Below, in pieces: positions 1 through 64,000 of a stretch of DNA of 64,000 bases. The position numbers were made by a program, and so were the translations under genes. The notes under the pieces were generated by a model. That model had not been told where the DNA came from and did no database searches. It saw nothing but the letters and a program-made list of their open reading frames with translations. The DNA comes from Harriotta raleighana (taxonomy: Eukaryota). The DNA is taken from NCBI GenBank assembly GCA_050575255.1, contig JBNZDD010013730.1, positions 5,882,015-5,946,014 on the forward strand, written 5' to 3'. Position 1 is the stretch's first letter. Each line of letters starts with the position of its first letter.

Positions 1-1342
1 AAACTGACGAGAAAAACTAGGAGAATGAAGACTTCTCTTATGGCAAGGATGTTGATGTGATGACAATTTGAATGTGTTGTTTGTGTTCTGTGTATTTTTG
101 TGTGAGTTGAGTTTGGAGGAGAAGATAAATCAGAACTCTTGGCTAGGCTATCACTCATAAAATTACGTATTAACTACTTGAAAACCCACATATCCAGAAT
201 AGATTCGTCGATAGCTTTGTAAAGAATGGGGAAAGATTGATTTTCTGATCAAAACATTAACAGGCTTTTATTTTATACTCAAGAGAGTCAAGAATCAAGA
301 TTTCTGGTAGTATGCCTTTCGATTTGTACTGGAGTTGCACTTGCACTTGGAATTCAGTCAATAAACCTACATGTATTAATGTGTATGAATGTGTTGTTTG
401 TGTGTGAGTGTGTTGGGTGTGGGGGTGAGAAGGGTGGAACAATCATGCTGTCAAAAACTTCAAGGAACAGCTTTATGACATAGAGTGTTGAGGCTGCAAT
501 TGCCCACATACTGAGTCCTCATTCTTACCGTGTCACTGTGGGTGCGTCCTCCAGGAGATGGCAGGGACTACCTCACAGACACTGAAAGAAAACAACTTAC
601 ATTTGTACATAGCCCTTTTTATGCAAAGACATTTCAAAGTGATGGAGGGCAAGCCGCCATGAATCACTCATCTGAATCTCAGAGTGATTCCATTCAGGTT
701 AGGTTTCCCTCTGGTTATCAATTGAAGGATGTAGCTTTTAACTTGGATGCCTGGAAATTTCGAACATATAATAATAATTACAGTGTCTTTATATTTGGCA
801 GAGTGCCTTTCATGAATGGATATCTCAAAGTGCTTAAATGGATACATTTTAAATGGTATTGATTGTGTGTTTCAATAGAAGCCAAACAACCAAGTCTGTT
901 TTGTTTTTAGGCAGAAGTTGATTTACCTAATTTGCTTCCATAGAAGCCTTACAGTAATAAGGTTAAGATAATTACCTTGCAGTAATAAGGAAAAGTAAAT
1001 CTCAGGATGAAATCCAGGATCTCACTCCTACTTACATTTGTCTGTGCTCACTGTGAAGTTTTGAACCATGTAAACGGTGGAAAGACTAATTTATTTCACA
1101 GCAGTTTAGACAGAGGTTGAGTGTCAACTTGAACCTCCATAGTGGGAGATTGGCGCATTGACATTACAGTATAAGGAAGGGAAAATGTTTCTTATTTTAA
1201 AAGCTACAAAAATATAATAGCTGAGTTGTGATACTGTTCAGATGGCCCAGTCCCTTTTATACAATGGATTGTTTAGAAATAATTCCAGCAAGATTTCTAA
1301 TACTTGAGTGTGTGAGATGCAGATGCAAGATATCAATACATA

Positions 1343-1612
1343 ACTGCTCCTTAGATAGCCTCCATGAGCTCCTCCAATCCGGCTTCCGCACTGCATACAG
1401 CACGGAAACTGCTCCTTTCAAGGTCACAAATGATATCCTGACCATTTGTGACCAGGGCTCCCTCTGCATCCTCATCCTCCTCGACCTATCCTCCACCTTC
1501 AATAACATGGACCATTTGATCCTCCTCCACTGCCTCTTATCCCACCTAAACCTTCAAGGTTTTGTCCTTGACTGGTTTAGGTCTTATCTTTCACACTGTC
1601 TCCACTTTGTGT
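1343..1612 (+). mobile_element. L2 LINE ORF2 fragment (N-terminal part of reverse transcriptase)
   Basis: Translation LQSGFRTAYSTETAPFKVTNDIL...LILLDLSSTFNNMDHLILL...VLDWFRSYLS matches the L2 RT motifs QSGFR..HSTETAL and LLDLSAAFDTVDH. Confidence 0.93.
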
Positions 1613-2004
1613 CTACAAAGGATCGAATTCAAGATCCTCGTCCTCACTTTCAATGCCATCCAATCTTGCCCCTTCCTATCTCTCCGGGCTGCTGACGCCC
1701 TATCAACCTGTCGGGCCCCTCCGTTCGGCATCCTCCCATCTCCTCCATGTCTCCCGCAATCAGTGGGTCCGGGCTTTCAGCCTCTCTGCCCCTACACTTT
1801 GGAACTCCATCCCACAGTTCCTTTACCTTGCTTCCTCCCTTGCCTCCTTTAAGGTCAGTCTCAAGACCCTCCTGTTTGATCGTGCCTTCTGTTGCCCTCC
1901 CATCACTGCCCCTCCCCCATGCTCGGATCCCGACCCCCGAATGTTCAGCACCTTGGGAAGTCCTCTCGACATGAAAGGCGCTTGATAAATGTTATTGTTG
2001 TTTT
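1613..2004 (+). mobile_element. L2 LINE 3' end (ORF2 C-terminus, C-rich UTR, tail)
   Basis: QRIEFKILVLTF / LAPSYLSGLL...RAFSLSAPTLWNSIP...FKVSLKTLLFDRAF, then tail cagcaccttgggaagtcctctcgacatgaaaggcgcttgataaatgttattgttg; homologous to 60558-60931. Confidence 0.93.
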
Positions 2005-3574
2005 GGTCTTAATTTGCACAATAAATACTTTTTTAAAAATGCACTGGTACTTTGACCCTTCCCACGAGGTGGTAGAAAGCACAAACTTTGGCTTTAAGAA
2101 TGCCATCACTATAACACATGTTAAAGCTTGTCTCCTGAGTACATTACGGAACATATCCTGCAGTCTCCTCATCTTGTTTTCTTTTCACAAACACACAAAG
2201 GTGGTCCTGGGAACGCAAATAGGAATTGTGAAGTCTCTAAATATTTAACAAACCCTTTTTGTACTCAATCAAGTTGAAAATTAAATGGTATTCTGCTTGG
2301 GAGGATTTCATTTTGGCCAAAGCCATTAGCAGAACATTCGCTGTTATTCGTACAGCGTGTAATTCATCTTGACTTTCTCTTCCATTTGCCTTGAGGACAC
2401 ACCAGTTTAAAACTGTTCAGAACACTAGGCCATGCATAACAGGTAATCAGTCTAATTAAAGTCTGGAAGAAGGTTCAAACTAAAATATTGAAGAGCCGCT
2501 GACTTAACCTCAGTTTCAACCTTCTTGTGTACCCTGGCATCCAAAGTCACGGAAAAACATAAAATGAAGTGTATTTACTTCAATGTCAATTCAATATTAT
2601 CTGTAATTTACCTCATTTTACTTTGCATTACTGCAAAAGAATAACCTAATAATAAGCATAGCTTGAATCTCTCTTAATTTCTTTGAAATAATAGTTATTC
2701 TGTGTCAGGGAATCAATGTCTTATTACAAAGCTATTCAGGGACACAATGGACCTATTATTTCACAGAAGAGGAAATAATTTTTATGTGACTTAGTCGTGG
2801 AATATTCCTGAGAGATAAGTTTCAATATGTTATTAATTGGGGTCAGGACATGTGGCATCTTGTCCTGTGGCACAGTGAGAAGAGCACACAATCTGTGAGA
2901 AATACATCTGACATGTTCAAGTGGAGTCGGCCAGACTATGCTTACCAGCTCTGGGACTAAAGGTCAAGCTTCCTATAGGCACTGTTCTGCTGACCAGCAA
3001 AAGCAAAATGGAGCAGCAGTTTCACTCTACCCCAATTGTAATGTGGCCAAAGGGAGATACAACTCAGTCCAACCTGTTTTAGTCAGCAGCAGTGTTAACA
3101 GGCTCATTGCTGTGTGTCTCAGGGATGTGCTGATTTGTAAAGAACGTAAATGTGTGCCAGCCTAAAATGGCACCATTATGACTCGAATCTCATCTGCATT
3201 GATGTTTCTACATTCCCTGCTTTCTCCTCACTCACCGCAATGTCTCCCTCGAGTGCGCTTCCCATTCCTCGCTTATATTCTCACACCTCCCTCACAGCCT
3301 ACCATTTTTTAGCTAAATTCAAATTTCAAAGACGTCGACCTCACACCAACAATCACATGGATTGCATTTGCAAAACTCATCAGCAATTTAGTGCGGCTTC
3401 AAATATTCCATACACAATGCAAAATGGATTATGACAGTCTCAGCATAAACAAGGTATCCAAAGTCCCCCAGTATAAACTATTACCCATAAAAGCGGTATA
3501 ATGTTCCTCTGTTGATTTCAGTTCATAATTACATTGAAATATAGATCAGGGAGGTCACAAATTCAATCCACAAA

Positions 3575-3752
3575 TCAACTGATCACAACTTGGCATCAGT
3601 TGTGGCTCTCCAATTAGCTTCAGCCCTTCGGTGGTCTCGCTCCTGATTACTATCTGGTGACTTCTTATGAGAATCCACAGAAGTAGACTTTTGGTGAAGA
3701 GAGCATTGGGCTTTGCTATGGTAGCACTACTTCCATGGGTAAATAGCCTGCA
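3575..3752 (+). mobile_element. Highly diverged ancient SINE-like body
   Basis: ctcctgattactatctggtgac...ggtgaagagagcattgggctttgctatg...aaatagcctgc resembles a recalled old chondrichthyan SINE body; related reverse-orientation segments at ~5330-5420 and ~6190-6285. Confidence 0.4.
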
Positions 3753-4141
3753 AGGTTGATATGAGCAAAGTTCCATACAGTCACCTATACAGAATCTACC
3801 ACAGTATAAATCAGCACCCACAGAGCAGAGGGATAAATAAGAGAGAAAGCAAATAATGCAATAAATTCCATTCATTTTAGTAATGCATTAAAATGGTAAT
3901 CTTCCCAATCTCTGAATCATAGACATTTGTACCAGTTTAAAAGCTAGAATGTGAAATCACATTCTGTACCTTGAATTGTGTGGTCAAATAATATGGAGTA
4001 AAGGATGTCTGGCAGTCACTGGAGTCTAATTTACAGGATTCCTAACTTACAAATACCAAATGTGACCAACTCTTTAGAAATCTGGTTTGATGCTGGTCTC
4101 AGTTCCAACTAAAATCACTCACTTTCTAAATTGTAATATAG

Positions 4142-4248
4142 TAATAATCCTTGCATTGATATAGCACCTTCTCACGTCTTTGAGACATCTCAAAGCTCTT
4201 CACAGTGTATACTGTAAAGCTTAGCGACTGTACGTTTTTATGGACGAG
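4142..4248 (-). mobile_element. tRNA/L2-tail SINE, 3' fragment
   Basis: Reverse complement of the family tail (aataatccttgcattgatatagcacc...tcaaagctcttcacag) shared with the full copies. Confidence 0.85.
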
Positions 4249-4782
4249 TTCCCTCCCCTTCCAAGTGAAGTTCAGGGAATTCCAATTCTGAGTATCAGCA
4301 GCAACATATCTAGAATTCATTGGAAACAGTGACTCTCACGAGGTTAATGAAATTATCACACAAATCCAATTCAAATCACGTTGGAAATCACACTGGTTAA
4401 AGGGAGCCCCTGAAGCTGGCAGTAGATTACAGGATTGAAAATATTGCATGGTATTGTTAGCATTTACTATTAATTTGTTGGGATGCTATTATCCTGGTTT
4501 GTTTGGTATCTACTATGATGAATAGTGTAAGCACTGAGTGCTCTGCAGTGCTTGACAATATTCCGACGAAAGGATTAGGAACCATAATATCATTACTGCA
4601 GGTTTATCAATAAATAATTTGCAGTTGAATTTTCTGGGCCAGTACATATTATAAATAATAAAATATTGCAATTGTTGACAAACATAGTTTTCGGCATCAA
4701 AATTAGCCAACGGAAATTTGGTGTCATCAAAAGTTTAAAAAAATAAGTTTTCTCAATCTTGTTACAACGTCATTGCATTTGC

Positions 4783-5135
4783 AATAATAATAAATAATCT
4801 TTGCATTTAATGTAGCTCCTTATCACGTCTTTGAGATGCCTCAAAGCGCTTCACAGAATATTCGGTAAAGTCAATTATATTGTGGGATAAACACGGCAGC
4901 CATTTTACACAGTGATGTCCCACAAACTCATAGATTGAGTGACCAATTTATTTATTTATTCTTTTTTTGAAGGAATTATAATCCTCAGAAAAGCGATCTG
5001 CCAATCGACTAACACCCGGGTTTCTACTTACTGCTAAGTAAACAGAGGCGTGTGGAGTAAGGAAACATTTCACGCGGCTGGGAATCAAACCCAGTTTGTG
5101 AGGCGTGTGCTCTAACCACTGAGCTGCAAGACTCA
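4783..5135 (-). mobile_element. tRNA-derived SINE, near full length, long variant with extra ~60 bp internal segment
   Basis: tRNA head (gagtcttgcagctcagtggttagagc on minus), shared body and L2-like tail with (ATT)n; extra segment at ~4986-5046. Confidence 0.88.
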
Positions 5136-5574
5136 ATGGTTTTACAATGAGCATAACAACATTTTAAAGGAAACTAAACAAACATTTGAAGAGAAATAAT
5201 ATAACGCATTTCATTATAACACAGATTTATTCCTATTGCAGATATCCTGTAGCAACTACAATTGCTTCCCTCCCACTACAAAAACTGCATTCTGCAAATG
5301 ATCTGATAGCCTAGAAATCAGGACAGGTTTTAGTGCAAGAAGTCAGTGGGTAAATCCAATATGTCCAACCTCTGACCTCCCTACACTCATGTCCAAGATG
5401 CAGAAATGATGACTAGCGATTGTTTGTGAAAAGGCTGATTAAGATTTTTTGAACCCCAATTATTATGCTATAGTGAGGGGGGTGTACAAAAACATACCAC
5501 GTGATTAAACATAATGTAAAGATATAAAGAACTAAATTGATTGTGCATCAGCTACGACATCCTGTGCATACAGC

Positions 5575-5815
5575 AATGTCAGAACAGTGGGAATGGGTAG
5601 GAGGAGATCACATACTGAGCGAGATTGTAAAGGAATGTGAATATGATGGCAAAGATCGTACAATCAATCCGGCAGGGTAATGGCAGTGAGTGATACTTCG
5701 CCAGGTTGTGATTTGTGGTTGAGTAAAGACTGTGGAGTTTTGGGATGATTTGGAGCTGATGGAGGGTGGAGCGAGGAGGCTGGCTATGAGAATAGAGGAG
5801 CAATCTATTCTCAAG
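5575..5815 (-). mobile_element. Old degraded L2 ORF2 C-terminal fragment
   Basis: Minus frames give RIDCSSILIASL and STLHQLQII...HSLPLPCRIDCTIFAIIFTFLYNLAQY, comparable to L2 SRLDYCNSLLAGL..TLHKLQLIQN..LHWLPV..RIDFKIL. Confidence 0.75.
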
Positions 5816-8800
5816 GTAAATGGATAGATATAAACATCAGATGCATTAAGATGAAATAGTTAAATGTAACAGCAAATATTAATCCCACTTTGCTTCATAG
5901 AATTAATCCTAAAATGAAAAAGGCAAATGTTACAAAGCATATCTTAAGTTTTTTTCAGAGAGTGAATACTCTCTGTTCACAGGATTGTTTTCTATTTTTG
6001 CCACTCATATAATTCTCACTTCATGCTTATGTACAATAATATGAGATAACAGCAGTCAGTGTCAGACAAGTGATGGGGAAAAACAAGCATTAAAAACTCA
6101 TTCCAAATTAAAGTGAATCTTAATGGATTTTGACAAACCAGTGACAGTCATAATATAGTAAAGCAAAGCAAATTCCCTTTCACACCAGTTCAGCCCCAAG
6201 GGACGAGCTGCCCAAGATCCAAAGTCCAACCTCTGACCTCCCCACATTCATTCTTCTATGCACAGATGATTGGTAAGGCCACTGGGTTTGAATCACAAAT
6301 TAATGCCAACTCGCTACACTTCATTCATACAAATTCTTCTTTCAGAGTAAATGCAGAGCAGGCTATTGATTCACACATCTATTGAGGATACCTGGATAAT
6401 CTCATCAACTGCTGCTTGAGTCTATTTTAAATCCCCGTCTGCTGACAGACAGTTAGCTGAAATGCAATCTACCATCTTTGCTGACATTTTTCCCACCTAC
6501 TTCATTACACATTAGACCCCAGAAAGCCCTTTGTTCCAACACTTTCTCTCAGGGTCTTTGATCATTTCCTAGGAGGATAGTTGGTTTCCTGCAGATGAAA
6601 AACTGGTTTCATTTCCATTAAACCCATAGGCTTTAAAACAGCCTCTCCAGTTTGGCAGCAAAAGTGAAACCTCTGCTGGTTTATTAAAATTACAATATTC
6701 AAAAAGCAGTGGCAACCTGCTGCCGAGGCTTGTCACTCTGTCCTCCCACAGCTTAACAGCAAAACAAAAAGGTAGATGAATGGCCCTGGGGGAGGGGTGT
6801 ATTTTGTACAATATTTTAGCCTTGAATGATTGTTTTAGACACCCATGGTGCAGCCACACTCTTCCCTCCATTACCTAATGTCAGCTGTGAAAATCCATTC
6901 ACAAACAATTATGTCTCCTCTCATGCTGTTTTGGGAGCCAAGTGATTTTCGAGCAGTTTAATCTAGCACCAAAGCTCTTGAGGGAAAAAAAAACCCACTG
7001 TTTATGCAGGGGGAAGGGGGTATGGGGGCAAGATTGGGCAAAAGCTACATGGAAAGAAAACCAAAGCCAATTACGTAAATATATCAAACTAACCACTACT
7101 CTTGGTATGTAAAAAAAGCAAAGAACAGTGGAACCACTTTATTTATACAATTATTATATATTCTATACCTAATACTGTAACTGTATTAAAGTCATCCCAG
7201 GTAAATCCCATTCTGGTCAATTTTAATTGCCACAAAATTTGAAACACTAAGGAAAGTGAAATCCAATTTGTCTGCTTCTCCCTGTACTTTCCATAATGTG
7301 ACACAAATGGTATCATAAGAGAAAAATCTCTTTCATAGGTCAAACCCAAGATACAACCATGCAATCTACGCTGCTGACAATCTCCTGTTAGAAATAATAA
7401 TAGTGGTGGTTTCTGATTCTTGTCAGGGGGATTTCAGGGTAACTTCTGAACTTTGCTGAGCAGTGATATTTCTTCCCTCCTGACTCCAAAAGGGAGCCGT
7501 ACAGATAAATGTAGGGAGGACATCGGGCCGTAAAATAATTTGGGGGTTTACCAGCAAGTAATCACATTGTTTAACTTTCAGGTGGTCATTAGCCGGACAC
7601 GGGTCTTGCAACTTCACCAATTAATTTTTCTGATCCCGCACCCTCCACTTTCATGAGAACGTCACATAACAGATGGTGGCTTCAGGCCAGTATGTGCATG
7701 AGCAGCAAAGCCACTCGTGTACATACAAGCCCCAAACCGGTGAGGGACTTAATGCATGTCTGCAATTCCACTCTCACCATCTGTTATTTGGGATAAATTG
7801 TACAGGGAGCTTTTTTACTTCCATTGTTCCTGAAGAATTAGCAGCAACGTATTAGGGCGAGCGGGCTGTATAGATCAGGAGGCCATTTGTAATGCAGAAC
7901 AATGGGTAAGTGACATTACAGCAGCAGCAACACATTGGACCTTTCATGTTAGAAGATTGCAATTGGCATAAAGTCATCTGCATATTCTGACATAGGAACA
8001 TCTAATTTACAAGGATATGATTTTCATAAAATGGAGGGGAAGAAAGAAGCATGAATACATTATACTCTAAATGTAATCGCAAATTGCAGGACTAATTGAA
8101 TTGCCCTCAATACAGGAAATAAAAACCGAGATAGAGAGGCACAGTTTGCGGTCAGTCATTACATTTTATGGCTCAGTGGAGTAAAAAAGAACTGAAGCAG
8201 AACAAAAGGTTAAACAGTTTTGGAAATGGCTTAAAGTCACCATAGAAAGCATCAAATTAAGAAAAGGCAATTGCTCATTGTTCTCTTTACTGTGACCTTG
8301 TCAACTGACCAAAGCAGTGGAAAATAAATCCTCCCCAGTTATTGTCAGACTGGAGGAAGGATTCCAAAATTCTGCTTTGCACTTTATCATTGAACAAACA
8401 TGCAGATCGCTTTTACCATTGAAGCTGCTTTCTCATTCCTGGGGAAGGGAAGAATGTATCTCATTGGGGGTGGGAAACACAGAGAAAGAAGATGTTCTAC
8501 ATTTTGTGTGGAATGCTGGCAGTGTGAGCTACAGGGGGGAATGAAAAGGTTCTTGACCTACAGAAGGGTGGAAAGACACTTTAAAGTATTACCTCAATTT
8601 TACAAACACACATTTTTCTCTGTAGTAGAATTGTTTACTGAAATATTGCACAAAAGATATAGAATACCCACCGACTGCCATTGGTGCCCCAATCCCCACT
8701 GATATTAATTGCTCTACATGGATCTAAATTATAAAGACTTTGATGCTACAGTGAAATATAAAAGCAACCAGCCAATATAGGTGGTTTGTCACTTTCCTAG

Positions 8801-10661
8801 CTCTCAGAAATCACTGGTACTCTAACCTAATGATTGCTAAGATATACTTGGTGCTTTCTATTGTACAGCTATGTACTTGATGCTGGTAGAGTTATTTTAT
8901 ATTACACAAAAGCAAAATGACTATTTTAATTTTTGCTGCAAATCACAACTCTAAGAGGTCTGTTTTGGTTTATTGCTGTTAGTCATTATACATAAACCCT
9001 TACAGGATTAATAACTGGTATAGGAAGATAATATAGAATGGTGGATAAGCAGGTAGGAGCAGTTAAAATGCTGTGACAAAAGGAGGCACATTATAGCAGG
9101 TCTGGGATCAAGTTTTGATGTTTCTTCAAACTTACTATGGGTTGAATAGAGTCCGATACACACAACCATTTGTTTGGCTATTTATAGAGTCTCAAATGCT
9201 GGCACACATTGTAAATTGTGTCTAAAAATGTTTTTCCAAGGTAGAACTGAGCGTCGAATTGCCTTTAAGGAACTCATTAATAGGTGTCAGTGTGACATTG
9301 TTGTAATGTAGAAGGTTTGTGGGCCTCAAATCAACTGTCACATAAGCTTTCTCTTAGCCTAATGGGCCCCACAATATAATCACCAACCTGCAGAAACACA
9401 GAGGATTGGAGTTCATGTGACATCATAAACTACGAATGCAAAACTAACTGCTTAGGTAATTTATTTAAAACCTGTGATTTACTTTAGTAGCTATTACATT
9501 TGCAATTGATGCACTTTTTGCATTTCATCGGTGGTACATTAGAAATTAATGGTGACTCAAAGGCTGCCAGTGTTGCATGCAACAGAACTAGTTAGGCAAC
9601 TATGGCAGGCATGTAAGTTTGAATGCAGTAATTATCGGAATGGCAAATCAGCATCATAAGATCATTTGTGTTCTGCTGTTACATAGGTGATACATAGGTG
9701 ATTCATTGCCTCGTGTTATATTCTGAAGCTCTATTTATATTAGCAAGTCAGGGAGCAGGTGGGTACAATTTTAGATTTGGCTGAGATTTCTTTGTTCAAG
9801 ATTTTCTCCTGACCGCTTATGGCTGAATGTAATGGGCCACGTGAAACCAATCGACCTACACTGGTCTATAGTTTGCTTATGTTTTGTTGTCTGAATCTTG
9901 CCAATATGGATGGATTTTTAGTCATGGAGCAAAATCTTGATCCATAGAGCAAAAATCTCTTGCCAATGTTTCTAGATCAATGATCAACCTGAATTGCAGC
10001 TCCAACTTTTCTTTCTCTGAATAGCCTTAGAGATAATTAAAGTCTGTAGGCGGAAATGAGGAGTAGGTACTGGATAGCAACAGCCATGCAGGAAAGTGGG
10101 GAGGGCGTATGGAGACAAAGTGAAGAGCACCTAACAGCAACTTGTCTAACCATACATTTTCATCCATAAAGCAAAATAACAAAACTTGAGACATAATTAA
10201 TGAAATTACTCCCCTTTACCCACTTGCCCTTCCATGCCGTGACCCTGAGCCCATGTTTTTAAAGCAACGTGTTATATCGTCTGCATTTCTTCTGCCAGCT
10301 CCGTGTGTTTTCATTTGTCAATCGTTTGCTCAGGCAGACGACTGCTGCAAGATTAATACTCTGATCTGGATGCTGTATTCTGAACCAATTTTGAATTAAA
10401 ACATACTGTAAAATATGTCCTAGGTTTAGCTGTTGCTCCATATGTTTAAATAGGAAAGCTAATTATGACTTATTTAACTGTTGCTATGGTCATCCTGTTA
10501 TGAACACGTTGCATTAACAAGTTAGGGAATAGTGTGATACTGTTTGCTTTTTCTAGATGGTTACAATAATCAGAAATTGCGGTGAAGGAAACTGGAATGG
10601 AGTGTCACAAAATGTAGTGGCAATTAATGGAAGTAAAAGCAAAAGTCACTTTTTCGGGGTA

Positions 10662-10827
10662 GTATTCCCTTAAAAAAAAATTATAGTGATTTGCTCACTC
10701 AATCCACGACTGTGGGACTACAAAATATACAGTCAATTTGCTTAACAATATATTCTGTGAAGCATTTGGCGACATCTCAAAGACGTGATAAGGTGCTAAA
10801 TTAAATACAAGATTTGTTATTGTTGTT
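10662..10827 (+). mobile_element. tRNA/L2-tail SINE, 3' half with internal deletion
   Basis: aatccacgactgtggga...caaaatatacagtcaatt...tgtgaagcatttggcgacatctcaaagacgtgataaggtgct matches other copies. Confidence 0.8.
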
Positions 10828-11494
10828 AAGTTGAAAGTTTCCCTGGACATACACCACCAATTAAATGGAAACTTCTATTAAATAAATTGCATTTAAATAG
10901 TAGTCTTCAGCTTCATAGCTTATTTGAGCTAATGAACTCTGCAGCTTATTTGTCAAAGGAAGAAACTGATATTCAGAAGAAAATCACTGTATAGAAAGTT
11001 CACATTTTTAACACCAGTCGTATTTTATTGAAATCATTTAGAACTGCTGAAATGTTAAACACAGATATTTCAGATTTTCCTGATGGAAGGAGTAAAGTTT
11101 CCATCTTTAGAGACCTTGCATTTAAGATTGAGGGTGTTAAAACTTGAAATGTTCTATGACTCCCCTATCCCTTACCTGAAAAGGCAAGAGATGAATCTGA
11201 GAGAACAGGATGGTTTACGCTGAGCAGATTATTAACAGAATTAATGTGCAACTATCCAGCTAATTGAAACATCATAATTAACAGTTTACAGACTTGAAAT
11301 AAATGCAGTGCAAAGTGCAACAGACAGAAATAAAAACCCCCGAAAGAAAATAATGTGAAAAAGTAGTAAAACTAGCTCCCACATCAGAGTGAAAACTTTT
11401 TAATCACAGCACAGAAAAGAATAAGGGTGCTGCATCGGTCTCACCGAGTGTCAAAAGACAGTTTTGTTTGTTTAAATTCCACTTGCCTGTATAC

Positions 11495-11594
11495 ATAATA
11501 ATAATTCTTACATTTAATATAGTGCCTGATCACATCACTGAGATGTCCCTAAGTGCCTCATAGAATATACTGTATACCGTAAAGTGAATTGACT
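11495..11594 (-). mobile_element. SINE 3' fragment
   Basis: (AAT)n plus reverse tail, ending aaagtgaattgact as in other copies. Confidence 0.75.
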
Positions 11595-12173
11595 CTTCAT
11601 GGTGGAACACTGCCTTGCTTGCAGAAGATGGATGGTGTGCCAGCTTAAGCTTCAAACATAAACCCAGGACATCCCAGTACAAACATGCTTTCGAAACTCT
11701 GAACTGGAGTCAGCAACTGGGAATACAATATTTAATAGATGACAATGTGAACCTGCATTTAAATTTGATTTGCAAAGTACAACAGAACCACAACTGTTCT
11801 TGCTGCAGTTTGGAAGCCAACTTTCAATTTCACTGAAAATGTGCCAATTCTCCAACCTTCCCATCCCAATTAAAAACAACAAAACATGAATTTTGCCAAA
11901 TGTACTTCAATAATAATGTGGATTGTTTGAGATATTTATATTTAGTCGCTCACCCGCATGTTGGTCTCCCTGTAAAGACGATTGTGCAACCACCACTCAA
12001 GGTTGCTTTGTATGGTACTCTCTGATAAGTTGCCTGAACATCTGAGAGTGGTCTTGAATGAATGAGCCAACTTTGGAATTTCCTTCCCAGTAGAAAAGGA
12101 TCTTACCTCCACTCATTGTGTCCTCTATACAACGTGTTCTACAGCATCGGCTTTTGAACCTATGTGCCATCAC

Positions 12174-12226
12174 TAAATATTATATGTACAGAGGAGATGT
12201 AAATATTATATGGTACAGAGGAGATT
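12174..12226. repeat. ~26 bp tandem duplication
   Basis: aaatattatatgtacagaggagat followed by aaatattatatggtacagaggagat. Confidence 0.85.
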
Positions 12227-12899
12227 TCCTTGCAGAAAAGCAAAAATGCATTGATGCACATTGTTAAATAAATACCAATTATTTACTTGTAATTCTCTAA
12301 ACCATAAGGAATGGTAGGATGATGAAAGCTTTTACTGATAGATCATTTGGGTTTGCAATTATGAAAACCCTTTTTTTAACCTGGTATAGTTGGTATGTTT
12401 AATTGGCTCAGTTGTAAGCCACTAATGGCCTACAAGATCATACCTTACACTTTATAGGAAGTGAAAATGGGAGTTTATTCAGGAATCTCCCCAAAAAAGG
12501 CAGTTGGTCTGATCACCGGAATGTATCTCATTGATGCTTGTGATGCTCATCACAAAATCAGAAATCATATTTCGCAAAGAAGCAATGCATATGCTCTATT
12601 TATGTCACAAGACCTTTACAGAATATCATGCTAACTCCTGGGAATAAAGAAGGCACAATTGCAACTAACATTTTTTAGTTTGATTCGAAAAGGACACACA
12701 GTCATATTGTTATTCTCTGTTTCTCGCACCTCTGCCTTGTATTGTATTGTCAATGGATATTCTCCATCTCTCTAACCCATCTGTTCCTCTCATCTCAAGT
12801 AGGTCCATAGATCCCCTCCTTTTCCATCAGGAATAATCCAGTTGGATGGCAGTGGGAAAACACTTTCAATAACAACAATGAAATAGTGGAGTTTGATTA

Positions 12900-13138
12900 T
12901 GGTTTACCTGATTTTTAAGTAAAAATAATGCATCTGGAGTAATTGAAACAGAGCAGAGGAGGTAGCCAGACCTTATGAATTTAGTTCTGTTGTAAACTGT
13001 TCATTAAACCAGCTATTNGGTTTACCTGATTTTTAAGTAAAAATAATGCATCTGGAGTAATTGAAACAAACAGAGCAGAGGAGTTAGCCAGACCTTATGA
13101 ATTTAGTTCTGTTGTAAACTGTTCATTAAATCAGCTAT
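12900..13138. repeat. ~120 bp tandem duplication (2 copies)
   Basis: tggtttacctgatttttaag...cagctat occurs twice; the copies differ by a 4-bp indel and ~2 substitutions. Confidence 0.95.
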
Positions 13139-16100
13139 AAACAAAGTTACCACAATTTATCAATATATGTGTTTCGAACACATGAAAGTTGTAAGGTAAA
13201 GCTAATCTGAAATGCCAGCAAAGTTGCCACATTCAACTGGTGGCTTTTGGACAATTATTCCATCAGTTGACTGTAAGCAACCTTTTTATCAATCACTTTT
13301 CATCACATTATCCAATCCTTTGCTGTAACAGTGATGTACAAAATAGCATGTGTGTTCCAAGATGATGGCCTAATTAACCGGCATACTTTTATCTTGATGT
13401 AATTTGATATGCATACTCTGTTCTGCTCTGTAAAACAGATCAATGATGGCATTGGTTCCTAATGGTTTTAAACATCTGGAAAGGTGTAATACATTATGAA
13501 ATAATGGCAGATGAATGAGGTGGTGTTAAACAGAGGTTATTAGAATTGATTATTCACTAAATCTATCACATGCTCTCTTGTGGATCAAGTGGGTAACCTT
13601 TCATGGTAAAAAAAAAAGACACAATCTCTACTACTCTGATCAATGTGTGGTAGTGAATCTTTCCAAATGTTTCCTGTCACTTGTATTGGATGGTATAGTG
13701 GGATAAACACTGGATATGAACCTCCTACTCTTTTAGTCTCAAAGAGTTCTACCTTACATAAAACCTACATCAGATTTGCCTCCCACCAACAATTGACACG
13801 AGACACAAATAAGGTAACTTCCAGATAGTCTATGTAGCGGGCACACAATGCCTTTCAGCCTTGATTAAAGCATTGAGTGCATCTAAAATTGTGAATGTGG
13901 AGAAATACAAATTCCATAAGCATCAAGGGAGAATCTCCGAGAAGGCTACTACCTATGTTGCCCTGGGGATGAGGGAGGAGTGATATTGCTCTTGCAATAT
14001 AAGTGTTGTATTGGAAGCAATGTCACGTCTCAAATAACTGAATTCAAAATAAAAGGGTGAATGGAGTGGTGGGGGGTGGGTGGATGGTGGGAGTGGAGTG
14101 GCAGCCAGTCAAGTGAACGAGGAAGGAAGGCAAAATCCGGACGTAATTTTCCTTTTATAATAGAAAGCTGCTGATATTTTTGGGGAAGGTAAGATGTTGC
14201 TGGAAGCAGAACATATTTCTCTTTTGAAAGGTAAATACCCAGAACAGTGCAGTGCCTTTGATATGACTTGCTAGGTTGATGTGTTTGTCCACATAAAGTG
14301 GCAGTTACACCAGAAGATCCAAAAAAGGTTCCTATTCAACATCAAAATATTCAACTTCATTCAATCACTGCACCTTATCGCAGAGGTATCCTGTGTGCAG
14401 TAACATGAGTACATCTTATTACATATAGCGATTTGTTTCTCTACTGGCGACATTCCAACATGTACGTAAGTACAGCAAACCAGGTTTTTCATATCGAGTT
14501 AAGAGCACTTAAAATGGTTATCCCTTAATGACTAAAACACTAATTAAAATAAATGAAATTCGGTCCTGACTAAACAAAGCCATACTACCACTTTTCACAT
14601 TTCTCTTTGTGAGCTAAATAGCACCGCCAGAAGAAAGAGTTTCAGTTAGTTTACAGCTATTTACTGTACAGTATTATGTTTTTACAAACACTTTTACTCA
14701 AAGATTTACTTTTTTCAGCTTCAAACTAATTTGTTCAGGTTCGATAAATTGTGAACAGTCACCAATCATTAACAATCGCTGGTCATTCACAGTTACTAGT
14801 AATTATTTGACTGGTAATGACTGATCTTTGAATGACAATAGGTGAAGTTGAACATGTATATTTAAAGGCTGACGGATGCTTTGCTTTTTTCCTAATTCTC
14901 TCCATTGCAAAACTTGATGATAATATTTGTTGGAATAAGTTGGATTCAGGCACAATGGGACAAATGGCCACATTACTGTAAGATTCTTTGAAGAGTCTCA
15001 GGAGTGGCAATAGGACAAAAAGTCATGCATATTCCTCATTCTGGTCCCTCTCACTTTGAATTCACAATCACCCCTTCGCATATGCATCGTTTCAATCAAT
15101 GTCACTCTCACAAAGAACCTGACTGCAAAATTGAGAGAAATTAGAACTTCTACATGTCACACACATAACCCTTGCTTCATTTTTTTTTGTTCCATGGATC
15201 CCATGGGTCACTGTATGACATTTCATAGAACATTGTACAACTCTCTACTGTACTCACCTTTCAAGATATCTCATTGCACAGATGAAATGCCTTTCATTGT
15301 CCTAATGGTTTTGACTGCCCTTCTGTTCACATAAGCCTAGTAATTCTCTGTTGGATTTTGAAGCTAAATTCAGTGTTATGACTCTCAGAGGAATTTTACC
15401 AAATATGGTTCACACTACTATTACAGTTAGATGTGCTCGACTCTAAGGCCATTCTTTCATTTAAACCCTTTTGAAGAAGTAACTAAAATGCAAAATTCAT
15501 TCATTTAAACACATCAAGCACACTGATGAGTTTCATTCGGAGCATAATATTTCTTCAATACTCTTCAGAATTCTTGAGGGGAAAATGAAAAACAGTCCAA
15601 AATGGCTCCACTGACCTAGTTAACAATTTGCACTGAAGCTGGTTGCAAAGTACTGTATTTTCATCCGTTTAGAAATACAGATTTACTGAGTGATCTCCAG
15701 AATTTGAAATCTGTAAAACCATAAGGACCTGAAAACACTGTGGAAATGCGAAAATATCCACTGCTGAAGCTTTGCACATTGAATCAGCATCAAGACAGGA
15801 AGTCATTTTGGCAGGGACCTGCTTCACTCTCAGATCACATATGCTTTGCTCAGAATGGTATCTGATGAATAATCCCTCAACTCAACTCTTGTGCATTAAT
15901 TGAATGGATAAACAGAACACACTCAACGTTCAAGCTATGACACTCGGTAACTAGTTCAGGAAATCGCTAATTTTAAATAAATGTTCGCACAGTTAATTTA
16001 CGTTTTTTCAACCGTTCCTCATTTACTTTGTTTTAACAATGACTGTATTTTTAATGTGTAAAGCAACTGGATGGTTCAACTGTGTTTAACAGTATAATTA

Positions 16101-17290
16101 GTCCTGAAAAAATAAATATTCTTATCATATAATTCTATTAAGTTTGATAACAGAATAGAGTTGGACTCTATTGATTTAACAGAGCAAATTTGCACTGCTA
16201 ATTTCTTCCTGGTGTTATTACCGTGTCAGTCTGGGGAATTCTGTGTAGAATCAGATAGAAGTGAAGCAAAGGAGCTACCAAATGCTTCAACGCTGCGCAC
16301 AATCATTAGAATGGGATCATTCTTTTTCCTGCTGATTCCTATAAGATGATGAATATTTTGTATGATGTACTAACAAGTCTCTTTGCAAACTCATAGAGCG
16401 TGCCGATGATTGATTAATCAATCTCTGCAGGATTGTCAGTGAAACGAACAGTAAATCCTGCTGTGACATGATGTCTTTAACAATTACACCGTCACAATAT
16501 AAGGTTACACTTTCCTTCTGACCTTTTGATGTACTTGACTGGCAATCAATTCAAAGCTAAAAAGCTCAGGGCACCAGCAAACTAAATTTGATTTTTGAAT
16601 ATACTGTTTAAACCTGGAGTTTCAGCTTGGCTGATTGAGCTTTCATGATCAGATGTATCTTATGTCACATCTGATGTATTGGAATGATTTTTAAACTCTG
16701 TACTTCAAATAATAAATATTAATAATTCAAAGTTAGTTGAATATCACATCCAAAAGGTAGTTAAATATAACAGATGCAGCCTTATTTATTTATAATGCAT
16801 TATACATAGTGAATTTTCTGGTACCCTACTGTAAAGCACAACTTGATTATTAGCTTTCATGAATCATGGAACTTTGGAGAAAGAATCATCCATTTGTGAA
16901 TACAAAAGATATGCATAAGTGGTGCAAATTTTGACATTTGTCCACAGTCATTTGCCTCTAATGTTCGTTTATTCCTTAGAAATTTGTGATTGCGTTTACC
17001 TCTTTGTATTCAATCTCTCTGGGGACGGCTCTGAGCACTCTGGGGATACATTTTTTTTGATACTCTCACTCCACTTTCTGGTTTGTCGTGATTGATCTAG
17101 TCACATTTGTGAGTGACACTGTCAATCCTCAGTCTTTCTTATCCATTGCCTGTAAAACAGACCTGTAAAGCCAATTGTCGTGAAACAGATTCTCTTCCGA
17201 AATGGACAGTTGAAGCAAAGATCTCGAAAAATTGAAAGCTGGTGACAGGTATCAAAATGACAAAACGTCAGAAAAATTGTAGAAGTAGAA

Positions 17291-17380
17291 ATAATAATAA
17301 TCCTTACGTTTGATATACAGTAGCACCTTTCACTTCAGATGTCTCAAAGTGCTCCATCTGATATACAATAAAGTGAAGTT
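17291..17380 (-). mobile_element. SINE 3' fragment
   Basis: ataataataatccttacgtttgatat...gtctcaaagtgct reverse tail. Confidence 0.7.
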
Positions 17381-19251
17381 TGTTCTGTGGACAATATGAG
17401 AGTGTGAGCACAACATTATTAGTGACGACTGAAATCAACTCTAGATTTTTAATTCCTTATTTAATTTGCAAATTGAGACCAGTTAACATTACTGTTGTTG
17501 CTATGATCTCACCTCTGTTTAGACACATCTAGTCAAATTTGACCTGGATGTAACTCGCTCAACGTTAACATGGTCCAGCCTATGTCCCATAAAAAAGCAA
17601 CATTGTCTAGATTGAGAAGTGGTCTCTTTCAAAGGGTAGGAAATGTTTTGCAGCCTGGCTGTACTTAGCAAAGTAGACCTCAGTGGATTCAAGTCGGCTG
17701 AATCCCAACTTTGTTTTGCAGACACAGACATTTTACTTCTTGACTTCACTTTAACGGGCCTGACTATTCTTGTTACCCTTTGCAAAATTAAACTGTCTTC
17801 TTCATTCCAAATTGAAGTTTCAGCCTCTCCCTTTCTCAGTCAATTTCCACTATAAATTGAACAGTATTACAAACAATTCCTCACTTCAAGATTGAGCAAT
17901 GATATTTCATTTTAATTTCACTTCATACTAATGGAATTTTGACAGCGATATTTAATAGTGTCTGTGAGACAACAGCAAATATATGTATGTAAACTGCATA
18001 ATAATGTCCCTTTAATATTCTCACACAATGCAATGCATTTTGCATGTTTTTTTAATAATCATATGCTATTCCCAGATTATAAAAATATTGCTTCATTTAA
18101 CGAATATTCATAAATCTCAGTGGCTCACAGTACATTTATACTCAACAGAAATAGTAAGTGATTTTCGCAATAAATATTGTTACAATACAATTAAACTTCA
18201 AATGTAATCTTCAGTGCTGATGTTTAGTGCATAAAATAATAGTGGGAAATCATAATTTGTTTTTGGCATTATGAAATCCCCCTCAATTAAATAGTTCAGT
18301 TAGCAGTTAAAATCAACAAATGTTAATGCATTATCTCTCTGTTACATTACATGTCGAAAGGGCAGGCTATTAATAATAACTACTATGGTAACAAAATTAT
18401 CACAACACTATTGATGGTAAACAATAGTGATGTTACCGGCCACAAGGCAATTTGGAGCACTAATATCAAACTAGGCTGACAGCGATCTGCATCAGGATGA
18501 AACATCAGCAATGTACTTAACCAGACTCTCCACTAGATTCCGAGTAATAGTGTAACAATTACCACAGTTTTTAAAAAAAAATACCTGCGTATGTTATGGA
18601 AATGCAGTTGGAAAGGTAATTAAACACTGGAATATAATCTTGGAAGTTTTGCAGATGTGTGATTTAAACATTACAATTTGTACAAATCAAGATGTCATCT
18701 CAACCTTTGTTTGAACTGTATATGCCTTTCATTCTACTGACTATTAGCTGGATTTATTAATGGGTCTATTGAGGGGGAGATATAATGGGTGAGTGACATT
18801 TTCACAGGCTACAGTGAAGACCAGAGGGGAGGATTTCCTGGAGTTCTTTGCCTGGGGTTTTACTCGTAGCTTTGGATGTCCTACACTTGGGAAATTTGCT
18901 AAGTTAACTCTGTAGATCAAATTCCAATCCTGTTGCCATGCAAGTCTCGCGTGATCACCAGAAACTAGGCCACATTCTCTTCTAATTAAACCATTAAGGG
19001 AAATGGAAACATATTCTCCCCCCACTACCCTCCTCCCCTCTTCCCCCCATTACCCTTCACACTGGATTTGGCCAACTTCCTCAGTCCCAAATCAAATCAA
19101 ATCAAAAAGCTGAAGGAAAATAGAAGCATACGTTGAGGCATATGAAAGTTATACAAATTTCTTTACTTCTGTTTACCTAGTAAGAACGCGGTTGTTAATC
19201 AATTGGCAGTTCCCTTTTCCAGAGGTGATAATCATTTTTTAAAAAAGCACT

Positions 19252-19350
19252 AAAAATAATTTAATCACTCAATCCATGACAGTTTGTGAGACATTGTTTT
19301 GCACAATTGGCTGCCGCGGTTCAAATTCAAAGATTATTATATATTATTAT
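19252..19350 (+). mobile_element. SINE fragment with internal deletion
   Basis: aatccatgacagtttgtgagacattg...gcacaattggctgccgcg joined directly to the tail end tcaaattcaaagattattat. Confidence 0.7.
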
Positions 19351-19770
19351 TGCCATTGTCTCACTCCTCAATGAACCACTGAGAAAAGGGAATGCAATTC
19401 ATCACTTGATCTCTAAAAATCATATTCCAAATACTTATTATTTCAAGCACTTGCAGTTTCCCCAAGCATAAACAATAGTCACTCAGCGTCTTAGTGGAGA
19501 CAAATAGCAGAATGCACACAATGAAAATATACATGCACAATAGAACAGTTTTTTCATTTGAGCACATATACAATTTGAATGTTTAAATAAACCAGCCAGT
19601 GTGACTCCCTTCAAATATGACCACAAGGACTTTACAATCAATCTGTGAAGTTGCTTTGAGAATTCCTCGCAATGTGAAAGGCTAACTATCAAATGTAAAT
19701 ATTATATTTATTATCAATTTACAAGAAAGAAACAAAAAAGGCCATCCAGACCTTCTTCAACATATCGTAA

Positions 19771-19896
19771 TGCAATTGGCTGCCGTGTTTCTCCCACAAA
19801 ATACGTGAATCCACTTTACAGTGTATCCTGTGAAGCGTTTTGAAATGTCTCGAAGAGGTGATAAGGCACTATATCAAAATCAAGGATTATTATTAT
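19771..19896 (+). mobile_element. SINE 3' part
   Basis: gcaattggctgccgtgtttctcccacaaa...gtgaagcgttttgaaatgtctcgaagaggtgataaggcactatatc...ggattattatt. Confidence 0.88.
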
Positions 19897-20007
19897 CAAT
19901 GTCTTTCTCAAAGTATGCTGCACAATATTCCACATTAGTATCCAAATGCAGTTTCATCAATGACACTTCCAAATACATAGTATCCAAGTGCCCCACAGGT
20001 AATAAAA

Positions 20008-20218
20008 AATAATAATACATGAATCCTTTCATTTGATACAGCGCTTCTCACGTTTTCTAGACGTCTCAAAGCGCTTCACAGAATATAATACAAAGTGAAT
20101 TGACTGCATATTTGTGGGTGAAACGCGGCAGCCAATTTTGCACGGCAGTGATCCATGAACAGTCGTGGATTGAAATGACCAAATTAATTATTGGGCCTTT
20201 TTTGGAGGGATTATTATT
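20008..20218 (-). mobile_element. SINE 3' two-thirds
   Basis: Reverse complement of the family body and tail. Confidence 0.9.
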
Positions 20219-20785
20219 TGATTAGCTTCAGAATGAATAGACGCTTTATGTGAATGACCCATTATTCACCCTGAAGCCTGATTGATTTTGGGGGGAGCTT
20301 TGAATAACTCTGCAAAAGAGGGGATGAGCAGAATCATGCTCGAGGTGAGGTGCAATATAAACACAGTTCTGCTTTGCTCCACTGCACTCCAAACAGAACA
20401 TAAAATTCCCAAATCAGAAATAGCCCAATGGGGTTGCTTCAGGGTATAAATTCAGAACCATACTGCCCAAGAATCTGTGCAACGTTATGTCAGATTATTG
20501 GATCGCCAATGATTCACCTATTCACCATGACTAACTTTATAATGTGTGGGTACCTGTTGTTGCATTCAATCTGTCAGCCACAAGAGTGACAATAGCAGGG
20601 TTTCACTCCGAGATGATGCATCCTCCTGAGAGAAACGTTTAAGATGAACTACTTTTCAATAAACCTCACTGGGTAATATATCAGTTGAAGAGATTTTAAT
20701 TACGCAGCTCATTCAGAGGGAGCAATGAATGATCTTAAGATAGCTTGAAAAGAAATTGATAATAAATAAAAGGTATATAGGTATA

Positions 20786-21079
20786 CAGTAAAACCTCATT
20801 TATCCTTGACTCGCTCCTGCTCCTTTTAAAAGTCGCGTTTTTTTTACCTCCGTTGGATGAGTGCTGCCGTTGCAAAGTTAAGTAGGAATAATAAAGTACT
20901 AATACAATATTCTGTTATTATTTAGTCTATTATTAATATGGTATGTGTTAAAATAATTTTTAATTTCAAATAATAATAATTTCTTACAAAACTATTTTTT
21001 TAAAAATCCGTTCAACCGGAAAAACGTTTAACCGCCACTGGCCAGATCCCGTGGGTGCCGGATAAACAAGGTCTTACTG
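20786..21079. mobile_element. Tc1/mariner-pogo (Tigger-type) MITE, 294 bp
   Basis: TIRs CAGTAAAACCTCATTTATCC and GGATAAACAAGGTCTTACTG (17/20 inverted match), TA on both sides (20784-85, 21080-81), non-coding AT-rich interior. Confidence 0.85.
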
Positions 21080-21417
21080 TATATGTCTGTGGCACTTCCA
21101 AGATTACATGACTACATGTCTGTAGGAAAGAATTAATCAAAAGGGTGTTATTGTAATAAATTCACCACGACGTTTATTTCTCTTGTACATCTATCTTTCT
21201 TGTTCCTTTATGGATGCCAAATAAATTCTTGAATTCGTGTTATTTTGCTATTACATCTTTCAGTAAATCCTTTCATCGGCTTTTTCTTTCAATAATTCTG
21301 CTCTTTCTTCTTTCTTTTTATTATTATATTTCTGCCTATTTCTTTCTCTTTTCTTCTTTTGTCTTTTGCTTAAAAAATTTTTCTGTGCCTCTCATTTACT
21401 TGATGTTTCTCTCACTG

Positions 21418-21466
21418 CAATGTATTATCCCAGCAAATACAATGTATTTTCCCAGCAAATACAATG
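21418..21466. repeat. 22 bp tandem repeat x2.2
   Basis: caatgtattatcccagcaaata / caatgtattttcccagcaaata / caatg. Confidence 0.9.
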
Positions 21467-24360
21467 CCTGAGCTGTTGTACAACTGCACTCCAAGTGGGG
21501 TTTGGGGTCAGCTCATCAGTAAAGCCACATGTAGATTACTACCACATTGTGATGTGACAATAGGCAATATTCCTGCACCAATTACCAGGACAGCATTATT
21601 ATTTTGCAAGATTTTCAGCTTTATTCTATATTCTAACTATGTTACAAATGAATGAGAAAAACCGCAGTCAGCACAAATTCAGTATTTTGCAATTCTAATA
21701 AGTTTCCACACCAAATTTTTATTTATTCCAGAAATAAATTAAAATTATTTTAGACACAGCATTGCACAGTGAGATGGAAAGGGGAAGCTTAATAATGAGT
21801 TTGTCATGGCTCATTAATCTCCTAAAGACACAATACTAGCATTCCAGCACAAAATTGAAAGTAAAACACAATTATCATACTTCCGAATTTATAGGATATT
21901 AAAAATTAAGCTGAGTTCTATATTATGGTGCACATCTTTAAATGTTTTGTAATTATTATGCGTGGACATCTAAATGAAATATTTTTGATGTTACAGTATT
22001 TGAAATAGTGTGTTTGACACCACATGCAGCCATTCTTCCCCTCCTCAAACCCTCACCCCCTCCAAGGCTTTGTCCCCTGGTTCAGGTGCGAACCCTACAC
22101 TGTTCAACAATAAAGGACATCCTCCCAAACCGAAAGGCGTTAGGTAAACGTAAATTTATTTTGCATTTCACAATGAAAATTTGAAGCAATCATTTGGTAC
22201 TCTGGGATTAAAAATAAAAGGGTGAAGGAGAAATTGTATTAATGTGTAAAATGCTAGTTACTTTTCTGAAACACCTTTGCACAAATCCGTGCAACAAATA
22301 AGCGGGAACTGTACGATGGAACGTGTGTGCTGTTCCAAGCAGTGACAGATTGTGGGATCTTATCCGTGTATGATGAGATCACAATTGTGTGCTGGTTAAC
22401 AGCAGGGCATACTTTCTCTCACCGTCCTACAACTGCTCACTGAACAGAGATAAAGGACTGGCAGTTCACATATCAATGCTTTCCACCAAATCATGGCACA
22501 GGATGCATGGTGTGGAAAGCAGAGAGAGGGAAACCATAAATTACATCAGAAAATAAGTAAATATTAGAGCAACAAAATAGCATCAATGCAAGTTTCTTAT
22601 CAAGTAATCTCAACCCTAACATTAACTAGGCAACCTCCGACTCACTCACACCGTCTGTTAGTTTTATACTGTAAACAAATCCAAATCCTCCATTACAGCT
22701 GATTTCTTGAGGTTCAGCATTTGAAGAGCAATTGTAATCAAAATGAGAAGATGTAAAGGAAGGCACAATCAGGGAGTCATTTTAAAGTTTGGATTCAAAG
22801 GTGTGACATAATTAAAACTGGAACTATTTATTGTATTATAAAATAATTTCAAGATGTGTGTGATGCCTTCTAACGAATTTGGGTTTGAACTCTTTTGCAA
22901 ACCAATGCTGTTGGATGTTTTGAGTTTCTACAACTGGAATGAATGCCTCTTTCCTAAATAACTACTTGACTATTTGAAAAATGCTTCATTGACATTTATG
23001 CTGGTTATTTTTCAACCACTTTTGCTTTAAAATGCTCCAAGTCCCAAAACACCTTTGCTCTCTAAAATAGCTGTAAGTTAATATGGTGCTGGGCATTGCC
23101 AAGGGGAAAGGATTGGAATATTAATGCGGCAAGCATTTATTAAATTATGCTGGTTGGGGGAAGAAAAGGTGCGGACAATCTTTTTACTTTGATGCAAGTT
23201 AATTTGTCACAGGAAACGTTAGACTTAAGAGCCAAAGTTTTTGCATAATTATTGAGACATGACATTCTTATTAGTAAACAATAATTTCCCAGCAGACAGC
23301 AGTATTCAATTAAATTTTCTGTACCATCTATAACTCAAGACAAACAGAAAGTAGCTGCTTACACGAAGCAATAATCTCTAACATGGTGTACAGGATGATG
23401 GATTTGCAGGGCATTTAATTTGATTAAACATGAGCTGGCAGGTGGGTGGTCAGAATTAGGCTACATCTCTGATAGGTATGTTGAATATGCATACATCTTT
23501 GTAAAATTGTAGTTCTAACGATAGCAATACCATCTGGATATTAATCTGTAGCACACAAAACGAGCACTTCAAATAGTTAGGCAGTGGAACATGCAATCAC
23601 ACCATAAATCACAAAGCAACTTGGATTATTGTGCGGAGCCTTTCATTCCAAGTTAAATGATGACAATAAGAAATTTACCATTCCCATCAGCAGAGCAACA
23701 ACAATAATTCAAGATCATTCATTGAAAGATCACTAATCTTTTAATTGCAGACTTTCTTGTGTTGGTATTTCTTTTCCATTCAATCTCCCATTACGTTGAA
23801 ACATTTTGAGCACTCAGAATGAAATATAGTAATTTGTCATCCGAAAAAGCAACATGGCAATTTCAGGGTTGAAATTTGGTGAGAGTTGCATCTAAAGTGA
23901 AACTAAGATGTCCATCAGAACAGCAATGCAAAAGCTGGGCTTCTTGTATCTGCATCTTAAAATGCATTAGTTTTCTGGTGCTAATGGCTGTTGCTCAATA
24001 ATGCAGGGCTTGCAACCAAGTGAATCCAAGTTAATTTTGAGCCCTCCACCTATATCAATATCGTGCAATGTCCAAGACACAATTGATAATTTCTGTGACG
24101 CATGCTAATGATTTCCTGAAGAGTCAAAATATTGGAAGTGCTGCCCATATTTTTTACATATTTGTTTACTCAGTCAGGCCCATGTTTGGCTTGTGTGGTT
24201 GAGTGAATCTGTTCTCTGCTGCAACACAGGGATTGTTCAGAGGTTTCATAAACCATGGGTGACCAAGATTTCCAGGTCATCGTCTTCCTCGTTTTTTTCT
24301 GGGTCAAACGATGCATTATATGTGATATCCTGAGAATTCCTAGCCATTATTGCCTGGCCA

Positions 24361-24448
24361 GTACTGTGAAGTGTTTTGGGATATCCAACACCTTGGGAAA
24401 TCCTGCCGACATGAATGGCGCTATACAAATGTAATTTTGTTGTTGTTG
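24361..24448 (+). mobile_element. L2/SINE 3' tail fragment
   Basis: caacaccttgggaaatcctgccgacatgaatggcgctatacaaatgtaattttgttgttgttg, same tail type as 60860-60931. Confidence 0.8.
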
Positions 24449-24714
24449 TCCGCGGCCACGTGAAAGGAATTTATATTTGTATTGTAATGGAAGAGTCATG
24501 TCATATAATGTCATAGCAATCATATCCACAACCTTTGTAGATATGATTGTTGTCTAGTGTTTGCAAATTGTCTATTCTGTGCATCTGATTTTGCAATGGG
24601 TGTAGGAATGGCTGAATAGCTATACAGTATGTGTAAGTAAGTCTGAGCATCCTGTGTTTCAATCGAATTGTTGCTGCCGCTGCAGTTGTTGCTTTAGGTT
24701 CCTGCTGGGGCATA

Positions 24715-24985
24715 TATGTAACAGGTACTTTTCAGCACACTGCTCAAGTCACTTTCATGATAGAGTGTGACACAGCAAATTGGCTGCTTGCCAAGATGTC
24801 CCCTGCAGGTGTCTGAAAGGCCCCAGCAGAAGCATAAAGGTTGAAGGCAGTGGTGACCTTCACTGCCACTGGTAGAGTCCTAATCATCGAACTGTCCCTG
24901 CAGGTCTTCATGTAGCAACCTCTTAGTCACAACTTCCCTAGTGAGTTGGAGCCACTGCATTGCATTGCTATTTTGTCACAGTCGT
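24715..24985 (-). mobile_element. Degraded PIF/Harbinger transposase (HARBI1-like) relic
   Basis: Manual minus-strand translation gives QC.MQWLQLTREVVTKRLLHEDLQ / TLPVAVKVTTAFNLYASAGAFQTPAGDILASSQFAVSHSIMKVT*AV, matching the Harbinger N-terminal motif LPVAVKVT.ALNFYA.GSFQ...GD..GISQ; contains stops and frameshifts. Confidence 0.8.
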
Positions 24986-27724
24986 TCTGTTGTGGTGGAA
25001 TGCTGGCTTGGGACAGTTGTTGCTGCCCCTTGTGAGCTTCTGTCTTCCTGGATTTCCTCCTCCACATGCCTATGCCTGGTACACGCCTACTACACGCATA
25101 CTGTCATCACATCATTATACACTCGCAAAGTCCACCTCCTATTCTCAACATATCACCTTTGTTCTCATTAATGGCTGGTCTGCCCTAAGGTTAAATACTC
25201 ACTTCTAATGTGTCTTCTCAGCTGTGAATTTTGGACAAATTCTTTTCTAATGGCTATTAACAAGCCTTAACAAGCTCAGTTTTTTTTACACACCACAGAA
25301 AACAATTGGGCTAGTTTTTGAGGAGTAGGAATTGCAGGAGTAGTGCTGAACAACTCATTCATGCAGTTTCTTTCTATTCTGCCACGGTTTTCGCGTGGTT
25401 ACATTTCTGCTAACATTAGTGAACAGAGCCATTCCAGGGCTTTGTTTTCAAAAGAAATACACCTCATAGCTAGCTTGCAAGTGTTCTTTGATGATTTCTA
25501 CAGAGCTTTCCACTTTCAAGTGCAGGCGTCCGAGACTGTCAAATCAGGTATGTGTTTCCTCAGTGCTATTGTGTCCACTGAGGCGATAAGGCTGCCACAA
25601 CTAATTTGTGATGGCCAACAGACAGTAGTAATTCTTTAATTACCCATCCCAAGGACAAGTTCAAACTTTGGACTTCAGAAGCAAAGGACTGTGTATAAAA
25701 TCAACTAAATTGTAGTTCTTCTGGTGCTTATGCACAAAATGGTGGTCACATTTGACAAGTAGTTGATGAACGATTTGGGAAATTCAAAGTTTAAGCTCTG
25801 AGATGTCTTTTCATACAGTCTCGGTATGGAGTACCGTACAGTATTCTCAAATGAACAGCCTCTGAATGGATAGATGTTTGTGAATTTTTTTATTGATATT
25901 TCCACAGTCTTCCTTTGAACATTCAATACCAGTATTAAATGAATGTTATAAATCTCAACTTGTCTGTAAATACAATAATAGATAACATTGAATAAGAAAT
26001 GTGAGCAAACACCACAGCCCCTATAAAATGAGTTCAAGCAAGTGTCATCCTGAAAACATCTGCTCTGAAATTAGAAAATACACAAATCTGTAAAGGGAAT
26101 ACGTCTGATTTCCTAAAGTAAATGTAAATGTATTACAGCACTTGTTTTGCTACATAACACATTTGTCCACTGGATTACTGAAGAGCAGTAAATAGATATG
26201 TCCAGCTAGATTTTTGATGATCATTAAGCAACATTTTCATTACTTTTTAAAAAATATTTTAGCAATGATAAACCTCTTTGTTTTTATTAATCGGCAAACA
26301 AGAGATACATTGCATTAAAAGCAGATTTTCCTCCCGAGGTAACCTTTTTTTAAAAAAAAGTCAGAATGCGGAAAGTTTATTGCACTCACCCAAACAAGTG
26401 CTCTGTTGTAGGTTGTAGAAACTTAATACTCTGGCGTTTTGTTTTTTTAATCTGGAAAGGGGTTGCTGGGGGAGGGAGAAGCTGGTTTCAGAGATGGGTT
26501 GGAGATTGGAAAGCTCACCCCCAGGGAAATATCTCAAGGCATAGCTAAAGAACATCATCAGCATTCTTCTTAGGAGGGGTGAAAACATGTAAAACTCATT
26601 GGTAAAGTGCAAAGAGAGTTCACATGCTTTCAGAAACCAAATCTGAAGATTACAAACCCAGTGACTGCTGAATTAATTTACCAGTGAAATCTATTGAAAA
26701 GAGCTTTTAGACTCATTGCACTGACTGTTTCGATGAAGATTGCCAGACTCTGCATCCAGTTGGTGAATAATCCTTTGGAAACCTTATTCTATTATAAATT
26801 TTTTGTTTATTTTATTTACTTGTGGACAAAGAATCGATTATCTTTGGTGACTGAGTTAGCATCGAGCTGTAGTGTCTGTGCTCCAGTTATTGGGCAGACG
26901 GCGTGCATTCCATTTGAGATGGTCAAAACAGATGCTTTTCTGTTAATGTTGTTCTTAAACACCATTTACAATTGTTTGCTCTGGGATTGTGCTGTATATG
27001 CATCGCTTGCGAAACACAGCACAAGCTTCAAGACCCCCCTCCACCACACAGCACAAATTTAACACAATGTTCAGTGGCATTTCCATCCAAATTGTACACA
27101 ATGTTTCAGGTCATCTGATGAGGGGAAAACTTAATGAAATATTTTAAATTTATGGCTGTTAACAAATACATGTTCTGGCACACTGTCAGTTCCTAGCAGG
27201 TTTACTTTTGAAAAGAATCCAAAAGATGATGAGCAACAAAGAATCACTTGTCAAAGTTCATTGAAAACTCAAGGAGTAAGGTTTGCATTATATTGTGGTG
27301 ACATGTCACTTCCCAAAGACGTGTAACTGAGTTGCTGAAAATGGCTTGAAAATGTGCTAGTTCCTGAAAAGAAATCAGTCCCTGATGAGGATGGACACTT
27401 GTGAAATTTGGTTACAATATGAAGTTATTAAGGTGACACTAAATTAATTACAGACGAGTGGGTGGACAGACAGGTAAACAAAACGGTAAGACAGCACCAG
27501 ACCACCAATTAAAAATCACAAAGCTCCAGTTATTGTTCAAGGCACTTAGGCATTTTAAATTTAGTGGAATGGAGGCAGCTTTGATTTGACTGAAGTTGAC
27601 AGGACATGTTGAAAGATTGAAGATTAACAAGTTTGGAGCACAAATTGAACAATTGGGAGGTTTCATCAATGTGATAAGTTGCAATATCAAATGCACGGAA
27701 TGCAATTATTACGTCCAGCAACAG

Positions 27725-27957
27725 TGTAGAGTGCTTTCAGCTCCTATGCCCTGAATCTCTTTAACTCCTTGCTCCAATCCCAACATTTTTCACCCTTTGT
27801 GCCTGTCTTCAAATCACACCTGAAGGCTTTCCTCTTCGATTGTGTCTTCAACCACCTCCCCCTGCTTTCCAGCTCAGCATCAAACCATATCTCTGTTAAG
27901 CTCTCTGACATGCTATGTACATCAAGGCCCCTAATTAAATGCAAGTTGCTATTGTTG
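27725..27957 (+). mobile_element. Older L2 3' end
   Basis: gctttcagctcctatgccctgaatctctttaactcc; VFKSHLKAFLFDCVF; tail aaatgcaagttgctattgttg. Confidence 0.8.
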
Positions 27958-29899
27958 TAGAAACCGTCTCGCCAGCCAGCATGAATCACAAATCAGCTTT
28001 CCTCCACTTTGGTTTTCAGGGTTGTAGGCATGTCTATATATCTCCTAAAAGCCAAATCAATCACAAGAAGCCCCACTTGCATCATGTCAAAGGAAGATAG
28101 ATGTTTCAGAAGGTGGAACTCGTTTTATCAATCTCAAAAGGCTGAAAGGCTGCTTAGAAATGGAATTCACATGGAGAACCTTCTGGCTCAAATCCATAGC
28201 TCAACTGCCTGAGAACAATATATTGGTGTAAAGACTATCCATTCATCTGATTACTATAAAATATATCTACAAAGTGCCTTTCAAATGAGGAGGTCATCTC
28301 AAAGCTCGACAATGCTAGATGGGCACCCAATCTGGAAGTAGGAGCTGATCCCTTCAGTTTCTACAGAGTTTAATATTTGCTCATCGGAATACCACATATC
28401 TATCACATCAAACCATTGTACAGCTAGACAATAAGCTGTCCTGTATTAATACTGTTGCCTTAAGAAAGCTGAACACTTGTGCACAAATGCTCAGAATAGT
28501 TTTCAAAACAATGCCACCAGGCTCCTGTTATTAAATCAGATTGTTGTATGGAATGATATATTATTAAAGCATTCCAAAACAAGACTGAAAACAATGGGAC
28601 TTTTACTATAATAGATGACTCCTAATGCTTAAACAGTAATTAAAGAAAACTTTATTGAAAGAAATCTATTAATCATGTGGATCGTTACAAAGTTTTCCCT
28701 TTCACATGGAGGAATAAAAGTTTAAAAAGGAACGATGAGAGTTAAATTAAACAAGATATACAGTATTGACATTTTGAGCTCACAGTTCAATATCACATGC
28801 AGTGAACTTTTACCTGTGGTAAGACTGATATTGATCTGCCTACATCTAAAGCCTTTCTGAGCTTTTGAAAGTCATTTAGTATTTACTTTTACAATCAAAT
28901 ACATATCAGATCCCTGGTTATAATCTGATGCACAGGATTCTTCTTACTGTAAAGTGTATCTAATAACGATAATAGCAATCATCCAGGGATTCACTTCCTA
29001 TAAGCAAGTTAGAACTGAATGTTTGTTTTGAGCCTCAATTTTGTTGCAGACTTTTTCATCCTCCAAAATGGTTTTGATTTTTCAATAATTAGATTTAAAG
29101 TGATGTTTGACTTAAAACAGCTCACAGTACAGTCACACTGCACGTTTGATTCAAGAAACCTGTGAAGGCATAACACTGGCGGGTTTAAAACCAGAGTGAC
29201 TTTATTGTAAACCTGACAGTTTAGATCCACCATGATTTCAGCCCGAAGACTTCCCTAGAACCCTTCCTATTACTTCACAAGGAAAACCGCTGCTCTATTG
29301 GCTGTTCTGGGCTTTACATAGTTGGGGGGAAGATTTATATTATTCAGCCACAAGTACAAACCCAGCAGTGGACGATCCTGTGTCACAACCCATTATACTC
29401 ACACTGTCCTTAATTGTTTACTTAGACGGTCAGTACTCAAGGTTATAATTAAACAGAACATTCTGAGCAGAGGGAAACAGTCAGTTTTGTTCTAACAGCA
29501 TAACATTTAATCTTTTCCCCAAAATATAATGAAAATCACCCTATTAAGATCCACACTGTGGTACAAGGTTATTGCACAAATAATTAGGCCCACTGTTGAT
29601 GTGACGGCACATCTCACTGCTGTGGAATTAGTAGGTGACTTGTTTCACTGAATCACAACTTAGGTCACGCACTATTGTGGCAGAATTGCAGAATATTGCA
29701 ATTGCTATTTTTAAAACTTCTGCTTGTTATCAAAATAAAAGCAGAAGGGGTAAAAATACAACAACACTCATTTAATGAAACAAGTTTTGTTTCGGTAAAA
29801 AGCATATGCTAATTTATTGAGCAAAATTCATAGAATCCTGAGAGACTCGTTTTCAAAAGGCTGGACTATTGCATCATTGATATTGCTGCAGTGACACAA

Positions 29900-29948
29900 A
29901 ACAACTTGCATTTTTATAGCACCTTCCCCACAGTTCTCGGAGCGCTTG
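29900..29948 (-). mobile_element. L2-type 3' tail remnant
   Basis: acaacttgcatttttatagcaccttcc...ggagcgctt. Confidence 0.55.
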
Positions 29949-31658
29949 ACCTCTGCTGAAGGACCATTTATTCTTATCTAACGTTATCAGACAATCTGCT
30001 TCCGATAACAAAATGGCAATGTTTGTTGTTAATGTTTCTTTATGAAATTAACCACAAACCTGTCTGCGTTCAGATGTTGCCATAACAATTTTCTAGCCTG
30101 TGATAACCTTCCGCGGTTGAATACTCCGCTGACATTCACTGCCTCGGTTCAGACAGGAAGGACAGCTACTTGGACACAGTATTGCAGTATTGCATCCATA
30201 GAACTGCATGCCACAGTGAACTGCTGCCTTTAAGATATGTGGAGAATCTCACTCCACTATTATTACACCTAAGGAAATGACCAAACTAATGCATTCACAA
30301 TATATCATTGCAACAAATAGTTAAATAACACAACATGAGGCAGTGAAATTCTATGGAGCAGTATTTTACCAGCCAGTGAAGCAATGCATAATCCATGTAT
30401 ATGAAGACCCAACAACGCAAAGCAATTCATATTTCAGAACCCACTATTCAGGGGTCTTTTTACTTTCAGTTTATAGCATATTTTCTATATGATGGAGCAA
30501 TTTTTGTTCTCGTTGAACAAATAACCCATGGAGCTCCATTCAAGCTCCTTTTATCCACATAGGAGGCTTGAACTCTGCTAAAGGACCATTCATTCTTATC
30601 TAATGTTAGGAGACAATTTGCTTGTGCTAACAATCTTCACAATTGTGCTTTGAAGAGCAACTCCATGATTCCGTCACATCTCTGCTCCCAAGGTACGGAT
30701 CGTTGCAAATGCTGTTCTAACTTACCTGTCATGCCTGTGTGATGAGTTTGATCTGTTCTCACCCAGACTTCACGGCAAAATCAAAAATTGACAGCGACAA
30801 CTGACCAGGGATAGGACTGGCTCAGTCAGCCCTGTGGCTTGGTATGAGCAGGCAGGCATGTCTTCAATGCGAGTTCAATGCACTGCCATTGTCACTGAAG
30901 CTGGGAAGGAATCTTGAAATAGCACACAATGCATTCTATGTACTGTATTACCCATTGAAGTGAGCATTGATTTCCCGGGCATAGCAAATAGTAACTTTAA
31001 AAGGGTAAAAGTATATCAAATCCTACTTTTTGTAGCATAAATAAAATAACACTGAGCAGCATTTTTCATAAATTCTATTCTGAGCTCAGTGCCACTTCAG
31101 GTTATGTATTTAGGTTACAACGAGCTAATGCAATATGCCTCTGCCAAATAAGGACAATTAGGCATTCTAAGTACAAGGTAAACACATCACTTCAAAGCTA
31201 TGCTGCTAACAATAGTCCAGGGCATTTACTAGTTTTATTTCAAGTAGAATAAAATATTGCATAACAAAATAATTTTAGTTTAATAAACAACAATTGATCA
31301 CAACCACTTCACATCAATCTACATTTCTCTTTCAGATAAAATCCCCTAATAATTATTTATTAGCGCTAAAGGATTGTTTTTCTTCAATCTGCACAGTCAA
31401 AAAGTAGATTTTGCACACATGTCAAATATTGCACGACACCCTTTGGAAAGAGAAATACGTTTCTCCTTGTGTCCTGGTCCGACAATACTTCAGATACAAT
31501 GATGACTAACTTCATAGTTGTTTGTGGGGTAGAATAATAGACAGAGATTACACTTTGTAGCAATTATGTGTGAGATTTTCATATTACTGTATATGCTCCA
31601 CCATTGTAATGATTTATTATGACAGACATGTTATTATTTGATCTATGATTTGATTTGT

Positions 31659-31955
31659 GGAGTCCTATAGCTCAGTGGTTAGAGCACTCGCCTTGCAAGC
31701 AAGAGACCTGGGTTCAATTCATGGCAGGGCAAAACCTTGGGGGAAGTTTTCTTCCTCTACATACCTAATAATAATACCTACAAAAAAAAAAAAAATTGTC
31801 ATTTCAATCGATGACTATTTGTGGGACAATCCTGTGCATAATTGACCCACAAATATACAATCAATTCACTTTACAGTATATTCTGTGAAGTGCTTTCGGA
31901 CATCTAGAAGATGCAAAAAGCGCTGTATCAAAATGCAAGGATTATTATTATTATT
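31659..31955 (+). mobile_element. Full-length tRNA-derived SINE with L2-like tail
   Basis: A box tagctcagtgg, B box ggttcaattc, anticodon arm ctcgc-cttgcaa-gcaag, body, tail and (ATT)n. Confidence 0.93.
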
Positions 31956-32439
31956 GTTTATTAAGAAAGGCTTTACAACACATTGCATGTCCTACTCTGA
32001 GGTAACCAAATGAAGGTCTAAAATTTATATCGAACCTTATAACTTCCGTATCTCTATTTGAAATCTGAAATGTTCCTTTGTACAAATGGTATTTCCACTC
32101 TTTTTATCAGCATTGGAACCATCATATTCGATGGGATATTCTGTCAATTTCGGCCATCATTATCTCCAACAGGAAATTAATCTATGTCCTGTATGTCTCC
32201 ACAACAAAAATCTTGCCACATTCTGAAAGCAGACTTTAGCACGGAACCAGCTGGTGTTTTTTCTATTAATAACAAGCACACTTAGCCTCTTTTCTTCCAG
32301 CTCCCTCCTCCCATGAACAATACTTTCCCCAAAACAAAACCACTATATTTGCCATTACCCTACTTACTTTCCTGATACTGCCTGCAATATGTGACTGCCA
32401 TTGAGTGCTGTCCATAAAACAGTTTGGTCCCAGTTGGAG

Positions 32440-32692
32440 CTGGATGTTAAAGATCACATGCCACTACAATACTGTACTTCAAAGAAGAGATGAAAGTCAG
32501 TATCCTGGTCAATATTCCTCACACATCAAATTCACTAAAAGCAGATGCAATCTAATCATCCATCTCAATGTTGTTTGTGGAGCTACATTGGTTCAGAATA
32601 GCTGCTGCAATATTCTATTTAACACTAGTCACAGACAATAGATCAACTCATTGTGTTAAGTGCTTAGCAAAATTCCAAGCTGATAAAGCGTT
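32440..32692 (+). mobile_element. Old Deu-domain SINE relic (SacSINE1/AmnSINE1-like)
   Basis: aaagatcacatgccact...aagaagag...tcctggtcaatatt...cactaaaagcagat...tgttgtttgtggagct...gctgctgc resembles the recalled Deu-domain consensus. Confidence 0.65.
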
Positions 32693-33844
32693 GGAATCAA
32701 ATTATCATTTTAAACTTTAGTGGAACGCACATTTGCAAAGAAATTCCACAGGCAAACAAGGTCTCAAAGTGATGATGGGATGTTGTCCTTCAATTGATTA
32801 TAAAACTTCAACTCACGAGTAGTCTTGGGGTGCCATGCATTCAGAAAGATTTATTTCATTCAATAGTGATAATGCACTATTGATGCACTAGAGCAATATT
32901 CTTGCTCTGCGTGTTGGGCTGATGTTTTCAGAAAGGGAGCGTGACATAGGCATAAAGTTGTAAATCAGTGCACTGACATTTCATTTTCTTTTTCCAATTT
33001 ATAGTTTCTTTGTAGTTTTATTTCAGTTATTTTTCTCTTTCTTAGGAATCCCCAGACACACAGCCTTACCCAACCTTTGCTAATCTTGTTCTTGAGCTTT
33101 CTCCTCAGAGCTGGTGGAGGGTGACATGGATGGACTCCCCCTCCAATGTTCTCCCCCCACCTCGCTTTCTCACTACCTCCCTCTGATGACTCGACCCACA
33201 GGAGATATTCGGAAGAGCTCACCATCTAACCAGCATAATATTACCACCACGATGCTGTGAGATTTAACCTAGACTTTTACAATCTGAATTGATTTACACA
33301 TCAGACAATGCACATAATATTATCAGCTACAAACAGTGTTCCTTAAATTGTCCAAGCCTTGAATAGAAACCCATTTGAAATGTGGAAGCTGAACGTAATT
33401 GTCTTAATGTACTCAGCACAGACATTTTAATAATGATTTGCAATGATACTGTGGTACATATCAATTAACATGCATGTAAGGCATTGTCTACACTTTGTTT
33501 GCTTATGGTGGTATTGGGGAAGTAAAACAACCGTACAGCAGTTTGTCTCATTTAAGGATGCATTTCCTAATTTGATCAATAATTAAATGTGACAATAAGA
33601 TGAATTAAGCTCACTTAAAAAAAAAGAAAACATTTCAGCCCTAGCAATTTTGCCTTTCCGTGAGGTAAATCTAGAACCCCAGAGTACAAGCTTGGAGGTG
33701 ACGTTTGCTATTGCTTTTAAGTAAACTGTCAATCACATTCTGGGTTACATCTGCATCATTTCATTACAGTGCTCTTGTAAATAATTCTCACTGATGTACC
33801 TTAAGAATATAAATGTTTTCCCTCCTGAAAAACAGAGAAATCTA

Positions 33845-33948
33845 AACATTGATGGGGAAACGGTAGGAGAATGGGTAAAGAGGGTTGGCACAGACACCAT
33901 GGGCCGAGTTGGCTCCTTCTGACCTGAAAGTTTCTATGGATCTATGGT
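33845..33948 (+). mobile_element. CR1 3' end fragment
   Basis: gatggggaaacggtaggagaatggg...gcacagacaccatgggccgagttggctccttct...ttctatggatctatgg, typical of a CR1 3'UTR. Confidence 0.7.
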
Positions 33949-33949
33949 T

Positions 33950-34043
33950 ACACCTACAAAATATATAGTCCCTTCACTTTACAGTAAATCCTGTGAAGCA
34001 GTTTTGAATCAGTCTTGCGATGTGAATGGCATTATGTGAAATC
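33950..34043 (+). mobile_element. SINE 3' fragment
   Basis: cacctacaaaatatatagtc..ttcactttacagtaaatcctgtgaagc matches the family tail. Confidence 0.65.
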
Positions 34044-34049
34044 TATGAT

Positions 34050-34878
34050 CTATGGCAGATGAAGTATAATGTAGGGAAGTGTGAAGTCATCCACCTAGGT
34101 GGTAAAAACAATAGTGCAGATTATTTTTTAGAAGGGGAGAGACTAGATAGTGTTAGCATTCAGAGGGACTTGGGTGTCCTTGTACACCAGTCTCAAAAAG
34201 TTAGTTTGCAGGTACAGCAAGCAATTAGGAAGGCTAACGGTATGTTGGCGTTCGTTACAAAAGGATTAGAATATAAGAATAGGGGAGTCTTACTGCAACT
34301 GTGTAGGGCTCTGGTGAGATCGAACCTAGTATATTGTGTGCAGTTTTGGTCGCCTTATTTAAGAAAGGATGTACTCACCTTGGAGTGGGTACAACGTAGA
34401 TTCACTAGGTTGATACCTGGTCAATGAGAGAGATGAGTTATGAGGATAGGTTGAACAATCTAGGCCTATATTCTCTAGAATATAGAAGAATCAGAGGTGA
34501 TTTTTTAGAAACCTTTAAGATTATTAAGGGGCACTATAGAGTAGATAGTGGGAGACCGTTTCCCCTGGTTGGAGAAACTATAACCAGTCTTAAAATTAGA
34601 GGTCAGCCCTTTTGCACTGAGTTGAGAAAATATTCTTCACACAGAGGGTAGTGAATTTATGGAATTCTCTACCTCAAAGGGCTGTAGATGCTCAGCCCTT
34701 CAACATATTCAAGACTGAAATTGATAGATTTCTTGTGGATAAAGGGATTAAGGGATATGGGAATAAGGCGGGTAGGTGGAGTTAGAATAGATCAGCCCAT
34801 GATCTTATTGAATAGCGGGGCAGGCTCAAGGGGCCGAATGGCCTACTCCTGCTCCTAATTCTTAGTGTTCTTCTTATG
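34050..34878 (+). mobile_element. 5'-truncated CR1 LINE (ORF2 C-terminus plus 3'UTR), frameshifted
   Basis: WQMKYNVGKCEVIHLG...RDLGVLV...KANGMLAF...YCVQFWSPYLRKD..LEWVQRRFTRLIPG / MSYEDRLNNLGLYSLEYRRIRGD; 3'UTR gggccgaatggcctactcctgctcctaattct. Confidence 0.96.
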
Positions 34879-37847
34879 ATTATTATATTATGTTGTCTGA
34901 GGCTAATCTCCTGCAGGAATGCTTGGATGCTGATCTCAATGAATCTGGATTTGCCCAAAGCAAGCTTCTGCTGTCCAACAGCAGATCTGTATCAATTGGT
35001 GTTCGAGTGCATTTCTGGAGGGTCAACCTCAGACACATGTGTGTACTTGCTGGATTCATTATTTACAAATCAGTTCTGAGAATCTCGCAAATCAGAGTTC
35101 ACTCTTACTGACGTTGCTATTCTGCCGGCCATAACATGTCAGAACACAGATATTAAAATATATTTATTTCAATCGGCTGCAAATAGAACAACTTTGCACT
35201 GCTCCTCAAAGGTTCACGGCTTTGATAGTGACCTAGCTGAGCAGTCTGTATCTGTGTCGACCTCTCTCATTCAAAATTATTTATCTGTATTTAGCAGAAT
35301 TCTTGCTCCTTACATAATTACTGGAAAATGCGACTTTTTGCATTACATTGGCTACCACAAGAGCCCAGTGTAATTGAAGAAATATTTAAAATGAACCAAT
35401 TACTTTTACTGTATTAAATCAAGCTAATTGAGTGCTGTTTCTTGGCATCGTACGATATAAAACTCTACTTTATTAAAATATTTAACAAATGTTATTGCAA
35501 ACCTCACATCTATTAAAAAAAGTATTACTTTCAAAATTATTTACTCTAAACTCTTCATTCATTTAAGAGTTAACAGCTTGATTAATCATCACGTAGAAAG
35601 CAGAGCATGATCATCTATTTCATTAGTGACTAAAATACCTATCTTAATTGTAATCGGAGAGGATTTAATAGTCTCTTTATTGCAGGCCAAAGCTTCTGCA
35701 GATGATAATTCTCCACATTTCTCAGCACACTGGCTTATCACTGTTAAAGAGCATTCAGTCTTTTGTAATAAAGAAGGGATCACAGATCCTCATTGCTGAA
35801 AGACATATGGTGAGCTGGATTTAAAATGGAAACTGGGAAATCATTTTGCCTATAAAGCTTTTCTTTCACGTATGCTGTCAATGTAAAAAGGATTAATAAT
35901 AGACATTTTTTAGTTGAACTGTTGAAGACTCACTGTGCTACATCTGAAGTGAAATTCTACATACCTAACAGTGTAAGAACTCATTTGGATTCTAGCCTGA
36001 CAAAGTAACACTCATTTCACTTTTTTTTGTGTACTTTGAATAGCTAATTGTTTTAAAAGTGACCGCTATTATCACACATTCTCAGCAGAACCACAAGTTT
36101 ATTTATTGTAACATTTAACTGAACCAAATTTTGATTTTTAAAATACATTTTGTTGTAAGAAAGCCATCGGTTTGTTTCTTCTACCTTCTTCTATACTAAT
36201 AAAATATCAATGACTGTCTGTGCTTCGAGAAGGATCTCAACAACTGATTGATGTAACATGATTTATACTTCATTGGAAAGGTCTTGCCTCTGGGAGTGAC
36301 ATGGGCATATTTGGTTTCAGGTATCTTCTATCGTTCATGAGTTATTTTCTGTTTTGTGTATTTTACTGCAGTTATACCTGGTGGCTGCCGAGTCAAAGTG
36401 GCGCTGTGGCATCCTACATGGCAGAGCACGCAGTCAAGTGACAGGAACAAAATAAAGAACGTAGATGAGGCTAAGTCACAGCAAGAACAAAATTAGATTT
36501 TTAAACTGCCGAGTCCTCCCAATGAATCCTTCCTAAAGGAGTCCTCCCACAGAAGTCCTTCCAGATGAGTATAGATAAAGATGAAGTGTCTGTCTGTGTA
36601 TCAATCTACATTCTATATTGGATACTTTGATTGCAAGCTTCATTGCAATGGGTACGGCTAATTATTGATGATCAAAAATGTTTGGACAAAATCTAACTGT
36701 GGACAGATTCTTTTTAAAAAAAGGCTATTTTGTACAATCAAATCGTGAAGGGAATGAGACCTTAAAGGGTTAATATAAATGGCTGTAGCTTGTAAAACAA
36801 AGAAAAGAATTGCAAACACTGCTGTGAGTTTTAAGTCAGGATTGATTGAAGAGAATAGTTTAAGTGAGCCTCTTTGGCCAAACCTCTTACTGTCAAACAA
36901 AATTCTCTTCCAGAACATCTATCATTCTGCAAATCCGCTTAGACAAGAGTGCTGCAGGACACCTGAAGACAGTGTCAATCATAGCATGAAAACAGCAATT
37001 TACTTTTCTGTTGCCCACATAATGTAGCTTATGAAACAAAAACTCAGCAGGACAACACAGGAATGAAAAGAATACTTTGCAAAGTTTTTTTTTAGCCCCA
37101 TAAACCTCACCGAAGTCTTGTCTAAATGATCGCTGCAACTCATGAATCATATGCTAATGCTGGGTATTGTACGCCTCACACATACATTGTTTTACAACAT
37201 CCAGAACTTATCTTAAAGTTCCTTTTGTATTTAAATACTTTGACTCCTGCCGTCGGAAAGAGTTTCACAGTTATTCTCGAAGCCATGAAATACAATTTGG
37301 AGAATTTTAAACAAATTAACAGTATGTGTAGAAATCTTTAAATTTCAACACTCTTTAAAATTGTGCCTTTTCGTAAATGTTCAACAATTACTCCAGAAGG
37401 TGTGTTTGCTGGGTAATCCAATTAGATGCTGATGGAGGATGACATTTTACATACGAGTTGCAGAGAATTTGCTGAAAACCACAATACTTTCAGGTGAATT
37501 TGTACACGATTAGCTTTATTTATTGAACTATTCAAAGGATCGTATCAATATGCAAATAATTATGCAGGTATCACTCGATAATCAGTGATACTTTGAAAAT
37601 AATTCAAATGCAAGCCTTGAAACATCCTGTTATTGACCCAGAAATAGTCAGAATAACATTGGTTGGTCCGTGTGCTTTAGGTTATATTAAAGATCTCTTT
37701 TCTATTACCTGAAGGGCAGCTGATTCAAAACAAAATGATGAGAATTTGTTCAAGGATAACCTAACTGTATTATCTAATTTTTCTCTAATAAGTAACCAGC
37801 AGATTAATTTTTCCTGAAGTTATTTTGAACTGTTAATAAGAAAAGGC

Positions 37848-37985
37848 CACATTTGATAGAGTGCCTATAATTTTGAAATCTCTCAAATTCTTCACAGCTA
37901 ATTGCTGTCAAGGGTAGTGACTGTGTATTCAGAGGCAAACACACTGGGGAAATTTGTGGACAGCAAATTCCCTTGAATAGTCGTA
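37848..37985 (-). mobile_element. Old Deu-type SINE 3' part
   Basis: catttgatagagtgcct...tctcaaattcttcacagctaat...gtagtgactgtg...aatttgtggacagcaaattccc is the reverse of a Deu body plus L2 tail. Confidence 0.55.
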
Positions 37986-38290
37986 AAGTGTTATGGAATG
38001 GTAGGACAGGATGTGTGTTCTTTGATGTGGTTCTCCTTGCAGTGAATTTCTGATTACAGCCAGTCCATCCGTGGATAAACTGAGCGGTTGTTAAGCAGTT
38101 CCCCTTGAAGAAGGCGTGAATTAACTTGTTCTTATACTATGCTCCTCTGCATGCTTGATCCAGATGTTTAAAAAAGCTTGTCTGGAGAGCATAATTAGAG
38201 GTCTAGGAACAGAGCTTACATGACTGCTGAGGAATATTATATGTTATGCTGAGACCCAAGGATGGATCCCAACTTACAATATGATGGAAA

Positions 38291-38308
38291 GAGAGAGAGA
38301 GAGAGAGA
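38291..38308. repeat. (GA)n microsatellite
   Basis: gagagagagagagagaga. Confidence 0.9.
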
Positions 38309-38487
38309 AAGATATTAGCTAGGTGCTGGCAGAGGAGGTCAAATTGAAGTCACCTGTTCAGAACCAAGCCAAAAATTCTCATGTTAAAAGATGTATCTGT
38401 CCCCAGTGATAGGAATGAACAATAACACATCTGCTTCCCCTTGGTAAGACTGGTGGTCTTGACCCCCTGACTCTTTGGTGTCAGTTT

Positions 38488-38534
38488 CTGTACTATGATG
38501 AGCTTTCCCCTGTACTATGTTGAGCTTTCTCCTG
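38488..38534. repeat. 22 bp tandem duplication
   Basis: ctgtactatgatgagctttccc followed by ctgtactatgttgagctttctc. Confidence 0.85.
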
Positions 38535-41236
38535 AGTCACATTCTACCCTGATCAAGTAGATTCTGGCTACTTAAGGCAGTATTGACTTCCAACTGATCT
38601 ATTGTTACTCAACCCTGCCTCTTACCCAATATCATATCTTTAGAGATAAAATTGTGATAATTTACAAGTGGCCAATATGTCACTTAAACTTTTATTGCTG
38701 TTTATATTGTCCAGCGAAAGGTAAGGACAATATATAAACTGTATAGGCAAAGTTATTGCAAAACTAAAACAATAGGGATTGTAAATCACCTGCAAATACA
38801 TTAAAATCTCATCAATATATGGGGTCTTGCACACACAGAAACTCGCCACCCTGTTTGAAAGTGTCTGAATCCGAGAGAGTTCCACGTATGCATATCAAGC
38901 CTTTGTGTGGAATGGAGTGAAACTCTTATTCACCAAGTACAATAAGCAACTGTTTAGCAGTTCATAAGAAAATGCCATAAAAAGTCAGTGAAAATGTCTT
39001 ATCGATTTTTGGTTACAATAATAAAATAATTTAGGATCATGTAGAGAGCCTAAATTGTATTTATGACAGACAAGCGATAAAAATGAACAAAGTGGTAATT
39101 GATTGAGACACTAACTGACGAAAAGTACTTATGAAAAACATTTGCACAAATGCTGAGGTGGTGTTTAGTATTGACTGTAGTTGATTGGGAGTAGAAGATG
39201 ATCTGGATTTTTTTAGATTTCGTATGTTCGGGTGATTCTTTAGAGACGGGAGTCATATTGTTAGAAATATATTTGAACACTTTCAAGGATTTTACACTGA
39301 AATGAAACAGCTCTATACCACACAGAGAAGTGTACAAAATATTTGTCGCATATTAACTTGCATTCTGGGGTTGATGGACTAGGTCAATGAACCAAAATTT
39401 TCCCTTGTGAATTATATATTGAGACTCAGCATAGCATGCAAGTGGAGCAGACTTTAGGATAGTATAATTGCTGGTAATGAAACAGCCCATTGAATGCGTC
39501 ATTTGGTTAAGCCACAAATCTTCGAAAACAGACATCGCAGTGACCTACATTAATATTCAACTATATGGCATGAATGAAGAAGTGGTTTTATGCAATTTCT
39601 CTCCAACTCCTAGCAGATATTCATTACCAAGCCATAAATTATTTGTGAAAACACATTTCTTCACAGCTCACAACAAAAATCATGTGGAAAAGGAAGATGC
39701 CTGTTGGCGGCTATACATGTCTTTTCCGACTAGCAGTCTTGTCAGTTTCACAGGTTCATACATAATCAACTGGAAGCATCTTTGGGCTGGTGTTGATTTT
39801 TTTACATTAAAAAACATATCCATCAGAAAATTGCCAACGTTTCATTAAAAAATACTGTAAAAACGGGGATCAGGTTAATCTTAAAATCAGTTATGGAATA
39901 ATGATAAGTTAATTTATTAAAGCAACATAGACATGTGATGGGTACATCTAAGCTCCTATTCTTAGATGCTGTACTTATCTCCAGAGGCCCCAGTTTTTAA
40001 CCAGCAAAGGGGAGGTAATACAAGGTTTCTGCTGGTTGCTGGCTGTTAAGAGTGAAACTAGAATTGCCTTCTGGCGATCATGGCTTGCTCTCTTACAGAA
40101 TGTCAGTAATTTTGTAGTCGGCATCTTAGCCAGGGAAGTCCAGCACTACAAGGATGAGTAATTTCATGTTGTTTGGCAGAAAAAGTATTAAAAACCTATT
40201 CTCGCCATTTTTAAGTATGATCTAATTTTCAAACCTAATACGGAACTACAGAAAAATCTATACTACATGCTTGTATAAAATTACATCATTTCTAGAGCAC
40301 ACTGCAATAAAACAGCACGAGATTCTGTTGCCTTTGTAAACTCTCATAGAGAAATTCCACCTAGATCTAAATTTACTTTATTAACTTAGCTTTTGAATTT
40401 AGCAAATTCTTAAATACAGCCTCCATTTTAAAGTCAATTTTCTGCAAGTTTTTTTTAAGAACTACAGAAAACTGGCTTTAAAGTTAAGATCGAATACGGT
40501 AAATTCTGAATGTTCGCAAATACTAAACAAATAAGAGTAAATCCAGGCGAACCCAGGTAAAATTTCTCCCCAAGGCTGGCTGAAGTATGAAACATTGAGA
40601 ATGATAACTTTCTCACTGTATACTATTATTAGAATCCATTCCCTAAGATAGATGTATTTCTAATCCAAAGTGTGTATGGAGGTACATGTGAAATCCCCTT
40701 GGATAATAAGCGAATGGATTAGAAATAATTAGTGTACATATGGAACGGAGTACAGTAAACTCACATAAGTCATATCAGTAAGGACCATAGCATTTTAATT
40801 GACTTAAATGAAGTCTGAATTGCAGGCAAACAGTATAAGCCATATAAAATCGGATTTTCCGTCAATAACCCACACTGCGTATGTCTAATTCAATAGAGCT
40901 GGTAAGTACGCTTACACTGATGGGTTTCCTGCGATTTACTGTGACTTGGCCTGTCGTCGCATGTGCAGTTACTGGCGAGCACTGGAATCACGATAAATAA
41001 AATTCTTCTGTGCAAGCATCAACGGGGTTGAGGACGTTACTTCCTACAATACAATATGGGTGTACGGTGGTAATGGAGGATAGGGAAGAGGTGTTATGAG
41101 TAAAGATGCGAGTCTTATGTAGTGGACTATATCTTTTGTTTAGGTGAATCTTGAAATTACCTCCAAACATGTTTTATGCTCACACAGCTATTTAGCATTT
41201 TGCCCTTTCATTTGTGCAAAAGGCTTCATTGAAATT

Positions 41237-41480
41237 GTACAGTGCTTTAACCGACTGATGGTCAACACTTGGATGGACAGACTAGTGATGAGACTACTAG
41301 TTCAGCTCCTATTTAAACATTTCAGAACTCTTTTCTTCTGTGCTGTTACATATNGTACAGTGCTTTAACCGACTGATGGTCAACACTTGGATGGACAGAC
41401 TAGTAGTCTCTGTGATGAGACTACTAGTTCAGATCCTATTTAAACATTTCAGAACTCTTTTCTTCTGTGCTGTTACATAT
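41237..41480. other. Duplicated contig overlap across single N (likely assembly artefact)
   Basis: Near-identical ~117 and ~126 bp copies abut N at 41354. Confidence 0.85.
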
Positions 41481-41809
41481 TGCTTTAATGACTTAATTGG
41501 CAATTGGACATTAACAACGAGAAGTAAGCAAGTGTAAAAGGATTCTGGGGAAGTGACGAGGTAGAATATGGAAGTGTAAGGTGTAAATAAAGGAACCAGT
41601 GAATCTAACTGTGTTCTAGATTCACAAAGATTACGTGTGCTTGTCAAGGTGAGAAAGGTCAGCTCACTTGGAGTATGGGTTAATTGCAGAATAAATCTTC
41701 CTTTGCCCCAATGTTGATCTTAGCACACCTCATAACAGCATCTCTTAATTCACCAGTGCAACCTTTCCTATTTCCCATATCAGTCTGTATACCTTCTAAG
41801 TGAGAGTGT

Positions 41810-41953
41810 TTGCTTCAATGCCAAATGGAAGAGTTTAACATGATCCTGGGCAAGAAAATCACAAATAGTTGGGTTAAAACTCAANTTGCTTCAATGCCAA
41901 ATGGAAGAGTTTAACATGATCCTGGGCAAGAAAATAGTTGGGTTAAAACTCAC
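41810..41953. other. Duplicated contig overlap across single N (likely assembly artefact)
   Basis: ~70 bp copies on each side of N at 41885, differing by a short indel. Confidence 0.85.
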
Positions 41954-44900
41954 CAAATCAATTTCACACAGAACTTTCACAGGCTGCAATGTCCTATTTG
42001 CATGTGGATCCAGTTCAAAGTTAGTGAAAGAAAATAAATGCTCCGTATTGAATGGGGCTTTTTAAAGTGTTCCTTTTGCACCCAGGCCATTTGTCATTTA
42101 TACATATCAAGTGGTTGAACATACCTGAGTTAGCTTGTACGTCGTCATTTGCAGACAAATGTTACACCAAGTATATAGAACCAAAATGACAAATAAAAGT
42201 ATGTTATTTTGCTATCATAAAATATAAACCCTCTTCATACAAATTGATACTCCAAAATTGCTCTCTCTTTGAATGCTGGAGGCTATTATATTTGCTATTT
42301 ATCCCTGGCAAGATCACCCAGCTAAGAACACGACAGGCATTTCTGCAACTGGTCAATAGCACCGACAGTCACCATGTTCAAATGGCAGCCATGGTTTAGC
42401 AAAGTATAAAGCACATGGAATACGTCTTGCGTTTTTAACAAAAAAGGGACAAAAGAGATTCCAGTCTGATATTTGTTTATTGCTTCTGTAATCTTCATAG
42501 AGTATGATACTAGCACTGTGTCTCCCAGAATTAGCCACTGATCTGTTCAGAAAAGTACAAGGGTGAAACTACGCAAAAGGCAAATTGGGATTGCAATTAT
42601 TCGGCTACATGAAGTCATTTTATGGTGAAATATTTGCCGTCGACTAATTTGGGGATTGAACTATTAGTTCAGACTGCAGTTCAGACTTCATCTAATATAA
42701 TGGGAAAAGGGTGATCTATTCCATAGGTTGTGGAAGCTTTTTATGATTGGAGGGGTGAAGCATGAGGGCTGGGGTAACGTTGAAATCATGCATACCCTTA
42801 CTTCAATGGGAGTGAAAGCTTTTTATGTGTGTGTGGTGTGGCTGGGTGGGGGTAAAACATATTTCCGTCCCCTCAATACTTTCATGGGAATATCAGGGAA
42901 CGTTACCATGATTCAAAAATGTCGACAAAATCTGCATAACTAGATTAAAACCATTTGACAAGTAAACATTGCAGACTATGCAAATAGAGCCAGCAGTACA
43001 CTTGTTCAGAATATTCACCCTTTGTTCTCTAATGGTGGCTTTTCTTGTCTCACATTTAAATTAGTTCAGGAACTTTTGCAAAACCCCCTTTCATGAGTTA
43101 AAAACAATACAACCACTTTAATTGGTTATTCCTTCCAAATGCTTTACTATTTTCTACATTAAAATGTATTTCAAACTATAAATCTTTCACCATTTTAATT
43201 TCCAGATGAACCAACCCTTATACTGTATCATCATTCATTGGAAGTAATTCTATCCCAATTCTTTTATCGTTAAGTGTAACAAGACGGAATGAAGTCAGTG
43301 CCAGCAAATTCCAACCATATGTTATTCAACTCTTACAGAAACCCCTAACCTGGAACAATATTAACACCCAAAGCACAATCTAGGTAAAGGTATGAATCAA
43401 CACAGGCTGCCAAATAGACATTTCATTGAATCAGAACATATTTTATTGCTCTTTTGTGCACGTCTGTTATAACAGACCATTCAATTGAAAAAAATTCAAT
43501 TAAATACTAAACACTATTAGTTTACAAGGTATATAATTTCAGTAGTCATTTTTTACGGCATCATTGCACACATGTGCTGATAACTATTTTCAGTCATCTT
43601 ATTTTTAAAGGTTTTTTAAAATTTTCTGTGAATATTTATTGATTTTAGTTCATGAATTCTCCTCTTTTTCTCAGTAGATAACAAGGGTGATTTAACAGCA
43701 CTTGGCTTTGCTCCTGTGCTAAGCTGCAAGCACTTAAATTGAATAAACAGTAAATATTTTACTGTCAATTATGTCAGTCTATATTAATAAATAGGTATCT
43801 TCTTGAAGTTGTTACATAAGCACAGTACTTGAAACCAATTGGAATTGTAATAACAAAATAAAAATAAGCCCCTGCTTTTCAAGATTGATTTCAACTGTTA
43901 TCCATTAATATCAGAGATGTCGGTCAACTATCCACACTGACCTTCACACACAAACTACATTGATAGAAATTATAGAAATTCATTGAAACCCTCCTCCAGC
44001 CGGCCAAAACAGGCCTTTTAAGTGGCCCAAAGTATGAGTGAGCCAATGTGACATAGGGCTTTTCGGGAACAGGTTTAATCACTTCCCCCTTATCGCTGAG
44101 CTCTGTTGTGATGTAGTGGGAAGCAGCAGGGAACAAACCCAAAAATAACAATACACGTTCCAAAACACAGGAAAGCGAGAGTGCACAAAACACTGCTGTG
44201 CATTTTAAGATTTGTGTTTTGATCTCTCTGGCTGCCGTAAGTAACTGTTGTCAAAAAATAAACAATAACAATGAATTATCTGCTTTATTCCCTCAGCATG
44301 CCTAGCAGGGAACTCAATTCTATTTTTAAAAATTGATAAATTTCAATCATTTGTTCATAACCAGAACCCTCCGGTGAGCATTTTGAACTTTTGCAGCTGA
44401 GCTGTAGAGAAATGCAGTTTGTAACTCTGTATTTTTCACCGCACGCACAGTGACATATTGCTTTCTTTTCACTTGCCCGTTGACTTAAGTGTGACAGGTT
44501 TCCCCAGTCTAATATGTCATCCAGGGTACTAGGTTGCAAAACACTGCAACCATCGAGCGCTTCAAATAATATGTCCCACCTGGGATCATTTTTCTAACTT
44601 TCCCCATTGCTAACTTAAAAGAATATTTTCTTCATGAAAAAGACTTCCCTTTTTTACTCCCTTGTGGAGGAATTCAGAATTTTCACCTTGGTAAGATCAT
44701 GGGTAAGAGAGATAGATCTTCATGCATTTCAATGCAGTCCATAGCGTTGCATTGCACTATTGTAAACTAAAGCATTTCCATTTGCGCAGATGACATACTC
44801 AGTTGCGCAAAAAAAAAGGTTCCTCAACAAAGAATCCAAGTTGCACAAATGGAGGCACCTTTGAGTGAAGTTTGTCGCAATGACTGCTAGGAATTTTGCT

Positions 44901-46818
44901 CAAACTCAATTTGCTGCCAGAGAAGAGTTGCTGTGTGAATTTGATCGGGATTCTTGGGAAGGGGGCAAATTACCAGGATACGATCCCATGAAGAAATTCT
45001 GAAAACTTGACCTCAATGTCCCTTCAACAATTTTTATTCAGTTCAAAAAAGTAGATAAAACACATTTAGCTGTTTCTATGAGCTCGAGAATAACCAGGGG
45101 TGCTCTCTTGAGAGTGAATGAAAGACTGTGAATGAGTGAAATAGAGAAGAGGGGTGAGTAGGAGAGACACAGAGCGAGAGAGAAAAAGAAAGGTTGGAAA
45201 AAATCGTGCTGTCTTGATTGATTAGTTTCAGCTTATGCTACGTTCTATTTTGGTCTCTTTTGTGATCAAAAATGGCTGTCTCCTTCTCTGGGAATGACAA
45301 ATCTAAGGAAGACAGTTTGGAAGGATTACAATGTTCTTTTGAGAAAGACGCTAATCTAAAACAACTGCAAAGCCACTTAATTACAGGGCTCTAAACAATG
45401 CCCTCACCCTGTAACCTTGTTTTGGATGTGCTTCCTCAACGCTTTGAATCTAATGTATCTGTGATGTTGTTTCTTGTGACACAGCAAACCACCAGACAGC
45501 TGGACAACCTGCAAGCTCCTTCACAACTCATTGAACAAACACCGGAACACTCCTGCATTTGTACTGTATATTCTGATTGATGACAATCTTGTAAAAATGT
45601 TAATTCTTAATATGGGACATCAGGATTTCATCAGTTTGTTATGAAACCTGTACATGTTCTTCCTGCTGTGTGTCTGAATGTATTTTTTTTTAATTGAGTG
45701 CCTATATGCAACAGAACACACCAGTATACTGAAACCTGGTAGATGCTTCCCTTTCTCCTTCGATCACACAAATCATTCTCAGTCACTGTGGAATACTATC
45801 AGGGTCACACTGAATAATAAATCTTGTCCATCATTTATAACTATTCCTATAACTATAAAATGTCATTAAACGCAATCTGGGTGACTCTCCGTGAGCAGGT
45901 AACTTTAGTTCACTTTGACTATATGCCTCGACAGAGAATGCCATTATAACAAATGTGATTTACAGCTCCACAAGCCAGGCTGGTCAGATAACTCACTCGT
46001 CACAAAGTCAAGAATGAGTTATGATCACACTTGCTCCATGAAATAAAGCCATATTTCACAGCTCACCATGGCACATTCTATTTATACTGCAAATTTAAAT
46101 TATTATTTTAAATAATATTTTTAATTAATTTGAAAAAGGAGTATTGTGAACCTTTAAGAGCCTTTAATACCGTTAAATATGCTACATGCACCTCCTCTCA
46201 TTTCTCCCTAAAGGTAACTGACTGTCATATTAAAATGGAAATTAAGCATTAAATTCATGGAGTCATTTCAGGTATAACTTGATTTATCGGGAAGTTATGG
46301 AGTTTGCGGATATTTTTATATAAGAATAAATTCACCACTGGCCTTTTATTGCTTATGTTTCGTGTGGCGGGTCATTATTGCGAGATGACTGTCTTAAAGC
46401 AGCAGTTAATTTCAAAGGCTTCTTTGTAGTTGTGTTTACACTGAGTCAGAAGACAAAGCCAATTTCCGAAGTTCTCGGGTGCTCACTGGTGAAACAAGCT
46501 GTATTTAAAGCAAGATTCTAACAATAGCTGGCAAGGAGAGAAGATGAAGATGGCTGGACTGTGGTGGGACTGAGGCCTGAGTATAATTAGATGTGCCTCA
46601 GCACAGCTGGCAAAGTATAAGGCTTCTGAAGTACAACTTACCTTGAAAAATTCTCAAATTACACATAACCCCGTCAACCTCTTTTCGTACAAAGATATTG
46701 AATAATTTAGTATTTTGTGGTCTGAAACGAAGCCATGCACATGAAGATGCACCATTGATCACTCAATGGTAGAAATTGGATGTCTGGTGTCTTCAGCGCC
46801 AGCTTAGATCAGTACAGT

Positions 46819-47136
46819 GGAGTCCTGTAGCTCGGTGGTTAGAACACTTGCCTTCCAGTCGAAAATCTTTGGTTTGATTCCAGGCAGGGTGAAACCTTGG
46901 GCAAGTTTCCTTACTCCACGTTTCTGAACATACTCTGCCTGACAATAAGTAACCCCTCAAAAAAAAATTGGGCATTTTAATCCATGACTGTTCATAGCAC
47001 ACAGTTGTGCGCGACTGGCTGCCGCATTTCGCCCACAAGTATACAGTCAATTCACTTGATTTTATATTCTGTGAAGGGCTTTGAGATGTCCAGAAGACGT
47101 GAAAAGCATTATATCAAATGCAAGGATTATTATTAT
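46819..47136 (+). mobile_element. Full-length tRNA-derived SINE with 8-bp TSD
   Basis: Head ggagtcctgtagctcggtggttagaac, tail ...caaggattattattat; flanked by AGTACAGT at 46811-46818 and 47137-47144. Confidence 0.93.
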
Positions 47137-47869
47137 AGTACAGTATTACCAACAGGCTCCTGAAAACCATGCTTCAAGAGCAAACGTGAATGAAGTTTCT
47201 TGTTAAGCAATATGTTTCATATTGATAATTGATTATAGAAACCACATATTTTTAAGTATTTAAAAAGTATGTTACTGTGTTTAAAAAGTTCTTAATGCTA
47301 GTACAGGACACTTTGTTATTCTTTTTAATATAAATGTCCGACTCATTCAGAGGAATGCTCAGCGAGATCAATGTTAGACTGATAAAAGGAAGTCTGATAC
47401 TGCCCTATTAGACCAAGCACTCTAAAACAAATCTTAAATTTATAAAAGGAAAACGTATCAATTAGGAAATACAACAATAATCATAATAGGCCCTCCAAAC
47501 ACAATTCTCAACACATGAAGTCGGGATACGCATTCAACCTTTACTTAAGGCTAAACAATGAACCCACTGCAAGTAACAATCGAAAGCCGTGGTCTTCAAA
47601 CTGAACACCAATGTGTGACGTAACTGCAACACATTGACAACAAGAACGGTGTTGAGGTGGGAAAGTCTACCACATTCTGGGATTTTGTATTTGATACTTA
47701 ACATATATCCTCATCTAGACAGAACTTAGACCCTTTTTGTATTCTTTATAAAATGTGTTAATAGGTCAATAACATTTTAACTGAGAGACGGGAATTAAGA
47801 AAAAAGTTAGATTAATAAAGGTATAAAATAAAAATGTGTATAAAGCCTGACTATGCTTTCAGTACCATA

Positions 47870-48290
47870 TCTAGCTTTGGTCACTATTATCGATGAAGAA
47901 TGGACAACAGCATTGAAGAGGATCAAAGAAATGCAGAATAAATGTACTAACAACTTTTAGAATGGATTGTGTGTTCTGCAGGATGCCAACAGCAGAAAAC
48001 TACAGGATATGATAAAAGTTAAGGAAACCATGACAAACATACCTAGTTTATACTTAGATCTGTTCGGTTATTGAGTGAACTGTAATTGTACAGTGCAATT
48101 GTACACTGTACAAATTAGAACAACTAGTATTTGCTGTAAAATGGAATGAACAGATTTCTAATTGTGAAATAAGCAGAGAGGAGTTTAGTACACAGGGATA
48201 CATGAGAATAAAATGGTTTCTGTTGGCTCTAAATTTGGACATTAAAACATGAGGTGAGCTTGAATGGCCTTATCGTATCCATGCCCTCTG
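47870..48290 (+). mobile_element. Very old CR1-like 3' remnant
   Basis: cagcattgaagaggatcaaagaaatgca resembles LERVQRRA coding; ends gagcttgaatggcct, similar to a CR1 tail. Confidence 0.35.
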
Positions 48291-50240
48291 ATTTTACATG
48301 AACTGATTATGGTTTGGGGAATATGTCATGCATTATATACGCACACAGCGTCAACCAGCTGCTCGACAATGGGAAGCGGATGACACAATGGGATTGAAGG
48401 TGCTTTTGAAAAAGTCATGAGGAAAAAATCAAATAACCAGATGGGAACAAAATGAAAGCTAAAACAGGTCTCACTCAAAGGTCTTACTGCAGTTGGACAC
48501 CAGGAATATTTTTTTTTCCTTGTGATGGGTTCAATAGAAATTGGAATCGGGTCTGAATGGAGAGTCCAGGACATGGCAGGGAAGCCGGGTAAAAGCGCTA
48601 TTGGCATTCCAATGTCATTATCAATCATGATTTCATATCTGGACATTGATCTATTCCAATGTTCTGTGATGGTTTGTAATCAGTTAAAAAAATGCTACGT
48701 CGGGTTCTTGGCTGAGGAAATTGACGTAATATGCAGCACATACAGGACAATTTTAGTTCTCAACAAAAGATATTCTGTGTTCTCTTTTCACTGCAGGAAT
48801 GAAAATTATCAGGTGAACTATTCCAGGCAACAAGCTGCTACCTGCTGCAGGCAAACTTAAGACATATGTGTACAAAGTCACATAGGGTTAGAATCCCAGC
48901 AATTTGGCAAGTTACGTTTAATCATCTAGTTTCTAAGCCTTTATTGTCCAAAGACTTTTGAGAAATATGTAGGTGATTATTTTAGCTTGCATTCTCCCCC
49001 AGAAGATTACAGGGTCCAGTCAGTATAGATAATGGAAAGATGTATTGAGCTCCAGTGCAAATTTTCATCTTATGGATCTCCTTGCTCTTATTACCTGGAA
49101 AAAAATGAACAGAATATCTTTTCCTACACATCTCTTTCAATTCATCTACCCAAGTCTTTAGCTCAGACTTTTACAGCTATTAAAGTTGATTCCATACATT
49201 CATTAATAAAGATATAATACAGTTCGGAAATCCAATTCTTATCCAATGGGTTATTCATAAGAGAATACAATTTTGATGGAGTGTAATGTTCAAATGCTGC
49301 TGTGATGGGCATGATGGACCTGCATGTGTCAGATGGTATTGCTCTCCTGAAGTTGCACAGAACCTTTGGCTATCCAAAGGAGAAGAAATGATCATTGTGC
49401 TACAAATCCCTTATACGGAATAGGAATTGCATTTGTAGAAACCTATGTAAGAATAAAAGGGAAAGGACAACCTCTGTTGTACCCTTGGGAGACACATACA
49501 GTATTTATATAAAAGTCCTAGATCCCAAGGGCACAATAAAACACAAGATTCATCCTGAATCTGAGGGATAATTTATTGTAGCTAATAAATTGAAGATGGA
49601 AGTTGACATCGCTACTTTACCCATTGATAGCCAGTGTGCTGATTTCACCAAACAACCCCTTGATGAATTTGTGCAGTCATACTACATTTCAAGTTAGGCA
49701 AATAAATAACTTGCTTTTGGCTGTTTATAATATTTCCAGCTGCACCTATTTGGCCAGCTAGACCTTGACAGTTCTTGATTAAGTAAAGTCTTTACGTGGA
49801 ATTGTAACAGGCAACATTTAGCTGTCATCAATGCCATTAACGTGAAAAATCTAGGATAGAGATGTGGGAAACAGTCTCACACTACCTTATGAAAAACTAC
49901 AAGGTCTAACCTTGCTCTATACAAACAGTTTTACAGATGAATCGTGTTGATGCAGGATTATTTTACCTAACTACCAGAAGGGTGAATGCAATTGAAGTAT
50001 TTCACAGAACGGTATATGGCTTTGCTCTTCTAGAAAATTATTTCTTACACAGAAGAGGAACACAAATCTAACATTGTGGACAGCGCAGTGAGTTAAGAGA
50101 TCAATGCTTATGTCACTTTTAACGGGACATCTTAGGTTAAACTTTTTATTTGTTCCATACATCAGCTCTTCCGTATCATGCTTGGCTCACACTACTACCT
50201 CTACGATCTCTTCATAAAGCAAATGGTAAAGGATATATTG

Positions 50241-50538
50241 TAATAATATCATAATAATCCTTGCATTTGATATAGCGCTTTTCACATCTTATTTGGCATC
50301 TCAAAGCGCTTCACAGAATTTACTGTAAAGTGAATTGACTGTATATTTGTGGGTGAGATACGGCAGCCTATTGCGCACAGCAGTGTCCCACAAACAGTCG
50401 TGGATTGAAAATGATCAATTTTATTATTGTGGGTTTTTTTGCAGGGATTATTATGAGGTATGTGGAGTAAGGAAACTTGCCCAAGGTTTCGCCCTGATCT
50501 GTGGGCGAGTACCTGAACCACTGAGCTACAGGAGCTCC
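50241..50538 (-). mobile_element. tRNA-derived SINE (deletion in head)
   Basis: Reverse complement of the family consensus; B-box region shortened. Confidence 0.92.
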
Positions 50539-52353
50539 TTTTTTTTTACACAAAAAGTAAAGAAAATATTCACCAGTTTAATCAATATGTTTGAAGATGG
50601 AATACCTACACAATTGTAACACCAATAGAGGAGTTTCTATGTTTAGAAATGAAACTACTATTAGGACTCAGCAACTAAAGGAACGCCTGCTTTCTTTGCT
50701 GGACTCTTACCTTTGACCACTCTAATGTTAAGGTGGCACAAAAGAGCATTAAGCAATCCTACTCAGGTCACAGCGTAATCAATCAATCAGCACAGTCAAT
50801 CACAAAAATATTAGGAGACTAGTAATGTGCTCTACCCAGAGATTGGTGAGAACTTGTCGAATAAAAGATGGCAAGGAAACTGAGCAGTGCCACAGTTAAT
50901 AGGGAAAGGAAACGCTTGTGGCCACGGAATGATGGCTTAAAGATATTGTTCAAGAAGATAATAGAAGGCCATTCAGATCATCCTTCCGCAAATAAGTAAA
51001 ACTCACCATTTCACAGATTCTACCCAACTTTAGGTTCTCAGGGGAAAGCTCTTCCTCTGAGGTATTCAAGCAAATTTGAGAATATCTTTCTCAACTTATA
51101 ATCAACATTCATGAGGACATATTGCTCTGCCTTTCTTCCTATTTACTGCCAGTAGTACAAGAGGTTGCCCTTTTGATAATATGCTCAGGGCTTAGATAGC
51201 AACATAGGATTTGATTGTCTGAAGCCAAGATCAAAGCACCGTATTTCACACAATGTTTTGAAGAACTTTCCATTTAACATCGTACAGACAATAAGAGTGA
51301 ACAACTCAAGAGCACTTCATTTGTTTTCTAGATACAGGGCGAGCTGTGACAAACAGAATAACAAAAAACCCTGGAGAAGCGTGAACTTTCTGCAATGAAT
51401 TGGCAGTGCCGGGGGAAATGCAGTTGATGACAACATTGGAACTCATAAGATGGTACAGACAGACGTGGGAACGCAGGCAGGGAAAATTACATTCCTACCA
51501 TACTTTTTTTGTGGAATGGAACTGAAGAACACAATCCACTGAGATGTAAATACAAAGAAATACATCAAGGAGAAATAACATGACTGACCACTATGGAGGT
51601 GAGAGTTGCACTGTTATAAACACTTCATTTCACATTCTTAAGGATATATATATTATCTATACATATATCTATACAGTTGTATCAGTGTATACAGTACAAT
51701 ATATTATGCATATACAGCCCTGTCCAACAAAATGGAGATTGTCTCTTTAATGGATACATAGGTGGATAGTTAATGTAATTCATGATGCAGTTATGTTTCC
51801 ACTATTATATTTACACTATATGCAAATAATGTTTAATTTGATACCCCTGAATTACACAGGCTGATTTTTTTGAAGCAACATTGAAAATCAAAGGAGCTAA
51901 GTGAATCACTCTCATGAGTCCATGCTAAGCTGCTACATCTGGTCACAGATAATATTTATGTTAATAATAATGCCTAAAAACAATCTAATTTCTGTAGCTG
52001 CAAATGACTGAGGGGCAACCGTAAGAAGCAAAAATAACTTATTACTCAGAACATTCATCTGGCAATCTGGGCACACATCTGCTGTCAGCGTGAATTAAGT
52101 CCCTGCTCGCAACCAATTTGGCAGACAATAAATTATTGCAGCGAATAATGTGAAGGTACTCTTCTAATCTGTTAAATTATTTGAATGATTAAAAAGGTAA
52201 GAGTACAGGACACACCTTAAACTATGGACAATGTGGAGTGATTTGTCCAAGCAGTCAGGAGCAAAGGCACATTCCGATGGTTAGTATCCTATTGTGGCAT
52301 GTGAAGCCAATTTATATTTGCAGCTCTACAGGGTATTGACTGGGCCCACGTTC

Positions 52354-52500
52354 AATAACAACTTGCGTTTATATAGCATCCTTCACATGAGGTAGCATCT
52401 CGGAGTGCTTAAGCCCAGTATTTAATATTGCTTGCATTTCACATCAGGAGACTCAAACGGTTTCACAGGAATCACTGTAAGGTGTAGTAACTGTGTATTC
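52354..52500 (-). mobile_element. Two adjacent old L2/SINE tail remnants
   Basis: aacaacttgcgtttatatagcatcc...catctcggagtgctt and cttgcatttc...ctcaaacggtttcacag...gtgtagtaactgtg. Confidence 0.55.
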
Positions 52501-53421
52501 TGTAAATGAATCTCAATAAATGCAAACTTTTTTCAGCAGACTTCAATCCAAATTTTTTTTGGCATGTACTGATGTTGTTAAGGGGTTAAATTGCATCAAC
52601 TTCTAACAAGATTTCTTAATAAGGAGAATCCAAGTGTGAACTTGCTCTGTAGATACAAAATATGTCACACATCTCACCTGATTTACAGGAACACCACTCT
52701 GAAGATAGACTCCAGAGATACTCATTTAGATAAAGAACATGTAAAAAGCACTCAGATCGGGAGGATTTTTAGCTCTGATGTTTGTATTATGTATAGGTAT
52801 GAACATAGAGTGAAATTAGAATTTGTCACATTAAAATAATTTTCTCACATTCATGCAAGGACCATTGAACACTAATTATTTTTTTACCGCAAACAGTTTA
52901 ATTTACTTCACAATTACATGAAATGGATGGTTATTAGTGCAGAAATTGATTTTACATGAAAAGCCAATTTTCTAGAGCAAATATATGAATTATGTATATT
53001 GAATGTTTTGTGTTACAGTGACAGATAGGGCTAGGCGATATCTTTTGTTACTTAAGGGTGAAAAGTCTTTGACCAGTTTGTTTCATTTTGGTGAGCGAGA
53101 TGGGTCCTAAAATGATCTTTGAGTACCAGTGACTCAATGATGTGCATTCATATAAAGGTTCTTGATGGCATTCAAGCTCTCTTGTACACTATTCTGTGTG
53201 CAAGATGCAATATAAATGCAAGTTGTTGCTTCTTTGACACATTTTTGATCTACAATAACATTCCTTTTTAACTTTTTCAACGTTCAATGTGTGCTTACAA
53301 AACGAGGAATAATTTCAGACTTTTAGATTCTGTAAACTTTTGCTAACCAAGAGAAATGGGCTAAGTGATGAGATATCCAGAGTAACAAATTAGGCATAGG
53401 TCCTCCTAAGCAAAATGAGGC

Positions 53422-53737
53422 AATAATAATAATAATCCTTGCATTTGATATAGCGCTTTTCACATCTTATCCCAAATCGCTTCACAGAATATACTGTAAA
53501 GTGAATTTACTGTATATTTATGGGCGGAACATGGCAGCCAATTGTGCTCAGCAGCGTCCCACAAACAGTCATGGATTAAAATGACCAATTTTATTCATGC
53601 GTTTTTTTTGGAGGGATTATTATTAGGCATGTGGAGTAAGGAAACTTGCCCAAGGTTTCGTCCTGATCTGCCTGGATTCGAACACAGGTCTCACGCTTGT
53701 AAGGCGAGTGCTCTTACCACTGAGCCACAAGAGCTCC
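53422..53737 (-). mobile_element. Full-length tRNA-derived SINE
   Basis: Minus-strand head ggagctcttgtggctcagtggtaagagcactcgccttacaagcgtgagacctgtgttcgaatcc, body, (ATT)n tail. Confidence 0.94.
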
Positions 53738-53751
53738 AGATACATAGTCAG

Positions 53752-53912
53752 GTAGATGCTCAGATGCAACTCAGGGGCCTATGGTCCATTGGAGAGCTAT
53801 GTCATGGATTGCCCCTCTTTCCTTTCACAGGACAAAGTAGGAAATGGGGCGGGAGACCAAAGCATATCTCTCCAGTAGATGAGAGGCTTCTGCAATGCAT
53901 CTGAGCATCTGC
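53752..53912. repeat. ~160 bp imperfect palindrome (hairpin element)
   Basis: Perfect 15-bp inverted arms AGATGCTCAGATGCA (53754-68) and TGCATCTGAGCATCT (53896-910); complementarity continues inward (tggagagctatg / catatctctcca). Confidence 0.8.
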
Positions 53913-55371
53913 ACTCAACCACTGACAAGTGCCTTCATTAGCCAAGGATCAGGCTGGAGACCTCTCCGATACAAGACGCCATTTTATAGGAAAAGTTATG
54001 CGTTCAATTTTACACTGTAAGAACTTACAAGAATTTCTAGAATGTGACTAGTTCCATGTTAAGCAGAGTGACAATTAAAGTGAAGCCCCTTACTAACATT
54101 TTAAGTTGGAAGCAGCCGGGATATTGACAACATGGCTACTTAAGTGGTAGTGACAAGTTAAGCCAGTGTCTTAATATCAGGAGATTTCTGAATAGCAAAA
54201 TATGTTTTTTTTAAAATTGTTCAGTAAGCTAATTCTCAGGCTCTTTATGTGTACAGTATTTAAAGTTAGTGTATTGAGATAGGACATGAGCTACAATTTC
54301 TTCTGATAGGCACTGTCATAGTCCTCTCTGCAAATGTGAGCAACAGCTGTTGCTGATATAGAAGAATAAATAATGGCTTCCTTGCCACCCTCCTCCTCCA
54401 TCCACAGCAGGAGATAAAATATTTGACACACACAAATCAAATACCAATGTGCTTTTCAGATCTTTCTGTGCACTGAATGAATGCAGACCTTCCAGCTAGA
54501 AAATGCAAGCTAAGGACCCAGATATTTCTAAGACTTTAATGTAATGATATATAAAACAATACTAGGACCCCACTTCACAAGACTGAAAGCAAGAATTGTG
54601 CTGAAGCAAGAGGTCATGGTTTGTTCTACTTTGTGTTTTCAGGCCTTATGATGTAATAACACCAATTGTTAACATGTGTTAATTAAACTGAGGCCAACTT
54701 GCCACACAACCAGCTTGGCTCCTCTGCACAGCAGCAACACCAGTTCTCCAATACCCTTATTATGAAACAGCTTTCACACTAATTTACACCTGCAGAAGCA
54801 TGAATTCAGCACAAAAAGTACCATGTATGATCTGAAACGTACAGTCATTTAGACCATGTCCACCAAAAACAGTCACATTGGTGGCTGAATGATCAAATGA
54901 CACAGCCACCAGCTGAAGTCAATCACCTAGAGCTGACACAACGACTGAGAAGCGCTATGGAGTCTTATATCACAGCAACACAAAATGTCTGAAAACAATT
55001 ATTGTATTGTAAGTTTTTTCCAAAACAGCACAAATAAAGAGGGTGAGAACATCCTCTTGCTGCTAGGTTAATGCATTCCCATTATAAACCCACACCATTG
55101 CACTTAATAGCAAAAGGTATTTCTCACCCTCAATCTGTGTCCATAACACTCTATAGTTTCTTATATAATTTGACTGGGGCAAAAAACTCACAACAGCATT
55201 TTAGATTTGTTCATCTACATTTTGTGTAAATCCTATGAAGGGCTTTTAAGGACAATTAATAGAAGCAGCTGAGTTTCTGCACGATCCTTTTTCTTGTCTT
55301 CAATTTCCACTGGATAAAAATTGGAAAGACTTTTCCAGGTACAATTTTCTCTTCCTGAATTACTCTTTATT

Positions 55372-55580
55372 ATCTCCCTCCCGGCTCCCCGTGTTGAGTG
55401 CGACGCAGCGCGCTTGGGGGCGGCCCTCCTGCCAACCCCAGCCCTCACCACCTCGCCCGCCCCTCCCCCTCCACAGCCACGTTCAACTGGAAGGGCCAAC
55501 CGATGGTCGAGGAACCAGCGGACCCGGTGTTCACCCAGGAGCGGATCCTGCGGCAGTGCGCGGAGCTGTACAACAAACGC
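55372..55580 (+). other. CpG-rich segment (captured 5'UTR/first exon of the parent gene)
   Basis: Abrupt switch from AT-rich flank to GC/CpG-dense sequence with GC boxes (gggggcgg, cccgcccc). Confidence 0.7.
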
Positions 55581-55806
55581 CAGAAAGTTCCCACTTTAGG
55601 ACTGTCAAGGATTGGAAATGGTCCTAGGCCTACGCACCGCTCCTCCCCACAGGAAGATCACTATTATGGTGATTGGAAACCGCTCTGCTGGCAAGAGCAC
55701 CTTCATCAATTGGTACATGGAAGATATAATTCAAAAAACAGGAGTTTCTCTTGAGACGCAAGGAATTACTTTCCTCACAGGTGGCAGGAAAAGAGAAACT
55801 CTTCGA
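55503..55806 (+). pseudogene. Processed, 3'-truncated, frameshifted fragment of an uncharacterised EHD/sarcalumenin-like (dynamin superfamily) P-loop NTPase
   Basis: MVEEPADPVFTQERILRQCAELYNKRQK..GLSRIG, a +1 frameshift in the AAA at 55616-18, then MVLGLRTAPPHRKITIMVIGNRSAGKSTFINWYMEDIIQKTGVSLETQGITFLTGGRKRETLR. Walker A GxxxxGKS follows a hydrophobic strand. From memory it resembles an uncharacterised fish/invertebrate family (zebrafish si:dkey-98f17.5-like). No introns. Confidence 0.82.
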
Positions 55807-55842
55807 GTGGTTCAGGCGGGCGGCGAGGACAGGGAGCTGGAC

Positions 55843-55920
55843 TGTTGTTAATTGTTGTTGTTGTTTCTTCTGTTGTTGCTTTTGCTTATTATTGTTGATG
55901 ATGTTTGTTGTTGTTGTTTG
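55843..55920. repeat. Degenerate (TTG)n microsatellite
   Basis: tgttgttaattgttgttgttg...gttgttgtttg. Confidence 0.9.
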
Positions 55921-56197
55921 CCCCCCCCTGACCTTTTGCCCTCCTTTTTCTTCTTCCCTCTCTCCCTTTCCCCCCTTCCCTCCCTCTTCCCTCTTGCCCC
56001 CCTTTCTCCTTGGTTTCCCTCCCTCCACCTTTACCCCCCTCTTCCCCCTTGCCACCATTTCTCCCTCCTTGTCCTCCTTGATTTCCCCCTTGTCCTCCTT
56101 TCTCCGTCCTTTTTCCTCCCTGATTTTACCCCACCCGCGTTTTCCTCCGTCTCCCCCCTTGTCCCTTTTTCCCCCTTTCTTCCCTGGCCCCATTTCC
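55921..56197. repeat. Polypyrimidine (CT-rich) low-complexity tract
   Basis: Almost only C/T with recurrent ccttg/cccctt units; may include low-quality base calls next to the gap. Confidence 0.85.
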
Positions 56198-56249
56198 GTG
56201 TATGTTTGTGGGACACTGCTGTGCGCAATTTGGCTGCCGCGTTTCTCCC

Positions 56250-56375
56250 NNNNNNNNNNNNNNNNNNNNNNNNNNNNNNNNNNNNNNNNNNNNNNNNNNN
56301 NNNNNNNNNNNNNNNNNNNNNNNNNNNNNNNNNNNNNNNNNNNNNNNNNNNNNNNNNNNNNNNNNNNNNNNNNNN
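56250..56375. other. Assembly gap
   Basis: Run of N; sequence left of the gap (~56150-56249) repeats sequence right of it (~56380-56480). Confidence 0.99.
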
Positions 56376-56426
56376 CAACCCCTCCCCTTGCCCTCTTTCC
56401 CCCTTTCATCCCTGGCCCTCTCGCTT

Positions 56427-56615
56427 CCATGACTGTTTGTGGGACACTGCTGTGCGCAATTTGGCTGCCGCGTTTCGCCCACAAATATACAGTCAGTTTT
56501 TCCTGCTTTTCTTCCCCCGACCCCTCCCCCCACTTGACTGTACAGCGCCTTGGGACGTCCTCCTGACGTGAAAGGCGCTATATAAATATAATAAATAAAT
56601 AAAATAAAATAAATT
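56427..56615 (+). mobile_element. Chimeric SINE body plus L2 3'UTR/tail with (TAAA)n end
   Basis: ccatgactgtttgtgggacactgctgtgcgcaatttggctgccgcgtttcgcccacaaatatacagtca (SINE), then a C-rich linker and cagcgccttgggacgtcctcctgacgtgaaaggcgctatataaat, nearly identical to the L2 tail at 60861-60905. Confidence 0.88.
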
Positions 56616-58394
56616 ATTGGGATCTAAGCCAGAGATTTAATTGTTGACTAATAGGTTGAATGTCTAATTGTAAATAAACTGTGTATCCTCTTTTCTAAAT
56701 AAACCAATACTCACACCAGGAGAGGAATTTTGCTGCAATTACTGAAAGTAAGACATAAGCTAAGTGTTTATTTTATGTACACCTCAATGCCTTTCAGCAG
56801 GACAGCAAGTAGCCATTTGCTTCAATGCATTGAGGAAAAATGATCGCTCAGTGTGCAATAATCTTCTGTTTGTGTCAAGTTGGATACTGGGCTGAATTTT
56901 TTTTTAAAACTCAGCAAATATTTCCATTCATACAACAAAAATGTCAAAGTACAGGATTAAATCCTATCTCCTTCATCAGACCGCTCAATGTGGTTTGCAT
57001 GAATTTGTGCAGCACTATTTTTCTTACTCACGAGATATCAGCAATATTTAATGCAGCTCAGTTCTCTATTTATAGTACACATTGTGAATCGATAGTTATG
57101 TCTGATGTATGTGTAATAACTAGGAAAATGCTTATGTTATTCCACAAATTAGTTCTAGCAAAGGGAGCGCCCCTTCTTTGAGATAGTGTATTCAAAGTTA
57201 GATGTGGTTCTGTGACCAGTTGAGATCACTGGCTCAAAAACAATGAACATGATTTAATTCAATCACAGGCCTCTGTTGGTCTGTCAGACCTGCTGCTGCA
57301 AAGTCAAAAGGATGGCTTTCAGCAATGGAAATGCCACAAAGTGCAGACACACATATACATTAAAAATAATGAAGTCAATAGTGAGCATTTTTTCTATGTT
57401 TCAATGCACTGCAGCTTTGCCTTGTGCCAACATGCCTCCAGTGTGCCCAAGACCCATGATAAATATACCTTTGAGCTCATTATTGTCTAATTAGCACCAC
57501 TAACCAAACTACAAAACACATTTTCATAACAATGAGTACGAGTTTGTAGTCTAAAAATAACCAGCCATGGAGTTCTCATTTGCATATTAATTAACTGAAA
57601 AAAAATGTTTTCTCAGGTCGTTTTTATTCCTCTGCTGCATAAAATTCAAACACTTAGAACCATAAGATTCGCTTTATTATGGTTTTCCAACAGTTCAGAG
57701 GTGCAACAGCTGACATTTTATGAAGCAAGTGCTGATTCTTTTTAATTAACACGATCGTTTACCTTCTAATGTTGGGCATTTTCCTGGTTCATGTTAAATA
57801 TATTTAGAACTGCAAAGTTAAACCAGCCTCGGTCATGCTGACTTTCGCTACGACTGCAGAGAAAGAGTGACAAAACTGCAGGAAGCCAGATTTCATCAAC
57901 AATTCACATGTAGAAACAGAGGCTGAAACTCAATAAAATTGGCATAGCACATTTTCATGATATACCAACCAGGACTGTCAGGGCTGAAGTGAATTTCAAA
58001 ATATATTGAATACATAATACAATTTTCCAGTCTGGACAAGTTTAAAAAAAAGCAAGGAACTTAGCTTTCAAAATTGTATCATCCACTTCCAATGTGACAG
58101 GTCCCATGATTTTTAGCAAGTATGATACTTTCAAGGTAAGAGAACACTGATACTGGAGAGTGTTTTAATTGAGGACAATACATCATATTGCAGATTCATA
58201 CCAAAATTGTGTACTTTGTGGTGATAATAGCTGCTAAGCAGAAAGACCATAGAAATGATCAACGGATTAATAGGATCTGTAACTGATTAGGAATAAAATT
58301 CAGTAAAACACTTGGAAATATCCCTTTTGGTTGCATCATGTCAAGTTCACAAAAAAAAGGATTTTGTTTAGGATAAGGTCCCCAAATATATATA

Positions 58395-58681
58395 TTTTTA
58401 ATGGTACAGCTTTTCACTTTTTCTAGAAGTCTGAAAGTGCTTCACAGAAAATACTGTAAAGTGAATTGACTGTATATTTGTGGGCGAAACGCAGCAGCCA
58501 ATTGCGCACAACAGTGTCCCACAAACAGTCCTGGATTGAAATGACCAATTTATTATTGTTAATTTTGAGGGATTATTATCAGGCATGAGGTACAAGGAAA
58601 CTTGCCCAAGGTTTCGCCTTGCCTGGAATCGAACCCAGGTCTCTTGCTTGCAAGACATGTGCTCTAACCAACAGGGCTCCA
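58395..58681 (-). mobile_element. Near full-length tRNA-derived SINE
   Basis: Reverse complement of the family consensus including B box ggttcgattcc. Confidence 0.92.
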
Positions 58682-59274
58682 ATATGGAATTCATAATTTG
58701 CAATGAAGTACAAAACACGACTAATTTCAATTAGTGCAAGATTAACTTGGAGAATAACACTACAACATGCTGGTACAATACATAGAAGGGTAGCTCCATC
58801 TCCCACTCAGAATTGAACTCATTGCATCCACAACACCATGAAAGATGCTTTGATATTTGTTAACATTCCCTCAGAAGTCGACAAAATGCCAGCCCTTCAG
58901 GCTCTTACAACAAGTTTAGACGAGGCCAAAGGTGTTTTGTTGCAATTTGCCACAACAAAATCTGAAAAACTACACATAAGGGAACAAAATGCAGCAGAAC
59001 TGAACTGAGCATGCTGAGGAAAGTCCTCCAGAGAGTTGACAAACAAGAAAACAAATGGCAGTCACTGATCCATCACAAGCAACATCTGTGACATAGCTTG
59101 ACATGTTCACAACTCCTTTGAATATCATCACCTATTAAAACCCTTCAGTGTAGAATTCACATTACTCAAGCTGCTCTCAATAGAGTTCTGCCTTCATGTC
59201 TTTAGCCACATTACTCATATTGTCTCCTCTGCATTCACCACAAGCCAATTGAATTGTTGGTTTGACAAATTGAA

Positions 59275-59680
59275 CAATACAACAATAACCACCACCAACA
59301 ACAATAGTAGCAGCAGCAAGCATCTACATAATATTCCTCATACGAGGTAGCATCTCAAAGTCCTTAGCAATGGCGAAGTTTGACACTGACTGACATACTC
59401 CCGATTTGAAATTTGCTATGGAAATATAATTTTGTTGTTGTGCTGGAGCTGAAGAGAATGGCGAGGTGACTGTGGTAAAGTGAAATGTCTTCAAGTGTGT
59501 ACTGAAGACGGGTAAAGTCAGAGGGATTGAGGCCTGGAGTTTCAGAGGTTCAGGGCATGAAAGCACGGCTGCCGAGAGCGGAGCGGAGTGGTCAAGGAAC
59601 ACACAGAAGGCCAGAGCCAGCCAAATAAAGGGACTGGGTGAAAGAATGGATTGTGAGCAGGTTGGAAAGGTCCCAGGGCA
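59275..59680 (-). mobile_element. Old L2 3' end
   Basis: Minus ORF ...LPVFSTHLKTFHF; (CAA/CAG)n reverse tail with gcatctcaaag. Confidence 0.65.
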
Positions 59681-60557
59681 TAAAGTGATTTGCAGATGAT
59701 TTATGATATAGTTTAAGGTGCAGTTTCAGAATTTTTAATTTGTCAAAAACATAAAAGGCATGATGTTAGCTTAGGGGCCACTTCAAATACATCAGTGCTG
59801 ATGCGATGCAGAATTCACATAAAAATGTATGCAACTGAAAATACAATCAGTGATTATATAGAATTTCCCATGATACAATGATATGACATAAGCTTTCAAC
59901 ACTCAAAGGTGATTTATTGACCATTCATCACAATGACACTACATTGTACCCTTGTCAAATGAGTTTGAGAAGCATTACGGGAACAAAGCATTTCAATGCC
60001 ACACATGAGATGACTTTTAATCCTTTGAGGCCAAGGGTAACATTTTCTTACTAAACATTTTTTTCTAAAAAAAACTTTTTAAAAAAAAAGTCTCAAGTCT
60101 GCACCAAGGTTTCATTGATGTCATGTATGTCAGCACATCTGAACACCATAGCATACGGGGTGGTCTCACATGGTGTAGGATATATAAAAGTTCATTTCCT
60201 GTCTGATCGGATGAAAAGAATGATTGTAAAATTGTCCAAAGGGCACTCAGGAAATCTATCTACATCTTCTGCCTTTCTTTCGTGTGAATGGGAGTGTTCA
60301 AGATACCAGGGTTTTCATATTATTATACTTCATGTTTCTTCTACCACAATAATGCACATCTCCTTGTTCCCAAACTCTTCCAGTAGAGTGTGGAATAGAA
60401 ATATGTTACAAGGAAAAGCATGCACGATAATTTCAGGGTGTTGATAAATAATGTTAGAAAGTCATCAACAACTGTTAACAGCTTCAGAAGTGGTGTTAAA
60501 GGAATAGCATATAGGCCACTGGTCTCAATCAGCCACAATTTTTTATTTTTTGGGCTC

Positions 60558-60931
60558 AGGTGGGTGTCCTGCCCGTACCCTCCGTTCTTCTGGCTCTGGT
60601 CTGCTCCACATCCCCTGCCCTAACCGCCCTACCATTGGCGGCCGGGCTTTCAGCTGCTCAGCCCCCAGGCTCTGGAACTCCATCCCCCAGTGCCTTCGCC
60701 TCGCTCCCTCCCTTTCCTCTTTCAAGGCCGGCCTCAAGACCTTTCTCTTCGACCGTGCCTTCAGCTCCCCTCTCGACTCTCTACCTCCTCCTTGCTCCCA
60801 CCCTCCCCCTCCCCCCTCCCCCCGAACATTTCCCCCTGCTCGGGTCTTAAATCATCTGTCCAGCGCCTTGGGACGTCCTCCTGACGTGAAACGCGCTCTA
60901 TAAATGTAATTTTGTTGTTGTTGTTGTTGTT
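60558..60931 (+). mobile_element. Young 5'-truncated L2 LINE 3' end
   Basis: PARTLRSSGSGLLHIP..RPTIGGRAFSCSAPRLWNSIPQCLRLAPSLSSFKAGLKTFLFDRAF, C-rich UTR, stem-loop tail, (TTG)n; CpGs retained. Confidence 0.95.
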
Positions 60932-60990
60932 GCAGAAACCCATCGCCATTCTTAAGAGCATCCAAACCAAGCTGAGATTTCCATTTATAC

Positions 60991-61298
60991 TAATAGTATT
61001 AATCCTTGCATTTGATGTTGCACTTTTCATGTCTTCTAGGCATCTCAAAGCGCTTCACATATTATACTGTAAAGCAAATTGACTGTATATTTGTGAGAGA
61101 AATGTGGCAGCCAATTGCGCACAGCAGTGTCCCACAAACAGTCCTGGATTGAAATCACCAATTTTTTATTTTTTTTTGAAGTTTTATTATTAGGCGTATG
61201 GAGCAAGGAAACTTGCCCAAGGTTTCACCCTACCTGGAGTTGAACCCAGGTCTCTCCCTTGCGAGACAAGTCCTCTAATCACTGAGCTACAGGACTCC
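60991..61298 (-). mobile_element. Full-length tRNA-derived SINE
   Basis: Minus-strand head ggagtcctgtagctcagtgattagagg, body and tail. Confidence 0.93.
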
Positions 61299-64000
61299 AT
61301 CTACACATTGAAATCCCAGGGATACATTGGTGGAATGGAATGGACACTCTCCCTGGAGGGACGCATCCTGCTTATCTAATTCCGGAAAGAATTAAGACAA
61401 GTTAGCAAAAGCCAAGGCTTGGGGATCCCAGAGTGTGCCTTTGGGGTACTCGCTGAGTCTAACCAGCCAAAACCCCACAGCTTGTCATTCATATGGCTGT
61501 CAGGCAAACTTTCCCGCTGCTTGTCCACCTAGGACCACCCAACACATTAGGGTTTTGGCTTGCTCAGCTCTTTTAACAGGAATGACTCCCTACTCCCAGT
61601 GACTGGTCTGCCCTTCCAAATCCTGATGGTTAGCTGTGCTGGCTATGCTGTCGTCAGCAGTGGCCTGGAATATTGCAGACCTCAGGAGCCAGATTACCAC
61701 AGAGGGCTGGCTTGATTCCGATATTCCATTGTGGATTGAAGGATGTTATTTGAATCCATGTTGCCGTTGTTGGATCTCCTGCACAGAAAGTCTAATATCT
61801 TATTTCAATTTTTGGTGAATCTCTTCAAAAAGAAACTGTACTTCAAGTAAATAACTTAAAACGTGAACTATGCTGCCTGTGTGGAAGGCACTACTGTATG
61901 TACATATGATTTGTTGTTGTTATGCTGCTGGTTCATTCAACAGTTAAGGCTGCTATCTGGAATGCACAGAAGGCTACGATTGATATCAACTTTCTGCGGT
62001 TAAAAAGGAGAAATTAGGAAAAAACCCAGGCTTCTGAGTTATCTACCTCATCAGAAACTTAGCTGGAGGTGTGAGGATATCAGGCATTGCCATTATTGCT
62101 TTCAAAAGCCACCCAACCCACCAAAAATCCTGCTGTTGCTTACTATCTAAGTTTACACATGAGAAACGGTCATTTGGACAAATTGCAAGCTACAAAAAGT
62201 GATTTTGTGGCTACTAGTGTAATAGTACTCAGCAAGTAAAACTCTTTAAATCTCCTACCCTGTCTCATATCCTCTACTATTTTTTTCCAACAGATGTGAT
62301 AGACTATCTGTCACTCTTTAATATATATATGTTTTTTAAATGCAGTATATACTCTCATTTGACCATGAGCAAAATATAGATCAGTGCCCATTGAACAGCA
62401 GAGCAAGATACCAGTTTACAACTCGAAAACCATTTTAATCCCTAAGTCTCCTTCAATGTTACGTGTTCCTGTCTCCTTGCCTGATGTGGTCATTTGTAGC
62501 CTCCTGTACTCTTCTCTAGTTCATGACTGCCTACTTGTCTATACCAAAGAGACATTTTAATCAATTTCTTGTGACTGAAGTTCAAGTAACTGGTTTTGAT
62601 GAAGGAAAAGTCAATGTAATGCAGACAAGCTGGAAAAACAGAGTTTCTTGCCAATTGGCGAGTACATTTCAAGATGTTTTTAACTGCAAGAATAAACACC
62701 AAAGCATAGTATTGAAGAAAACTCTACAAATGTTTTCTTAAATCTTACTAATCTGAGGTTTCAATGAAGATCAAAGAGGAAATGGAGTAATGTTTGAGAA
62801 TGTGTTCCAGGTAATCAGAAACTTTAATGTCATGCGATAAAAATTTATACCAACATCCATAACTATTTTATGGATTTTTTTACAGTCGATGTTTTAAAAC
62901 AGATAGTGTTTTTTTGGTGGGTGAACCAGATATCTGACACATGCGGAAACTCCTCACCACGTTTAAGAGCATCCAAACCAAACAAAGTTCCATGCATCCC
63001 ACCAGTATGATGTAAAAAATGTTTGAATTTTTGGCAATGCTAAACTTCCACATATAAGTGGACCTCAGTGACAGTCTGACATGAAAAGAACAACAATTTA
63101 GAAAGGCAGAATGATCAGCAGTGCTTCTTAAAACTTGAATCTGAATAAACGGCAGATTTATTATCTCAATAGAATGAGAACTTTGTGAAAAGTGTTGAAG
63201 ATATTACTCTCCACCAATGGCAGAAAAGTGCATGGTTCCACAGATTACTGTAATTTTGATGAGCACTGTAAACTAATCATTTCATCTGCCTCTTTATTAA
63301 AGGATTAAAATTGTCATCAGTTGCTAGAGCACTTGTCTGCAGGATCAATTAACCTAGGGACATTGCAGATCATCTTATGAAGCTGCTTCACCTGCACTAT
63401 TATGATTTTCAAATTGAAAATTTATTCACAATCTCAGTATTTTACCTCTGAAAGGGTTGGGTCTGCCACATCAATGAGGTACTTGATTCTAAATCATCAG
63501 ATGTTGCTATTTGATAACTTGATCCCTTTCTAAACCTGTTTTTGTCACTTTAAGGTGTCCTTCCGCATCCATCAGCTGATATAAATATACACAGGTAAAT
63601 TGTTGTCATTTTGGTTTACGCTGAAATAAGTTAATGCATCAGCAATGCTCTTTATTAATACCTTTTTACAGCTAAAAGTTTTTATGTTTTTAAAGTTCTG
63701 TGTTAAGGTCAGAAATACACCCAATGATATGTTTTCACCTACTCGCTTCACTAAGTACAAATAGACCAAATCATTTAATTGTATGAATATGATTTAAAAA
63801 AACTCCCTCCCTCTCTCATTTTCCACTCACAATGCAGACAAAAAAAGGTCAACACACTTGTCCTGTGACTTGTCCCTAACCTTAACACACGCAATACACT
63901 TGGAAGTGACGAGCAGTATTGTAGGAGGCAGCCCAAGAGTTGTCACAAAAGAACTAATGTTCTCAGTGGTTCTGAAGATATCCTTTCAAATCTTCAAGTA

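Follow-up and report, generated by a model that had tools for sequence, protein, structure and literature searches.

A host-element fusion in Harriotta raleighana hints at a cartilaginous fish counterpart of the gene-capturing SVA elements of apes

The SVA, LAVA, PVA and FVA retroelements, which are composites built around a variable number of tandem repeats (VNTR), have been described as specific to hominoid primates. Among these, human SVA_F1 contains exon 1 of MAST2 and chimpanzee pt_SVA_D6 contains exon 1 of STK40, and both have been assigned to splicing events that joined the end of the host exon to an AG in the element (PMC6139936). The enzymes of the L2/CR1 group are held to need their own 3′ end and so to bypass mRNAs (PMC3747384, PMC5470649). 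The SINEs of the elephant shark carry L2-2_CM tails (PMC5499810), and SINEs with heads other than tRNA are represented by snoRTE, MeloSINE and the GC-rich heads in birds (PMC7245038). Retrocopies are common in cartilaginous fishes, for which a total of 14,081 has been given (bioRxiv 10.64898/2026.06.26.734816).

The locus described here is located in a stretch of 64,000 nucleotides from Harriotta raleighana (assembly GCA_050575255.1, contig JBNZDD010013730.1, positions 5,882,015 to 5,946,014), referred to as the window, and coordinates given without a scaffold name are positions in this stretch. A preliminary description had recognized a co-oriented block of host NTPase sequence, simple repeats, SINE-like sequence and a LINE-like tail, the order and coordinates of which hold on rereading of the sequence (Table 1). 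The block had also been called CpG-rich, which is true of five measured segments with observed/expected ratios of 0.68 to 0.89, as compared with 0.34 for the 64-kb window (38% GC), but not of the (TTG)n tract, which has no CpG, or the CT-rich tract, with a ratio of 0.52.

Table 1. Features of the block and its borders in the window
Feature	Position	Strand	Evidence or remark
Candidate left target-site duplication TTATT	55367-55371	+	Same 5-mer at 56614-56618; both ends AT-rich
Host exon 1, 216 nt	55372-55587	+	98% to G000:C13487:379753-379968, then GT donor
Exon 1 subparts	5′UTR 55372-55478; start codon 55479-55481, altered to ACG	+	Comparison with parent
Host exon 2, 124 nt plus extra T at 55619	55588-55712	+	98% to C13487:387136-387259, AG/GT bounded
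P-loop GNRSAGKST, in exon 2	55675-55701	+	Dynamin_N, E 1.2e-5
Host exon 3, 94 nt	55713-55806	+	98% to C13487:387646-387739; ends exactly at splice donor
Element linker	55807-55851	+	100% to many copies over 55807-55845
(TTG)n-like tract and CT-rich body	55852-56185	+	Element copies
First box in common with local tRNA-headed SINE	56186-56249	+	Aligns with second box
Assembly gap, 126 N	56250-56375	.	40 bases in gapless copies
Second SINE-shared box and C-rich linker	56376-56544	+	92-98% over 56376-56613 to young copies
3′ stem-loop in common with local LINE 3′ ends	56545-56578	+	Fold z -4.3
AT-rich tail with (TAAA)n and AATAAA hexamers	56579-56613	+	Sequence; tail 30-mer counts
Candidate right target-site duplication TTATT	56614-56618	+	Same 5-mer at 55367-55371; AT-rich context

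The 1.2-kb block is one insertion. In sequencing run X6, which represents a relative (organism C), contig 26 covers positions 55236-55373 and 56622-57397 with 4 letters between them, and therefore corresponds to the empty site that had been proposed as a check in a related species; the X6 flanks diverge from the window by several percent. The TTATT copies at the two ends of the block fall within the length range of 3 to 5 bp at which the target-site duplications of the L2 clade peak (PMC4245944), but are weak evidence when taken alone since both ends are AT-rich. We consider it extremely improbable that a truncated retrocopy and a truncated element inserted independently beside each other, or were placed together by an assembly join. 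The gap inside the block and the junction, which no record bridges at 55806/55807 among those listed for runs X1, X2, X5 and X6, would be compatible with such a history, but the relative shows one empty site for the entire block, the host part lacks a separate tail and stops precisely where an exon does, and the gap falls within a known element, in which 40 bases bridge it.

The host part, 55372-55806, consists of the spliced exons 1 to 3 of a dynamin-family gene on scaffold C13487, to which it is 98% identical. A genome search with 55372-55845 (386 candidates, of which the best 40 were scored) returned the window and three separate matches of 98% identity on C13487, and no third locus for the host part was seen among the matches listed, in which the other rows span the last 39 bases only. 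The parent exons of 216, 124 and 94 nt are followed by GT donors throughout, with AG acceptors on exons 2 and 3, and the intervening introns are absent from the copy; the intron-containing parent gene that the preliminary description had asked for has thus been located. In run X6, contig 27 has exons 2 and 3 separate, as in the parent gene. In run X1, record 3 tracks the spliced exons from 55371 to 55809 and departs from the window on both sides, which we read as an assembly path that links parent and copy, and in run X2, record 12 spans the exon 1/2 junction without the added base.

The identification of an NTPase was correct, in that the piece with the P-loop matches Dynamin_N, at a level below the curated cut-off (E 1.2e-5), but the start codon of the parent aligns to 55479 and not to 55503, where the coding sequence had been thought to begin. 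The closest protein relative of the captured piece, with 79% identity, is a protein of 450 amino acids in the elephant shark, which matches Dynamin_N above the cut-off and for which one cluster member is named EH domain-containing protein. A tblastn search of C13487 with this protein gave ten matches, reaching about 433,000, which implies that the parent gene has at least 11 exons. The copy differs from the parent by 7 substitutions and one added base over 434 nt. The parental ATG reads ACG, the extra T at 55619 shifts the reading frame, and 3 of at least 11 exons are present, so the NTPase chimera is not a functional retrogene but a dead, single retrocopy fragment. As a rough guide, the divergence of 1.6% corresponds to an age of ∼15 million years at the rate of about 0.1% per million years applied in PMC5499810, where a rate six times slower is also cited.

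The remainder of the block, 55807-56613, is the 3′ part of a young, pre-existing element of about 1.1 to 1.4 kb. Its modules did not come together at this locus: a reading of 15 dispersed loci showed the same complete series, from the linker through (TTG)n, the CT tract and one or two of the SINE-shared boxes to the tail, with 5′ ends cut at varying points. Sequence identities over 55807-56249 were 87% to 96% to 33 young-lineage locus records and 71% to 83% to older ones. The duplicated box around the assembly gap is real, and the 126 N of the gap correspond to 40 bases in all 24 locus records (23 places) that matched the search pattern. The suspicion of low-quality bases can be dismissed for the CT tract and the duplicated box, which have the same sequence in gapless copies.

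In copies for which the upstream context was read, the linker begins directly after a pyrimidine tract and an AG, and upstream of the junction there is a GC-rich 21-bp tandem repeat, the VNTR, with one to about twelve units per copy. A fixed 5′ end is common to nine loci, and the gapless full-length copy L031 is 1,069 nt long. The junction 26-mer has 294 exact copies in the genome and the tail 30-mer has 1,927 exact matches (0 for both reversed controls). Thirty of the tail loci reach 32 to 951 nt into the element and have a fixed 3′ end and variable 5′ truncation, while one of them resembles a LINE end, with a common stretch of just 56 nt. In the assembly, single-N joins often collapse or duplicate the middle of the element (L010, L013, L019, L026 and G000:C13487:410169-410279), and counts of full-length elements are therefore underestimates. 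The summed depth over an element-specific bin, 55822-55915, was thousands of times the flank depth in runs X1 and X2 and about ten to twenty times in X5 and X6, values that are not copy numbers, and this contrast is a weak hint that the young lineage has expanded recently.

No tRNA or other Rfam match was obtained in the head of the element (the tRNA hits in L026 and L048 are outside the element, and L031 has none), and four head frames had no match in Pfam at E<0.1 and hence no reverse transcriptase frame. From the lack of a tRNA head we infer transcription by polymerase II; the head is CpG-rich, with observed/expected ratios of 0.71 to 0.98. In several copies (among L026, L031, L052 and L157), the 5′ end reads AAGATGGCG, which we take to resemble a YY1 site as found at the 5′ end of L1. 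A frame of 170 to 220 codons that ends in two cysteines was observed at L026:1199-1849, L058:1025-1543 and L090:1517-2122. The head was also considered as a coding ORF1 and rejected, as no relative was found in Pfam, the ESM Atlas or the protein search, and the one match in a profile search, to a protist repeat protein, was judged spurious. The frame in the VNTR head was broken in 18 of 26 young copies as compared with 3 of 16 old ones, the old set being biased by partly consisting of sequences picked by protein search.

Copies of the local tRNA-headed SINE are located at 50336-50404, 53509-53734, 58400-58700 and 61000-61300 in the window. About 70 nt of this SINE are in common with the element, at 84% to 94% identity to six SINE copies in the window, and the tails are different. 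The shared box may resemble the body of the Deu-domain SINEs.

At the junction, the donor of parent exon 3 reads CGA/GTGAGT, the element reads ...TTTTTGAAG/GTGGTT, and the chimera reads CGA/GTGGTT. The two parts are thereby joined exactly at the exon 3 donor and exactly after an element AG that follows a pyrimidine tract. A 20-nt test interval ahead of this AG contains 15 to 16 pyrimidines, which equals the acceptors of parent exons 2 and 3 (15 and 14), and the AG-free zone is 42 to 51 nt long. By pyrimidine content, this AG ranks second of the 42 AG sites in L031, and it is part of an AAG rather than the commoner YAG. Exon 3 joins the linker in frame, and a stop follows after 14 codons. Exon 4 of the parent starts with GGC, and the homology of the element with the spliced exon 4 at the junction is 1 nt only.

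Taken together, the intact stem-loop tail, the spliced exons, the exact donor/AG junction, and the empty site in the relative point to a retroposed host-element fusion. The intron-bearing parent and the empty site also bear out the earlier suggestion that a host transcript was fused to a LINE-tailed non-autonomous element and moved as one unit. We regard exon trapping followed by L2-type retrotransposition as the best reading of these data and as a probable one. It would require that intron 3, which is 22 kb long, or a region farther downstream once harbored a sense-oriented copy of the element. Such a copy in a long intron would supply both an acceptor and a 3′ end, and thereby yield a spliced host-element RNA in which exon 3 was joined to the acceptor AG of the element and which ended at the element tail, with AATAAA possibly serving as the poly(A) signal. 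A stop 14 codons into the last exon would spare the RNA from nonsense-mediated decay, and the borrowed stem-loop would let a tail-specific L2 enzyme copy an RNA that is otherwise ignored. The gene-truncating intronic allele would later have been lost.

The preliminary description had proposed to look for the modules in an intron or downstream of the parent gene. No acceptor-bearing copy of the element is present within 120 kb of assembly around this gene, and none of the exact 26-mer matches in the ordered list is on its scaffold. Intron 3 (21,981 nt) holds just one old piece of the element, of 81% identity and without the acceptor, and its three single-N joins have no element ends alongside, while intron 4 has a short, young, 3′-only piece with a different tail. 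The absence of the source copy from the parent introns may reflect a lost allele.

No source copy is needed if, instead, reverse transcription from element RNA reached 55807 and then switched to a host RNA as template, which could have been a partly spliced pre-mRNA or the free exon 1-3 splicing intermediate. Such template switching is a recognized route to chimeric retroposons (PMC7245038), and the start of intron 3 in the unspliced parent and the element have GTG in common at the junction, a microhomology of 3 nt that would suit the partly spliced pre-mRNA. Both forms of the switch nevertheless seem unlikely, as the jump must have hit the exon end and one of the best acceptor-like AGs of the element simultaneously. 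Truncations no more than about 12 nt upstream of the junction are seen in at least 12 other copies, but the decrease from 1,927 tails to 294 junctions predicts approximately one truncation per base, which argues against a hot spot. Also very unlikely is trans-splicing, in which the host pre-mRNA would have contributed exon 3 and an independent element RNA the acceptor, before retroposition of the joined RNA. This would account for both exact splice sites as well as for the missing source copy, but the loss of a harmful intronic allele is a simpler account of that absence, and an abundant route of this kind should have left more chimeras than 1 in 294. Trans-splicing is furthermore rare in vertebrates.

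The preliminary description had raised the possibility that the chimera founded a multi-copy family. However, among the matches scored the host part was found at the parent gene and in the window alone, so the chimera has not been amplified into a subfamily, and a gene-capturing family with the NTPase was rejected for this reason. Nor did pattern searches reveal a second capture at this acceptor among the 294 exact young copies. A base other than G before the junction was seen in 13 of these, namely the window, 9 point variants in which the element continues, and 3 copies that are cut a few bases upstream. The patterns BG, BAG, HAAG and VGAAG fitted 0, 0, 8 and 2 of the 294 copies, respectively, and would miss exons ending in TGAAG. 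For four of the truncated copies a parent exon was sought, and no further locus bordering the junction was obtained; L069 and L071 were assessed visually as a microsatellite and a LINE piece. No capture was seen in the older VNTR lineage with the two of the four patterns that were run.

A multi-copy, gene-carrying family does exist one level up, with histone H2B instead of the NTPase. In addition to the young lineage, we identified an older VNTR lineage (1,840 DNA candidates, of which the best 40 were scored, and 2,050 candidates by protein), which has the head, body and AG in common with the young one and a (TTA)n tail in the copies that were read. A third lineage, which surfaced in a pattern search, has histone H2B sequence in the middle. 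In a DNA search for this type, the best 40 of 558 candidates scored at 79% to 100%, and all 30 loci examined contained the linker present in the window, 14 of them reaching the shared 5′ end. Alignment of the three lineages holds for roughly the first 150 nt, a stretch that takes in the beginning of the histone fold, and resumes shortly ahead of the acceptor, the AG of which is missing from the H2B-type copies.

The H2B-type frame of the copy L147 had no match in Pfam, but matched 28 H2B-family proteins and, over about 80 residues, solved H2B chains in the PDB (E 4e-16 for single H2B chains). In a protein search, the best 150 of 460 candidates were scored. The eight best matches examined were host-type loci, with DNA identities of 69% to 72% to the element over about 218 nt, whereas 20 of the next 22 examined carried the element body or tail, and 141 of the 150 scored matches ranked below the nine best in score. 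Such H2B-bearing element copies would inflate counts of H2B genes. A tree of 34 natural sequences, inferred with no outgroup and with a bootstrap that had not fully settled, placed 29 element rows on one side of a branch with support values of 100/99, and L214 and L193 were nearest to the host genes. A one-base loss was shared by 10 of 12 H2B-type copies, and such shared frameshifts indicate that the H2B protein has not been maintained.

The locus L214 contains, at 1330-2500 (G000:C13655, about 141,300-142,500), the sequence of a full-length but broken H2B variant, whose N-terminal tail is rich in glycine, followed by the 3′ half of the element. The N-terminal part of L214 had no second match in the genome, and L214 is possibly a founder-type copy or a second independent chimera. 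The locus L193 (G000:C13676, about 110,400-111,900) is a copy of great age in which the H2B fold, 86% identical to L214, is nearly intact, and it has an extra middle segment that was not observed in the other lineages. The host H2B genes, at L185 to L192, are of at least three types, of which L191 is divergent in the histone fold, and L211 is a decayed copy of the L191 type. No intact donor gene of the H2B variant was found.

The identity among copies, with gaps included, was about 80% to 87% for the H2B type, 80% to 90% for the old VNTR lineage and 87% to 98% for the young one, from which we infer the order H2B, old VNTR, young VNTR. These sequence comparisons are best explained if the carrier family goes back to the capture of a protein-coding sequence, with histone H2B joined to the same body and tail. 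In the later lineages, the 21-bp VNTR module would then have taken the place of most of the H2B part, the AG acceptor would have arisen, and the tail would have changed. If true, this series provides a rare view of a protein-coding RNA becoming a mobile family.

The tail of the element is 91% and 81% identical to LINE 3′ ends in the window, the former over 56 nt at 60856-60911, and the LINE-derived part of the element is demonstrated for the last ∼55 nt alone. The tail hairpin folds with z-scores of -4.3 and -5.1, and 0 of 200 shuffled sequences folded equally well. Frames upstream of LINE 3′ ends with such tails match RVT_1, and their C-terminal motifs presumably place these LINEs in the L2 clade. 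Given these motifs, the shared tail, and what is described in PMC5499810, the driver of the element is likely to be an L2-type reverse transcriptase. LINE 3′ fragments with the same stem-loop, located at 1225-2000 and 60508-60940 in the window, represent a candidate driver family, and the fragment at 60.9 kb has a (TTG)n-type end. An open frame was also observed at 34026-34424, in which we see a resemblance to the C-terminus of CR1-type reverse transcriptase proteins.

The block suggests that a cartilaginous fish evolved its own counterpart of the ape gene-capturing SVA elements. We lean slightly towards the view that it belongs to an undescribed family of thousands of L2-mobilized copies that arose from the mRNA of an H2B variant, swapped in a VNTR, gained an acceptor and traps host exons. 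The same joint reading would make it an independent SVA-like system and a means for a tail-specific LINE to copy ordinary mRNAs, for which the balance is likewise only a little better than even. Since enzymes of the L2/CR1 group are held to depend on their own 3′ end, splicing onto a tail-bearing element would be a way round this rule and a source of retrocopies in the retrocopy-rich genomes of cartilaginous fishes. No description of an H2B-headed, LINE-tailed family with VNTR descendants was found in the portion of the open full-text literature that was covered; Repbase or Dfam may list the family with no remark on where it came from. The words "histone" and "retro" do not occur in the accessible part of the chimaera genome paper (PMC12952989).

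Exon trapping by VNTR composites is already known in apes, and the locus would be a new instance that involves another enzyme class. VNTR composites and their exon trapping have been described as hominoid and L1-dependent. The analogy with SVA_F1 drawn in the preliminary description is closer than was claimed, in that the junction is at an exon donor and an element AG, and the full element has a VNTR. As in SVA_F1 and pt_SVA_D6, a non-autonomous VNTR element has a GC-rich host first exon in place of its 5′ part. However, these are L1-driven and have reached 84 and 94 copies, respectively, whereas the chimera in the window is a single copy, contains three exons and has lost the VNTR, the acceptor being 3′ of it. 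Compared with SVA_F1, it also has a stem-loop/(TAAA)n tail instead of poly(A), with no Alu or SINE-R part in common.

The tRNA-headed CmiSINE (SINE2-1_CM) and SacSINE1-CM of the elephant shark, with L2-2_CM as partner, resemble the element in being holocephalan and in having L2-derived tails and a shared 3′ body (PMC5499810), a comparison made by description. The element is longer, 1.1 to 1.4 kb, and is without the tRNA-derived head with A and B boxes that defines SINE2. It does have the 3′ stem-loop and microsatellite tail in common with a LINE of the same genome that are expected of an L2-dependent element. The unusual SINE heads reviewed in PMC7245038 come from non-coding RNAs or have no assigned origin, and none of those listed is a histone coding sequence, whereas the head of the element is H2B-derived. 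Like processed pseudogenes, the chimera is an intronless copy of a host RNA; unlike them, it has no poly(A) of its own and rides on the tail of the element. With SVA, LAVA, PVA and FVA, the element has in common that it is non-autonomous and modular, with a GC-rich variable-number repeat, 5′-truncated copies and host-derived modules (PMC7353768). SVA/LAVA elements are characterized by a hexamer, an Alu-like domain, a VNTR of 36 to 49 bp, a SINE-R/LA domain, poly(A) and an L1-type duplication, whereas the element, in a cartilaginous fish, has a 21-bp unit, an H2B-derived head, a LINE stem-loop tail and a duplication of at most 5 bp. By analogy, and with no homology claimed, it would thus work like the SVA/LAVA composites without being a member of them.
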